DNA of 64,000 bases, from positions 682,001-746,000 of the forward strand of contig JAPEUD010000002.1 of NCBI GenBank assembly GCA_026026165.1. The letters are read 5' to 3'. The notes under the pieces were generated by a model. It was not told where the DNA came from and ran no database searches. It saw only the letters and a program-made list of their open reading frames with translations. The position numbers were made by a program, and so were the translations under genes. Source of the DNA: Sarea resinae. Lineage: Eukaryota. Position 1 is the stretch's first letter. Each line of letters opens with the position of its first letter. Positions 1 through 64,000 of the stretch are shown piece by piece.

Positions 1-2
1 AA

Positions 3-245
3 CAGCAGAATATCTCACAATCCACGAATCCATCTAATGACCAGCATAATCACCAGTATAACCAGTCTATGGATCCAGTGTATCAATTCCAACAAGGTCA
101 GGGCATGGATTTCGTGGGTCAGAACACGCAATCTGGTGCAGGCGGTGCGGAAAAGGGCGGGCTGTTTGGAGCGTGGAATGCAGTGACGCCTCCCGGGATG
201 TGCGTGGGGATCCACGGGGGCATGATGGACGAAGAGATGGTTTGA
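3..245 (+). CDS. 3' end of an unidentified gene entering from the left edge (Q/N-rich C-terminus)
   Basis: Frame 3 is open from the window edge to TGA at 243-245: QQNISQSTNPSNDQHNHQYNQ...GIHGGMMDEEMV*. No recognisable domain. Confidence 0.45.
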   Translation, partial: QQNISQSTNPSNDQHNHQYNQSMDPVYQFQQGQGMDFVGQNTQSGAGGAEKGGLFGAWNAVTPPGMCVGIHGGMMDEEMV

Positions 246-2539
246 TCTTCCACTTTTGTTGAAGGGAAGAACTCACTCGATAGCGATTAGTATCCTCAGT
301 GCTGCCTTTTCCCAATTCTTTCTCTGACTCTTTCATATACATTCCGCTCATTCAATCTCCCTGCTCCCTTCTCGTAAGGGGCCAAGCGTGCAATTGCATA
401 CCCTACCCTGCTCCGTCTTTTACCCATAGCATGTTCCACACCGCAAATTAGGTATTCCATACCATGGGGATGCCTTTCAGTCGCTACAGAGAAGTAGATG
501 GACGTAGACACTGAACATAGCAAGTCTTCGAAGATCTACGTCCCTATCTCTCTAGCCAGACTTCGATCGCCGTCCCCTCTTACTCACTGTGCTCAATGAT
601 TTCCCGTACGACACGTCATCATATCTAACTAGGTAGGCATTGCTCCAAGAACTACTACAGTGTCCGAGCTAATATATGCCAAACACGAATACCCATCTGC
701 GCTTCCATCGATCCAGAAAATCGTGAAGATCGAAATCACTCGTTCCACCGCCTCAAAAGAATACTCAACCGATTTCTCTGGACGATACTACGAATCTGCA
801 TTCTGCTTCTATCTTTCACATTGTGGGATATATCCTCGGGTCGAGTTGGAAGTGGTTCATGGATGGACCGCCATAAGCGTTACAGACTAGATTAATGAAT
901 TCGTTGCTGCTGATTTAGGTTCCTGACATAGACACCGTCTAAACTGTGATGGTAACCCTCCGCGACAGAGATACTGATTCTGTTGTCCAAGCACGATAGA
1001 CCCTACATGTCGGCACAACAAGCTTTCCCATTCCCCAAACGGCAAAACCACAATATCAAATTCACCAAAAAAGCTCAGGTCCCCCCCGACGGAGGACCCT
1101 ACGAAAACCCACTTTGCGTTTGGGGGTTTTCATGGGGAGGACCGACTACGAATTGTCTTAAGCTCCCATTCTACACATAAGTACATGGGGAAAGGGTTCT
1201 CTTTCTCGACCCTTTATGTTCGACACGCTCCATAAGGGAATCTATGTTATGGGAAACCATAAATGCCCCCAGATTGTGCCACAACCCCACCTATTGGGAT
1301 GAGGAGATGTGAAGTAAATAGATATACCTACCTAGGTTACCTTGTTTGTATTACCCTTACCCTTGGGGGCTCTGGGCCACCATACACGTAGGTAAGCAAT
1401 CCTAGACTGCTAGGCATTCACCCGCGCGTCTCCACTCGTATACACACGCAATGGCACATGCTTCCTCTACGGCATCTAGTAACCCGACCATACCTTGACC
1501 ACTCGTATATGCACCCATGTACTCAACACTCACCCACGCAATGACCCAGCTCACGCCCGGGCTCGCACTTACACAAACACACCAACTACATGTACTCTCG
1601 CAGACACTACATTGATGGCACTACGATGGTATACAGCATACAGCCCACGGTCTTACACCAAGTCACGCGTTTCAAAGAATGAGAGGAAACTGAGTTGCGA
1701 CCCATCAAAAATAAAGAATATATTCAACCCCTGCGACACCAGGCGCTCAAGCCGTCCTCTCTCCCTCGGAAGGCTCCTCGCCTCTCCTGGCTACACGGCC
1801 CGTCGAACGGAACAAGTAGCGGGACAAAGACCTAAGAGATAGTGCTGGAGCGGCACAAGTACACAGCGACGAGGGAAAGTAAACAAGAAGAGAATGGAAA
1901 AAAAATGCCACCTAGACGCCGTAAATGGTTACAGCTCTAGGTCGAGCTAATAGCCACCACTACCCAATTGGGCCCCCACGACCATTGCTGGGGGCCTAAG
2001 TAAGAAAGAAAGGGAAAATTGACGAGAGGCATGCCTGGCACATAGAATGCATATGATGCTAGGGCCAATTCATCCGCGGTATGGAAGGAGTGTAAGAATA
2101 GAAAGAAGTAAAGTATGACAATGATGATAGCGGTAAAGGAAAAGACAAGAGATGGGGTTCGGATAAGTGTTGCTGTTTGGTTGTGACACATTTGACAACA
2201 GAAAGAAGGTAAGAATCCTCAAAAGATCTGTCTGTCCAGGAAAGTGCTAGTCGCGTATCAGATGGAACCTTCGTTACTTGGCTAGTTCGGTACTGCTAGC
2301 TGGCAAGTAAGCTGCGTTTCGGAGGCGGTTGATTGAGAAGGTGCTGAGATTGAGGATCTTCGAAACGACGGACGAGCAATAGTCTCCACTGGAGGCTGAG
2401 ATCAAGCGCTAGAGAGTGAGGTTAGCAATGATCTCAACAAATGAACGCCTGCCAATCAAAGCAAGCAACGACCCAGATTGGGGGAGAACGGGACGGAAGA
2501 ACAGAGAGAGATAAGGTTTACACACCTCATTTCAAGCGC

Positions 2540-2848
2540 TTAAAGAGCATTAGCCTCAGCGATAGCCTCAGCCAGAGCCTCAGCAGAGCGCTTAGCCTTG
2601 GAACAAGGCTGTCCCGGCAAATGACAGAAATGCTTGATTGGTTCCGCCTCGGCCTCTGGGGCAGCTTCAGGCATGGCAAAGGCGGCGGCGGCAGCCTCGG
2701 CCGCACGCTTAGCCTTAGAGCAAGGCTGGCCTGGCAGATGGCAGAAATGCTTGATGGCTTCAGCGTCCGGTTCGGGCATTGGGGCCGCGGCGGCTTGGAT
2801 GGAGGTTGCGGCCAGGAGGGCGGCGAAGACGAGAGAGATGACCTTCAT
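2540..2848 (-). CDS. ppgA: alpha-factor-like mating pheromone precursor (ppgA/ccg-4/ppg1 class)
   Basis: Signal peptide; two identical IKHFCHLPGQPCSKAKR repeats; Kex2 KR sites; perfect X-A/X-P (Ste13) dipeptide spacers; C-x3-G-Q-x-C core typical of Pezizomycotina alpha pheromones. Confidence 0.88.
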   Translation of the reverse strand: MKVISLVFAALLAATSIQAAAAPMPEPDAEAIKHFCHLPGQPCSKAKRAAEAAAAAFAMPEAAPEAEAEPIKHFCHLPGQPCSKAKRSAEALAEAIAEANAL

Positions 2849-3011
2849 GTTGATGTTTTTGGTTTGCTTTTCCGTAGAAGAAAAAGAGTTTAAGTAAATT
2901 TAGATAGTGCTTTAGCAGAAAGATCTGTCTGTAAGATGTTCAGAGAGTGTATGGAAAGCGATTGTGATACTGGATTGTAAGTTGATGAGGGGACGGAGGA
3001 CCAGGAAGGCG

Positions 3012-4252
3012 TATTTATAGACAGGTAGTGAGCCTAAATCAGTCTTGTTCGCTGCTTGTTCAGGTTGTCAATAAGATACCGAGTGCGAATGAAGCTATCG
3101 CGATGTCAATAGGAGTTGTCCGTAAACCCAAAAGCCACGAATTGGCTAGAGCAAGACGTTGAAGAAACGGCCAATAAAGGTGGACAGAAAATAGATCTGT
3201 CAATATGATCTGGACCGAACTACTTCCTAACAACAGATAATTGACTCTTTGAGAGATTCGCTGGGGCTGTGGTGCATTGCTTATTGACAGGGCTGAAGAC
3301 AGATAGGTTTTGTCAATAAGATCCATGTCAAGCCCTTGGACCCCGTCCGTCCAGGCACGACCGAAGAATTCCCTGTAGAATTGGGTTGAGTGTATAGTTG
3401 GGACTTATGGAGAAGGTTTTTGGAGAAAGGGTCAGGGGCAAAACAGTTGTAGAAGAAATCAAGAATTGAAGAGCGCCGAAGGTGGCTCGACCAGGTTTGG
3501 TTCCTTAGCGCTGAAGCCATCACCACTGCTGGTTCAAAGGTTAGAGTTTCCTTGATGTCCTTTGAGAGTTCATGAGCAGGATTTGAACCATGGATGGTAT
3601 TGAAGGAGATGTGTTCTTGAATTCCGCCGATCGAATATTTGTGGTATTGGCGGTGTCGACGGATTCAGGTATCAATAAACCCAATCGGGTTTAGCGTGAA
3701 ATTCACACTGCCCTTCGCATTTCGAAAATAATGCCTAGAAATAAGGATCGGGCGCCTAACAGGTTATTCCAGTCAATAGCGACCTTCAGCAGTCAATAGC
3801 GATTAATATGTACCAGAAATTCCGCCTGTAATGTGTGCCATCGAAGGTTGTCATGTACTTTGGCCATCAATCGAACAAAAGTGGCTGGGCTTGCATGAAC
3901 TCCGAGTAGACGGGCAGTTTGAATGCCCACAGACACACAGCAATGAAAAGCAAAGGTAGCCACAATTTACAAGAGAAAGCAATCAATGATGGCAAACAGT
4001 GACCGGCAGGTCTGGACTTCGCCCGAGAAAGATTATGCACAGTGAGGGTGCGCAGATGAGGAAGATGGCTATCGCGCTGCTTGGAGATACATCTGGTCGA
4101 ATTCAGCTCTGAAAGGCGGGAAGATAGCAAAGTGCTCTGTAGGGGAGATTATCTCGGTGCACAACTTCAAGAGCGAAAGCTATAGAGAAGTTGCAGACTT
4201 TCAAGAATAGTGCGGGTGTGGTTGTGTGAGAAGATGCGGTATCGGTCAATAG
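3012..4252 (-). promoter_or_regulatory. pheromone gene promoter: TATA box plus a cluster of (C/T)TATTGAC motifs resembling the MAT1-1-1 site
   Basis: TATAAA on the minus strand at 3014-3019. Exact GTCAATA/TATTGAC at 3067, 3105, 3199, 3282, 3312, 3772, 3792 and 4245. Confidence 0.7.
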
Positions 4253-5008
4253 TACGTCTGTCCCCACGATCGTGGAACTCTCTTCCAACAGCCAGGTGAG
4301 CGAGTAGCATGACAGCGTTGAGAGATCAGAAGGGGAAGCATCCTTCGCATTATCGAAGGCAGATTGTGCAGTTGTAGATCATGTGTCGTAACAATACATC
4401 TCTATCCCTGCGGGGATCAGCGGAAAGGTCAGCGGAAGGTATTATCATTTCACCGATCAAGGGACAGCGGGAGGTGATGAAGCCCTGAGCTGCGGTGAGA
4501 GGGACGTCGAACACGAAATACTATGAGTACAAGGCCCGACGTACAGAATGCTGCGCACGCAGTACAAGGGTGGGGCCGGTCGGTCTCCGCGCGGAGATCA
4601 GCCTGTCGTGGCATCCATGCCCTGTTCCCTGGCCTGCGTGCTTCCGCTGTGAAAGCGCTCCAGGGCTTTTCTTTTCTCGGGGAAGAGACGGGGAAGGCTA
4701 GAGCGACGGCTACGGGCGCTGCTACGGCTCGGAACTACATGTTCGAGGTACAAGTGAAAAGTATCCAGTACGGATCATTACCGCCGCCGACCGACCGGAA
4801 TCTTGGAAGGGAAAAACCGCAAAGCCAAGGTACTTTGGTCTCGTACTGCAATGAACTGTAGCAACCACCGGAGATCCTCTGTTCTCTCCCATTCAGGCCT
4901 CTTTTCACCCCTCAACTTCAACCTACCTACCTACTTGCCTCTCGTCACCTCTCGTCACCCTTCTCCCCGCCCTACCTCTCCACTCTCACATCTCAGCTGG
5001 CATTGAAG

Positions 5009-6509
5009 ATGTTGTCCCGCAGCTCCGCCCGATCAACGCAGGTATGTTCTATCGAATTCGAAAAAGGGTTGATCCCCTCACGCACATCGACCAAACAATC
5101 AAACGGCCACGTCAAGGTTAACTTTGATCGCTTTCTGTAGTTCCTGCTGCGGGCCACCAAGGCCACTTCACGATGTTCCGTCCCTTCGCACATGACGAGA
5201 TGTAAGCTGCCTGCACCTCTCACAACGCTTGACGGCTTCGTGCGCCTGAACTAATGCAATGGCTTGACAGCGATGGCCACGGTGAACGCCGACATTTTCA
5301 AGCCAACGAAGTATGGCGGCAAGTACACGGTCACGCTCATTCCAGGTATGCAGAAAGATCCTAGGGTCCCCTTGAATGAACGGCAGAGCTCATTCGCAAT
5401 GAAACAGGTGACGGTATCGGTGCCGAAGTTGCAGAATCAGTTAAGACCATCTTCAAAGCCGACAATGTCCCCGTCGAGTGGGAGCAGGTCGATGTGTCTG
5501 GTGTAGAGACAGGGAGCAAGCATTCAGAGGAACTCTTCCGGGAATCAATCGCATCCCTCAAGCGTAACAAGCTGGGCTTGAAGGGTATGCGCCCTCCTTA
5601 GCCGTTCCAGCCATAGGTTTTTAAGTCTAACACAGTCGCGCAGGTATCCTACACACACCCGTGGAGCGATCTGGGCATCAGTCTTTCAACGTCGCGCTGC
5701 GTCAGGAGCTGGACATCTACGCATCTATTGTCCTGATCAAGAACATCCCAGGCTACAAGACCCGTCACGACAATGTGGATCTGTGCATCATCCGAGAGAA
5801 TACCGAGGGCGAGTACTCAGGGCTAGAGCACCAATCTGTACCGGGTGTCGTCGAATCACTCAAGATCATCACGAGGGCCAAGTCGGAGCGGATCGCCAAG
5901 TTTGCCTTTAGCTTCGCACTGGCAAACAACCGTAAGAAGGTTACCTGTATCCACAAAGCCAACATCATGAAGCTGGCCGATGGTCTTTTCCGAAACACCT
6001 TCAAGAAGGTCGCCGAGGACTACCCAACTCTGGAGACGAACGACATGATCGTTGACAACGCTTCCATGCAAGCAGTCTCCAGGCCTCAACAATTTGACGT
6101 CATGGTCATGCCTAACCTGTACGGTGGCATTCTCTCCAACGTCGGTGCTGCGCTCGTCGGTGGTCCAGGTATTGTGCCCGGCTGCAACATGGGAAGAGAA
6201 GTTGCCGTCTTCGAGCCGGGCTGCCGACACGTCGGTCTCGACATTAAGGGCAAGGACCAAGCAAACCCGACTGCCATGATCCTTTCTGGTTCTATGCTTC
6301 TAAGACACTTGGGCCTTGACGACCATGCCAACCGTATCTCAAAGGCTGTCTACGACGTCATCAGCGAAGGGTGCGTTCTCATTTTTCTTATTTGAGATAC
6401 TTATGCTAATTCCAACTCTAGCAAAACCCGCACTCGGGACATGGGTGGAAACTCTAGCACGCATGAATTTACCCGCGCGGTGCTCGACAAGATGGAGCTC
6501 GAATACTGA
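5009..6509 (+). CDS. IDH1: mitochondrial NAD-dependent isocitrate dehydrogenase subunit 1 (multi-exon)
   Basis: Mitochondrial-type presequence MLSRSSARSTQ; KYGGKYTVTLIPGDGIG; IIRENTEGEYSGLEH; HKANIMKLADGLF; PNLYG; FEPGCRHVGLDIKG; canonical introns. Confidence 0.95.
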
Positions 6510-6740
6510 GCCTTTTCACATTTATTGTCACTGATGAGGATCGTGGGGCCGTGGAATTGGTCACGGAGCAGGAGAATATAGGGGTGTAACAAATGTACTC
6601 TAGAAACGCATATTGATATCCGTACTAAACCCTGCGAAACGCCTACGCTCTCTTTCCAGGAGCTAACGCCACACCTTTTAGGCCGTAGTCTCCATAGGCC
6701 TGAAGCACAAATTTGTCGCCTGTAAAAGTTCCCCCTTCGT

Positions 6741-7646
6741 TCAAAAGGCCGTACGTCTCTTCCTCCCCGTATATTTTGAGGACGCCTTTACCACCTTTCC
6801 TTTTCTCTCCATCTGATCCTTCTTCCGCATGATCCATTTCTTACTCCCTTTTCTCTCCTCACCTCTCTTCCTGTCCCTATCCCTCACCCTCTTCCTCCCA
6901 TCCACAACATCCACTCCATCCATTCCTCTCACAACGCCCGTGATATCTCCGGTGACGTCCCCGCCGCCTACCGTCAAAACAAGAAACAATTTGCTGTTCT
7001 TTGTGCCAGGATCATCCTCCAATACACCTGCGCCAAACCCGGCCCGCACCGCCGCCGCCTCAATCATACCCCTCTGCTCGTCGTTCTTCGGATAAAATTG
7101 ACAGACAGCCCTCCCTCCACGTCTTAAGCTCGCATATAGTCCGTTGAAAAACCGACTCAGTCGCCCTTGGACGCTGACGTCGCTGCTCTCCGCATTGCAA
7201 AGCCATTGGATGGCGCTGATGCTGATGGCTGCGTCAAAAGTCCCGGCGCGGAAGGGTAGGCCCTGACCCATGTCTGCGAGGAAGAGATCGCCTTCTACGG
7301 AGCGTTGAAGTGCGATCGAGAGCATGGAGGCCGAGATGTCCATGCCAATCCATGTGTGCGGCCCGCCCGGGTTGTCTTCAGCGGAGGGCGTCGAGAGGAT
7401 TTCACCCGAGAGACCAGATCCGCAGCCGATGTCAAGGATTAGACTGGGTGAGGATAGGGAGAGGAGGGAGAGGGCGCGGTGGGTCATTGAGATTTGGATC
7501 TTTTGGATGCGGGAGGATGTTGTGTATTTGGAGGATTCGGTGTCATTGTAGAAAAGGTCGGGAGGGCTGGAATGTAAGTGTCAGAAGATTTTAATAAAAG
7601 GTCAGCATCTTTGGGAACCGTACAGAAGGTCTTCGGGGCGAGACAT
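6741..7646 (-). CDS. BUD23: 18S rRNA (guanine-N7)-methyltransferase Bud23/WBSCR22
   Basis: MSRPED start (ATG at 7646), one intron, ILDIGCGSGLSG SAM motif, AISISAIQWLCNA, C-terminal SKYTGRKRR. Confidence 0.95.
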
Positions 7647-8300
7647 TGTGGGTAGTATTTCTCCTCGTTTGAATTTTGGCGGTTGAAGTGCCTTGTCAAA
7701 ATAATGGTGAGGAAGATAGATAGTTGCTTCCAATACAACGAAAAGATGCGCGCGTGGCTCTAGCTCAAAAACGAAGAGAATTCGCGGGATAAAGATTGCT
7801 TCTAATAAACGAGCAATGCAACATTGAGATCTCCCGGCAGGAACGTCATCTGTGGCCGGCTCTTCTGTTCGCGATAAGTTTTTGGATGATTCCCTCGAGA
7901 TTTGTGAAGCCGATCAATGTGGCGGTAAATTCCGCGCGGAAGACCCCGTCATCATCGCTCTGTCCCCATGCATTGCCGCAACGAGACACCTATGTAAAGA
8001 GCGCGAGGGACCTGCCATGGGCCCTGCGTGAACTCCGCATGCGCGACCGCATTTATAGCAACACTACCATCGCCACTACATCTGCACTGGAATTGAAATG
8101 ACCGAATAAGAGAATGGAATAGGCCGTGAACAATTTACAGAGCGGATACGGAAAAAGGGACAGCAAGCGACAAGAGTTCCAGCGCGAAAGACGATATCAA
8201 TAGCACCCCCCACATACAAAGCTCAGATAGGACAGAGAGGCAAGGCACGGCCACTTGCTTCCATGGGTATCGAATAAATCACAAACCTCCACGCGTCAAG

Positions 8301-9336
8301 ATGTGGATTCTCCCACTGGTCGGCTACATAGGCCTAGTCCTGGGCTTCGGATTCTTGACTCTCGCAATAGGTGTGCCCTCCGTGCCTTCTGTGCCCTCTC
8401 CTCAACATCATCCCTCAATCACTATGGCCTTCCTTTCTGTGTGCTTGCCTGCCTTCTCTCCTAGCATACGCCCTTAATTGACTGATCATTTTGACTAATC
8501 CTGCTTCAAAAACAACAGCATCGGGGCTCTACTACCTCTCTGAGCTCGTCGAAGAGCACACCGTGTTGGCGAAAAAGCTCCTTACTCGCCTCATCTATAG
8601 CATCATCGCCATTCAGCTCCTCTTGACCCTAATTGACGGCTTTCCCTTCTGGCTCTCTCTACTCAGCATCGCGTCCCATGCTGTTTACGCCGGAAATTTG
8701 CGCCGGTTTCCTGTTGTCAAGCTCTCGGATCCTTTATTCCTCCTTTCTTGCGGTAATTCTTCCCTCTACCCTCCCCTTTCAATACGGCCTCGCGTTCTGG
8801 CCACACTACTCTCTAGAAAATCTTCTTTAGTACTCCGATATCTAAGGTATCTGATGGCCTGTACTGATACTAATAAATAACCAGTCCTCGTAATCATCAA
8901 CCACCTCCTCTGGTTCCGACACTTCTCGGCTCCTCCACCACTCCCGCGCCCAGGGTACCCAGCCTCGAGCTACGCAGCCGCCGACATTCCCTCCTTCACC
9001 GAGATCTCCTCCTATTTCGGTCTCTGCGTTTGGCTTGTACCATTTGCGCTATTCGTGTCGCTGTCTGCGGGCGAGAACGTGCTGCCATCTACAAGCAATG
9101 AATACGCATCCAGCATGAGCGGTGGAGGATCAGGTCTAGGAGCAGCGGGACCGAGCTCGTCTGGTGGTGATGGCCTCGCTCCGTTAGGAGACCCGGCGGG
9201 TATGGTGGCAAGGGGCCGGAGTACGGTCCGCAAGAAGGGTCTGGCGCGGGCGGTGGTGGATGGCGTTAGGGAATGGGTTGGGGAGAGCGGGGAGCTCATG
9301 GGATGGTGGGGCGGGGAGAAAATGAGGAGGTTCTGA
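8301..9336 (+). CDS. SVP26: Svp26/Tex261 ER-Golgi membrane adaptor (3 exons)
   Basis: MWILPLVGYIGLVLGFGFLTLAI|ASGLYYLSELVEEHTV; NHLLWFRHF; SYFGLCVWLVPFALFVSLSAGENVLP. Confidence 0.9.
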
Positions 9337-9725
9337 GATAGTCGGAGACCTCAATGTTCTCTGCCTGACCCTTTCTTTCTCCTTGTCTGAGTCCGGAGAG
9401 TTCGTTGAAAGCTTGTGCCCATTCACAGCGTTCTCGTGTATGATATAGCTATATAAACTTCCCAATCGATTATCGGCCAACCCAGGATCTCATTGTGTTA
9501 TCATTCTCCTATCATGCGACATATCTTATCATGCGACATAGCGGTGCAAGATAGGCCACAACGTCCAACCTTTTCCAGCCATTTCGTCACAATGTCGGCT
9601 GATAGCACTAGCTAGCTAGGTAGATAGCAGTCAATATCTCTAATGTACTCCGCGCGCAATGCGTCAAGCTTTAAGGAAGCACACAAGTAAGGTGGATACG
9701 TAGAAGGCATGTAGGTATGCTGGAT

Positions 9726-10338
9726 GGACTGTGATGAGACAGACGATCGGCCATTTTCGTCTCGGGTCCAAGTCTTGGCATAGGACCTGATCCGAATTTT
9801 GGGACGAATATCGTCGAACGTCTCAGCATCGATGGGGTCTTTTTCAGTGATGGGGGTCGATAACGGAAAGACCCCATCGATGCTGAGACGTTCGACGGTT
9901 CTCGTTCGACATGCCCAGATGGGTGTTTTCGTCAAAATTCGTCGAACGTCTCAGGTCTTTCTCATGTGGATGGGGTCCTGTCCATGCTGAACGGGTCCAT
10001 TCCATGCTGAACGGGTCCATTCCATGCTGAACGGGTCCATTCCATGCTGAACGGGTCCTGTCCATGGACGGAAAGACCCCATTGACGCTGAGACGTTCGA
10101 CGATATTTGTTCCAAAACTCGACTAGTCTTGGTATTCGTCAAATTTCGTCGAACGTCTCAGGTCTTTCTCATGTTGATGGGGTCTTTTTCATGCTGCCAT
10201 ATGGGTGGGGCCTTTCCAATATAGACCCCATCGACGCTGAGACGTTCGACGATTTTCGTTCCAAAACTCGTTTGGCATGCCAAGACGCGTGTTTGCCGGG
10301 GAAAATCGCCGAACGTCTTAGTGTAACATCACAATTCC
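9726..10338. mobile_element. non-autonomous foldback/MITE-like element with ~115-bp imperfect terminal inverted repeats
   Basis: 9793-9840 matches the reverse complement of 10223-10270 at 44/48 nt. Outer arms GGACTGTGATG...CATCACAATTCC and GTCTTGGCAT/ATGCCAAGAC also pair. Internal copies of CGTCGAACGTCTCAG alternate in orientation. No TSD or transposase found. Confidence 0.6.
9981..10066. repeat. 20-bp tandem repeat (TCCATGCTGAACGGGTCCAT), about 4.3 copies
   Basis: Read directly from the sequence; lies at the centre of the foldback element. Confidence 0.95.
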
Positions 10339-11093
10339 GTGCACCGACTAGACCTTATAGTATTATTGAGTACCTTGATCATTTTCGGATGGAGAGAAAG
10401 CAGACATGTGAGAAAAGTAGCCGTGCTATCTACAAAACCATTTACAATCTGCCGATCCACCTTTCATGGCTAGTCCAATCTCCCGCCAGTTCCCTCGCCA
10501 ACCTCACCCAAGGGAGTGAACCCCTAAAATGTTCAATGTTGGCATACCAAAGTTTAAAGGGCTAAGAAAACCAAGAGAGGCGCTTGCTAACGAAATAGCT
10601 ACCGAACGCTGCAAAAAGAAGCCGAGCGAGAAGCAGAAGAGCAAAGGAAGGATTGGTATCAGTATCAAAGAAGAGAGAAGAGACGTTAGTAAATTCGACA
10701 AGTCGAATTGATAAGAAATATGCACTTTCGCATTATCCAGACCATTACCGTGCTCGTCAACCCCATCGGATTATCACCTCCAATATGTGGCACCAGCACC
10801 AGCACCAGTCCTGCTAGCATCCGTCCGCCAGCGGTAGATAATTACATATGAAAGGGAGATATATGGACGCGGGTTGAGTTGTATTTGGGCGTGACAGTGA
10901 CGTTGTAAGAGTCGTATTATTCATTACGCGGCTCCGGACGCGTCAGCGAAGCCGGTGACGGAGACGAAGAAGTAGGGACAAGCTTGTTAGGGGAAAGTAT
11001 CCCAAGTTATATCATGTTCAGCCAGGTCAATGACGTGCTTCGTCTGCTTTGAGTCGATCTAAGAGGCCGAGATGATCAGCTCGATAATCAGAC

Positions 11094-14000
11094 TCATAGG
11101 AGACGAAAAAGAGACTCACCAGCAAAGCTTTGTGATACCATCGGCACTACTGACCCTCTTGACGGCACGCCCCCCATGCCCATCGCTAGCATCGAGCTCT
11201 CTCTCCTCCGCGCCTTAGCACTCTGCGGGGTTCCCGACGAGAGAGCCCCATTCAGACTTGCAAATCCATCGCCAGACGATGGTGGAAAGGAAGGGCTATT
11301 AGTGCCTTGAGCGTAAATCGTCGGCTGGAATGATGGTGTCGGCGGCTCGTATGATGGCTGGAGGGGTATGAAACCAGTGTCGTAGGCGTTGGAACTGGGG
11401 TTCCGACCAACTTGCTGCTGTTGCTGCTGATTGCGGAATGAAGTCTGGTTGTATGAGGGCGTAGGGAGCTCAGAGAACATTTGGCGGCGGGGGGACCGAA
11501 TATCTTCCGGTGTAAGGGGTGCGGCAGAGACTTCGATGGTGGGTGAATGAGATTCATCGAGTTCGGAAGCGAAGATACGGTCGAAATCCGTGAGGAACAT
11601 AGAGAAGATTGGCGCCGGGATGTTGAGCGTGGGGGAGAAGACAATGCCGACTTCACGATGTCAGCTAAAGGTTCTGTAAGAGCGAAGCACTTCATGGACT
11701 TACCATTTCGAACAGTCATTTTATTAATGTCCGAATGATTGACGATGTTGAGGAGGAAGCTTGAAAGCACTTTGAGCACTTCCCAATTTTCAGGCGGGAG
11801 CTTATGAACGAGCACATTATACATGTCGAGTTTTTGTTCTCTGTCTTCGACGTCTGCAAAGCAATGGCGTTAGATCAACCACGAACACAAGATTAGGAGG
11901 GCACATACCTAGGACCTGTAAGAAGTCCAAATGAAGTTCACGAGTAAGTACTGAGGATGGCAGCTCCCGCAAATATAATTTCAGTAGCGAGGCCACGGCA
12001 TGAACATCGTACTGGTGTTCGTCCGTAAGAAAATTGATGTCTCCTTCGGTATTGAAACGCTCCTTGAGAGCCTTGATGACCACATTAGATCCGCTAAGTC
12101 GAAAGATACCCTCTTCCCGGAAGGCATCTTTGGCATCCAAATATTCTATGCACCTGTACACAACAGCCGGCAAAAAGACGTCCACACCCACAGGGCGGCA
12201 GTACTCTACCGCTTCAGCCAAAGGTGCCCCGAATGCGGCCCTGGCTGCTAATCCTCGCTCGGTTAAGGTCTGCTGAGGAGAGCCATTGTTACTGCCCCCG
12301 CCAGTAGGCGATTGGATAGCTAAGTCGGATGAGCCTCTTCCTCGAAAACCCCAAATACTGCGTTTCTTATGCTCCTTGTCTTTGGCAGCAGATTTATTCC
12401 CCCAAGCCTCGGCATCTTGAATCTTAGCGCCGTTTGTTGGACCGGATATTGACTTTGATTGTGATGGAACAGACGTGTTTGGTGGAGAAGGTGTTTCGTT
12501 CAGCGATCGGCTCGGCGTTGAACCTCGAACGGGAGCTTCAGCAGCGACTGTGTCTTCATAGCTGATGCCCCGAAGCACGTCCGGTTCGTCTGAGACTTCA
12601 TCTCTGAGCCTGTTGTCACTCCTATTCCCACTGTAGTTTCTGGTCTGCCCTTGCTGGCCTCCAATATTGCTTGAAGATGCAGAGGCATCGCTGAAGACTG
12701 TTGGCCCTCTGAGCTCATCTTCGGAAGTATGATGCCTAATAGCCTGGATGAGAGTATCCACCCATTCATCTCTTTCAGCGTCGCTTTCGGCGCAGAGCAC
12801 ATGACGCATCAAACTGCTCGAGTCCTTTTTCTTAGGTTCTAAAATCAAGAACGCATGTCGGAATTGGCCATCTGCGTCATCGTCTCCTCTTGAAGGGGAG
12901 TTTTCTTGCTGCTGAGTTTGCCTCCCGATTTGAGCGTTCTGCAGCTTGATTGTACCAAGATGCGCGCCGTTAGGCGATTCGTAGTATTTTAGGGTCTGTC
13001 CATCCAGCGAGAAGAACCTGGCCTTCCATCCACCAAAATTTTTCCCTTTCTTGGTGAGGTAGCCTTCTTTCCGCATCACTGGGGATGATTGGTTAGTTGT
13101 AGATTCTATATCCGGAGACGCTTTCCCAACGACTGTCTCGTCGCCACCTGGTCCGATCGCGTTTGTAGAGAGAAAATTGCAGAATGCAAGCGCAACCTTT
13201 TCCTCCAAAGGAGCATCTAGGATAGCTTCAAGATACCCATCTAGGGCTATCCTTCGCGCATCTATCTTGGTGGGGGAGTGACCAGTGAACAAGTCTTTGT
13301 CTGGAAGGTCAGCTTTAAATTCCGGACATTTCCTAAGATGAGCGTGAAGCTGGGGCAATGCCTGCAGTGGCTTCTCAATGCGCCACAATTCTCTATCATC
13401 GGATCTGTTGAATATTCCCAGTGTGAGTACACGCTCTTCGTCGGATGATTTGGGAGCAATATAGCTCAGCCGCGACGGCTTCAGCCGCGAAGACAAGACC
13501 CTGACATCAACCAGCGGTATAGCGTTTGGTGGAAGCAACAGGTCGGGCCATTGCTCGGTGATGAAGCCGCGATATATTAGGCCGAGAACGGGAGATCCGC
13601 CGTTTTGCGAAGACAGAGACCCACTGGGCTGGCGAGTTGCGTTGGAGTAAGAGTCTCCTCTGTTTGGTTCGGGCCGAGTAGATGCTGATGATGTTTCAGC
13701 TGCGACAGATGTGTTGACTGTACTCTGCATGCCATAGGGGAGTGGGATAGGATGTCTCGGGGCTCGTGGGGACAAAGGCAAGCCTGGAAAGCCTGGTCGC
13801 GGAGACATGGGCGGAGACCCAAGGGCCCCAATACTGTGTCCCTCCCTTGGCATCCTGGGGAGGGGAGAATTCATCGGACGATCTCCCGGGCGAGGGCTCA
13901 TTGGTAAACCTGGGCTCATAGGCGGAGCGGAAACCAGATGTGATGGAAGTGCAGAGAGTGTTCTAGGCTGTGTGGGGTTCATGGCAGCCGCTAGTGAGCC

Positions 14001-15692
14001 CGGAGGTGACCGGTGACGTGGAGGAACGCTCAAGGCGTGCCCATGAATTTGACCCTCCTCCTGAGCCGTAGTCGTACCGGCATCGGGAAGAGCCTGCGGC
14101 ACTGCAGGATTTGCACTCATCTCCGCTTTTGATCGGCTACGGTGCTCCAATTCCTTGACCATCAAGGCCTCACGCTCTCGATCGTCGTCTTCACGAGTTT
14201 TTCTTCTTCCTCTCTCCTCAAACGTGGGCGTTTCCTCGACATCTGAAGCGTTGTCGTAATCAGACCCTGAATCTTCTACTGCAATTTCGGCTTGCGGAAT
14301 TGGTGGGCTTGCTCTGTTAGGTTGGGATAAATGTAAGGGGGCTGGTGGGGGTTTCCGCGGCGGTGGTGGAATTCGATCTCTAGGACTGCCACCTGATTGG
14401 CCTTGAACCTCTGAGAAGGAAGGCGACTCAAGAGCCTGCTGAGATGCTGCTAGTGATCGCTTCGCGCTGAAGCTATTGGGTGAGATCGCCCCTCGCTGCT
14501 GTTCTGGCGTTAGCTCATCTGTCCGGGTCGGAGGCGGCGACGCCGGCGTTGTATTTGTAATTGTCCCATTGTTTGACGTCCCAGGTGGCAGATCATTGAA
14601 GCTCTTTCCAATCGGTACGTAGGTATTTCGTATATCATCTGCTTCTGCCGGTGAATACTGAGATTGCTCAGCAAGATGTGAGGGCTGGTGAGCCGTTGAC
14701 GCTCCGTGAGTAGCCATTGCCTGCTCGGCAATGGCAGGCTTCATTTCTTCCGATGGCTCTGTTTCCCGAAGCCGTGCAGAGATGTCTGCAACTGTGTGAT
14801 TCGCAGAGGCACTTCCATGGTGACCGTCGGCAATTGAGGGGAGTTCGCTCTGGGGTCTGGGGGTGGCGGGTCCGGCGTGGTTAGGTACGTTGCTGCGACC
14901 AGATGACGCCTGCCTCAGTAATTCTTTCATTTGATTCCGGTATTGCTCCTTCTCCTTCATGGCCCTTTCCAAGTCCTTGTTGAGTCCCATTATCATCGCC
15001 CTCTGCTTGTTGACCAACCTCCATAGCTGAGAGTTTTGAGACGTCGATGATTGTTTCTCCTTCAACAGGTGTTCAATAACAGCCTCTGCAGAGCCCGCAG
15101 TTGATATCAAGTGAGCAATGTCTGTAGCGGTCGTGGGGACATTCTCGGGGGACGGTTTTTGCGAATAGGAGGTGCTTGAAGATATAGAAGATATTGCGGA
15201 GTCGATAGATGATGTACGCGGTATTGGCCGGGCCGGCCTATAGACCGGCGCAGCTGAATTCATCGACGGGGGTGAGCTAGGAGATGCTCGACCAGGCTGA
15301 TGAGGTGGCAGTCGGGTGGGAGGATTTCGCAACTGGTCGTAGATCGGAGGCTTTGAGGACTGCGACGATTGGCTTAGGGTTCTTTCAACGGATCCGATCC
15401 CTCTCACTCCTCGGGATGCTTGGCCTGAATCCTCCAACGCCAGCAGATCATCGAGACGTTCCCTTGGCGATCGCGGTTGACTTTGATCGGCTAGAAAATT
15501 GTTTGGGATTGAGCGTGCGGTATGTATATGTTCTGGCGGTAGTCGTCGACCGGTTTCCATTTGCTCACTTCTCGACGCTAGATCGGAATGATCAGGATGC
15601 TGAACCGAAGCAGCGTTTGGCTTGCTCATCCCCTGGCCTGAATAGGGAGAATCAGGACGACCTATCTCCATGTTCGAATCCTGCCGCGACAT
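11094..15692 (-). CDS. BEM3: Rho GTPase-activating protein with coiled-coil, PX-like, PH and RhoGAP domains
   Basis: PH domain KEGYLTKKGKNFGGWKARFF; RhoGAP EEGIFRLSGS, ASLLKLYLRELP, NKMTVRN|VGIVFSPTL; introns near 11856-11909 and 11667-11703. Confidence 0.88.
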
Positions 15693-18243
15693 CTCCAAGC
15701 CACGTGTACCGAGGCAGAACCAGCTTCCCCAGTGACATCAAGCAGAAATCGAAGAAACCAAAATTTGTAGCAACACGGAGCTCGACCCGGTCACTGAGCC
15801 GAGCGCGGTTTGCTGGTGTGTGGTCGGATGATGCTCTGCGTCAGTCCTCGTCGCTGAGCCTGATGGATGGGAGAATCGTGATAGCGTGCACAGCTCCAGA
15901 AAAAAGCGTTTGAGTACCCCTCGATGCCTCTCGGACACAGTCCGAGGGAAGATGTGTGGTCTCTGGGCGATTGACTGACCGTCGCAGCCGCAGCCAGGAG
16001 GGTGATTATGATTAATGAGGGGGGAAGGAGAGATCTTCACTCGCAGAGATGAAGAAGATTGGAGGAGCGATGGAGGAGAGATGGCGCAAGCCGAAGAGAG
16101 GGCAGCCCCCTGCTGAGTTCCTGACTTGGAGATGTGTATCGTAATTGAGCGTAGTGTTGTAGGAGTAGGTAGGTAGTAAGAGTAGCAGGAGGGTCAGGTA
16201 TCCTATGTGCTACCGTGGAGTAGAGAGTACATCGTACTCGTAGAGTCAGTATTCCGTACAGTATACAAGAATGTCTAGGATGGTAAATGCCGATAGGAGA
16301 AGGAGACTGAGGCAACTCAAGAAGAGAAAGGCCCGCCGCGTGCCGCCCAAAGCTCTTCCAAATCTGCCAGGAACAGGGGGTCAACGAAGTACTACGCTGT
16401 ACTATGGTAGCGTCGATGATGTGAAATTGAAGGTACTTCGTACTCGACGAGGTACGGATACTCTACAGGATGCAGTCGTCGAGCGTTGAAGTGCCAACTG
16501 CAGAAAGACATCCATATCGATTGTCATTGATTGACTTCCAGGTTGTTGACCATCATCATTGGCCGTCACACTTTCCCTTCACCTGTTACTACTATTTTAC
16601 TCTATTAGAAGCTCTATCTACCTTACCTACCAGAATGATCGATTCTATGTCGACAGCGTCATGTCGACTACCTAATGTAGGTAGTATTGACTACCTGCGG
16701 TATAGCCGAGCGCTTGCAACTCGGGCTCCGATATGTACGAAATCAAGAGTAAAGTGGGTAAGCCCATTCCCCCACCCCTGAAGATAAACCAATGCGATAG
16801 CACAGCGAGCGAGGCCCACCTCCAGCTGTCAGTGTACCTGGGAACTTCACAGTACTCTATCTTGTAGAGTATATACTCCCGAGTAGAGGCGGCGACGGAT
16901 GTGGCGGAACCGTCACAAGCCAAACTCACGCTTCTTTCTCTTGACATGATAGACAGCAGAGTGCCGATAGAGTCGAAAAAATTATTGCGAGCGCTTACCT
17001 GGTGTCTCCCGTTCCTGACAGCTAAAGAGCACTTGAGCAGTTCGACTTGCATACTCGTATCGCAACGAAGGGCGCGAAACGACGAGCCCATTCGTCAGAT
17101 CTCCCCTGAATCCCTGTCCCCGGAGTGCAAGCCAGGGCACGGACGGGCGTTAAGGGTGCAGTGCAGATACCCAGGTCATGCGGCTCGAAGGCACAACAGT
17201 TGATCGCCTACAGTAGCACCACCAAGGGAGAGTTCACCGTACTGCGATAGGTAGTAGGTAGTTGTAGGCATTAATCAACAGAAGATGCTCATTAATAATC
17301 TCACTGATTCGCATTTCCAGTCTCGAACTCAGACAAAAGACGTAAAATGGCAAGTGGTCTACTGCAAAATACTTCAAAACATGTCTACTAAGGCAGTCGG
17401 ATACAAAGGCCATCCACTTAGGTGGCGACCGGCTCGAGCAAGTCCCCCTAAAGCGCTGCAGAAGCAGAAGCAGGCAGAGGTGCCACGACCACGATAACCC
17501 CTGAACGCCCAGAAAATACGATGGATAAGGTAAGTACTTCGTAGCTAGCAACCTCTTCCTCTGATGAATCCGTCATGTTACTGTGTACGATGCGACCGCT
17601 CATTCGACCGCCTGTGGGGTACTTGGAGTACATGATCTGGCATATCATGGCTTATCGTACGTACTAGTCGTATCTCAGCATTTTGTACCACGTCGACCAA
17701 GCTGCCATGCTGCGTACGCCAATCGTAATTGGATGAAACCCATCATAGACGTCTCGCTCATCATCTCACCTCATCTCATGCGATCAACCAGTAAGACAGA
17801 CTCTAATGACCCCAGCAACAAACACTTGCGGATGTCCATTTGAAATCCTTCTCACCGAGCCACGCCTTCGATCTTTTCGCTTGCCTTCTTTAGATCATGG
17901 AACAGGATAATCCGAGTCGGATCGATTTGTCACGGAAACTGTCAAGGATAGTACGGGATGCAATGTGCAGCAAAGAAAGGACTGGACGCTGAAATACGGC
18001 AAGTGAGGTCAGAAAACCTGCAGCATCGATTATGATTGGACTGAGTATATATTAATGAACTTCTGAATGCTGAGATGGCTGTATGACACAACCAATTTCG
18101 ATACAGGGATATACAGATTAAAGATCTGAAGAGATATAATGACTTACGAACCATCCAGAAGCAAGACAGACATTGCCAATAACAGCACACGGCCCCTTAC
18201 TCTTTTCCCCGCATATTTACCTTGGTCACCCACTCTTATTACA

Positions 18244-19605
18244 TTAGAAATTTCTCGCCGCGGTCGGCTGTTCTTGCTGCTGCTCGAGCCGCCCGTTCTG
18301 CTGAGCCGTCAGCCCGTAAGTGCTTTCCTCGCTACTGGTCGGCGGTCGATACATGTCCATCTCCATCTGTTGCTGAGGTTGCTGCTGTACATAAGGACGG
18401 TACGCCGATGTGCGATCCGGTGGGTAGGTTGGGCCATCCGCGATGCCATTGGCAGTATTATCGGAGGTAGCGGGATATGACGGGTCCTCGGAAGGCAGTC
18501 CAAGATTGTTCTGAGCGGAACGGATGGTGGAGTTCTTCGACCGGACGGCAGGGAGCAGGTCGACGAAAAAGGTCAAGACGTAGAAAGTAAATACTAAGGC
18601 GATTACTAGGATGCTGTTAGTTTATATCATTGCCTTGACCACCAGTGAAAGCAATGATCTTCCGATTTTGAAGGGATGCGGAAGAGAAAACTTACTCCAT
18701 TCGAGTATTGCAGCGGCATCTCTGTGAGTGTTGCTGTTGTGGCAGATACCAAAACCTGTGTAGGAACGTTTGTTAATATAAATGGGCAGCAGGTTTCGTT
18801 TGGATAGTCTGTGCACTTACCAATGGCCAAACCGACTTCAATGATGATGAATGCAAGTTTCAACCAGAAGGAAAAGCGCAAGACGCGCGATTGACGGTGA
18901 TGCGTAGCCAGACGTTGGTACTCCGCGCAGATAAAAATTGCGGAAACAACATAGCCCACACTTCATCCTTTAGGTCAGCTAATGCCACTATAGAGGGGAG
19001 ACGAAGGCAAACAAACATGAAAAGAACCAGGAACGTATCATGCAAATGCGGATGCCTGAGCGTATCGAATATAGAAAGAAGGATCAACCCTACCGTTCCT
19101 ACGATAGCAGCAACGATAGAGAGACCCGAAAGGACCTTTTCGGCGATCCCAATATTCGGCGCCAATGCTCCTGTGTGGCGGAGCCACCGTTCGGATGCAA
19201 AGGAAAGATCGAGGAATATGGTCGTAACGCAAGAACCCGCGATGAACAGAGGTTTCAGTCCTTCAGCGCCGATATCTTTGGAGACTGGTTAATAGATCGT
19301 TCGACAAGGAAAAATAGCTTTCAAAAGATGTAGCATACCTGAAATGTAACTATATACTCGTTAAATTTTGTCAGAAAAAGCAAGCATCATAGCTGGGACG
19401 GTAAAGACTGACGCAATGTGCTGACTCGCGTCCATAGATCTATAGTGCGGATGGCCTTCGACTTCCCAGGTAATAAGCATGGCCAGTAACATCCCTAAGA
19501 GCAAATGTCAACACCAGCTCTCTATCGTCCGGCACACCTGATCATACCTAGCCATGTCCCTGCTGATACCAGTGGGAACAGAAAGTACGGAAATGTGAGC
19601 CTCAT
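18244..19605 (-). CDS. SFK1: Frag1/DRAM/Sfk1 family membrane protein (multi-exon, includes an 11-nt micro-exon)
   Basis: Spliced product reads ...QHIAYISDIGAEGLKPLFIAG...ERWLRH...LILLSIFDTLRHPHLH...AAILEW..., with several TM helices. Confidence 0.85.
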
Positions 19606-20878
19606 GGCGAGGAATCAGAGTCCCTCCTTATGCTAATCCAGACCAAATAGTCTGGTGCAGGAGGTGATATGTTCGTCGTAATCCGGTACGAAAGCGCAGG
19701 AGCAAGACAACGAATGCGCGTGATCGTCACAATGCGCCAGGGTTTGAAGCCGAGCAGTGTCCGTTTTAACAGCAAGAGCGCAAGACGACGCTTTCTGTAC
19801 AATGTGAACCAAGTTAAAAGCCCAGGCAATGGACGAGATGTCGACAGGTGACTTGGATTGAACGCCGAGTCGCAAGGGATCCACAGCCGATTGCGACAGG
19901 AGCAGTAGCAACAGTGAAGGCCACCGCCAAGTGAATGTTGTCGTATACCTTGTTGGTGGGTGATGTAAGAGAAGGTGTCGGATCAGGTTTCGGATCCGGA
20001 GCAAGGTGAAGAAGTAGACAGAGTAAGGCGGTCAACGAGATGGGATTCCTCCGTATGCAATCCAAGAAGCGATAGAGACGAGCTGGTCCACGAGACCGCG
20101 GACGTGATGAGATGAGACGAGACAAGATGAGGCGAGGAGTCGAAGTTGGGACAGCAACAATACCTTATTCTTCTACGTGACAGACTCGGGATGCGAGATT
20201 GCACCCATTGATTACGCATTTTCTCTGGATATTTCGTTCACGAGGTAGATGTGCGAAGTACAAGTACCAGGCACACGACAGCACGACACATGCACAGTGA
20301 GCCACTGGCGATATATTGATGAGGTATCTCCCGACTGCGACCCATGTACCATAGGTACCGTTCTATCCTTGGCACGGCCCCTTGTGCATGGACACAACTA
20401 CGTCATGCCGAGCCCGACGCCTCCCTTCGCCGCCTCCCGCGCCTCCCGCCAAGAGGGCTGCGTTGCATCCACCCCGAGATCGCGTGTCCCACGTTCCATC
20501 GTCGCACAGCAGGTACCCGGACCATCCTCAATTGTTTGAGTCAGGGCACGTTGGAAGAGAGAGAAGGATATGGGATATGGACAATACATTGTTGCTCGTG
20601 GACTCGGCCCCGTCACTAGGTACCTACGTTATGAAATGTTTTGGACGTTGGATACCCGTTGCGCATCTACACCGTAACCTTTTACGAGTCCCCTCACTAT
20701 CTATTCATCCAAACTCCCAGACTCCTGTCCCCTCCATTTCAGGCAAACAATTTGAGTGAAGCGCCGTACCCACACATGAAGACGCTGCTTACCAAAGGAA
20801 CGACGCCGTAATATACTCTTCCGCGCCGTCGTTGACACCGAAAGCCAAATCCGCAACGACACTGCGGATGGCTTTCCA

Positions 20879-22255
20879 TCATAGCTCATCCATTTCTTCA
20901 TGGGGATACTCGCGCCACCAGTCATGAGGATCTCCCCCCGGGATACAAAGTCCCAGTCGCCAGAAATAGTCCCGATGCGCGAAAAAGAGCTGATGGAGCT
21001 TGTAGCGTGCTGGTAACGACGGCAGTTCCTTCTCCTCCGCTATGCCATCGCTGCCTTTGGCTGACGGCTCGTCCGCACCTGCAATGCATGTCGGGTCCTC
21101 GTCACCTTTACATCTACGCAGATCGGATACCGAGGGAGATAGTTGTGCTTTGGTGATGTAGAGCTCTTCGGCGTGCATTCGGTAGCCCCATTCCTTTAAC
21201 GGTAAAAGTGGGACGGGATCGTCGACATGGGTAACGCGCCGGTAGGATGAGAAGCTGGTTTGCACATCCCCGCGCTCATTGCCATCCCTCTCCAGCGAGG
21301 GCGGCCGAGCAAATTTTGCGTCGATAAACTCTACAAGGGCCTGGTTCCCCACTCGCGGTTCCCCAAATGTTGTTACATGCGGGTTCCAGCCGCGCGTATG
21401 CATGTCTAGAGACCCCAAGGCGGCAACAGCACCGCCGAGCGAGTGACCAACGAGCACAAGGGTATAGTCTGGATAGAGGGCGACGAGGCGCTTCAAATGG
21501 GGGAGGATATGAGGGCGTGTATTGTGCCAGGATGCGAGAAAGCCGGAATGGACGGTGCAATTTGGACATTTCGAGGTTCGGTTCGAGAGTGGGGACTGCT
21601 TGTGAGGAGGCTTGAGAGGGTAAGGTAGGGCGGAAGGTAGTGAGCCCTGTGGCGAAACAGGAGGCTCTTGATCGGAATCAGCATCATCATCATCATCATC
21701 ATCATCGCCGTCCTCGGATGGATAAGGAACGTATTCTTGCGGAACGGTCGAAAGATCAGCGATTGTGTTCGAGACCGAGTAGGTCCCGCGGAAAGCAACG
21801 ATTATGCGTGGCGAGGACGGCGGGTGGGAGAGAACGAGATAGCCGCAGGAGTCAGAGAGGAGAGGGCCTGTATCCCATGTCTAGCAAGAAGGTTTGTGTG
21901 TCAGATTCGATTATCTCTGAGATTTGAGTGAGAGGACAGGGAAATTGTAGAAGTTGCTCACAGTGACGAGCTCGAAGCCCTTGAACTCGTGGCATCGACT
22001 AGCGCATACGAAAGGTGGCTCTATACCAGTCGAGCCGACACAGTAAGCAATATCGACGATGCGCGAAAGTTCTTCAAGTTCGTTGAAGAGCAAGACTGAG
22101 ATGTTGCGATTGGAATCGCCCAAGTTTGATTGAAACAAGGGCGTCTGCGCATGGGACTGCAGTGCAGGCAGACTGAGAGCTGGCCATGATAGGAAGAGCA
22201 CGCCGATAAAGCAGAGATAGATGTGAGAATGGGGTTTACCACTCAGGGGCATCAT
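20879..22255 (-). CDS. secreted class 3 lipase
   Basis: Signal peptide; LEELSRIVDIAYC; IIVAFRGT; VHSGF; GHSLG nucleophile elbow; TTFGEPRVGN; RRVTHVDDPVPLLP; intron about 21892-21958. Confidence 0.9.
21682..21705. repeat. (CAT)8 microsatellite encoding poly-Asp in the lipase
   Basis: Read directly from the sequence. Confidence 0.9.
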
Positions 22256-23276
22256 ACTGAGAGATGATCACCTCTATTCATGTTCGTTGAGAAAGACTTG
22301 TAGAGAACTATGAGACAGGGTGAGGTGTTGAGGGCCGAGGGCCTAGGTGTGGCTTTCGTGGTGATAGGTGTGGGGTACTTACCGAGCTTAGTATGTAATA
22401 CTACGTAGCGAGCCAACGTCATGAACCGAAGCTACTACCTAGCCGGTATCTGACTGTGATCAGCAGGCACCTTATATACACATCACCTCAGCTCTTGCCT
22501 GTACAGAGTACGAGCAGTATGAAAGTTCAATATTACTGTAAAACATATCAAGTATCTATATACCGGTAATGTGTAAGTCGTGAAAATTTACTCCTACCTT
22601 ATCTGGTCCTCTGGAGCCAGGACTTATGTTGTTTGATATCCAATACTCATGTAGCCAGAGTACTAGAAACATGAAGCTCCTTAGCTCCCTTTGCATATTG
22701 ACTAAAACCGATCACGGCCGATGTTCTAGCATATCCTGATGGTCAGAATTTAGGACGATAATCACAAAATAGAAGAGGGGTTTATATTAATTAAGCTCCT
22801 CTTCCCCCAAAGCTTAAAAGCCACGATCAGGATTCAGGCAATCCTGTCACCACGAAAGCATAATACACCCAAACCTCAACGAGCGCCTCAAACATTCCGA
22901 ATTTCAATTTTATTTTCCGCATTGATCACTATTGGAAACGTTTTGGCTGCTTTCATACAAACGTGAAATCTTATAAATCCGTTGCTGGTATCTTGAAGGA
23001 AAAGGATAAAACACTGTTGAGGATACGAGAAGGGAATCAAGGGGAGGGGGAAGGGAGCGGAAAAATACTTTGCTTCATCATTGGGAGAAAGACGTGAGGG
23101 GGAGAGCGAGGAAGGGCGACGAAAGGGAAACAAGGCAAATTCAAGCGTAAGAGACAAAGCGTGATAAAATAACAAGGGAAGACGAAATGTAGAGAGAAGT
23201 ATTTCATCATTTGTCGTTACCTAGCGCAGGATACCATCGCCTTTTCCAGACTTCAATTTAAAGTCTTAAAAGATAG

Positions 23277-26200
23277 CTATAGGACCTCTTGAAATTTTGA
23301 ATCCCTTACAGGGCTCTCGCCTTGCCCGCGTGCAGCCGTACTTCCGAAGATACCGGTTGGGGGAGGTTGCGGTGGCGCCAATTTATGATGCTCTCCGTCG
23401 TCAAACGTATCGCGGGCCTCTTCAAATTCGTCGTCAGCACCATCATCATCGTGAGCGCCGCTGCCGACACCATTGACTTCGTGGCGACGAGAAAGTCGAC
23501 CGCGGGGTTCATGATGGTCGTGCTCGGTACTAGAGAGCGAGCTAATGGATGGTGAAGAGAGAGCATTATGCTGGTGGACGCCTTCATCATTAGTAGCGAC
23601 AGACGGTAATACGTCTGATGTCTTCGTCGTAACGGCTGGCGCTGTAGGCTGAGACTCTGGACGACCGACCATGGCAACATCACGGACAGAGTCCGAGTTG
23701 TGGTCCAAGCTTGTGGAACTAGCGTTAGCACCTCTAGCACCAGCACCCGTCAAAGTAGCGCCGCCAACGAAGGAACCACGATTATCAGTCGCATCTGGGG
23801 TTTTGGGTTTGCTCTTGCTGCGAAGAGAGAACTTCCCGCGCAGCCAATTCTTCACTCGGCCGTCTGGCTTAGGTGACGTGGGCGATCTCTGAGGTGGGCT
23901 TGATTCGCGCGCAGTTGTTGCTGTTGCTCGAGCTTCGTCAGATGATGGCTCTGAGAATTTGGAAGTGAGAGCAGGAGGTGGTTCAAGAGTGCTCGATGCA
24001 ATTACTGGTTCCGCGGCAGTGACATCTGCAGTCGGCTCAGTAGAATTTTCTGCTGCAGGTGGCTCGGCGGCTGCGCTATTTTCATTGGGTGATGCAACTG
24101 GCTCTTTCAAGACAGGCTCTTTGACCACTCTCTCGGCTACGGCCTTTGCGTCGTCGGTGAGCGGATGTTCTGGGTCTGCCTCAACAGCTGGTATATCATC
24201 GGTCACCGCGCTATTATCTGTCGCGTGCGCAAGGGGAGCCGCAGCTTCCGAAGTTGCCTCTGTTACGGTCGCCGCTCCTGGTGATATTGCTGCTTCCGTC
24301 TCCGGTTCAATAGCAGGTTCCTCTGCCGCCTCGGATACTGGCCGTGCCTTTTTGTCTCTAGACCTGCGCTTTTCCTCTTTTGCTAGCCGTTTTTCCTCCG
24401 CCTTAGTTGCCTTTTCTTGAGCCTTCCGAGATTTCTCTGCTTGCTTCTCTTCGTCTAAGATACCGTTAGTAGAGATTGGAACGGATATGGATAGCCCATA
24501 CCTTTGGACCGCTTCTGTTCGGCTTTCACTTCTGCATCCCTCTTTTTCTCCTCCACCGCGAACCGTTTCGATTCCTCGGCGTCCAATTTGGTTTCCAAGT
24601 CTTTCGCTCTATGCCTCTCTGCTTCATCGGTGATCTCATCTAGTGTCGGTTGCACGTTGGCGAGAGCAATGGCGTCCACGTCCGACTGGTCGAGGAATTT
24701 ACCACCGCCAATATTGACCTTGCCGTGGGTGGCCAAACGAGCCTCACTGTCAGATTGCGCTCGAGCTTTGGCTGCAGCCTCCCATTCTTCCCACATCGCC
24801 GGAGAGACTTTGCCGGTCTCCAAAAACACCTTCTCATCCATGCCGTGCATACTAGCTTGGACGTTCCTCTGTGCAGCAGCCATCAAGGCGTCCCGATCTT
24901 TCTGTCTCTTTTGAGCATCAACATCTGCCAGCTTGTCCGAGAATTGAGCCATCTCGGAGCGTATCCTTCGAGATCGTTCGGCGTCCTGCATTGAGCTTCC
25001 ACTGTCGCTCGCTGCCCTTCGCCTTCCTCTTCCTGTGAACGATCCTTTCTTTGACTTCCGCGCTTGTGGCGGAGGCTGATTCATTCCATAATATGTCAAA
25101 TACGCGTCATCTTTCTGCTCAATCTTGGCAAGTCTTTCCGCCGCCAATTTCTGTGCTGCCTCATGCAGGTTCAAGTACTGCATGACCGGCGATGTTGGGG
25201 AACCCGCAGTCGACGTTGAAGAAGAGCGGCCGTGAGCCTTATTGGCACTCTGATCTCCTTCTACGTTGTACATTTGCTTGGCCATAGATAACGCCGCAGC
25301 ACGGAGACCATCCTGGCGAGCTCGCTCTTCGACTTCGGCATTGACAGGTGGATTCGAAGAATACATCTCTCGGGAGATGTTCGATTTCGCAATGTTGTGA
25401 ATACGGCCAGCATCCACCGTAGAGGGAGGCTGTCCAGCCGTGCTGCCTTTTGAGCTTCTAGAGGACGGTCTATGTGCAAATGTCGCTGCACTCAGTGCGT
25501 TTGATGCCGAGTTTGCAGAATCGGGGTACGATGCGTGCGGAACTGGGGTGGATCCTGCTCTTCGCCGGCTGCCGGACATAGCACCTGTTGCCGCCAGTAA
25601 GGCCCTTCTGCTTCCCTCTGTTGTGTAGCCATAGTCGAGCTGTGGGCTCAAGCCTTTATTGCGCATAGCCTGGCCGGCAGCAGAATTTCCGTAGGATGAT
25701 TTCGCAGGGGTCCATATCTCTACATTCGCTCCGTCCTTATGCGCGAGAATTGCTGCTTTCGATCCAGCAGCACTCAAAGTAGGTTGCCAGAGTGGCGCTG
25801 GCTTGATGTCTGTCGCAAGCAGAGCCGCCGTATTCGCCGAAGACGATGGCTCAGGCTTCCAATGTTCGAACGGCTTCTTATTAGCATTCGCGAGGCTGGC
25901 TGCCGCTCCTGCCGATGAGCTAGAATTGGAGAGACCGGCAACGGGGTAGCTGGGTAGAGATGCCGGGGACGCATATTTCAACGAAGCAGCAGCACCTGCG
26001 AGATCCAAATTAGGGCTATGAAGATTGTGGTGAGATGAAGGCAGCTTTACCTGCTGATGAAAGCTTGTGGTCTGCATCGAGAGGATAATTGCTGCCACGC
26101 TCGGGTGATTGCTCAGGTTGGCGATACAGAGCAGATTGCGCGGCCTGCGACATGTTGGTAAATGCAATGCCTAACTTCTGGGAATGAAGGCTCACCTGGT

Positions 26201-26300
26201 CCTCCAGCTTCGATGGATCATCGTTGGCATGAGTCGGGGATTTCAAGGCGGACTGACCCGCGGGTCTCGACGACGGCGCACTCTGAACAGTGGTCGCCAT
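23277..26300 (-). CDS. eisosome protein 1 (Eis1-like), multi-exon
   Basis: AGAAASLKYA, SAGAAASLA, LRAAALSMAKQMY, NLHEAAQKLAAERLAKI, GKVNIGGGKFLDQSDVDAIA, coiled coil, C-terminal RDSKFQEVL. Confidence 0.8.
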
Positions 26301-27473
26301 ATCGATATCAAATGATCGGGATGCGACCGATCGAATCTCGGAATTTCACCAACTCGAATACAAATGCACAATCGAGTGGGTGGAAAGCAGGAGGCGAATG
26401 ATGTGCAAGATGGGGAGGAGAGGAGAAGAGATGAGGAGATGATGTGTGTCGTGCTGTACAGCGCGACCAGGCAAGGTAAGGTAAGGGAAGGTAAGGGAAG
26501 GTAAGGTAGTTCAGGTAGAGAGGGAAGTAGCTGGAGGTGTGCGCGGTGCGGTACGGTGCGGGTAGTGCGAGAGCGATGATGTCTCTTTCGGAGCCTCTCA
26601 CATGCGTTTATTTCATGACGTAGGTGGGGAGACCATCTGGGCAACTTGAACGCTGGAAGATGGCATTGTCGAACGTGCCAAAGTAGCGCCGGGTGTTAGG
26701 ATGTATGTGGAAATACTTCCCAAACCTTACTCTACGGTTCAATCATGGTAGTCTGGAGAAGTAGCGCCGTACGGGGAGCGGTGAAGCAGGGATAGACTAA
26801 TGGGTTGACCTCACCATTGACCTCCGTGCTACTTGGAGATCCAGCTCATCCGGATGCGTTTTCAAGTACCTCTGCGGTCGCACCTCATCTTACTGCGCCG
26901 TGCTCTGATTTCGTTCTCAGGAGGTACCCCAGGTACCTCCGGGTAAGTACCTTAGCACTTAGTGATTCGTCGAAGAGCGAAACAGGAATCAAATGTACGA
27001 GTACGGTAGTTGAGTGGATTTGAGAGTGGAACGGGTTGGTCGTCTCCTGTTTGATAGTGTTGTTGTCGTCGTTGTCGTCGTCAATGAACTCCCGTGAGAT
27101 CGTATTCACTATCCGTACCTGACTGCGGTGTTCCAGCTGTTCCCGCTCCTGGCTCCTGTCCAACCAATCGATCCTACTACGAACTACTAAGGATGATCGA
27201 AGCCAGGATGTCCAGTACTTCCCAAATGTTCCAATTCATCCCAGAACTTGGAAGTCGTCCATTACGCAGTAGCCCTAGACGTACTTCAGTAGGTAAGGTA
27301 GCCAGGATATCAAACCACGGGCAGGGCCCTATCTTACCTGCGCAAGACACTGTAGCATCCATATCATCATTCATCACTCGCTCTGCCTGATCCCTTCATT
27401 GGCACCTATTTCAGCTATCGTGTATTTCATCTCTCACTCAACGGTCATTCGTACTTCTCAAAGCCCTTTACTT

Positions 27474-28667
27474 ATGGCAGACACGAAAGAAGAGCCGGCA
27501 GGAAAGGTTCATTTCGACAACATCCTCAACTTTCGTGATGTCGGAATATTTGCGAACAGTCATGCTGGGTCGAAGTAAGATAGTTAGCCTCGTCTTCAGT
27601 TTTGCGGTATATGAACTTGTCGCTAATCGGCATCCAGGCTTCTGCTTGAAGGACAGCTGTTTCGCTGTGCGCGACCAGGTACTCTATCACAACCCGATCG
27701 TCGAGTTCACGAAAGCACCGACTCATGTGTAACACCTATAGACAATGCCTCCCCTCGAGACCGTGAGAAGCTCAGTCAAAAATGCAGAATCAGAACCGTG
27801 ATCGACCTACGCACAACGTAGCTAACCCTTCAATCCACCTCAACGTGAACTACCGACAGCAGCTCATCAAATCCAGGTCCGAACATATCAAAGAGGCCCA
27901 AAACCGCGACGCGCAAATCCATTCCTCGGTGATCACAGGCCAGTCCAACGAGACAGCCGCAGAACCGCTGAAGATCCCCGGCCTGCAGTATCGAGAAATC
28001 AATCTCAACGGCAAAGGCTTTGAGCGAAACCTGCTCTGGCAGCTTTCGTGGTCGAGCCTCAGGTATGGATTATGTTTTTTACAATTGTTTCAGAATTTTG
28101 CCGAGGCAGAAGACCAGTCTAACGCATTCAATGGGAAGCAAACTCATCACACTTATGGCCCTAGGCTACCGCACACAAGCCATCTCCATCATGGGCCGCG
28201 AAGTCCTCCAGCCTCGAGGCTTGCACGGGCTTGCCCGCGACATGCTCGACCACAGTAAGCCGGAAATTCGTCAGATTTTCGCCATTCTGGAAGAGCCGCA
28301 GAATTATCCTATCATGATTCATTGCACGCAAGGTAAAGACAGGACAGGGCTTATAATAGCGCTGATATTGTTCCTACTCGATGTGCCTCTAGAGACTATA
28401 ACAAGAGACTACAGGCTCTCGGAGGCCGAGCTCCTGCCAGAAAAAGATGCGAGGATGGTAGAGATTAGGGAGATAGGGCTGGACGAGAGCTTTGCGGGAT
28501 GCCCAATCGACTGGGTTGACGGAGTCAAGAGCTATGTTGACGAGACGTATGGAGGGGTGCGCCAGTACCTGGAACAGCAGCTTGATATTGGACCGGAGAA
28601 ACAGAGGCGCATTATAGAAGCATTGTCTGCCGGCCTTTATGAACATGGAAAGCCTCAGAGCAAGTAA
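27474..28667 (+). CDS. protein tyrosine/dual-specificity phosphatase (MptpB/IphP-like)
   Basis: NILNFRDVG N-terminal motif, IDLRT, P-loop HCTQGKDRTG, DYRLSE; several introns. Confidence 0.88.
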
Positions 28668-29241
28668 GACACTAGATAACATTCCCTATTTCACCTTAGC
28701 TCTTCTAGAAAAACGCCAAAATATTTATACGTTCCTGCTTGATGGGCCTTAGCTCCTCTCTTTAATTGACTAACGTCCAGTTCACTTTGGTCAATGTTAG
28801 CACTGCTCAGTGCTTGAACATGAGACGCGTAGTGCTTTGGAAATTATCGAGTAGTCTCAGCATTGCTACAGTTGATGAGAACACAGTGTTCTGATTGATT
28901 TTGAGCCTGTATTTACATGAAGAGAGCGAGATGTTCAAGTCCTATTAGGAGGTAAAAAAAGAGGCAGGTACATAGCCTACCAAGTAGTGGGGGAGAAACT
29001 TGGTCGATAGATGCCATGTGCCATAGCACAGCCGGCCACTACGTCATCGAAGCTACCCTTGCGACTGTATCTTATCGACCTATCCAGGACAGTAAGGCCA
29101 CATAAACATCTCACTTACTCCTTAGCTACCATATCACGATTGAGCAAGCCCTTACTCACTCCTAAAATATAGTCTTTTATCAAGGCTAAACAGTCTTCGA
29201 GTCTCCTATTCTCGCGTCTTTCTGACGTATATCAGTAAACA

Positions 29242-30113
29242 ATGTCAAGTTAGTTACGACAGAGGAAGACACTCCTGCGCCAGACGATCTGAAAGCTAAT
29301 TTTCATCCCTCAGCCCCTCCACCAGATTACTGTACGGATTCTCTCACCAAACCCAGCTTTCATGCACTATAAAGTGCGAAAATGTTAATTGTACTTAGAT
29401 GCGACGCTTGAGATCCCTTCAACAGCCACAACACAACAAATCCGCGATGCCTATAAGAAGTGCGCTCCCTCTCATAGGGCCCTCGTTCAGCACCAATCTC
29501 ACTTCAATCCAGCTAACACAAACTCTCACTCAACAGAGCAGCACTCAAATCGCATCCCGACCGTGTACCCTCCGACTCCCCCGAACGCCCTGCGCGCACG
29601 AAGAAATTCCAAACAGTAAACGATGCCTACTACACGCTCTCTGACCCTTCTCGACGCCAAGACTATGATTCAGCACGCTCTTACCATTTCGGCTCGTCCG
29701 AACCCGCAGACGAAGAAATACCCAATCAAAAGGCCACAGGCGGCTTCCCTTGGTCCGCCTTTGGCTTCGGTGCCAAAAATCCAGCCGAGGAGGAAACCCG
29801 CAGCAATGAGCAGTTTGGGTCGGTTTTCGAAGACATGTTGCGCGATGAGGGTATGGCTGAAGGCGAGTCTGCACGTCCAACAAAGAAGTTCTGGAGTATT
29901 GTTGGTGGCCTCAGCGGCGGGGCTATGGGCTTTATTGTTGCGAATTTCCCAGGTGCCGTTGCGGGTGCTGTTGCTGGGAACAGGCTCGGTGCTGTGAGGG
30001 ACGCGAGAGGAAAGAGCGTGTATAGCGTCTTTCTGGATCTACCGCAAGGAGACCGAGCGAAACTGCTGAGTGAGCTTGCTGCCAAGGTCTTTGCTCATGC
30101 CGTTGGGTCGTGA
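29242..30113 (+). CDS. DnaJ (J-domain) protein with a C-terminal glycine-rich hydrophobic segment
   Basis: Spliced MSTPPPDYYATLEI...IRDAYKK|AALKSHPDR...KFQTVNDAYYTLSDPSRRQDYD; first exons are 7 and 18 nt. Confidence 0.88.
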
Positions 30114-31710
30114 GATTTTCGTTCTGGCTTTTCCTTTTAGAAGAAAGGGCCGCGACGCCTATCAGATCCTCTTATTCATCGAGTGCTGCTGGCATCAGAC
30201 ATCGCTATTCTCCTCTGTGTCGATACTCGGTCGGCCCCTTCCTCTTCTTGGCCTGTTTCTCCCATGTTTTATCACTCTAGTGGCCTTGCTTTAAGGCGCT
30301 TACATTACCCTTTCGTCCTGCAAACGAAACCTCTTTGGATGATCGCGCACATCATACATTGTATTGACCCCCTGTCGGCAGCCTTCAACCAAGGGAACAA
30401 ACAGCTCCCTCTCCCTCGGCGCAACGGCTACAATTTCGAGGCGAGCAGGCGCTTAATTGAATACTGGTCTTTTATTCCTCTCTCTTGGTGCATGTAGCGT
30501 ATATCGTTTTCAATTCCCATGCTTCCTCACACATGCCATACCCTACAATCTACATCCAACTTCGAAAGGGAGAACCTACACCGAAGCCTATCTCGCTCAG
30601 CGCGAATTCGATTCAGCTTCAGCAAAATCGACGATCTAAGCTCTTGCAAATCCTCCCTACCTATTTTCTGGCAATCTCACGCCTCTCTGATATTCCACCT
30701 ACAGCATTTCTAATCATCGAATCCCGGATTAGACTAGTGCAACGTTAAAAGGCCCGAGTTAGCTAATCCTCTCTATCCCGTATTTTCCCACAAACAGGGG
30801 TAAAGAATAGACAGTGTTGTGGGTTCGCGATAGGCGGGGCTCAGCGGTCAGCAACCGGAACGGATGTTCGGCCTTCCGGCGGGCATCGACGAATCCATGG
30901 ATGCGGGCTCTAGCAGTCCGCGCCTATAAAATCCCACCCACCAATCAACCTTACGGCAGCGGTGGACTTGGCCAGGTAGGTAGGAAGCCAGCCAACGATG
31001 GCGTCAGTACGGTGATGGTGCAAGATCCGCCATGCTATATTTCCATGGCGTGCTCAAGCCCTTTTTCCCCTTTTCAGATCGTTACTCGCGTCCGACGATG
31101 TACGGGATAGACGGCCTGGACGAGGGGCATCAGCCGAACAAGAGAGCTCCTTATTAGAAATACTGCTTACCTTCTTTACTGTTGATCTGATGATTGTCTA
31201 TCGAGACGGGATGAGCCTCTTGGAAATTGGGAGATGGGAAAGACTCGGGTGCCAGAAGAGGCAGTCTGCAGGAGAAAGAAAATAGAGAGAAAGAAAGAAA
31301 CTAGGGGCGAAGATGAGGTTTGTGATTACTGAACATGAAGTGTTTAGCTGCTTGGTTGCGCGTTGGGCGGGGATAGAGGAGAAAGCTGAGAAAGCGAATA
31401 ACAAGGGATGAGACGGGACAAGGGGAGGGAAGAGGGGAGCAGAGCAGAGCAGAGGAGAGGAGAAAAGAGGGGAACAGCGGACTATTGTGATGTACGATTA
31501 CGAATATGTCAACACGAAAACGTCGTATGCTTGTCGCTCGTTATATCACTTTCTCTGCTCGAATCGATTGCCAGATCATACCCAACCAAGACAATTGCAT
31601 ATTCGCTATCAACCCGGAAATCTTCCTGCCATTCTTTCTCCACACGTTCAACTCTCCATCAACTTCAGTCGTCTCGTCCCTTTAGATAGCCGGAAGCCAG
31701 TTTGTTCGGA

Positions 31711-33029
31711 ATGTCTACGACAAGGGTGATAGCGGTAGCAGGCGGTACAGGCGATGTTGGGCGTGCAATCGTTGATGCGTTGAAGGCACAGGCCGGAAAC
31801 GGGCTACAAGTGGTTGTTTTGTCAAGAAAGGTCAGTGTAAAGCCTGCTACTGAATAGCTTCTTTGAAACACATCTTCTATTTCCAAGTATGGCTTGTGGA
31901 CTATCTCATCTTTATCCTCCATTGGTCTACATATATCCTCTCGCCCTCCCGTCCCTTCCCCGCCCCTCCCATCTACTGCCTTTAACCTAACCTAGCCTGA
32001 TGATAGCCTCAACTCACAACCGCTTCCTAGTCAACTCTCGAATTGGAGCAAAAGATCGGCGCCCCAATCCTCGCAGTCGACTACAACTCTGTTCCCTCCC
32101 TAGCACACGTCCTAGAATCGAACAATATCCACACCGTAATCAGCACGCTCGCGATCCTCGGCCCCGAGCAAGGAGCCGCGCAGCTGAATCTCATCCGCGC
32201 GGCGCAAAAGTCGAGCGTGACGAAGAGGTTCGCGCCGAGTGAGTGGGGCATGTTCTATAACCACGAGTAAGTCCGAGTCCAAATCCCCCTTTAAGAAGCC
32301 CCTCTCCACCCTCGAATGAATTCTATGACACCTCACTGGGACGACCCCAGCAAAACAGAGGAACCAGACGGGAAAGAAAATGCGAATTCTAGCACCAACT
32401 GACCCATTCGGAAATGCAGACAGACTTCCATCTTCCCCTTCGTAACCCCCAAACTGCAGGCCGTGGCCGAACTCAAGCAGAACACAAGCCTGGAATACAC
32501 GCTCTTTCACACAGGCTTCTTCCTAGACTACTGGGGTATGCCCAAAGTGCCCTCCTATCTAAAGCCTATGACACTGATCTTCGACATACCGCACGCCACG
32601 GCCGCCATCCCCGGCACCGGCGACACGCCCGTGGTCCTCTCGCACACCTTCGACGTCGCCAAGTTCGTCGCGGCCCGTCTAGCCCAGGCCGACGGCGCCT
32701 GGACCGAGCACAGCGTCATCATCGGCGACAAAGTCACCCTCAATCAGTTCCTGGCCCTCGCGGAAGCGGCCACGGGGAAGAAATTTTCCGTTTCCTATGA
32801 TCCCTTGGAGACGTTGCAACAGGGCCGTGTCACCGAATTGCCGAGTCATAAGCTGCGTTATCCGGTTTTCCCCAAGGAGAAACTGCAGGGCCTGCATAGT
32901 GTTTTTGGGAGGGTTTTCCAAGCGGGGGACTTTGATCTGAAAGAAGAGGGGAGCTTGAATCAAAAGTTTCCGGAGATCAAGACGAGGAGCGTGAAGGAGG
33001 TTTTGGTGGAAGCTTGGGGGAGTAAGTGA
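31711..33029 (+). CDS. NmrA-like / isoflavone reductase-like NAD(P)-binding protein (3 exons)
   Basis: IAVAGGTGDVGRAIV Rossmann motif; AQLNLIRAA; KRFAPSEWG; YTLFHTGFFLDY; DVAKFV. Confidence 0.88.
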
Positions 33030-33488
33030 GAATAGCGGACGAACAGGCCGCCAATGCTAGTGGCGGTGACGATGCCGGGCGCGAGGATGAGCTCTATCCT
33101 TGTGAACTGCTGGCAGGAAAGCGACGGAATGATTGGAAAGGAGTGATGGATTGTCTAGCAGATTGATATCGTACAGATCGTACCAACGAACGAGACTGGA
33201 AATACATGATACTTTTCATGAAATCATTTTCGCGTAAATGAAAGGACGAAGAAGATGAGCAAATAGGTATAAGAGGAGATTCAAGTCTAGAAATTGTCAT
33301 TAGCGTCTGTTGTGTGGATTGCAAGGCACAAGGGTGTTGGGAAAGAGGGAACGTGCCAAGTGAAGAGAACTTACATTGAGCCCAATACCTCCAGCTGGTG
33401 TAGAAGTCAATAGTTCAAGTCCCACTCCTCAATTTCCCTTCTCCTTGTGCCCCATTGATGCCAATTTAACCAACGATAAGATAGGCCC

Positions 33489-33992
33489 TCACATGAACGC
33501 CTTGGCGGCTCTCATCAAACTTTCCAATGCGCTGTCACCACCACCGCCCATGAAATCCCCAAACCCACCAAACCCGTCCCCGTAAGCCATAGAATAGTCC
33601 CTGTTAGCTGCGGCCCTCTTCGGTCTCGCACCACTATATCCCCTCGCACCACTATAACCCTTCGCACCAAACAGCCCACTGCCAGCACCTTGTGGCAGCT
33701 TCACCCCTATATGCTTCAGGGCCTCATGAATCGCCCCGCCGCCAACAATGAGCGGCATGATGACGGCGACGGCGAGACGAAGGGGGTTCCGACGGGCGTA
33801 GGAGTAGAGGTCGCGAAGAACGCGTTTCAACTTGAGCAGGAGGCGTTGAACATAGCCGGTACGGGGCTTGGCGCGGCGGCTGTTGTAGGTGTGGCTGTGG
33901 GAAGAGAAGGAGCGGAAGAAGGAAGGGCGCTGGTGCGAGTGGGAATGGGTGGAGTAGTAAGAGGGGGCCGGGGAAGAGGAAAAGAATCCCAT
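33489..33992 (-). CDS. hypothetical fungal protein with one hydrophobic segment (167 aa)
   Basis: Intronless ATG ORF with a Ser-rich N-terminus, basic amphipathic helix, TM-like AVAVIMPLIVGGG and Gly-rich tail. Resembles a Pezizomycotina family I recall; unverified. Confidence 0.7.
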   Translation of the reverse strand: MGFFSSSPAPSYYSTHSHSHQRPSFFRSFSSHSHTYNSRRAKPRTGYVQRLLLKLKRVLRDLYSYARRNPLRLAVAVIMPLIVGGGAIHEALKHIGVKLPQGAGSGLFGAKGYSGARGYSGARPKRAAANRDYSMAYGDGFGGFGDFMGGGGDSALESLMRAAKAFM

Positions 33993-34583
33993 TGTGTTTC
34001 TGGTGGGGGCTGGTGCTTGCGAAGCTTGGCTTTGGCGGGCTGACTAGATCTATTGGTCGATTTCAAAGGATCCGATGAGCGTAATAGGCGTCGGATTACT
34101 CGCAGGAGATGGTGGAGTTGATCTTTTAGTAAGTTTGTAGCTCGCAGAGATTGCAGTCGGTTCTGCCTGAGCTCTTTTCGTTCATCTGCCGCGGAAAGGC
34201 GATCGTCGATCAGAAAGGCTAGTTGCAGCTTGCTCACATCTGTCAATCTCAATTGAATCGCAATGGGGAATTTCCAAGAGTAGTCGGAAAGATGAGATGC
34301 AGCCTTGAAGATGGGAAGAGGGGAACAGATTGAGGGGATTCTGGAACATGGAGGAGAGCGATTGACTAGAGTACCCACGGTTGCTAAGGAGCAGTTCGAG
34401 ACCATAATAAATGGCGGACCGATGGTTCGTCAGGCCGTTTGGAGGGAGCTTGTGCGCGGGAAAGCGGGTTGGTGGGTCGGCGAGCTCACCGCCTGTCAGC
34501 CACGGCCAAGGTGCCAATCATCGGGGCGGTTGGGGAGGATTCAGGTCCCGACGGTCTACAAAGAATACCTTCCTCTCTACTCT

Positions 34584-34626
34584 CTACTGCGCAGTACTGC
34601 GAGTACTGCGCAGTACTGGGCAGTAG
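34584..34626. repeat. tandem palindromic 10-bp repeat (AGTACTGCGC), about 4 copies
   Basis: CTACTGCGCAGTACTGCGAGTACTGCGCAGTACTGGGCAGTAG read directly. Confidence 0.8.
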
Positions 34627-35253
34627 CTGTTTGGGACCCTGGCGTCGTTCCCTGTCGGCGTCCCCGCTTGTTTTCGCGCCTACGCCGTTTTCAAGAGTTG
34701 CTGCGCGGTAGCGTCGAGGGCCCTGCACAGGCTGCGGTGCTGAACGGCGACGACAATGCGAGCATGCGAGAATGCGCGAATGCGCGAATGCGCGAATGGC
34801 ATCCCACAATTTCACGATTGCCGGAGGACGAGAATCATGTCACGGCAGTGGAAATGAAAATTCAATCAAGACTAGGAGAGGCCGTTGCTCATGCAGCTAG
34901 CACGAGGATCCCCGACGTTGGGATGGCGGTGATACCTTACTGCCTCCAGCTTCCTGCTTCTGTCCTGGATGAGAGGTCGAGGCGCCCAAGGGGCGGCGAT
35001 GAAAACAGGTGACCAAGGACTCATCGACTGGGCGGTGACCAAGGATGAACAGGGCAGCCGTCAAAGACCGGTTGAAAGGCGCCACGATCGAATCGAACAC
35101 CGAGTGTCTCGTCCATTCGGATGCTATCTTCATGCTATAGACAACAATCCAAGCCATTTGATGGCAACTTTTGAAAAACACATCTATACCACGTAAAAAT
35201 ACAAGCTGCTCCGCCATCTTACCTCCTACTACAATACACCTGACCACCAGTCT

Positions 35254-36729
35254 TCACCGTCCTCTCCCTTTTCCTCGGCCACGGCGATTGGTAGCACGAC
35301 CATTCGCCCTCGTAGGAGCTGCTGCTACCCGATCACCGTTGTCGATGCTTACGCTTTCCTCGACGACCTCATCATCATCGCTTTCCTCGGCTTCGTCTTC
35401 TGCGTCTTCTCTTCGAATCGAGCCTAATGCTTTTCCGCACGTGGCGCCCCAGAACCAGATGGGAAAACGGAAGAGCATTGTTTGGGTGATGGCTGGTTTG
35501 GGAATTTCGTTGACCTGTTGAAGAGAAAAAGAGATGGTGAGCATACGAATACATGTGCAGAGACAGCAACAGTTAATGTCCCATACTCACATCCAAGAGG
35601 TATTCCACCTTCTCGCCTTCTTCATCCTCTTCCTCCAGATAGACATTCCCAGCCGCATCGACAACAAGCACTTTGCCGTTCTCGGCGATGACGCGCTTCT
35701 TCTCGCCTGTAGACCCTTCAGACGGCGGGAGAGCCTCTACTGGCGTGCTGACACCGCTGTGAGGAGTCGATTTACTTTTCTTGCCATTGCTGCTCTTGTC
35801 CTTATCTTTTCGGTTCTCCTTCTCTTGGAGTCGGCGCTGTCGTCTGTTCAGCAAAGCACCATCATCAGCGGCGGGGGAAGCAGCAGCAGCTGGCGGGTTG
35901 GTTGCCATTGGCGCGCTCGCTCCTGGAATGCCCTGGATACCCAGCTCGTCTCCCCATGCCGTGCGGCGTGCATGCCGAATATAGCGTCCCACGAATTCGC
36001 GCTGCCGTTTCCAGCTGAGATAAAGAGCCAAGTAGTGAGCCGCACCGCCGCCAACAATAAACAAGCCAATAAGCACAGAGCCTAAGCCAGGCCGGAAACG
36101 CGCATAGTAATATCCTGTACCCTTCCAGGTCGGGAAACCATTCCTGAGAAAGTGGTCGTAACGTTGGCGGGATGAGCCGCGGAGGATATTGGCAATTATT
36201 CCCAGACGGGCAAAGCGAGCGTTGGCTTCTTTCTGGGCATTGGCGATTTCTTGCTGGGATGGGGCCTTGTTCACATGGACGGTGGGAGATTTCTTTGGCT
36301 TCTTCTGACCCGGCTTTTGGTCCTTGGGTTTCGTGGATGGTTTGGAGCGTGAGGCGAGGAAGGATTGTTTGGCTTTGTCTGGGTGGAGAAGGCGGGACTT
36401 CTTGCGGTAGGCTTTATTGATGTCGTCCTGAGACGCAGCGGCCTTGATGCCGAGAAAGTCTATGGAGTTTCGCTGCTCAATGTGGGGACGTTGGCAGACG
36501 GATGGGTTTGCACTAAGAACATACCATAGAATGTTGTGCCTTTGCCTTCTGCAGCCTCGACTTCGTCGCGCAAGCGGAAGATCTCATGATCTGCGTCAGC
36601 ACATTAGCAACGCATGCCATTGCGCGGTCCAATCTCAGGGCACCAAACCAACGTACCTTCTTTGGACCATGCGGCGACGGATGCAATGAAGCACAGCAGC
36701 AGCACGGCGGCCAGCGAGAGAGACCGCAT
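35254..36729 (-). CDS. ERJ5: ER membrane J-domain protein (Erj5-like)
   Basis: Signal peptide MRSLSLAAVLLLCFIASVAA-WSKE|DHEIFRL; J domain with LHPDK; RYDHFLRNGFPTWKGTGYYYARFRPG; TM helix; three introns. Confidence 0.85.
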
Positions 36730-37947
36730 TGTGCCCCGGCCGGATGCTGAGCGGGTGGGTTTGCAGCTCTTGACCGACAGAACCTGATGAGGAGTATTCC
36801 CACCCTGCAGTGGATTGTTTTGGGGTGGCTTCGACGATGTCGTTGCGGTGCGCAGGGCCGAAGGACGATTCTGGAGTGTTGGGCGGGCTGGATGGGCTGG
36901 ATGTCGGTGATGGTCGGTCGCAGCGTCGTTTCCTGCCTTAGTGTGGGCGGTCCGAACGTGGCCCAATCACGACGGGACTCGTTCGTAGTTTTGGCCGCGA
37001 TCCAAGGATCGTATGGGCTGCAGCGATGCGATGCCAGCGGTGAGATGATGCGGGCAGCAATGGAGGAGACGTGGAGAAAGATGCTGAAGTGCAGGTGGCT
37101 ACTCGGATCATCTATCGTATATCATATATCATATCTCATATCTCTCTACGTCGCTCTATATAAGAGGCCTTCAGGCCCGTCGATGGTTCTCTTTTGCTGC
37201 TGCTGCTCCAGCACCATCTCGTGAGGATCCCACCGCGGTAGGTTTCACCGTCTCTCTCGCCATCCTCTCCCCGACCTCCTTTGATCTTGATGACTTGGGG
37301 GACTGGAGGACTGAGAATCGAGAATTTCTGCTTCCTCTCCTGCGCCCCATGGATCGCCTTCGGGGCTGCGTGGGGACGTGTCGATGACTAAGCGGGTGCA
37401 TTTCGTTCCCGTGGGCTCGACGACTGCGGCCGCCGCCCCTGGTCGCTCTCGCGGTCGCTCTCCCTACTCTCCCTCGGTCTCGCTTCCGGCAGCCCCTTGT
37501 CTCAAAAGGGTCCCGGTGGAGTTCGGTCGAGCGAAGCTGAAGGCAGAAAGACAGAGACAGAAAGACAGTCAGTAGTCAGTTCAATTCTCCATCCAGCTGA
37601 GAAGACACCACATACACCCATAGTCCCTCGTTGCCCCTTTCCCGTTCGTTCCAACCCCGTCACCCATCACCCGTCGCCTCCATTCCAACATCATCTCTCG
37701 TCAGACTCTTCCTCAACACGAGACAGATCCGTACACTCTTTTCGGCTATCCGCTTCAGTTCTTGCCACACGTAGCATACCCTCTTTGTTCATCAAACGCC
37801 CACCCGTCCTGGACATAACCGCTACTGACGCCTCTCTCGTATTCAGCCCCTTTGCTCACCTCTGATCCGTGGTCGGACCAATCTTCATCCCTTGCACAAC
37901 AACCTTTGTCTTCGGCTGCCCTGCTCACGACCATCTGCAACCCGAAG

Positions 37948-38481
37948 ATGGCCTCACGCATTCAGATCCCTCTGGACGCTTTGACGTCGCGTCTCAATCT
38001 CGGTGCTCGTTTCGATAGCGTCCGTTCGCAATCCATCTCCTCGAGATTCGCCAACCTGAAGCCCGTGTCGGAATTCCTCGATGTCAAGCGTCTGTCGAAA
38101 CCCGCCGACTTCACAGAGGTCCAAACGAGGGTCAACTACAACTTGAGCTACTTTTCGAGCAACTATGTGGTGGTCTTTGCCATGCTCAGCATCTACAGCT
38201 TGTTGACGAATATACTCCTTCTCTTCGTCATCCTCTTTGTCATGGGTGGCATGTACGGTATCGGCAAGCTGGGCGGACGCGATCTCGAGCTTGGCTTCAC
38301 CAGATTAACCACCTCCCAACTCTACACCACTTTGTTCGTCATCTCGGTCCCACTTGGCATCATTGCGTCGCCCTTGAGCACTGCCTTGTGGTTGATCGGA
38401 GCAACAGGAGTCAGCATTCTTAGCCATGCATCGTTCATGGACCGACCGATCGAGAATGCTTTTTCCGAGGAGGCGGTCTAG
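37948..38481 (+). CDS. YIP3: PRA1-family prenylated Rab acceptor Yip3 (177 aa)
   Basis: RFANLKPVSEFLD, RVNYNLSYFSSNY, two hydrophobic hairpins, HASFMDRPIENAFSEEAV*. Confidence 0.92.
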   Translation: MASRIQIPLDALTSRLNLGARFDSVRSQSISSRFANLKPVSEFLDVKRLSKPADFTEVQTRVNYNLSYFSSNYVVVFAMLSIYSLLTNILLLFVILFVMGGMYGIGKLGGRDLELGFTRLTTSQLYTTLFVISVPLGIIASPLSTALWLIGATGVSILSHASFMDRPIENAFSEEAV

Positions 38482-38530
38482 GTGGTCGGCCGCGAACTCC
38501 ATACGATGTGCCCCAATGGGGAAGACCATC
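38460..38530 (+). promoter_or_regulatory. putative -1 programmed ribosomal frameshift signal (slippery site, spacer, pseudoknot)
   Basis: T_TTT_TCC at 38460-66; spacer GAGGAG; S1 38473-78 with 38488-93; S2 38481-87 with 38524-30; S3 38497-502 with 38516-21. Confidence 0.6.
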
Positions 38531-39764
38531 AGGGGCGAGACAGGGGAGGGACGGGAGATGGGCGGGGGGACGAGAGAGGCAGTGGGGGGAGCATACCAGG
38601 TTTGAGGAGCTGGACAGCGAGGATGATGATTACTATCGAGTCCGTAGAGGCTCCGAGCCGCAGCGGCGGTTTGTGAGTGACGAACTACGCTTTACGGGCC
38701 TTGATTTAGGACAGGCCAGGAATGCGACGTATGATGATTCATCTTACTCTGATGAGTTGGATGTTGGGGAAGAGGAAGCAGTGACGGTGCAGTTGGCCCT
38801 TCGGGATATTAGAGACAAGGAAGAGATATTGGTTGAAAGGGCTCTACAGAGGATTCGACGGGCACAACTCAAGGGGGAATCGAATGTCACCCTAACGAGA
38901 TCGGAGCTGGATGCTCTGGAGCGAAAGAGGATGCAAACGCGCGACCCAGCGATGCCACAAGGCAAGAAAGGTGGCCCCAGGTCGGCTTCGAGTGGGCAAC
39001 CATCGAGAAGGGCGGTCAGTGACCGCCAATATAGGCCTCCGCAAGAAACTATGCGTCCTAGAGCCGGAACTACAACCGCCTACCCTGACACTAGCTCTGC
39101 TTATGCTTCAGGAACCGTGCCCCCGGGGTTTGCTGCCCCACTACGAGGAGACGAAGCGGCCTATGTGGCAAGGGGTTATGGAGGGCATTCAGCTAGCCTA
39201 CCACCCAGTCCTACCTTGCGATCCAGCTTTCCCCATTCGCCCCCTTCTCCTCGACGCCAACGCCAATATCAAGAAAGTCGATATTATTCTGTCCCCGAGA
39301 CTCTCCAGCCTTCCTCGCGACCTCAATCTTCCTCATCTCGCACTCTTCCCGATGACCCGAATTGGATTCCTCGCTCGCGCTCCGCCTCGTCAACTCCAGC
39401 TGTCCATCCCATCGATGCTTTGGCCTACCAGACCCACCAGCCATCACGCGGCTTCTCTGGCCCCCCTGAAGTCCAGTACTCTTCTGTGCGTCGAGCTCCT
39501 CCATATCCAGCAGGCGCGACAGGCGGGCACACAATGCCAGCCAGCTCCTCGGATCCTACTTTGGCGCGCCGGCCTGTTGGGGCTCCGCTATCCTCAGATC
39601 GCTGGACGGACACTCCAAGTACCGAGGATGACGAGGACGAAGACGACGATGACGATGATAGTGGCGTTCACGTCGAGTTCCCTGAGATCGTCGAGCCTCG
39701 TGCCTCTTCGGTGAGTGGGGCTGCTGCTGGTGGAGGTGGGCGGAGAAGAAGGCCGAAGCGATAA
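38463..39764 (+). CDS. -1-frame ORF overlapping the YIP3 end; probable C-terminal extension of Yip3 (charged helical motif plus long disordered Pro/Ser-rich region)
   Basis: Frame open 38424-39764. The track's start at 38508 is GTG; the first in-frame ATG is at 38931, after the QLALRD..KEEILVERALQRIRRAQLKG..ELDALERKR motif. Confidence 0.75.
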   Translation, partial: FRGGGLGGRPRTPYDVPQWGRPSGARQGRDGRWAGGRERQWGEHTRFEELDSEDDDYYRVRRGSEPQRRFVSDELRFTGLDLGQARNATYDDSSYSDELDVGEEEAVTVQLALRDIRDKEEILVERALQRIRRAQLKGESNVTLTRSELDALERKRMQTRDPAMPQGKKGGPRSASSGQPSRRAVSDRQYRPPQETMRPRAGTTTAYPDTSSAYASGTVPPGFAAPLRGDEAAYVARGYGGHSASLPPSPTLRSSFPHSPPSPRRQRQYQESRYYSVPETLQPSSRPQSSSSRTLPDDPNWIPRSRSASSTPAVHPIDALAYQTHQPSRGFSGPPEVQYSSVRRAPPYPAGATGGHTMPASSSDPTLARRPVGAPLSSDRWTDTPSTEDDEDEDDDDDDSGVHVEFPEIVEPRASSVSGAAAGGGGRRRRPKR

Positions 39765-40860
39765 CAATAGTGTCGCTAGGCTCCTCATCCTCTGCTCGGT
39801 CATTCCTAGTTCAACTCGTAGTACATCTGTTTGCTGTTTCGCTCCTGACTATGTTCCTATTCCATTGTCTGTTCTTGCCTTCTTGTCTTTCTTGAATCCT
39901 TTTGGCTGGCTCCCTCTATTGAGGATACACATGGGGCTGTCTGTATGGCTGTGTTTGCATTTTCTAATAAGCGGCGTTCCTCTTGCCTGTTCTAAAATTA
40001 TAGACTTTAACATCATTCATGGATATGTTCTTCCCAACTTGTGCAGAGCAGCTTTATACGTCGCTGGAGTAGGCAAGGCAAATTACCTTCACCGAGGGCC
40101 CACCTCCACTTCTACTCTGAGGTTAGTTGGTTGCTCTACTAGAAATGCTGGTCACGAGGTGCTGCTGATATTCACTGGATTGGTCTTTGCTTCCGATATT
40201 TCGCATTCATTTGGATAACCTCTATTCTGGTCTGCGGAGGATGTGGGCTGTATTCACAGAAGCAGCTCCTGGCTCCGATATCTCGCTTTTCTTTGACGCA
40301 TTCCGTGAGGCTTAGTGAGTATATTCACTATACTGATATCTATTTCCGACATCCCGCTACTCCATTCAGTGCTTCTGATCAGGTCTAGGGGGAGCAGATC
40401 GAAGTCACTGCAATCATTTTCATCTACGGTAATCCGTGGTTGTTTCAGTGTTCCTGGGGGAGAATGTCTGCATTCACTTTTGGCTTTCGCTGTCCGAAAA
40501 TGCGTCACTTTTCTGATGAGGTCTACTTTACTTAGCTATAACATTTGCAGAGCAAGTGTGGACCTGTCTTCACTGGCTCTGACTACTAAACACCGACATC
40601 CTACTGAAGGAGACAATCTCATTCCCAGCATCTCAGTCCGGGTGTTTTCGTCATCGTTCGGATGTGACTTATGCTGAAGAATCTTAACAAACCACTCAAA
40701 GATGCCCACTCATGTGAATATCTATCTCTAGAGAAAGGCATTGACATCAGCTGGCCCGAAGCGATGACTTGCTCTGAGTATATATCTCTTCTAGACTCAC
40801 TTGTTCTATAGAGTATCTCGGAGGACGAGCATCAGACTTACCTTGTGGCTCTCTGCGAAC

Positions 40861-41971
40861 ATGTCTCACAACAACATCAGCGTCGCCATCGACACAACAC
40901 CCGAAAATGACTGGGTGGAGAAGCCTGAAGTCCAGAGCAGCGACACGACCAGCATCACGCCAACGGAAGAGCCTATACCCTTCCGGAAACGGCCATCAAA
41001 CAAGACAAGTGGGAGTTTATCAGAGACCATGGTCAGGTAAGATGCCCTGACAAGCCACAAATAGACGTCTCGCCGGGTCCACTCTGACCAGAACTCCAGC
41101 CTCATGAAGGATGATCAATATACCGACTTCACGATCTACGTAGGGCCCGAGAACATCAAGCTGAGATCCCACTACGCCATCTGGAGCCTTCGTACCGACT
41201 TCTTCGAGCGGGCGAAACAGGGCTGGAAGGAAGGCCAGGAGAACGTCTTCCGCTTTGAGCACCTCGACCCTCTCGCTTTCTTCCGCGCCATGCAATTCGT
41301 GTATCTGGGAGACTACGCAGTATCCCCGCAACTGTACGGCCGCACAGGTAAGAAGCAACTTCCCCCACCGCTCTCGTTCCAAGCATAGCGAACACCAACA
41401 CCTCACCCTCTTCCTGCGCAGACGAAGAGATGTTCGCGACCTCGTTCCCCGGCATCCCCTTCGACGACCCGGCCACCGACTCCCACAGCCGCGAGATCTT
41501 CCGCAACATCGCCGTCCAAAACGTCGCCGACTACCTGCAGATGGCGGACCTGGACGGGCTCGCGGCCGAGAAATTCCGCGCCGCGTTCCAGCAGCCGTAC
41601 GCCTACGAGATCCTGCCCGCCGTCGTGCGCGACGTCTTCACGACGCCCACGACCGGCTGCGCCGCATCCTCGTCGAAGAGGTCGCCAAGAAGGTCGACGA
41701 GCTCTACTACCGCCGCGACTTCCGCGACTGCTTGAGGGCGTTCCCGGACTTGAATTTGCGCCTCGTCGAGCACCTGATTCCGGGCGGGGCGGCGGCGGCG
41801 GCCATGCGGCCGAGGCGCATGTTTTGCAGGACGTGCTGGCACGTCCAGACCTTCTACTCCGGCGACGCCAAGCGGAAGAAACGGGCCAAGGAGGCAAGAC
41901 GGGCTGAGGAGGAGGCTGCGGAAGAGCAAGCGATTGTGGAGGGGCCGAATGAAATGGATGTCTGGGAATGA
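40861..41971 (+). pseudogene. BTB/POZ domain protein gene with an apparent 1-nt frameshift near 41646
   Basis: BTB start YTDFTIYVG...HYAIWSLRTDFF...WKEG...F...MQFVYLGDY, and ADYLQMADL. The helical tail continues in the -1 frame (DRLRRILVE...FRDCLRAFPDL). Confidence 0.65.
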
Positions 41972-42547
41972 TCATTCTGTGTCTTCCATTCCTGCGCTCA
42001 ACTACAAATTTCCATTTGTCGATACCCCTGTATTCATTCCTACATTGCTGTCATGTATATTGTTTTTTACATTTCACGAGCGAGACGGACAGAGTCGGAT
42101 AGATGATTATAGACAGTCTATACTGACACAAGGATAGATTAGACGTCAGAAGAACTGTCAATTCATCATCAACCTCCTTTGTACTTGCACGCTCATATAC
42201 GAATGATTCTGTACGAGGACATAACTTGACAATAGCTAATGTTACAATCTCTGATGTGTCCAAGACGACTGCTTTCACCATTCGTTTGATTCTATTTCTG
42301 CAGACTGCGGACTGCGGAATTCGTTTCCTCACTCATGCACGATAACAGCTTCTGTTCTAGAGCATAAAAAACCCGCTAAAAACACGCGCCGAAGACGACT
42401 TGATAACAATGCAGCCACCCTATTCCGCGTCCTAAGATGCCGTTGTGATAGTGAATTCCCCGAAAAGAAGTATGCCACCTAGTCTGACCTTTGAAGGAAT
42501 GACATCCGTCACACTCGTAGATCTCGACAAACGCCCCGAGTACCCAG

Positions 42548-45500
42548 TTAAGTCGGATCGAAAACAATCCTATCCTCCGCCGCCCTGGCCCTAACATTCC
42601 GTGCCAATTCGGCATCAGCGCCAATGGCCTCGTCAATCTTGCGCTTGTGGCCGGCCCTTTTACCAAAGAGACAACCCCACAGATCCTCCTCGGAGACCAG
42701 CTCACCACCCCCCATCGATTCTTTCATCATAAGTTTTTCCAAAGGTGCCGACTGCAACTCCAATGAATTTGCAACGTCAATGGTGCTCTCTTGAAGCAAC
42801 GGAGTACCGGTACCCGACGCGTCTGCGCCTGTATCTGCAGAATGACCTTCGCGCGACAGTAGCGACGCTGACGACATATGTGCCAAGCGTCTGGACACAG
42901 AGAGCTCATATATGGACTCTTCGACCGTGTCTTTGACGAGGTACATCCAAATGGTGGTTTCCTGGTGCTGACCGATTCTATGCACCCTCGCGATGGCTTG
43001 CAGCTCAATCGCAGTGTTTATGAGTGGCTCACACAAGAAAACGTGCGTGGCGTTTACAAGATTGAGGCCCGAGCTGTGAGCTCTGGCGTGCAATAAGAAA
43101 CACTCTATGGCTGGATCTTGTTTGAAGCTTTCGATACCATTCTTGGTGTCGATGGATGTGTGCCCAATGCGGAATTTTTTAAACGCATCATGCAGGAAAA
43201 GCAGAAAGACTTTGTATTGTGAGAAAATGATCGATTTGGCGCCTGGGTCATTCGCGCGAATCCAGAGGATGTGACGAGCTATGCTATCAATTTTCGTACC
43301 AAAGGACCCGTTAAGGTCAATGTTCTTGATCTGGGACAGGGTGGACTTTGATATGTCCTTATAGAACGCAGAATTCTGTTTCGACGAGAAGGAGTTGGCA
43401 GTGTCTTCTTCTTGTACCTGAAGCTCTTGCGGTTTATATCTAGTTAAGAGTTAGTACCCTTCGATCTATGAGTGGAGCAAGACGAATGTGATTACGTACA
43501 CGATATCATGAATATCATTCTTCCGAAGGTGCTTCTTGCAGACTGGACAGGTCCTATGCTGCCGCCACCACAAGTCGAGACATTCCTTGCAATACTGGTG
43601 ACCACAGACTGTCAATGCACCAAGCTCAAAATCGCCACGACATATAACGCAAATGCGCTGAGATGAGGGATCAACGGATTCCTTCCTCAGATACATGAGG
43701 TAACGACTCGTCGACTTTAGTGAGGCAAGCTTATCGGCCAGTTTGGCCTCAGCAGCAAGCATTTTCGCCAATTCCTCTTCGTCAAGCCTTCCTTCGTTCT
43801 CGTAAGGCGCTACCGTATCTGATATGTGTTGTAGTTGGCGATAAAATTCTACCCGCGCATTCATAGCAGTTCGATAGATCTCCACCTCCTTTTCCAATCC
43901 TGATGCAGCTTTGGTCTGCTCATTCGAGATGCGATGTAGATGTTGAAGGTGTTTTTCGACGATAGCTAGCTCGGTCGAGGCTCGACTGCTTCCTCCTTCT
44001 GCTTGCCAACGTAGGGTAGAAGCCAGACCCCGGAGTCCAGCAACGATGCCCCTCAGAGAGCCCAATTCTTCTTCGGGTTTAAGATACGCTCGTTTGGTTA
44101 AGAGTTCTTGCATCAGCTTCGGCAATGGTCCTTCCCCGTCCTTCGCGCTTCTCATCGCTGACTTCATTTCTTCTTTGATGAGAATATTGTCTTGGCCAGT
44201 AATGGCGTCATTTCGGTCAGCGACGGCCGCTCGAATAGCAGTCATGTATGCGACGACTTGCTCTTGGTGTTTTGTAGAGACTTCGTACTCATCCCCTTGC
44301 AAGTCGTCCCCTTCATCTTCGTCTACCAATGGCTGCAAAAGTAATCTGATCATCTGGTCCCTCCATTCGTCTAAGAGATTTGCCTGCTTATTCAGACACG
44401 ATCCCAGCATGTCCAAGTTTTCGATGATCTTTTGGTTTTCGAGACCTCCGAGGTCTAACGATTCTTCAATGTCTGGGATCTGAACAAAAGAGTGATCTTG
44501 ATCTTTTCTTCTCAGCATCCTCATTGATCGATCCGCCTTTCGATGTACATCCTTTAGAATCTCTCGCCTGATCATTTTTGCCTTCTCGTAATACTCACCC
44601 TCAAGCTTTTCAAGCTCACTGAATTGTTCGGAGTCCGGTTTGGTAAGGTCAGTATTAGTCTTCAGCTGAAAAAATCCATTGGCAGCAAAGAACGTGCAAA
44701 CGTGCTCGACTTCGAGGGCTCCTCTCAGCCGGTTTCTGCAAGTCGATACAAGGCCTCGAGACCCTGCAGCCCCTTCGCCGTCATCTGAATCGGAACTGCT
44801 TTCTCCATTAGTAAGCTTTGCCTTTTCTGCACTATGTTCATTGCATTCTGCTACGCCTTTAATGGCATTTTCGAGCAGAACACGATTCTCAGCCACGATG
44901 GCGTGCGCTCGCTCTCGGGCAGGCAGCCAAATATCAAGCGCATTTTGTGTCCGCTTAGCCTCCTCAAGCATCTGCCCTCGTAGAATCTGCGACATCATTA
45001 AAGTGCGCTCCTCTGTTCGGATCGCAAGATCGTTTTGGTCGATCATCACTTGAAGTACCTCATCAACGGTACGTAAAGGACCGTCGTTGTGCCCCAGAGC
45101 ACGCCGATTAGGGGGTGCTACTCCAGCATGGAGACAAGTCTGACGTAAACTCACAAGCCATCTTCTCATCTTTGCTACTGTAGCGGATGATTCCGGATCC
45201 CACGAATCGTTTAGAGGACCTCCCTGGCGATCCAAGCCAACATCTTCACACATATTATGATACAGCTGTGTGTAGTGCTGCTCCTCTATTTGAGTAAATG
45301 GAACTGTGATCACAATTCGATTTTGTCGTGGAAGTCGAAGCTCTTCCCGCACATATTCTTTAGAGTGTCGCAGAGAAATTTGACCAAAGATGGCTTTGAA
45401 TGAATTCATGAAGTCGGTCATAGGCAACTTTGGCCATGTGTAACCGGGTCTGTGGCGGCTTGAGAGCCTCCCATTGCTAAGCTTACCGCCCACGAGACGA

Positions 45501-47209
45501 TTCCAGAGGGAGCTGGAGTAACAAAATGGTTCGTAACGGAGGAAGATCAATAAGCCTAGTAGATCTTTCACATCCTTCCGTACCGGTGTTCCAGAAACTG
45601 CCCAGGCGTTGCAACGCGGAATAAGTTTAGCAACTGTGGCTGCGTTGCTCACACCACTCTCCACCATCTGGGCCTCATCAAGGCAAACTCGCCACCAAGA
45701 AATTTGAACGAGGGGGCTTTTTCGGGGCTGATACTTTTTCTCATTTCTCAATATTCGACCTGGAGCGCTCTTCGCATAGTGTATCTCGCCTGCGAGAACA
45801 CTGTAGGTTGTTAAAACCACATCTTGTCTCAGTAGCACGTCTATTAGTTCTCTGTCTTCGAGCTTGGCACCACTTTTTCTGACTCCCTCGTAATGGAAAA
45901 TTTTGAGATTTGGAGCATGAGCGACAATCTCTGTCCTCCATTGCTCTAGGATCGCAGGTGGTGTAATCACGAGAGTTGCGGGAGAAGGCCGAACCATTTG
46001 TCCTGAATATGAATCATAAATAGGGCCAATTTCTTGCATCTTCCGTTTATTCAAGCAGATCAGTGCGATAATTTCCGCCGTTTTCCCTAGCCCCATTTCC
46101 TCCGCGAGAATACCACCGCGAATGTGGCTGTTAATCCCTCTCAGACTTCCCAGATCAGATGTAGCGGACCCAAGGAGTTTGCTCGCATAGCAAGGGCGAT
46201 CTGCCGCATCCGTCGTCGGAAAAAATGAAGGAGGAATCTCCTCCTGGCTCTGCTCTTGCGGAATAATTTCGCCACTGTCATCGATCTGGACACATTCCCT
46301 TCTAAGCAGCCAGTTTACTGCCCGCCGTTGAAATGGATATAGCTGGCATGCAAGTTGCGCATCCTGAATGGCGGGTGAAACAATTTCATCTTTGGGTGGG
46401 GTGTGGACACAATCGTAGAACAGTTGTGGAGACCAAGTTCCTGCCACAGTTGGCAAGTCTAATGGGAGATATTGGCGGACTAGCTCTCCATTGAGTTCCG
46501 CTGTGCAGTCGGTCAATGACTGTGCGTTCTTGACAAACAGCTTGGTCCGCAGCTTTAAAACACTTCCCTTCACTGCATCTGGACAGCTCACGTAGAATAG
46601 TGAGGAAAACGGTGGTGGCTGTCCCGCATATCTCTTACTATTTGCATGCTTATTCAATCTTGCACCGAGGAAAACATCTTTCCAAACTAAATGTAAGTCT
46701 TCGGATATCAGGTTCAGGCGCAGGGTTTGTATGCTGCCTGGCAGGCCGAACGTGATCTCGTAACGGGTCGTATTCTGGGTTTGATCGATATCATTGTGGT
46801 TGTTGGCCTTACAGATAGACTCAATGACCACTAGCTTCGGCATCTCGAATTTCTTGCATAACGAGGTGTCTGGGCACGGCTTGGTGCAATCGAAGACCTG
46901 AGGGAAACATCAGTACGCAAGCGGTAAATGATGAATTGGCTTGAGACATCTTACAATAACGATTTCCGATTGAGCCACAGTGACAAAGTCACCGCTGTCC
47001 ATCCAAGAGGCTGGCTTTTCATTGTTTTCCAACTCCTCCAGTCGAGATCTCTTGGTTGCACACTGTTTCCATGTTGCGTTGCCATCCTCGAAATTATCCA
47101 GGAAAGATAGGACAGTAGAAGCGGAATGGTCTGTAGAGTCAGCGAAGGTGCTGGTCTGAGAATGGGGAGTCGTACCTAAAGCTTTTGCAACAATATGTGG
47201 GGGCTGCAT
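42548..47209 (-). CDS. SNF2-family helicase with RING finger (Irc20/SHPRH-like E3 ligase)
   Basis: LYPFQRRAVNW; GGILAEEMGLGKT; WWRVCLDEAQ; VSGTP; RING CVIC...CGHQYCKEC...CPVC; GLNLVNATHVFLCEPLIN...QAIARVHRIGQ. Start codon uncertain. Confidence 0.92.
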
Positions 47210-47844
47210 CGCGGCGGAACGAGCAATTGAGGAAAGCCTTGGATAGAGAAGTGGTGCATTCCCATGAATCGTGATGGACTGGACAAAATGGATCGAGGGT
47301 GAAAGAAGAGAGGAATTTTGAGATGTGGTGAATGTGTGTATGGGTGTACTGATGTGTACGGAGAGCAAGCTACCGTATGTAGAAGAGGATAGAGGAAAGA
47401 GAAAATAGAGGAGAGGAAAGTAGGAAGGAGGAAAGAGGAAAGAGCCTCGGAGGCCAGTCCCGCAAGGTACCTGTGATCCACGACGAGCTTTATCTTATCT
47501 TATCGTTAGTGGCGGGAAAGATGTCTTGCTGGTTCTCTAGTATGAAGTATTTGCGATTATCACTAATCGTAAGCTTATCGAGTCTGTACCTTCCGCCGAA
47601 GATCGAAGTATTACACTACAGTACATAGCCTTATTTTCACGATGAAAGAAAAAATACGATAGCGTCAATACAATTCATTATTCGATTCTCGCAGCAATAT
47701 GGATATCGTCATAGGAAGAAAAAGTACGCCGTGGTAGAGCTCCCTTCGAACAGTATAAAATGAGAAACGACAAGAAAGACAAAATCCCCGGACAGCCCCG
47801 TGCAAAGTCTTCTCCATTCGGCATCAGACGCTCTCAGTCCTTGT

Positions 47845-49092
47845 CTAGACGACTGGAGCTATCCAGACCTTTCCGACGCATTCTTTATTGAGCTTTGCCA
47901 GCATACCACGACTTCCCGTATACACTTGAGTCGCACACTCACCGCTTTCCAACCTCCATGTCTCAATCTCCGAGAGATCGTTGAGCTCTTGGACATGGGC
48001 GTTACTTTGCATGCACAATGGCCCTATGATCCAGTCGACCGTTTCTAGGTGCTCCATCTCCTGGAGCGAGCCATCCATGCGGCGGTTATGCCAGACTAAC
48101 CGCTGCCAGTCATTACCGAAGAGCTCGTAATGCGAGTCCATGAGCGGCTTGGGAATGGTCACTTGTAGTATCCCCACAGGTACAACATGCTCTTGATATC
48201 TTTTCCGGGCGAATTGCGCGTATTCCCATGCCACCGCACACATTTTGGTTAGGTACAAGCCTCTGACGAAATAATCGAAGTCTTCTGGGGGCGTGGAGCC
48301 GAGTGCTGAGAAGTTGAGAGTGCCATCATCTTTCAGGAACTGGCCGAATCGAGCCATCGTTGCTCCCTTGAAGAATATCGTATGCCCTTCGACTTCTCTT
48401 GGCGGTTCTTCGATCTCAGTTGCCGCAGATGGTTCGGGCCTTCTGAAAGTTCCCACGGGGAGAGTATCGGCCAAAACCTGACCTTGGGCGGATTGTGGGG
48501 TGATGGTGGGGCCGACCAGTGATTCATGACCTTGCCCTCATCTTCCATGTCGGCCACTCCCTCGCGTAGGATCCTTTATTACATCATCGAGACTTTTGAG
48601 AAACTCCCAGCGCGCATGCATAGTATCCATGAACCACTCCTGGACGGTTCCAGTTAGCCTTAGTTGCCGGAATTCCTCAGTCATCAGCCGCTTCTGATAG
48701 CCTTTTAAGATGCCCATGTTGTCCATCACTTGGTACCGCTGCTCGTCCGTTTCGTGGCACGAAGGGTTGTCGTCAAAACTTAGAATGTGCTTCTCGCCAT
48801 AATTTACTACTCCAGTCTTCCACGGCATCAGCCATAGATCTTGCTGGTACCAGTCCCTGATCTTTTGTGCGATTTCTGGAGTGAATTCGACGAACACGAG
48901 CGTCTCAAGGCTTTCACTGGCTTCTGGAATCATGACGGTTTCTTTGCTTTCGATCGATGATTCAGATAGATATGACGTATTGGAGACTGCGCGGACTCCA
49001 TTTCGAAGAGGTGCGTCGTCACCTCTCGCACGTAAGATCTGGAGGGCGCTATCAGAAATGACTCGCACCGACGTAGTGCTGCTACTGCTCAT
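47845..49092 (-). pseudogene. 415-codon hypothetical gene interrupted by one in-frame TGA; C-terminal half DUF3990-like
   Basis: ORFs 48538-49092 and 47845-48474 are in the same frame, separated only by TGA at 48540-48538 and 21 sense codons. No convincing intron covers the stop. Confidence 0.6.
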
Positions 49093-49535
49093 GATTGTGG
49101 GAGTCTAAGCAGATACTTGAGGGACTCAAAAACGGTCGACTTTGAGGTGAGCTGAGCTGAGTTGGGGTAAGTTAAGCTGAGTTGAGCTGAGTCGACTTGA
49201 GGTAGATGGGTGCAAGGTTTTGTTCGAGTGAGGCTTTAGTGAGGTTCGAGCGAGGTTGACCAACACAAAGAAGGTACTCTCCAGGCAATCCAGCGGATGT
49301 GTCAACAGTTGGTGGACGTTGGTGACAGGTAAGGTTAAATAAATGATATTCAAGCTCGCAAGGTAGGCGGTGGGTACCGATTTAGGTTTGCTGACCGCCT
49401 TAGGCCAGTTGTGACGCAGTGAACGGTGAGTCTTTATCAGACCAAGTAAATATCGTATAATGGCTGCGAAGTAGCGCCTGCCTCTTGCTGGTGGCCGTGG
49501 AGATTATTGCCAGGTGCCACTGAGGAAGAAAAGTT

Positions 49536-50162
49536 TCAGATATCCAATGAGATCCATGCTTCTTTCTCAAGCCGTAATCCATCCTCTCGTTCGCGTCTCT
49601 GTTGTTTCGTCTTCTCCTTCTTCGCCCTCTTCGGTGCTTCTTAATCCACCACCTCATCTGCATCCCTCATCTCCTCATCCCAATCATACACAGCAACGGC
49701 AGGCACCGCCACCATCTGCGAGTCCCGTATTCCGCGCGCCGATCTCTCCCGTCTCTAAACCATCCCCAAAGCGCTGGTACGTAGTGAGATCCTGCCAATC
49801 CCCATCGCCATCCTCTACCTTTCGCGCCGCAGCAGCATTCTTAGCCCCCTTCTTACCCTTCTTCTGAACTCCGTTACCACCCCCACTCTCACCTATACGC
49901 TCGTCCTCGGCGTCCATCCCCTCGACATCCGCGCCCAATTCTCGCTCCGAAGCCCGGTTTCCACCCCCCGCAGTTGATGCAGCAGTAGTCCCTCGTCTGC
50001 CGCGCCGCTCCGTGAGTAGTGCGTGTGCGGCGAGGCTGGGTTCGTCGCTGTGAATGGTAGGTACGCGGATATGTGCTCGAGGGTTGTGGAGGCGGAGATG
50101 GGGTTTGTGTGCGATGGGTTGGTGCGCAGGGGCGGTTAGGCGTGCATGGTTGTGGATGCCAT
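49536..50162 (-). pseudogene. RNA polymerase I subunit A14 (Rpa14/ker1-like) pseudogene
   Basis: Pieces in shifting frames: MASTTMHA*PPLR, NPSLAAHALLTE, LLLHQLRGVETGLR, WQDLTTYQR, GEIGARN, VD*EAPKRAKKEKTKQQRRERE. Two in-frame TAA and several frameshifts. Confidence 0.62.
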
Positions 50163-51005
50163 TTTCTCTGGGAAGTGCTTGTCTTTGCTATGCGGTTTTG
50201 GTTTCTTGATGATGGGATGAAGGTGAGGAAATGAGGAAAGAAGGCTAGGGATAATCCTCTTTCCAACTACTTCGATTATGTCAGGATCAAATTGAGCCCA
50301 GAGGAGAGCTGCTGCTTGGTCTATAATGCATTGTGATATCAATATCCTCTTTTCGATCTTGTTTGGTAGAGAAGAGGTGCATGGAGGTAAATAGTACTGC
50401 AACCCTGAACTGTTTTCCCACCTTAGGTTACAACCTACTGCAGTAGTAAAAAAAGGTCGATGCGGCGCCCCAAACCCATGCTGCACAAAATACATGTCTC
50501 TAGGTCCCTGGAAGCGTTTTCTCATTGTAAAAGATACCAAGACTGAAGTATCATCTAGTAAACCCACCGTACCGGCTGCTACCGCACCTCCATCCATCCA
50601 TTCTCGGCTTCCCATGATCGAGCGATCCACCTCAGCTTCATCAAACCCATCCCCTCCAACAAAACCCATCCCTTAACAGAGGTAAAAAACCCTTGACCAT
50701 ATTCAGACGTAGTTTGGCAGATCTCCACGCACCTCTATCCATGCCTAGATGGAGATCCATCTTGATCTGAGTTGCTTCTCCATCTTTTGCTACCTACCTA
50801 CATAGCACAACCGCGCACCTCAATTTCGCATACATACACACGATTCCTCAGCCATCCCTACATTATTGTATGGCAACAGTGCTAGAACCGGCCGAACAAA
50901 CCTTACGACCATCGGTTCTCCGAAGAATGGCCCGTTCGTGATTGATTGATTGATTGCTTCAGTCAAACAACTCACCCGAGACCGACATCGACCCAGCCGT
51001 CAGCC

Positions 51006-52790
51006 ATGGCTGATCCCGAAGACACCCCCAGCTTTCGCCTTGGCCGGCCCCCAGCATTCCTGCCCATGGTGGATGAAGTGGTCGCGACCAGGGGCCATCA
51101 TCTGCCCTCCATAATTCACAACCGCTCTTCTGCATCGTTATACGATATGCGGTCTCAGACGCCGCGCAGGGCAGGCTCCGTCCACAACGGAAGTCTGTGG
51201 GATGAGGAATCAGAAGGAGACTTTTGGAGGACAGACAGCGGACCTAAAGACGAGCAGCGAAGAATGAGTCTCGGAATGCAGGCTCTCTTGGCGCCTCAGA
51301 TGAGAAGTATGCGATTGATTGGGAACAGCAATCCCAGGTATCAATGGTTCGTTAGACCGCATGCGATGACTTAGAACCAGATTTAACGATGAGGATTGTA
51401 TAGGGAGCAGTATCTGAAGAGTGAAGAAGAGCTGAAGGATATGAAGACCTCAATGTATTCATCTCTTTCCCTTTTTATATTTTCATCACCGCTCACCGAC
51501 TTCATAGACGAAAATACTACGAGCGAAACAACTTCCTAGTCCGGCAGTATATGTACATCGACCGCCTTCTTGATTCATCGCTTCCTCACAACCTCATCCA
51601 AGAGTACAATCAACCCTCGGTAGACGTTCCTAATACCATCAGCGAAGAGTCTGCTGCGTCTTCTGAAGACGAAGATGTTTTTCGGAAAGCCAGCAAAGCT
51701 TCTGGAAATGGTCCTGTCAAAATCAAACGAACCCCTAAAGCGCTCTATACCGTTCCGTCTGATGAAGAAACTCCTCTTCTTGATGGAGCGCCTGATGATG
51801 TGGTGGCTGCCCATCAAAAGCATGATCACGGGGACAGAGATGTTGTCGAGAGCAGCGACACCGTCGTCACAGTAGCGATTTATATAAACCTCGTCGCCAA
51901 TGCCGTTCTACTAGCCGGAAAACTTGCGGTGATCATTCTCACAAGCTCCTTATCTGTTCTTGCCAGTCTAGTGGACGCAGCTCTTGATTTCCTGAGCACT
52001 GCGGTCGTATGGACTACGACTAGAATGATTGCTCGGAAGGATCAATATGCGTACCCCGTTGGCCGACGTCGACTAGAACCGATTGGTGTCTTGGTATTCT
52101 CCGTCATCATGATCACCTCCTTCTTTCAAGTTCTCTTGGAATGCCTGAATCGTTTGACTTCCGGCGATCATTCGATTGTTGAACTCACACTTCCAGCGAT
52201 TGTCATCATGGCCGCAACCGTTGTCATTAAATTTGCTTGCTGGCTCTGGTGTCGCTTGATCAACAATTCGAGTGTACAGGCACTCGCTCAAGATGCAATG
52301 ACAGACGTTGTGTTCAACATATTCAGTATCATCTTTCCATTGGGTAGGGAACTCGAATGCGCGTAGAGGAGGCACATGCTGACGACTGATAGTTGGGTTT
52401 TATGCCAAAATCTGGTGGCTCGACGCTCTGGGCGGGATGCTCCTCTCGCTATATGTTATCATCAACTGGTCCCGCACCTCCGCTGCGCACATTCGCAACC
52501 TCACCGGTGCCGCTTCGACGCCGGACGAACGCAACGTGCTTCTGTACCTTACCATGCGCTTTGCCAAGACCATCAAACAGATACAAGGAATTCAGGCGTA
52601 CCACGCAGGCGACAAATTAAATGTCGAGGTAGATGTTGTCTTGGACGAGTTCACCAGTCTGCGAGACAGCCATGATCTAGGAGAAAGCCTTCAGTATTTG
52701 CTCGAAAGCGTGCCGACCGTTGACAGAGCATTCGTACATCTGGACTATGCGGGGTGGAATATTCCAAGTCATATGTCACAGCAGGACTAG
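51006..52790 (+). CDS. cation diffusion facilitator, Mn-CDF type (multi-exon)
   Basis: MRSMRLIGNSNPRYQW; SLSVLASLVDAALDFLS; YPVGRRRLEPIG; ALAQDAMTD; AYHAGDKLNVEVD; HDLGESLQ; VDRAFVHLDY. Confidence 0.92.
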
Positions 52791-55700
52791 CTCTTGCGCA
52801 AGTATTTGTTCATGAAGCTCTTGCTGAGATACCATAGGCGCTCGTGTGTGTCTCTCGTTGTCGGTTATGCTTGTATTCTGTTGTAGGGAGATATCCCAAG
52901 ATACCATATATACCGAGTGTATCTCAAGTGCATGTTTGCAAAGATCGTGGAAATTCAAAGGTTTATGAGGATCGCGTGATTCGAGCCGCATCATGTTGAC
53001 CCACTGACACGTTGGGACTCCCGTCATCTCACCATCTAAACTTACCTTACTCCCAACCAAATTAGCTACCTACCTACTTACCGTATGAACATACACTCAA
53101 GGTAGTGGATGTACTTCAAAAACAGTTGTCTCGATGCCTAAATGTCTACTCCAGAGTACTTCCTAGAAATGTTTGAGACACTTGAAAGCTGCATCTCAAT
53201 CCTCGGGCACTCTGAAACAGGACGGTATAGTCATGGTCACTAAATTAATCTTAGCAATTCGCTTCATACCCGGTATTCACATACATCACAGAGACGCTAT
53301 TTTGAGTTTATACGAGATTATCTGTCAATCTCGTTACTCGCATCTAGCACGAGAACCGCATCCAGATATTCTGATTGAAGGGTATTGAGCATGGCCCAAA
53401 GTTGCATACAAGGTACAGTCAATCTTTAGGACAACCATTTCAATTTCAAAGTTCGTCTAGATAGTGTGGGTTTTACATTGGAAGCGCAGGGCCCACCGTA
53501 GGGAAGACGTTCAATGAAGAAGAAGACTGGATAATAAGTTGAATCCAGGGGACTTTATAGTTGTATTACTGCGAGTAGAGCATGCTGTCAATTCACGAAC
53601 ATGCTGAGATTGTTAGGGTTCGAGACTATCTGGAGACTGGCAGGGTGCCTCGCTACTCTTTCGACAATACTTTAACCTTCACATCCCTTTACATCCCCTC
53701 ACCACAAGGCGGCCGATATGACCTTATTATTCTCTATTCATCGATAGCAAATTCCCTTCATCCCCTCTATGATCTACCATCTCTGGTACCCTCTTTAACC
53801 CTCAACCAGAATCAACTTTTCTAACCCTCCATTCGGGCTCTAACAACTCTCTCGATATTCGTACGTAGAAGAAGCCAGCTCACTACTATCTACTGAGCAA
53901 TCGAAATATCAGGAGTAATGCTGACAGCAAGCCAACATCATATCACGCCTGGCGAAAAGAAGAATTTTAGGTCTCTCTGGTCTCCGCGGATGTTACCAGC
54001 GACTGACAAGCGGACTCTAGTTTCAATCGCAGGAGCACGTCCGGACCGGAGAGCATTGGTTCGGCAGGCTGTCGCAGCTCTTTGCTGACGCTGGCCGGTT
54101 ACCTTGGTCCCTGGCGATCGGGCTTGTTATGTGTGATGGATGTTCCTTCTCGGTCAATAACGCCGAAGGCGAGCAAGCATGTGAACCCAGATTGGTCGGA
54201 TGGTGCGGCCTATCACAGGTCCAGCACTAGACGATAGAAGATCATCAGATTCACGGAGAAAGAACGAAAATAGAGTAGTCCACCAGTATCATCACAAGCA
54301 ATCAAAAAAGTTCCGCCACCGCTGGAGAGCTAGGAGATGCGAACCATCTGCTACCTACCATAGTATGTACCCGAGGGTGTAGGTAGCTCGCGCTGTAATG
54401 CCTCGACAAGGTATCGCCGCCTCCAAACCTTTCCTGGTCTGATTATGCAAGATCGTACACCGTCTGGTAAGAGTATCACTCGGTGCGCGGTACGAAAATC
54501 CACAACGATCCATGGCCGGATGCAAGGCCAGCGACAGGATCGACGAGAGCAGGGTTGCATGGAACGACCGTGGCGGTGGTTTCCCTGAAGTGGAGTGAAG
54601 TCTACTACGAGTACTATGAATAAATATGTATGGTGTACGAATGTGGTGTACAAATACTGAGGTATGTATACGTGCGCATGCTCCGTACACGGATAGACCA
54701 CACGGTCGCTTCTCTACTAGGTAAGGTAAGTGAGGTATGTAGCCTCGTTCGGCCAATCTACGGGCTCCCGGGGTTTAGGTTAGCAGCGCAGCTTCAGCCT
54801 CACCGAGCAATCAATAGGTTAGGTACCTACGCTCTCGCCCGCGTCGATCTGTAGGGCAAGGCGGGCCACCGCGATGATCATGCCGAGGGAATCTTTTGAT
54901 GATCGGAAAAGGACCGCGTTCGCAAGGTGCCTACTACTGACTGCTCATGAAACGCTTACGGAGTGTCCGGAACAATGGGACGATGCAGAGGCCACTGAAG
55001 ATTGCTGCATCACTGTTTCGTATGGAGCCAGACCATGAGGGCTGTTATTGCAGGTTGGATCGAGACGGTTCGATTTGGGTCGCTCCTCGAATGCCCATGG
55101 AAGTCGCCACTGGGACGTGATTTTAGCTAGAGAGCTCGAACGTTCGGGCTCGGTCTCGGTCCTGGTTGGGCTCACGTGGCCAGGCAAAGGAAGAGCGAGT
55201 GCACAGTGCAGAGGGCAGAGTGCAGGGCAGAGGGCAGACCCCAGCCGATAAGTCCCATTTGCATCTCCGTACTTTGCACGAAGTACTATTGATGTATGTA
55301 CTCCGTACAGTACCTTTACCGCCCACCAACGACGCCTTACTCCGGCCTCTATTCGTAACATTGGACCCTCACACACCAGGAGGATGGATCTCATTCCTTG
55401 CCTCCCCTCCCCTACCCTGCCCTGCCCTGCCCTTTCCTCGTCCCGAGGTCGCACAGCCACATTTCAATCTAGGATCCCTGCTCGAGCCCTCCCTGATCCC
55501 TTCAGCAATGGCCACTGCTCTACGAACCCTCGCTCCATCCTCGACAGCAAAGGGCGTCGACGGTACTTGGTGTGTTAGGGGGCGGCAATACTCTAGTCTA
55601 CTTCGTCCATACCTGGGTACCTCGGGTACGACGCCCCCCCGCTAGCTAGACACAGAACGACCCTGCGCGATGGATGAAATCCCTCTCTAGTACTATGTAC

Positions 55701-58700
55701 TCTTGTCGTACCTTGAGGGCCTGTGTATTCGTACTCCCGAGTGCAGTGGTGGGGACGCTCCGCATGCTGTGCTGGAGAATGGACCGGTGAGCTTTGGTTG
55801 TGTAATCAGATGAGGTACCTCTCGTATAGATTCGCTACCCTGAGCTACTTTCTTACGAGAGAGCATTCTCGTATTCTTCGTTCGAATGGAACTCTTCGGT
55901 GCAGTGAAGGTAGCGAGTGGGGGAAAGGGTCGAGATGGTTTCCCGATAGTGCTGCATAGTCTTGCATAGTTTTGCATGGGACGCCACAGCGGAAATCTGG
56001 CCAGGGCCATCGGTCCCAGCGTCCCTTGGTCTGGTCTCCACGTCTGCAGGTCAGCGTGGCGGAAAGTGAGTCCGTCCATTGAGGGCAGCGGCTTCGGCAC
56101 TGCGTACCAGTACGGTACCTCCACTCCACCATGCCATGCGGCCGGCGCCTTGTGCCTCGACTCGCGCACGTCTCTCGTTAGGAGCACCGCCCCGTCGTCC
56201 CTAACTCGAGTAGGCCTCACTACTCGTAGGCATCCCTCGCTCCACTGCCAACCAGAACCGCCAGACTACGCACCGGCTCCTACCCTTAGGGCCCTCGTAG
56301 CTCGCGGCCCAAGGCAAGACTTTCCCATCAGACGAACGCTGATTCACCGGCAGCGAAAGGGGACGGGAAAGTCGAAATTACCATGTCCCCAAGGGCTTCA
56401 AGCCTGACAACCGCCCCAAATGCGAGTCCAAAGTACTTTCTCTGTACCTCTGCCTCCGAAATACCTCACTCTTCACTCCTCCACCCTCCCTGGGCCCCTC
56501 CCTTGTCCTGACCGCGATCCCTTCCTCCCTCCGCCCCCACCCCCGGCCCCCCGAAGAAGACCAGCCTGGTCGAGCCCCCGACCTGCGCGCGTACCTTAGC
56601 AAGATAGACTGCGAGTACTACAGAGTAGGAGTTAGGTACTCACAGGGACAGAGTACTGCTATTCTCGACCCATACCCACTGCACCTGAGCCTGCACCTGC
56701 ATCTCGACCTCCTACTTTGCCTCTCCGAAGACTGTTTGGGCCCTTCTCTTGCGACGGACGCTACCTTACCTGCGCTACTAGCAACATAGCCGCAGCGCCG
56801 TTATCTGGCCGGTCGATGATAGTCCTTTCCTGAAGAAATGGCCCGCCCTTCAAGGCTATTCGACCTAGGCCTCGAGACAGGCAGGCCTAGACGACTCTCT
56901 CCCCCTCCCCCTCCCTGCCTTCCCCCCATCTCCCCTACAGTCCTACGGGACATTGGGTATGGAGTGACCAGTGGAGGTACCAGCTAGGTACTGCGTGCAG
57001 TAGAGTAGACGGATCTCGAGTTTCTTGATCCCTGACCTGACAGGTTACGCCACTGGTGCGTCTCCGGGGAGGATCGCGAATTGCGGCAGCGGACCTGACG
57101 GTCCTTGTTGGTGCACTCCCTCGGAGGCGAACTCCACAGACGCCATCATGGATGCTTCGATAACCTAATTGTAGGACGTGGCTGGCCAACTCGTGGGCCC
57201 GTTGCTTGCGGCGAGACGTGCCAACTAACGTTCAACTGCGCTGGCCTAGTCATCGGTCCCATGATTCTGCGTTTTCAGGTACAACTCCGACTCCATCTGA
57301 CGGCTACTTTATGAATTGGACATCTGGAGCCGGAGCAAAGACCAAATCATGTCCTTTATCTGGCAGCGGTAACACCACCATCCAATTGAACTTTGCTCTG
57401 CCCCTCAAGGTCAACCTTCAATTCCCTGCCCCTCCCCGAATTGAGGCATCCAGAGAACGGCACCGACGTCAAATTGCGTCAACTGGGGACCCAGCTCGGC
57501 ACCAACGTGAACGACTCATCGAGAGCTACGGATCGAAGTGGCAGCCGGGTGGCGAGTTCGGTCAGGTACGCTCTGTAGCCTGTGATTCTCCCCGGTGCTA
57601 GTGTTGCCCTGTGGAAAAAGACGAAGTAAGCGCATCCGTCAGGGCTTGCAAAGGACGCAGGGTCTGGCTCGTTCGGGGCTATTCGGTCCAAAACTGAAGT
57701 CTACTCTACCCGACCTGGCTCAAGGCCCTCGAGCGTTCATCTAAGCTTTGGTTATAGGGCTATTGATGTATACTGTCCTCGTGCCTCCCACATGATATCT
57801 CGGGGTTCTCGACAGTCAACATACCCTCTTCATTCCGTCTTGCATTCCCAGACGGCCGACTAAGGGTTCAGGGGTCTGATGTTGGTCGGTGGCTGCTACT
57901 GCATCGACACTCGCCACACCGTCACATCCCTGGCAAGGTCCTCGAGATAAATCCATCGACTCGATTCATCTTTGGTCATTCGGCCACGTTTTACTAGCAG
58001 AACATCGTCCCTGACGATCGCCTACCAGCCCTCTCTCTTCGGGACCCAACAACTTCTTCTCAGCTCATGCACCGCGACTACGTTCGAACGTCACCGAAAG
58101 CCCGGGGCCGATCCGATCTCCGTCCAATCAGTCTCCGCTACCCGCTCTCGCTGCCACCGGTTTGAAGCACACGGTGCATTCGAGGCTCCAAACCCACCTC
58201 CCGCCGTGGATTACCTTAGTCTCCTGACGTCCCGCATTTGTTCGGATCATTGTGTGGTCATCACGGTTGTTTTAACCGACCCCGTGTGTGGCTTCCCCAA
58301 GGTTGCTTGCTTGACTATTAACCTTTATTCTCATTTGCTATACGCCTGCCCGCCCAATCAGTCGGGCTGATCTTTTGGCCAACTTCCTTCTTGGCTGTCT
58401 TTCAACAACATTCCGTGCTTTTGGCCCGTGCGAGCTCATCGATCTTCGCAACCCTTGTCTTGCCGCTCAGTCGGGCTTCCCATGGTTTCTTGATCGGCAC
58501 TTGGCATTTACTTCTATATTCTTTCCCCGTGTACATCATTTCTTTCTCCGCGAATTGTCATCATCCGAGCGTTCTCTTGCAAGACCATTTCGCAGAGGCT
58601 TCCACGACTCATCGATTACCATTTGAACCAGGAGGCAACAAAAGACTGAAGGTATGATCTCGCTGTCATGACGTTCTGGGTTGAGAATTCAATTTCAATC

Positions 58701-58763
58701 ATGATGACTATGAATTCCATTCAACATTGATCTAATATCATATACAGCAGGTGAGAACAGAAT

Positions 58764-61103
58764 ATGGGTGATGTGGCTGGGGACGACGGCCGAGAGGCTC
58801 TGGACGGCCAAGCTGATCATGGGCCGGGTCCTTCACCAGCAGCAGACGATTTACGATACACCTCAACTCCCCACTTGATGTCCGGCGCTGGCGGCGAGAA
58901 AGCAGGAGCTGGACCGGCAGGAAGGGGCTCATCGCAAGGCAACTATGCTTCACCTCAAGTTCCTTATCAAGCGCCAAGTCTAGGAGCTGAAAGCGACCCA
59001 AGTCAAGGACGAGGGATGCCTTTTAACATGGGATCCATGAGTGGTACATTACCGAATTATCAGTCGCCTCAGATGGCGCAGACGTCTGGGCAGCGACATC
59101 TTCCCCCACAGCGTTTTGCGACTGGCGTTTCTGCACCCGGACTGCTCTATCAGGTATCTCAATTTGCGAGTCAAGTGGCGCCTGGATACCCAGACAACCC
59201 AGCCTATCATCCACAATACCCTACTCAGCAATACCCTGGTGTGTATGCGCAGAATCCGGCTCTAAATGCCGGTGTTCAAGGCTATCCTCAGCTGGTCCAA
59301 CCCCACCAGGCGCGAAATGTCCAAGCAGCCTATCCTCCCTCGTCCTGGATACCACAGCAACCTGCTCAACAGCCTTACTATGTCTATCCGGCGTCATACG
59401 GTCAACAAGGGCAGTCTCCTCAGCCATACCACAATCAGCAGAATCTTTACCCAACACAATATACGCAGAAGTCGAGCTTTCCGCTTGGACAAAGCCCAAC
59501 TAGACGACAGGAACGCGAATCGGTCCCAACAGCTAATCCCATGTATGGCGCTTCTGGCAGGCTCGCACCAGGGACTACGATATCTCCCATCTATGGGCAA
59601 GGTGCAGGTCTTCTTAGACCAGACGGTATGCCGGGTAAGATAATCCTTCTGATCGTTGTGGTGGCATATGAGCTGAAGACCGACAAGGCGATCTTAGCGG
59701 CCAGAATGCAGGATCCAGTCCTATTGGCTCAGCATTACCTCGTGGTCCTCCAAGGAAACCAAAGCAGTCCGGACACGCCCTGTGGGTGGGAAATCTGCCT
59801 CCAGGAGCGAACGTTATGGACCTGAAAGATCATTTTTCCAAGGAGGCTACGTCGGACATAGAGAGTGTATTCTTGATCTCGAAAAGCAACTGTGCATTCG
59901 TCAACTACCGGACCGAGGGAGCCTGTGCCGCAGCCATGAGCCGGTTCCACGACTCCAGGTTCCAAGGTGTACGACTAGTCTGCCGCCTCCGCAGAAGCTC
60001 AGCCAGTCCCATTTCAGGGGTCCCCACGGGGCCTTCTGCATCGCTCCCGGGAGAAGCTAGTCCTGGACCGCGAGCCTCAACTCCAGCATCGAAAGAAAGT
60101 GAAGGTTCAGCCGTAGACGGAATCAGCTCGCCCGAACAAGACTCAGCCGACGAGCGCAACGATCCCTCGGCGAAAGTGTTGGAGAAGTTCTTCATCGTCA
60201 AAAGCCTGACGATGCAGGACCTCGAAACAAGCGTGCGAAACGGTATCTGGACCACTCAGGCGCACAACGAAGCTACACTGAACAAAGCTTTTGCCGTAAG
60301 TCTACAGCCCCCTCTACACTAGACTGTCAGGATTTCTAATTTGCAACCCGTGTCCTCAGTCTGCCGAAAACGTCTACCTGATCTTCTCCGCTAACAAGTC
60401 CGGGGAATACTTTGGCTACGCCCGCATGGCCTCTCCCATCGTCGAGGATGCCTCCGCCGCCATCGAATGGGCGCCCAAAGCCTCTTCCTCATCCGCAGCC
60501 GCAATAGCAGAAGTTTCGGACCTGCCCAAGGCCATCGTCACTCCAGCAACCGCGTTCGCGCCCAAAGGTCGCATCATCGACGATTCCGCGCGTGGTACGA
60601 TCTTCTGGGAAGCCGATGAGGACGGAGCCGAGGCAGAGTCGGAAGATGACATTAGCTGCACCAACAACAAGGACAAGGACAAAGAAAGCGGCGACGAGAC
60701 CTCGGAGACGGCATCCACCTCGGCCTCGGACCAGCAACAACAACAACAACAGCAACAGCAACAGCAGCAGCAGGACAACGCGGTGACGCCCGACCAAGCA
60801 TGGGGCCGGCCGTTCAAGATCGAATGGCTCTCCACCAACCGTCTTCCCTTCTATCGCACCCGCGGCCTGCGCAACCCCTGGAACGCCAATCGCGAGGTCA
60901 AGATCGCCAGGGACGGGACCGAGTTGGAGACGAGTGTCGGCAAGAGGCTCGTGCAGATGTTCAATCGGTTCACCAATTCGCCTGGGGGGCTCGGCGTTGG
61001 TGCGCAGGTACCCCCTCCTGGTGCGGGTGCGGGGCCCGCTGGTGTCGCCATGCCCGTGCCGTTGCCTATGGGGTATCCGCCTTCCATGCCACAGCCGTAC
61101 TGA
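58764..61103 (+). CDS. RRM plus YTH domain RNA-binding protein (YTHDC1/Mmi1-related), 3 coding exons
   Basis: RRM LWVGNLP...SNCAFVNY; YTH FFIVKSLT, IWTTQAHNE, NVYLIFSANKSGEYFGYARM, WGRPFKIEW, RNPWNANREVKIARDGTEL. Confidence 0.92.
60732..60773 (+). repeat. CAA/CAG tract encoding Q14 inside the YTH domain insert
   Basis: Read directly from the sequence. Confidence 0.95.
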
Positions 61104-61633
61104 GGGGCGGATTTTGGGTAGAAGGAGAGAGCGTGGAGTGAGGAAAATGGGTGTTTGTGCGTGTGTGTGTGCGTGGCTGGAGGGCGAGGGGTCACGGAGG
61201 ATGCCTTCCTAGGGAGCATTTCATCAAGCATGCATGCGTTCACTGAACCTAGAGGGAACGAGAAGCGAGAATGAGAAAGAGACCGAGAAAGAGAATGAGA
61301 AAGAGAAAGAGAGAGGAAGCAAGCGGTTTAGGCATGCCGTGTGTACGTTCTGATCGAGCCGGTTGGTTGTTTGAGCCGAGTGAAGCCAGTGCTATTGTTA
61401 CAATGAGAAGAATTGAACCCGTACGTATTCCCAAGCCATGACTGACTGACCATGTACGAGATTATGCTGTTAAAGGAGCTGGAAGGGGCCTTGATCCGAA
61501 TATACTATAACCCTTCTAATGGAAGGTTCAACCCGCCACCCCCGCTAAGCCATTTCCTTCTTTCCATGAGTCGCTTTGTTTCTCACTCACTCATTTCCCT
61601 CTCCACCCTTCCCCTCAAGCCACACCCAAAACC

Positions 61634-64000
61634 TCAGTACGGAATCCCGTTGGTCAGCAACTGAAACTGATCATAGCCTCTCGTGCTCATATTGCCAGCG
61701 CTCTTCCTCACCAACTCGCGCATGTAAGCCGCGGCCTCCTTCTCCGTCTTGCCTAGCACGAATCGGGAACGGAAGTTATCGATCGTCTCGGGCTTGAAGC
61801 AGGGCAGGCCCGAATCGAGCATCAGGATGACGAGATGGGTGAGTTTTTCGCAGTGCGGGCGCACGGCCAGGAAGGCTTTGATGCAGAGGGACTCGAACCA
61901 GGCGTAGGGCTGCGAATTGGTCGGGGTGGCCGTCGCGTTCGCGGCCGTGTTGGAAGAGGATGAGGAGATGAGGGGGATAGAGGGGAAGTGCGAGGGCGAC
62001 GAGGTGCTGTTGGCCACCGGCGTGGTCGTGTCAGTGGATCCGCCCATGACGGCGATCATTTCGGTGGTCAGTTTGAAGGGCGCCCGCTCGAATTTGATCC
62101 CGCCGGGGGAGATGTCGAAGCAGAATCCGAAGTCTGAGGGGCAAGTCGCGTTAGATGTAAGTCTGTGCATGTATCGGGACGAAGGAAAAAAAGGGGGTAC
62201 AAACCAATGTGGAGGATGTGCCCGGCATCGTCGATCATGATGTTACCGTTATGACGGTCCTTGAATTGTAAGAGGTACGAAATGACCGAGTAAGCTGCCA
62301 TACTCTTTACGAAGTTATTGCGCGCTTCCTGGAACCGGACCGAGTCTTCGCCACCGTATTTAGTGACAAAGTAGTCGTATAAACCATTGACAGCTTCACG
62401 ACCCAACATATCACGAGATATGGAATTAGGGAGCACGTCGATGACGCCACAGCCTGGAGCCGTGGCCGTGACGCGGTACGGGTAAACGTATACATCTAGG
62501 CCGACGTCGTTGAAGATGCCGCGGAAGGTGGCGATCATCTGGAGAGCGAGGACATCTTGGCGGCAATCGTCGCCGACTTTGAAGATGGCCGATTGCCAGA
62601 CTTCGTACGTATGCTCAGCCGGTACCGAACCGCGCTGGTTGGTCTGTTCCACTAGCTCGTCTGTCCCTTCCAGATCACCCTTCTCTTTCCTGATTCTGAA
62701 CGTCGCCATGTATGGAGCCTTGGCGTGACTCTGCAATGGCTTCCCGGATTTTCTGTCGATGCCAATCACGACACCATCAGGATTGCTCGGCAGATATACA
62801 CCAACTTCGACTTGGATCTTTCGAAGTTCCTCCTCGATTTTCTGCTTCTTCTCCGGCTTGCTTCGTTTGATGAACGGCCGTAACTTGCCAGATATATCAG
62901 TAATCTCATTGAAGAATGAGAACTCCCGTTCGTAGAAGACTTTGTCCGCTTCAGAAAAACTCTCGAGCAGGGCCTCCATGACTTTGTCTAGCGTGGGCTT
63001 GACAGGATCCGGCTGCTTAAGATTAGCATGGAACTGCACATTCTCTCTTCGAAACTTACGATCTGAGAGTCTTCATCCTTGTAGGCGTTGGCCTTCATGT
63101 TCCAGATGATTTGGTGCGCAAAAAGTTGTGAGAATTTAGCCGTCTCGATAATATACCGTTCCACGTAACCGAGGACATCGTAACGCAGCGTCTGAACGAT
63201 TTGCGGCACGTAAAAGAAAGTCACATCAACTGAGTGGCTTTCGAGCGCCCTCATGGCGTACTGTAAGATAAATGGGTGATTGCCGTACGCCGGTAAGAAG
63301 TATGTGACTGCAGTGATTGGATTGACCGGAGCCCAGTAGAGAAGATACTTTATATGTCAGAAAATATATAGAATGACCAACGTTGACTCTTACTTTCAGC
63401 TGAAATGATATATCGCTCGGGAGTGATGATCCGAAGAGGATCTGCAGGGCATCAGGTTCGCCTATCGCCTTTTCAGGGAAGTTGAGGAGCAGCCAGCGAA
63501 TGTCGTTGTTGAGCTTTGCGGAGTGGAATCTCGTGGTGAGGTTGATAGCTAATGACGGACTTTCCAACCATGCGATTTTCAAGTTTGCTGTTAAAGCAGC
63601 CTGAAAAAGGTTAGTCTGCGTCCCAGGGATTCTGGATATATTTACTCACGTCTGATGGGCTTTTGCTAGCATGACTTGGTGAGAAGAAATAACCGTGTTC
63701 GCTTTCAGTGGGAAACAACCACACGCTCAGCCGTGATCTCTCATTCTGAAGGAGCATGAGCAGAAGATCCTGCTTGCCCGACAATGGCTTGAGCGATCCG
63801 ACAGGTTTGGATCCAACAGATTCAACGTCTTTTATTGCAGCTTCAGCATCCGCCAAAAGCTGGGTTTCGGCCTTCAACTGCAGACGGTTGCCGCCAAACG
63901 ACCACCTGAAAAAGGTCAGTTGTTGCAGAGAGCGGGGCGGCGGAATAGAATACCTTGGGGGATGAAAGAACCACTTCAAACCAGCAGAAAGTATCTGATC
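61634..64000 (-). CDS. STT4: phosphatidylinositol 4-kinase type III alpha, 3' part (runs off the window)
   Basis: FFYVPQIVQTLRYD; PLQSHAKAPY; IFKVGDDCRQDVLALQ; FKDRHNGNIM; HI|DFGF; FERAPFKLT; C-terminal YDQFQLLTNGIPY*. Confidence 0.96.

What the first reader, a model, noticed from the sequence alone, without database searches (positions are those of the whole stretch)
38424..39764. Candidate cellular -1 programmed ribosomal frameshift fusing Yip3/PRA1 to a hidden 433-aa extension
Seen: a second ORF in the -1 frame relative to YIP3 is open from 38424 to 39764 and overlaps the last 58 nt of YIP3. Its listed start (38508) is GTG. The first in-frame ATG (38931) lies after the most protein-like motif (QLALRD..KEEILVERALQRIRRAQLKG..ELDALERKR), and there is no room for a separate promoter. 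Five codons before the YIP3 stop the mRNA reads GCU UUU UCC (U_UUU_UCC, 38460-66), where P-site tRNA-Phe can re-pair perfectly in -1. Established: viral -1 frameshifting uses a slippery heptamer, a 5-9 nt spacer and a pseudoknot. Inference: the locus makes both 177-aa Yip3 and a ~605-aa fusion (...ENAF-FRGGGLGGRPRTPYDVPQW...) that replaces the EEAV terminus with a long disordered cytosolic tail. The heptamer is non-canonical because A-site UCC to UUC has a mismatch. I cannot confirm whether this has been published.
Basis: partly seen in the sequence, partly recalled or inferred. Interest (0 to 1): 0.92.

Follow-up and report, generated by a model that had tools for sequence, protein, structure and literature searches.

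The report
Known YIP3 -1 frameshift, new orthologue

Summary
YIP3/PRA1 (37948-38481, 177 aa) is overlapped by a 446-codon ORF in the -1 frame (38424-39764). U UUU UCC lies at 38460-38466, five codons before the YIP3 stop.

Malagnac et al. 2013 (PMC3777964) showed that Podospora anserina YIP3 makes a short form and a long form by -1 frameshifting. Their signal has the same heptamer, a bulged stem or pseudoknot 2 nt downstream, and is conserved across Pezizomycotina. This window has each of those features.

In 28 of 29 related metagenome loci the slip site, the TAG at +19 and a long -1 ORF are kept. An ATG near the start of the 3' ORF is present in only 14 of those 28. Over 41 nt from the slip site only 2 columns vary, against 48 of 50 third codon positions upstream.

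No plausible intron exists. The public 600-aa gene model joins the two frames through a 14-nt pseudo-intron.

One point may go beyond the paper. Synonymous sites stay frozen up to 38530, where GACCAUC can pair with the stem-1 loop over 7 bp. The 2013 yeast reporter insert ended before the matching position. This is unproven.

Novelty: already known. Interest is low.

The parts
37948..38481 (+). YIP3/PRA1 zero-frame ORF, 177 aa, stop TAG at 38479-38481
   Evidence: Pfam PRA1 PF03208 at E 7.5e-41, residues 33-173.
38424..39764 (+). ORF open in the -1 frame (446 codons). After the shift it is translated from 38463 or 38466 to the TAA at 39762-39764. It is the extension found only in Pezizomycotina.
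   Evidence: 134 homologues at E <= 0.001, and 24 of the 120 listed are gene models that also carry PF03208. No Pfam family at E <= 1.
38460..38466 (+). Slip site U UUU UCC (zero-frame codons GCU UUU UCC)
   Evidence: Identical in 28 of 28 related loci that hold the junction. Same heptamer as PaYIP3.
38467..38468 (+). 2-nt spacer (GA)
   Evidence: The paper gives 2 nt for PaYIP3.
38469..38500 (+). Stem 1 hairpin. The 5' arm is 38469-38478. The 9-nt loop 38479-38487 begins with the YIP3 stop UAG. The 3' arm is 38488-38493 plus 38497-38500. The 3-nt bulge GAA is at 38494-38496.
   Evidence: MFE fold. RNAalifold consensus with 10 of 10 pairs kept in 18 of 18 sequences. Pair counts. Hairpin alone -12.7 kcal/mol. 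One compensatory pair against the Podospora oligo, compared by eye.
38524..38530 (+). Candidate 3' strand of pseudoknot stem 2 (GACCAUC), complementary to loop bases 38481-38487 (GGUGGUC). This is my inference.
   Evidence: 7 pairs kept in 14 of 14 distinct rows, with one G-U to G-C change and no double change. Duplex -8.8 kcal/mol, but 395 of 5000 shuffles do as well. Codons GGA AGA CCA invariant in 18 of 18 sequences.
38511..38521 (+). Possible small hairpin CCCC-AAU-GGGG between stem 1 and 38524. Weak.
   Evidence: 4 pairs, 96.4% of cells paired, no double change. RNAalifold instead pairs 38510-38513 with 38533-38536.
38769..38942 (+). The only confidently folded part of the extension: two helices (residues 105-139 and 148-162 of the product counted from 38457). 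It covers the conserved LALRDKEE..ALERIRRAQ..DALER motif.
   Evidence: AlphaFold2 on alignment A1: 10-residue blocks over residues 111-160 have mean pLDDT 85-96. 294 of 435 residues are below 50. Alignment.

Best explanation
The locus is the Pezizomycotina YIP3/PRA1 gene with its published programmed -1 ribosomal frameshift.

Most ribosomes read 37948-38481 and release the 177-aa Rab acceptor. A minority slip back one base on U UUU UCC (38460-38466). A structure that starts 2 nt downstream promotes the slip. It is a G-C-based 10-bp stem with a 3-nt bulge, its loop holds the YIP3 stop codon, and it probably closes into a pseudoknot.

Ribosomes that have slipped continue in the -1 frame to 39764. 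They make a 605-aa protein: Yip3 with its last four or five residues replaced by about 432 residues. That tail is mostly disordered and has one conserved helical hairpin.

Shown here: the anatomy and its conservation. Shown in Podospora only: an unspliced mRNA, the long protein, and 1% slippage in a yeast reporter. Inferred: that the same happens in this organism, which tRNA slips, and the role of the long form.
For: - Anatomy as described.
- The published case has the same heptamer, a 2-nt spacer, a 3-nt bulge in stem 1 and a 3' ORF found only in Pezizomycotina.
- The Podospora reporter oligo printed in the paper, compared by eye from GCTTTTTCC on, is identical at 39 of the first 43 positions. 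Two of the four differences form a compensatory pair in stem 1: C-G here (38474 with 38492), U-A there.
- In 28 of 29 related loci (one starts downstream of the junction), all 28 have TTTTTCC, TAG at +19 nt and a -1 ORF. That ORF runs 334-462 codons to its stop in 25 of them and off the contig end in 3.
- The first -1-frame ATG after the slip site is at codon 16 or 17 in 14 of 28 loci and at codon 29-130 in the other 14. In the window it is at codon 157.
- Among 18 distinct sequences, 2 of 41 columns vary from the slip site to +40. Upstream, 48 of 50 third codon positions vary. For -1-frame third positions it is 2 of 14 against 48 of 50, Fisher p 2e-9.
- This frozen block continues past the YIP3 stop, where only one frame is coding.
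- Stem 1 is the RNAalifold consensus in 18 of 18 sequences.
Against: - There is no direct evidence from this organism. The only RNA-library contigs found cover 38477-38549, 38842-38992 and 39250-39900, and none bridges the slip site.
- The fold of 38460-38530 is no more stable than shuffles: z 0.11, and 102 of 200 shuffles fold as well.
- Within my 18 sequences the stems never change on both sides, so their pairing is compatible but not demonstrated. Every shuffle control equals the observed values.
- The heptamer and the spacer are non-canonical.
- In Podospora the long form alone did not complement the deletion, and no function for it was found.
Confidence: 0.88

Rival explanations
1. A short intron near the 3' end of YIP3 is spliced out in some transcripts and joins the PRA1 domain to the -1 frame, as public gene models draw it.
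For: 24 of the 120 listed homologues are fused models that carry PF03208. The model for this very locus, P0001 (600 aa), joins ...LIGATG to PCIVHG....
Against: - That join needs a 14-nt 'intron' (38410-38423). By general knowledge this is far below the size of working fungal introns.
- Of 20 GT..AG candidates of the right phase, none has a GTRNGY donor or a CTRAY branch site.
- The 6 fused models I read join at 5 different points, which looks like predictor patching.
- In Podospora, 12 cDNAs were unspliced there.
- Splicing would not explain a frozen 41-nt block that starts at the slip site.
Confidence: 0.03
2. The 3' ORF is a separate gene or cistron that is translated from its own start (ATG in some species, GTG 38508 here), with no fusion to Yip3.
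For: 14 of 28 related loci have ATG at the position of GTG 38508. Many public models start at MPxWGRP.
Against: - The other 14 loci and the window lack that ATG. Ser, Leu or Val stands there, and the next ATG is 29-157 codons on.
- The -1-frame peptide FFRGGGLGGRPRTPYD upstream of it is kept in distant genera.
- There is no room for a promoter outside the YIP3 coding sequence.
- The Podospora long form tagged with GFP ran at about 88 kDa, the size of the fusion.
Confidence: 0.05
3. A one-base assembly or sequencing error in the T5 run splits what is really a single ORF.
For: Homopolymer runs are error-prone (general knowledge).
Against: The same T5 run and the same two-frame layout occur in 28 of 28 independent loci. 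DNA contigs of run X1 match the window with 0 differences, though X1 may be the source sample. The 2008 Podospora genome paper says sequencing errors were discounted for its frame-shift candidates (passage read).
Confidence: 0.01

Closest known systems
PaYIP3 of Podospora anserina (Malagnac, Fabret, Prigent, Rousset, Namy, Silar 2013, PLoS One 8:e73772, PMC3777964)
   Same: - A 5' ORF that is a YIP3/PRA1 orthologue.
- A 3' ORF found only in Pezizomycotina, in the -1 frame.
- The slip site U UUU UCC a few codons before the stop, and a 2-nt spacer.
- A G-C-based stem with a 3-nt bulge.
- 39 of 43 cassette bases are identical (compared by eye).
   Different: - The slip codon is number 172 here and 170 there.
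- One stem pair is C-G instead of U-A.
- The bulge is GAA instead of GAG, and the spacer GA instead of GG.
- The residue at the position of the frequent ATG is Val (GTG) here and Ser (TCG) in the Podospora oligo.
- Nothing was tested experimentally in this organism.
Viral-type -1 frameshift signals such as the IBV 1a/1b signal
   Same: A slippery run followed by a stem whose loop can pair further downstream. By my reading the layout resembles IBV: long stem 1, 2-nt loop 1, stem 2 of 7 bp and a long loop 3. The IBV dimensions are recalled, not tested here.
   Different: The heptamer is not X XXY YYZ. The spacer is 2 nt, not 5-9. In yeast the Podospora element did not stimulate the IBV slip site as the IBV pseudoknot does.
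Edr/PEG10 and Ma3, mammalian cellular -1 frameshift genes
   Same: Cellular genes that extend a protein by a -1 frameshift. The paper notes that the Edr pseudoknot also has a 3-nt bulge.
   Different: Those genes derive from retroelements. YIP3 shows no such origin, according to the paper.

Membership tests
Pezizomycotina YIP3 -1 frameshift (PaYIP3 type) | The 5' ORF is a YIP3/PRA1 orthologue | tested here: met
   PF03208 at E 7.5e-41, 139.5 bits against a cut-off of 30.1.
Pezizomycotina YIP3 -1 frameshift (PaYIP3 type) | The 3' ORF overlaps in the -1 frame and is homologous to the extension found only in Pezizomycotina | tested here: met
   Frame arithmetic. 134 homologues, and every source name shown is a filamentous ascomycete. 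28 of 28 loci are in the -1 frame. Direct alignment with the Podospora 3' ORF was not done, because no Podospora protein was at hand.
Pezizomycotina YIP3 -1 frameshift (PaYIP3 type) | Slip site U UUU UCC shortly before the zero-frame stop | tested here: met
   38460-38466, with the stop 19 nt after its first base.
Pezizomycotina YIP3 -1 frameshift (PaYIP3 type) | A stem that starts 2 nt downstream, has a G-C base and a conserved 3-nt bulge in stem 1 | tested here: met
   The bulge at 38494-38496 is GAA or GAG in all 18 sequences.
Pezizomycotina YIP3 -1 frameshift (PaYIP3 type) | Stem 2 closes a pseudoknot | tested here: inconclusive
   Two candidate partners for the loop exist. One is UGCC at 38509-38512 (4 bp, -2.0 kcal/mol). 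The other is GACCAUC at 38524-38530 (7 bp, -8.8 kcal/mol). There is no double compensatory change. The paper's figure was not visible.
Pezizomycotina YIP3 -1 frameshift (PaYIP3 type) | One mRNA, unspliced and unedited across the junction | tested here: inconclusive
   No RNA contig bridges the slip site. No plausible intron in the DNA.
Pezizomycotina YIP3 -1 frameshift (PaYIP3 type) | The long fusion protein is made | not testable with these tools
   Shown only for Podospora, by GFP Western blot.
Canonical viral-type -1 PRF signal | Heptamer X XXY YYZ | tested here: not met
   U UUU UCC: the A-site codon UCC becomes UUC, with a mismatch or a G-U pair at the middle base.
Canonical viral-type -1 PRF signal | Spacer of 5-9 nt before the structure | tested here: not met
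   The spacer is 2 nt.

The most novel reading that the evidence does not exclude
The stimulatory RNA may be longer than the cassette tested in 2013.

The stem-1 loop GGUGGUC (38481-38487) would pair with GACCAYC (38524-38530). This would form either an IBV-like pseudoknot with a 23-nt loop 3, or a kissing contact with a second hairpin (38510-38513 with 38533-38536).

The Podospora yeast reporter insert ends at the position that corresponds to about 38516. A truncated element could therefore explain two results from that paper: the low 1% efficiency, and the failure to boost the IBV slip site.

Support:
- Codons GGA AGA CCA are nucleotide-invariant in 18 of 18 sequences. In the same sequences, 15 of 15 equally conserved codons in the ALERIRRAQ motif vary at the third base.
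- The invariance stops right after 38530.
- The one variable pair changes from G-U to G-C.

Against:
- No double compensatory change was seen.
- A 7-bp match arises in 8% of shuffles.
- I could not see which stem 2 the authors drew.
Probability: 0.35. Interest if true: 0.4.

Novelty: already known. Interest (0 to 1): 0.2.

Why it matters
According to its authors, YIP3 is the first non-retroviral cellular gene of a eukaryote shown to extend a protein by a -1 frameshift, and it has been kept for over 400 million years. This window only adds another orthologue, so it changes nothing in principle.

Two practical points follow:

- Public annotations handle the locus badly. They use pseudo-introns, 3' ORFs started at internal codons, and the name 'Prenylated Rab acceptor 1' on proteins that lack the PRA1 domain.
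- The frozen nucleotides reach further downstream than the tested reporter insert. That gives a cheap experiment on why the element worked so poorly in yeast.

Tried and rejected
- **RNA evidence.** One metatranscriptome run (X2, contigs only) holds parts of the stretch: 38477-38549 with 6 differences, 38842-38992 with 0, and 39250-39900 with 12. None bridges the slip site, so it says nothing on splicing or on a single transcript, and DNA carry-over cannot be excluded.
- **Own genome.** No genome is held for this window, so a second YIP3 copy could not be sought.
- **Thermodynamics.** The 71-nt fold is no better than shuffles.
- **Covariation in my own set.** The sequences are too conserved. 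There are 0 pairs with changes on both sides, and the shuffle controls are uninformative.
- **Function of the extension.** No Pfam family matches at E <= 1. The AlphaFold2 model is mostly disordered, with mean pLDDT 51.1 and pTM 0.25. I did not send it to a fold search, because one helical hairpin would give meaningless matches.
- **Earlier scan notes.** None on YIP3.
- **tRNA genes.** None in the window.
- **Later literature.** Searches for 'frameshifting'+'Yip3', 'programmed ribosomal frameshifting'+'prenylated Rab acceptor', 'PaYIP3', and 'frameshift'+'YIP3'+'Pezizomycotina' found the 2013 paper. They also found one review and one unrelated yeast paper, both seen in the listing only. No follow-up on the structure turned up in that library.
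- **2008 Podospora genome paper.** Additional file 2, the table of frame-shift candidates, is an old .doc and I did not open it.

Full report
**What is there.** The + strand carries a 177-aa ORF from ATG 37948 to TAG 38479-38481. It is a PRA1/Yip3 protein: Pfam PF03208 at E 7.5e-41, residues 33-173. A second frame, one base back, is open from 38424 to 39764 (446 codons) and overlaps the last 58 nt of YIP3. GTG at 38508 is in that frame. Its first ATG is at 38931, after the best-conserved motif. The zero-frame codons GCU UUU UCC occupy 38458-38466, and UCC is the fifth codon before the stop.

**The second ORF is real coding sequence.**
- 134 proteins match it at E <= 0.001 among 8000 scored candidates. 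The 120 listed that carry a source name are all from filamentous ascomycetes.
- The top hit, P0001 (100% identity, 600 aa), is the public gene model of this locus. Its source names it Sarea resinae.
- 24 of the 120 listed hits also carry PF03208, so gene predictors fused the two ORFs in those cases.
- P0001 does this by removing 38410-38423, a 14-nt 'intron'.
- The six fused models I read join at five different points. That is what ad hoc patching looks like, not a conserved splice.
- Pfam finds nothing in the extension at E <= 1.
- An AlphaFold2 model built on a 20-sequence alignment is disordered, with 294 of 435 residues below pLDDT 50. The exception is two helices at residues 105-139 and 148-162 (10-residue block means 85-96 over residues 111-160). 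They cover the motif LALRDKEE..ALERIRRAQ..DALER.

**It is published.** A full-text search for 'frameshifting' and 'Yip3' found Malagnac et al. 2013, PLoS One 8:e73772 (PMC3777964). I read its abstract, Introduction, the Methods section on frameshifting efficiency, all Results, part 1 of 2 of the Discussion and the list of supplements. The figures are not held. In Podospora anserina:
- The YIP3 mRNA spans two ORFs, and 12 cDNAs showed no splicing or editing at the junction.
- The proposed slip site is U UUU UCC at codon 170.
- A stem-loop, 'possibly a pseudoknot', starts 2 nt downstream and has a conserved 3-nt bulge in stem 1.
- A GFP-tagged long form of about 88 kDa was seen on Western blot.
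- The cassette gave 1% frameshifting in a yeast dual reporter, against 0.3% for an out-of-frame control.
- The authors found the 3' ORF in all Pezizomycotina examined except Ascosphaera apis and Arthrobotrys oligospora. It lies in the +1 frame in Capnodiales and in one Ophiostomatales species.
- The site had been flagged earlier. The 2008 genome paper (PMC2441463, passages only) mentions 14 genes that may need a frame-shift or read-through. I did not open its table.

**The window against the published features.**
- The slip site is identical.
- The minimum-energy fold of 38460-38530 and the RNAalifold consensus of 18 sequences both give the same stem. Bases 38469-38478 pair with 38488-38493 and 38497-38500. 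There is a 3-nt bulge (GAA, 38494-38496) and a 9-nt loop (38479-38487) that begins with the stop codon UAG. The stem starts 2 nt after the heptamer.
- I compared the paper's printed reporter oligo by eye. From GCTTTTTCC on, 39 of the first 43 bases are identical.
- The four differences are the second spacer base, the third bulge base, and two bases that face each other in the stem (38474 with 38492). That pair is C-G here and U-A in Podospora, a compensatory change.

**Related DNA.** One scan of metagenome contigs with the extension alignment gave 29 loci. One starts downstream of the junction. In the other 28:
- All have TTTTTCC, TAG 19 nt after its first base, and a long -1 ORF.
- That ORF runs 334-462 codons to a stop in 25 loci and off the contig end in 3.
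- The ATG that many gene models use as a start (MPxWGRP) is present in 14 of 28.
- In the other 14 that position holds Ser or Leu, and the next ATG is 29-130 codons on. In the window it holds Val, and the next ATG is at codon 157.

Conservation among these loci:
- The loci and the window make 18 distinct sequences.
- In the 150 nt before the slip site, 48 of 50 third codon positions vary.
- From the slip site to +40, only 2 of 41 columns vary.
- For -1-frame third positions it is 2 of 14 against 48 of 50, Fisher p 2e-9.
- This block runs past the YIP3 stop, where only one frame codes, so double coding cannot explain it.
- An air-metagenome DNA run shows the same thing from another side. Many distinct contigs pile up on 38458-38536, and few lie anywhere else on the stretch.

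**Limits of the structural evidence.**
- The fold is no more stable than shuffles: z 0.11, and 102 of 200 shuffles fold as well.
- In my set no pair changes on both sides, so the shuffle controls are uninformative.
- The two paired columns that do vary keep pairing: U-G to U-A in 2 of 14 distinct rows, and G-U to G-C in 4 of 14.

**Stem 2.** Two partners for the loop are possible:
- UGCC at 38509-38512 gives 4 bp and -2.0 kcal/mol. The pairing is 5 bp where Ser (TCG) replaces Val or Met, as in Podospora.
- GACCAUC at 38524-38530 gives 7 bp and -8.8 kcal/mol, or -11.4 with GACCACC.

The second partner is my own inference. For it:
- The codons GGA AGA CCA are nucleotide-invariant in 18 of 18 sequences. 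In the same sequences, all 15 invariant residues of the ALERIRRAQ region vary at the third base, and Arg also switches between AGR and CGN.
- The invariance ends right after 38530.

Against it:
- A 7-bp match to the loop within 60 nt arises in 395 of 5000 shuffles.
- RNAalifold offers another use of the region, pairing 38510-38513 with 38533-38536.

The 2013 reporter insert ends at the equivalent of about 38516, so it lacked this segment. That might bear on the low activity in yeast. It remains a hypothesis.

**Rivals.**
- Splicing: 0 of 20 GT..AG candidates of the right phase have a consensus donor or a branch site.
- A separate start codon is not conserved.
- An assembly error is excluded by 28 independent loci with the same layout.
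- RNA contigs of one metatranscriptome touch the 3' ORF but do not bridge the slip site. They decide nothing.

**Mechanistic detail.** Tandem slippage leaves Ser in the chain and predicts the junction ...ENAFSRGGG. In this case tRNA-Phe moves from UUU to UUU, and tRNA-Ser from UCC to UUC with a G-U pair at the middle base, as the paper argues. The paper leans towards single P-site slippage. Either way the product is 605 aa.

**Verdict.** The case is already known, so interest is low.

Noticed in passing
window 38410-38423, and proteins P0001, P0015, P0018, P0036, P0077, P0107, P0094, P0083: Public gene models mishandle this locus in many fungi. Some use pseudo-introns (14 nt here) to fuse the frames, and the join points differ between species. 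Some 3' ORF models lack the PRA1 domain yet are named 'Prenylated Rab acceptor 1'.
   Followed up: partly
window 38458-38536: In a DNA run from an air metagenome (X3), many different contigs lie on this roughly 80-nt stretch and few lie elsewhere on the stretch (summed depth 630 in the 38440-38513 bin; other bins 0 to about 32). The cassette is therefore near-identical across many fungi. Two loose ends again read GGAAGACCACC.
   Followed up: no
window 38508 and the matching codon in L001-L029: The codon at the frequent start position is ATG, GTG, TTG or TCG. The change from ATG to TCG needs two base changes, and both improve pairing of the stem-1 loop with the nearer candidate partner (38508-38512).
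   Followed up: partly
window 38674-38679: GTGAGT, a consensus 5' splice-site hexamer, lies inside the 3' ORF. The frame stays open and homologous across it, so it is probably not used.
   Followed up: no

What the first reader, a model, noticed from the sequence alone, without database searches (positions are those of the whole stretch)
38467..38530. Predicted three-stemmed H-type pseudoknot 6 nt after the slippery site, enclosing the YIP3 stop
Seen by manual pairing: spacer GAGGAG (38467-72). Stem 1 is GCGGUC (38473-78) with GGCCGC (38488-93), followed by a 2-nt loop UA. Stem 2 is GGUGGUC (38481-87) with GACCAUC (38524-30). A possible stem 3 is CUCCAU (38497-502) with AUGGGG (38516-21) inside loop 3. 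This topology and spacing resemble coronavirus-type frameshift stimulators. An alternative extended hairpin (GGAG 38469-72 with CUCC 38497-500) competes with stem 3 and could act as a switch. Folding energies were not computed.
Basis: partly seen in the sequence, partly recalled or inferred. Interest (0 to 1): 0.8.

Follow-up and report, generated by a model that had tools for sequence, protein, structure and literature searches.

The report
Known YIP3 frameshift signal, fungal ortholog
This is the RNA structure that makes ribosomes slip back one base at the end of the fungal YIP3 gene, a signal already described in Podospora and other filamentous ascomycetes, though its second stem may reach further downstream than the published version.

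Summary
The motif is rare by chance: 11 of 127,780 start positions in the window.

The element is not new. It is the orthologue of the PaYIP3 -1 frameshift signal of Pezizomycotina (Malagnac 2013, PMC3777964): shift site U_UUU_UCC followed by a bulged stem 1 and a possible pseudoknot.

- **S1:**
- **Conservation:** in 17 orthologous sequences, 38458-38500 and 38518-38528 are invariant. Eleven of 12 same-residue codons after the stop never change, against 0 of 41 in upstream YIP3.
- **S2 (38481-87 with 38524-30):** paired in every sequence, and the best crossing helix in 16 of 17. There are only one-sided changes, so it is plausible but unproven. Its 3' arm lies outside the insert used in the published yeast reporter.
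- **S3:** its two outer pairs break in 6 and 11 of 16 sequences, so it is not supported.

Verdict: already known; the only new angle is the distal S2 arm.

The parts
37945..38481 (+). YIP3/PRA1 short ORF (178 aa), zero frame, stop UAG at 38479-81
   Evidence: Pfam PF03208 PRA1, E=7.6e-41; translation.
38460..38466 (+). Shift site U_UUU_UCC (codons UUU 38461-63 and UCC 38464-66)
   Evidence: Invariant in 17 of 17 sequences. Same heptamer as the published PaYIP3 site.
38469..38500 (+). Bulged stem 1. Lower 4 bp: GGAG 38469-72 with CUCC 38497-500. 3-nt bulge GAA at 38494-96. 9-nt loop at 38479-87.
   Evidence: MFE and centroid, RNAalifold consensus, all 10 pairs invariant, -12.7 kcal/mol. The paper describes a conserved 3-nt bulge in stem 1 and a start 2 nt after the site.
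38481..38487 (+). Candidate S2 5' arm GGUGGUC, in the loop of stem 1
   Evidence: Invariant in 17 of 17. Codons GGT GGT CGG are invariant at synonymous sites.
38524..38530 (+).
   Evidence: 100% paired in 16 distinct sequences, with 2 pairs switching between G-U and G-C. Stacking about -12.9 kcal/mol; top H-type helix pair in 16 of 17. Variant GACCGCC appears in an RNA-library contig.
38511..38521 (+). Possible small hairpin CCCC/GGGG with a 3-nt loop, inside loop 3
   Evidence: Three pairs invariant; the fourth is C-G or U-G, with 1 break in 16. The loop is the most variable spot. -4.5 kcal/mol.
38458..38528 (+). Zone of nucleotide-level conservation: 38458-38500 and 38518-38528 invariant, variable patches between them
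38466..39764 (+). -1 frame extension ORF (432 codons after the shift; long form 606 aa); no Pfam domain

Best explanation
The region is the programmed -1 ribosomal frameshift signal of the YIP3 (PRA1, Rab-GDI displacement factor) gene, in a fungus whose protein is identical to a public record named for a Sarea resinae MAG.

Most ribosomes terminate at UAG 38479-81 and make the 178-aa YIP3. A minority slip back one base on U_UUU_UCC (38460-66) and continue in the -1 frame, making a 606-aa long form.

The stimulator is a G+C-rich bulged stem 1. Its 9-nt loop probably pairs downstream to close an H-type pseudoknot.

Shown here: orthology, the shift site, stem 1, and extreme nucleotide-level conservation from 38458 to about 38528.

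Shown elsewhere, in Podospora: the mRNA is colinear with the gene and the long protein is made.

Inferred:
- S2 is the distal 7-bp helix 38481-87 with 38524-30.
- When the heptamer sits in the P and A sites, the lower 4 bp must already be melted. That leaves the upper stem 6 nt away as the effective barrier. The ribosome geometry behind this step is recalled, not tested.
For: - **5' ORF:** it is PRA1.
- **-1 ORF:** it has 134 relatives at E<=0.001, of which 120 are listed.
- **Entry into the -1 ORF:** 33 of those 120 show the -1-frame peptide ..GG(L)GGRPR(T/A)P.. upstream of WGRP. The residue at the supposed start is Met in only 8 of the 33. The ORF therefore cannot start there and must be entered from YIP3.
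- **Literature:** PMC3777964 describes the same gene, the same heptamer, a stem starting 2 nt downstream with a conserved 3-nt bulge, 12 colinear cDNAs, a GFP-detected long form, and conservation across Pezizomycotina.
- **Invariance:** 17 orthologous DNA sequences are invariant over 38458-38500 and 38518-38528.
- **Synonymous sites:** 0 of 41 same-residue codons are invariant in 102 upstream YIP3 codons. The figures are 7 of 7 in the overlap and 11 of 12 after the stop (Fisher p=1.6e-10).
- **Stem 1:** it is the MFE and the alifold consensus. Compared by eye with the Podospora insert, 38474:38492 changes C-G to U-A. Pair 38468:38501 is A.A here, A-U in L027, L028, L029 and L032, and G-C in Podospora.
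- **S2:** it is 100% paired and the best crossing helix pair in 16 of 17.
- **RNA libraries:** 15 contig pieces from 4 runs lie on the site with no gaps or joints. Two of them (X15, X16) bridge it by 31 nt or more on each side.
Against: - Within my 17 sequences no pair shows a change on both sides. The only compensatory evidence comes from one published Podospora oligonucleotide compared by eye.
- All S2 changes are transitions opposite G or U. These keep pairing by default.
- Invariant GGA 38520-22, A38523, GAU 38505-07 and G38510 are not explained by S2. Some other constraint therefore also acts on this region.
- One protein, P0105, has GS instead of GG at the S2 5' arm. That would put a mismatch in S2.
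- Nested alternatives are predicted to be at least as stable, and the fold z-score is not significant.
- No pseudoknot-capable folding program was available.
- No RNA or protein data exist for this organism itself. The RNA-library contigs come from other organisms, and such libraries can contain DNA.
Confidence: 0.85

Rival explanations
1. The published architecture is the whole story. Bulged stem 1 has its loop paired to the proximal segment (38481-84/85 with 38508/09-12). The 38518-30 block is conserved for another reason, such as the WGRP peptide or a bound factor.
For: Four proximal pairs are kept in 16 of 16 distinct sequences, one of them switching between G-U and G-C. The Podospora inserts that the authors call 'the pseudoknot' end at the equivalent of 38514-16. 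G38510 is invariant although its codon encodes V, M, S or L.
Against: It is only 4 bp with 2 G-U here, -0.9 kcal/mol as a duplex against -8.8 for the distal helix. The fifth pair breaks in 9 of 16. It leaves the invariant synonymous sites of GGA, AGA and CCA unexplained. In yeast the published insert gave 1% shifting and did not stimulate an IBV shift site to IBV levels.
Confidence: 0.2
2. There is no pseudoknot. A simple bulged hairpin (stem 1) is the stimulator, possibly with a trans-acting factor that recognises the conserved loop, bulge and downstream block.
For: Stem 1 is the only helix with compensatory support. [quoted passage not shown] Nested folds are at least as stable.
Against: The 9-nt loop is invariant and perfectly complementary to an invariant block 37 nt downstream in 17 of 17 sequences. 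That helix pair is rare by chance.
Confidence: 0.3
3. One reading: S1, S2 and S3 (38497-502 with 38516-21). The GGAG/CUCC pairing acts as a competing switch.
For: All three stems exist in this sequence. The inner four S3 pairs, CUCC with GGGG, are kept in 15-16 of 16. CUCC would be freed once a ribosome melts GGAG (inference).
Against: The outer S3 pairs break in 6 and 11 of 16. S3 is only -3.8 kcal/mol as a hairpin, or -1.3 for the inner four pairs. CUCC pairs with GGAG in the MFE, the alifold consensus and the published model, and that helix lengthens through the neighbouring pair 38468:38501 in other lineages. GGGG has a closer partner, CCCY 38511-14.
Confidence: 0.07
4. The two ORFs are joined by splicing, as public gene models imply, and not by frameshifting.
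For: The public model P0001 and many others encode fused PRA1-extension proteins.
Against: The P0001 junction needs a 14-nt GT..AG 'intron' at 38410-23, shorter than any known fungal intron (intron-size limits are recalled). Other models join the ORFs at different ad hoc points. Twelve Podospora cDNAs were colinear with the gene. RNA-library contigs cross the site without gaps or joints.
Confidence: 0.03

Closest known systems
PaYIP3 -1 programmed frameshift signal of Podospora anserina and other Pezizomycotina (Malagnac et al. 2013, PMC3777964; summarised in Atkins et al. 2016, PMC5009743)
   Same: Same gene (YIP3/PRA1). Same Pezizomycotina-only -1 extension ORF. Same heptamer U_UUU_UCC. Same stop codon inside the structure. 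Same bulged stem 1 starting 2 nt downstream. The loop sequence UAGGUGGUC is identical.
   Different: Five base differences from the Podospora insert within 38467-38501: two compensatory in the upper stem, two at the base pair 38468:38501, and one in the bulge. The published stem 2 must therefore be a different, proximal pairing. This is inferred from the Methods sequences; Figures 1C and 3 are not held.
IBV (coronavirus) frameshift pseudoknot (Brierley 1989; geometry recalled, and cited in PMC3777964 as a comparison)
   Same: G-C-rich base of a long stem 1. A 2-nt loop 1. A 6-7 bp stem 2 stacked directly on stem 1. A long loop 3 of 23-30 nt here. A 6-nt spacer if only the upper stem is counted.
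   Different: The shift site is not X_XXY_YYZ. The full stem starts 2 nt after the site. Stem 1 carries a 3-nt bulge. The Podospora element did not replace the IBV knot in yeast. This is a cellular gene with no viral ancestry.
Edr/PEG10 -1 frameshift pseudoknot (as cited in PMC3777964)
   Same: A cellular -1 frameshift that extends a protein. The pseudoknot has a 3-nt bulge in stem 1.
   Different: Edr/PEG10 derives from a retroelement and uses a canonical heptamer. YIP3 does neither.

Membership tests
Pezizomycotina YIP3 -1 frameshift signal (PaYIP3 type) | The 5' ORF is the YIP3/PRA1 orthologue | tested here: met
   PF03208, E=7.6e-41, profile positions 2-142 of 143.
Pezizomycotina YIP3 -1 frameshift signal (PaYIP3 type) | A long 3' ORF in the -1 frame, homologous to the Pezizomycotina-only extension and with no conserved start codon | tested here: met
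   Open 38424-39764. 134 relatives at E<=0.001. Met at the pseudo-start in 8 of 33 sequences.
Pezizomycotina YIP3 -1 frameshift signal (PaYIP3 type) | Shift site U_UUU_UCC a few codons before the YIP3 stop | tested here: met
   38460-66, codons 173-174 of 178. Invariant in 17 of 17.
Pezizomycotina YIP3 -1 frameshift signal (PaYIP3 type) | Stem 1 starting 2 nt downstream, G-C-rich at its base, with a conserved 3-nt bulge | tested here: met
   MFE structure. 10 of 10 pairs kept in all sequences. Bulge at 38494-96, with variation in RNA-library contigs confined to 38494 and 38496.
Pezizomycotina YIP3 -1 frameshift signal (PaYIP3 type) | The mRNA is colinear with the gene (no splicing or editing at the junction) | tested here: inconclusive
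   RNA-library contigs of other organisms cross the site with 0 gaps and 0 joints; 2 of them bridge it. There is no RNA from this organism, and such libraries may hold DNA.
Pezizomycotina YIP3 -1 frameshift signal (PaYIP3 type) | The long fusion protein is actually made | not testable with these tools
   Shown only for Podospora, by GFP fusion and western blot.
Coronavirus-type (IBV or SARS-CoV) frameshift pseudoknot | Canonical X_XXY_YYZ heptamer | tested here: not met
   U_UUU_UCC. The A-site re-pairing needs a G-U at the middle position.
Coronavirus-type (IBV or SARS-CoV) frameshift pseudoknot | H-type knot: the loop of stem 1 pairs downstream (stem 2) | tested here: inconclusive
   The 7-bp helix is present in 17 of 17 sequences with only one-sided changes. 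No pseudoknot folding or probing was possible.
Coronavirus-type (IBV or SARS-CoV) frameshift pseudoknot | A conserved third stem inside loop 3 (the three-stemmed form) | tested here: not met
A different 4-bp hairpin at 38511-21 is kept in 15 of 16 but has no covariation.

The most novel reading that the evidence does not exclude
The real stimulator is longer than the published one. It would be an IBV-like H-type pseudoknot in which the invariant loop GGUGGUC (38481-87) pairs with the invariant distal block GACCAYC (38524-30), perhaps with a small CCCY/GGGG hairpin in loop 3.

The inserts used in the 2013 yeast reporter end at the equivalent of 38514-16, so they lacked this arm. That could explain the 1% efficiency and the failure to stimulate the IBV shift site, without invoking a host-specific factor.
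Probability: 0.4. Interest if true: 0.5.

Novelty: already known. Interest (0 to 1): 0.25.

Why it matters
YIP3 was described in 2013 as the first cellular eukaryotic gene, unrelated to retroelements, that uses -1 frameshifting to lengthen a protein. Its stimulator is still poorly defined: the shift site is non-canonical, the spacer is 2 nt, and activity in yeast was weak.

This window adds no new phenomenon. The comparison made here does sharpen the picture in three ways:
- The nucleotide-level constraint runs about 14 nt beyond the published insert.
- It ends exactly at the 3' end of a 7-bp helix complementary to the stem-1 loop.
- That gives a concrete, cheap experiment to run.

The comparison also shows that public fungal annotations routinely disguise this frameshift as impossible mini-introns.

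Tried and rejected
- **Rfam:** no family reaches threshold on 38350-38650. The best E-value is 2.4 and the hits are unrelated.
- **Earlier notes of this scan:** nothing by place or by sequence.
- **Viral contigs:** the invariant 17-mer has 0 matches.
- **Thermodynamic significance:** z = -0.65, not informative in this G+C-rich stretch.
- **MFE 3' hairpin (38511-19 with 38526-35):** 5 of its 8 pairs break in some sequences, 90.6% paired overall. Rejected as a conserved element.
- **RNAalifold pairing of the U-run 38460-66 with the purine run 38544-50:** judged a composition effect and not followed up.
- **Protein-level covariation for S2:** the two sequences with Asp in place of the first Gly (P0078, P0115) both keep Ser downstream, which is compatible with an A-U pair. 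Ser is also what their relatives carry, so this says nothing.
- **Rebuilding full orthologue sequences from the laid RNA-library contigs:** the difference table lists only part of each contig's differences.
- **Sequencing-run search:** it rested on only 3 sampled words.
- **Literature:** three further searches for later work on the structure found only the 2016 review, an unrelated tRNA paper and a 2022 review whose listing shows one mention of PaYIP3; I did not open the last two.

Full report
**What is in the sequence.** The window is fungal. The ORF from ATG 37945 to UAG 38479-81 encodes a 178-aa PRA1/YIP3 protein (Pfam PF03208, E=7.6e-41). The -1 frame is open from 38424 to 39764 and has no Pfam domain.

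- S1: 38473-78 with 38488-93, 6 bp including one G-U.
- S2: 38481-87 with 38524-30, 7 bp including one G-U.
- S3: 38497-502 with 38516-21, 6 bp including one G-U.
- Alternative pairing: GGAG 38469-72 with CUCC 38497-500.
- The 6-nt spacer follows UUUUUCC (38460-66).
- The stop codon sits in loop 1 and at the first base of S2.

The S1/S2 topology is a proper H-type knot, with L1 of 2 nt, no L2, and L3 of 30 nt.

**Is it more than chance?** I scanned both strands of the window for the same kind of knot. The rule was S1 of 6 bp and S2 of 7 bp, each with at most one G-U, L1 of 1-3 nt, L2 of 0-2 nt, and L3 of 3-40 nt.
- It found 11 of 127,780 start positions, this one included.
- A looser 6/6-bp rule with up to two G-U per stem found 132 of 127,780.
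- The motif is therefore rare.
- Folding energy alone is not distinctive. The nested MFE of 38467-38535 is -24.9 kcal/mol, z = -0.65, and 52 of 200 shuffles fold as well.

**What it is.** The -1-frame protein has 134 relatives at E<=0.001, of which 120 are listed. The top hit is a 100%-identical public model named for a Sarea resinae MAG that fuses PRA1 to this ORF.
- In 33 of the 120 listed proteins, the -1-frame peptide ..GG(L)GGRPR(T/A)P...WGRP.. is visible upstream of the place where other gene models start.
- The residue at that pseudo-start is Met in only 8 of the 33. In this window it is GUG.
- The extension ORF therefore has no conserved start and must be entered from YIP3.

A literature search found that this is published: Malagnac et al. 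2013 (PMC3777964). I read the abstract, passages, and sections 14, 15, 20 (part 1 of 2) and 21. The paper reports the following:
- Podospora PaYIP3 makes a 19.5-kDa short form and a 61.6-kDa long form from one mRNA by -1 frameshifting at U_UUU_UCC.
- Twelve cDNAs were colinear with the gene apart from a 5'-UTR intron.
- Stem 1 has a G-C-rich base and a highly conserved 3-nt bulge.
- The arrangement is conserved in nearly all Pezizomycotina, and compensatory changes are reported.

The 2016 review by Atkins et al. (PMC5009743; one passage read) repeats this. Rfam 15 has no family for the element.

The nested MFE, the centroid and the RNAalifold consensus all give one bulged hairpin. It consists of GGAG+GCGGUC paired with GGCCGC+[GAA bulge]+CUCC, spanning 38469-38500, at -12.7 kcal/mol. 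This matches the paper's description of stem 1.

The 2-nt spacer (published) and the 6-nt spacer (reader) describe the same RNA. My inference, from recalled ribosome geometry, is that the lower four pairs must already be unwound when the heptamer occupies the P and A sites. That would leave the upper stem at the canonical distance.

**Orthologous DNA.** One scan of metagenome contigs gave 31 loci, 29 of which hold the site. One scan of prokaryote genome contigs gave one more, a fungal contig in a bin labelled as a bacterium. After removing duplicates over 180 nt, I aligned the window plus 16 loci, 17 sequences in all. Sixteen are distinct within the 122 aligned columns.

These sequences are well diverged:
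- Over 102 upstream YIP3 codons, mean pairwise identity is 0.69.
- At third codon positions it is 0.42.

Yet 38458-38500 (43 nt) and 38518-38528 are invariant in all 17. Among codons with the same degenerate residue in all 17 sequences, the counts of invariant codons are:

| Region | Invariant codons |
|---|---|
| Upstream YIP3 | 0 of 41 |
| Dual-coding overlap | 7 of 7 |
| -1 frame after the stop | 11 of 12 |

Fisher's exact test for 0/41 against 11/12 gives p=1.6e-10. The last invariant codons are GGA, AGA and CCA (38520-28), and variation resumes at 38529.

**Test of each stem.**

*S1 and the lower stem.* All 10 pairs are invariant in my set, which by itself proves nothing. I compared the Podospora insert printed in the paper's Methods with the window by eye. 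I did not type that sequence into any tool. Five bases differ within 38467-38501:
- C38474 becomes U together with G38492 becoming A. This is a compensatory pair in S1.
- A38468 becomes G together with A38501 becoming C. This creates an extra base pair at the foot of the stem.
- A38496 becomes G, in the bulge.

The same foot pair is A-U in L027, L028, L029 and L032. RNA-library contigs vary only at bulge positions 38494 and 38496 within the stem region. Stem 1 is well supported.

*S2.* The distal helix is paired in 100% of cells.
- G38482:U38529 becomes G:C in 5 of 16 sequences.
- G38481:C38530 becomes G:U in 1 of 16.
- One RNA-library contig shows GACCGCC, giving a U38483:G38528 wobble.
- S1 plus S2 is the best crossing helix pair by summed stacking in 16 of 17 sequences, and second by 0.2 kcal/mol in L022.

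There is no double change, however. Because the 5' arm is all G/U apart from one C, any transition in the partner keeps pairing. Rival partners do worse:
- The proximal pairing 38481-85 with 38508-12 keeps four weak pairs and loses the fifth in 9 of 16. It is worth -0.9 kcal/mol as a duplex against -8.8 for the distal helix.
- The MFE 3' hairpin breaks at 5 of its 8 pairs in some sequences.

*S3.* The inner CUCC/GGGG pairs persist, but 38501:38517 and 38502:38516 break in 6 and 11 of 16. CUCC is already used by stem 1. GGGG also has a nearer partner, CCCY 38511-14, forming a 4-bp hairpin whose 3-nt loop is the most variable spot. That hairpin has one break in 16 and no covariation.

**RNA evidence.** Contigs from four RNA-library runs of other organisms were laid on 38380-38620.
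- They gave 15 pieces, none with a gap, and no joints.
- Two pieces, from X15 and X16 in different studies, bridge the shift site by at least 31 nt on each side.
- This agrees with a colinear mRNA. It is weak evidence, because the organisms differ and such libraries can contain DNA.
- The run search rested on only 3 sampled words.

**What may be new.** The inserts the authors call 'the Podospora pseudoknot' end at the equivalent of 38514-16. Figures 1C and 3 and the TIF supplements are not held, so this remains an inference.
- In yeast that insert gave 1% shifting and could not stimulate an IBV shift site to IBV levels.
- The authors suggested a missing host factor or P-site-only slippage.
- The conservation boundary found here suggests a simpler possibility: the reporter lacked part of the structure.
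- With the distal arm, the knot would have a stem 1 of 10 bp plus a bulge, a loop 1 of 2 nt, a stem 2 of 7 bp stacked directly on stem 1, and a loop 3 of 23 nt. As recalled, that is close to IBV geometry.

I put this at about 0.4. Invariant bases not explained by S2 show that another constraint also acts here; these are GGA 38520-22, A38523, GAU 38505-07 and G38510. I found no later paper on the structure in four further searches.

**Verdict.** The element is already known, and its biological role remains unclear even in Podospora, where the short form alone complements a deletion. Interest is low, with a modest, testable refinement of the published structure.

Noticed in passing
window 38410-38423: The public gene model identical to this locus (P0001) joins YIP3 to the -1 ORF through a 14-nt GT..AG 'intron'. 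This replaces the true C-terminus ..VSILSHASFMDRPIENAFS with -1-frame residues. Other fungal models (P0015, P0018, P0036, P0077, P0107 and more) join the two ORFs at different ad hoc points. The frameshift gene is systematically mis-annotated.
   Followed up: partly
L032 (locus 631-751, minus strand): The same fungal YIP3 frameshift site lies on a 226-kb contig of a genome bin labelled as a bacterium (Cyclobacteriaceae). It is probably a eukaryotic contig binned by mistake.
   Followed up: no
window 38511-38521: A small hairpin, CCCY with GGGG, has a 3-nt loop that is the most variable spot of the region. One RNA-library contig has 3 extra bases in this loop.
   Followed up: partly
window 38505-38510: GAU (38505-07) and the third-position G38510 are invariant, although the 38508-10 codon encodes V, M, S or L. 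None of the stems considered explains this.
   Followed up: no
window 38460-38466 with 38544-38550: RNAalifold pairs the U-run of the shift site with a downstream purine run. This probably reflects composition, since the extension ORF starts with a G/A-rich, Arg/Gly-rich stretch.
   Followed up: no
window 38468 and 38501: This position pair is A.A here, A-U in four loci, and G-C in the published Podospora insert. The foot of stem 1 lengthens in some lineages, shrinking the spacer to 0-1 nt.
   Followed up: partly
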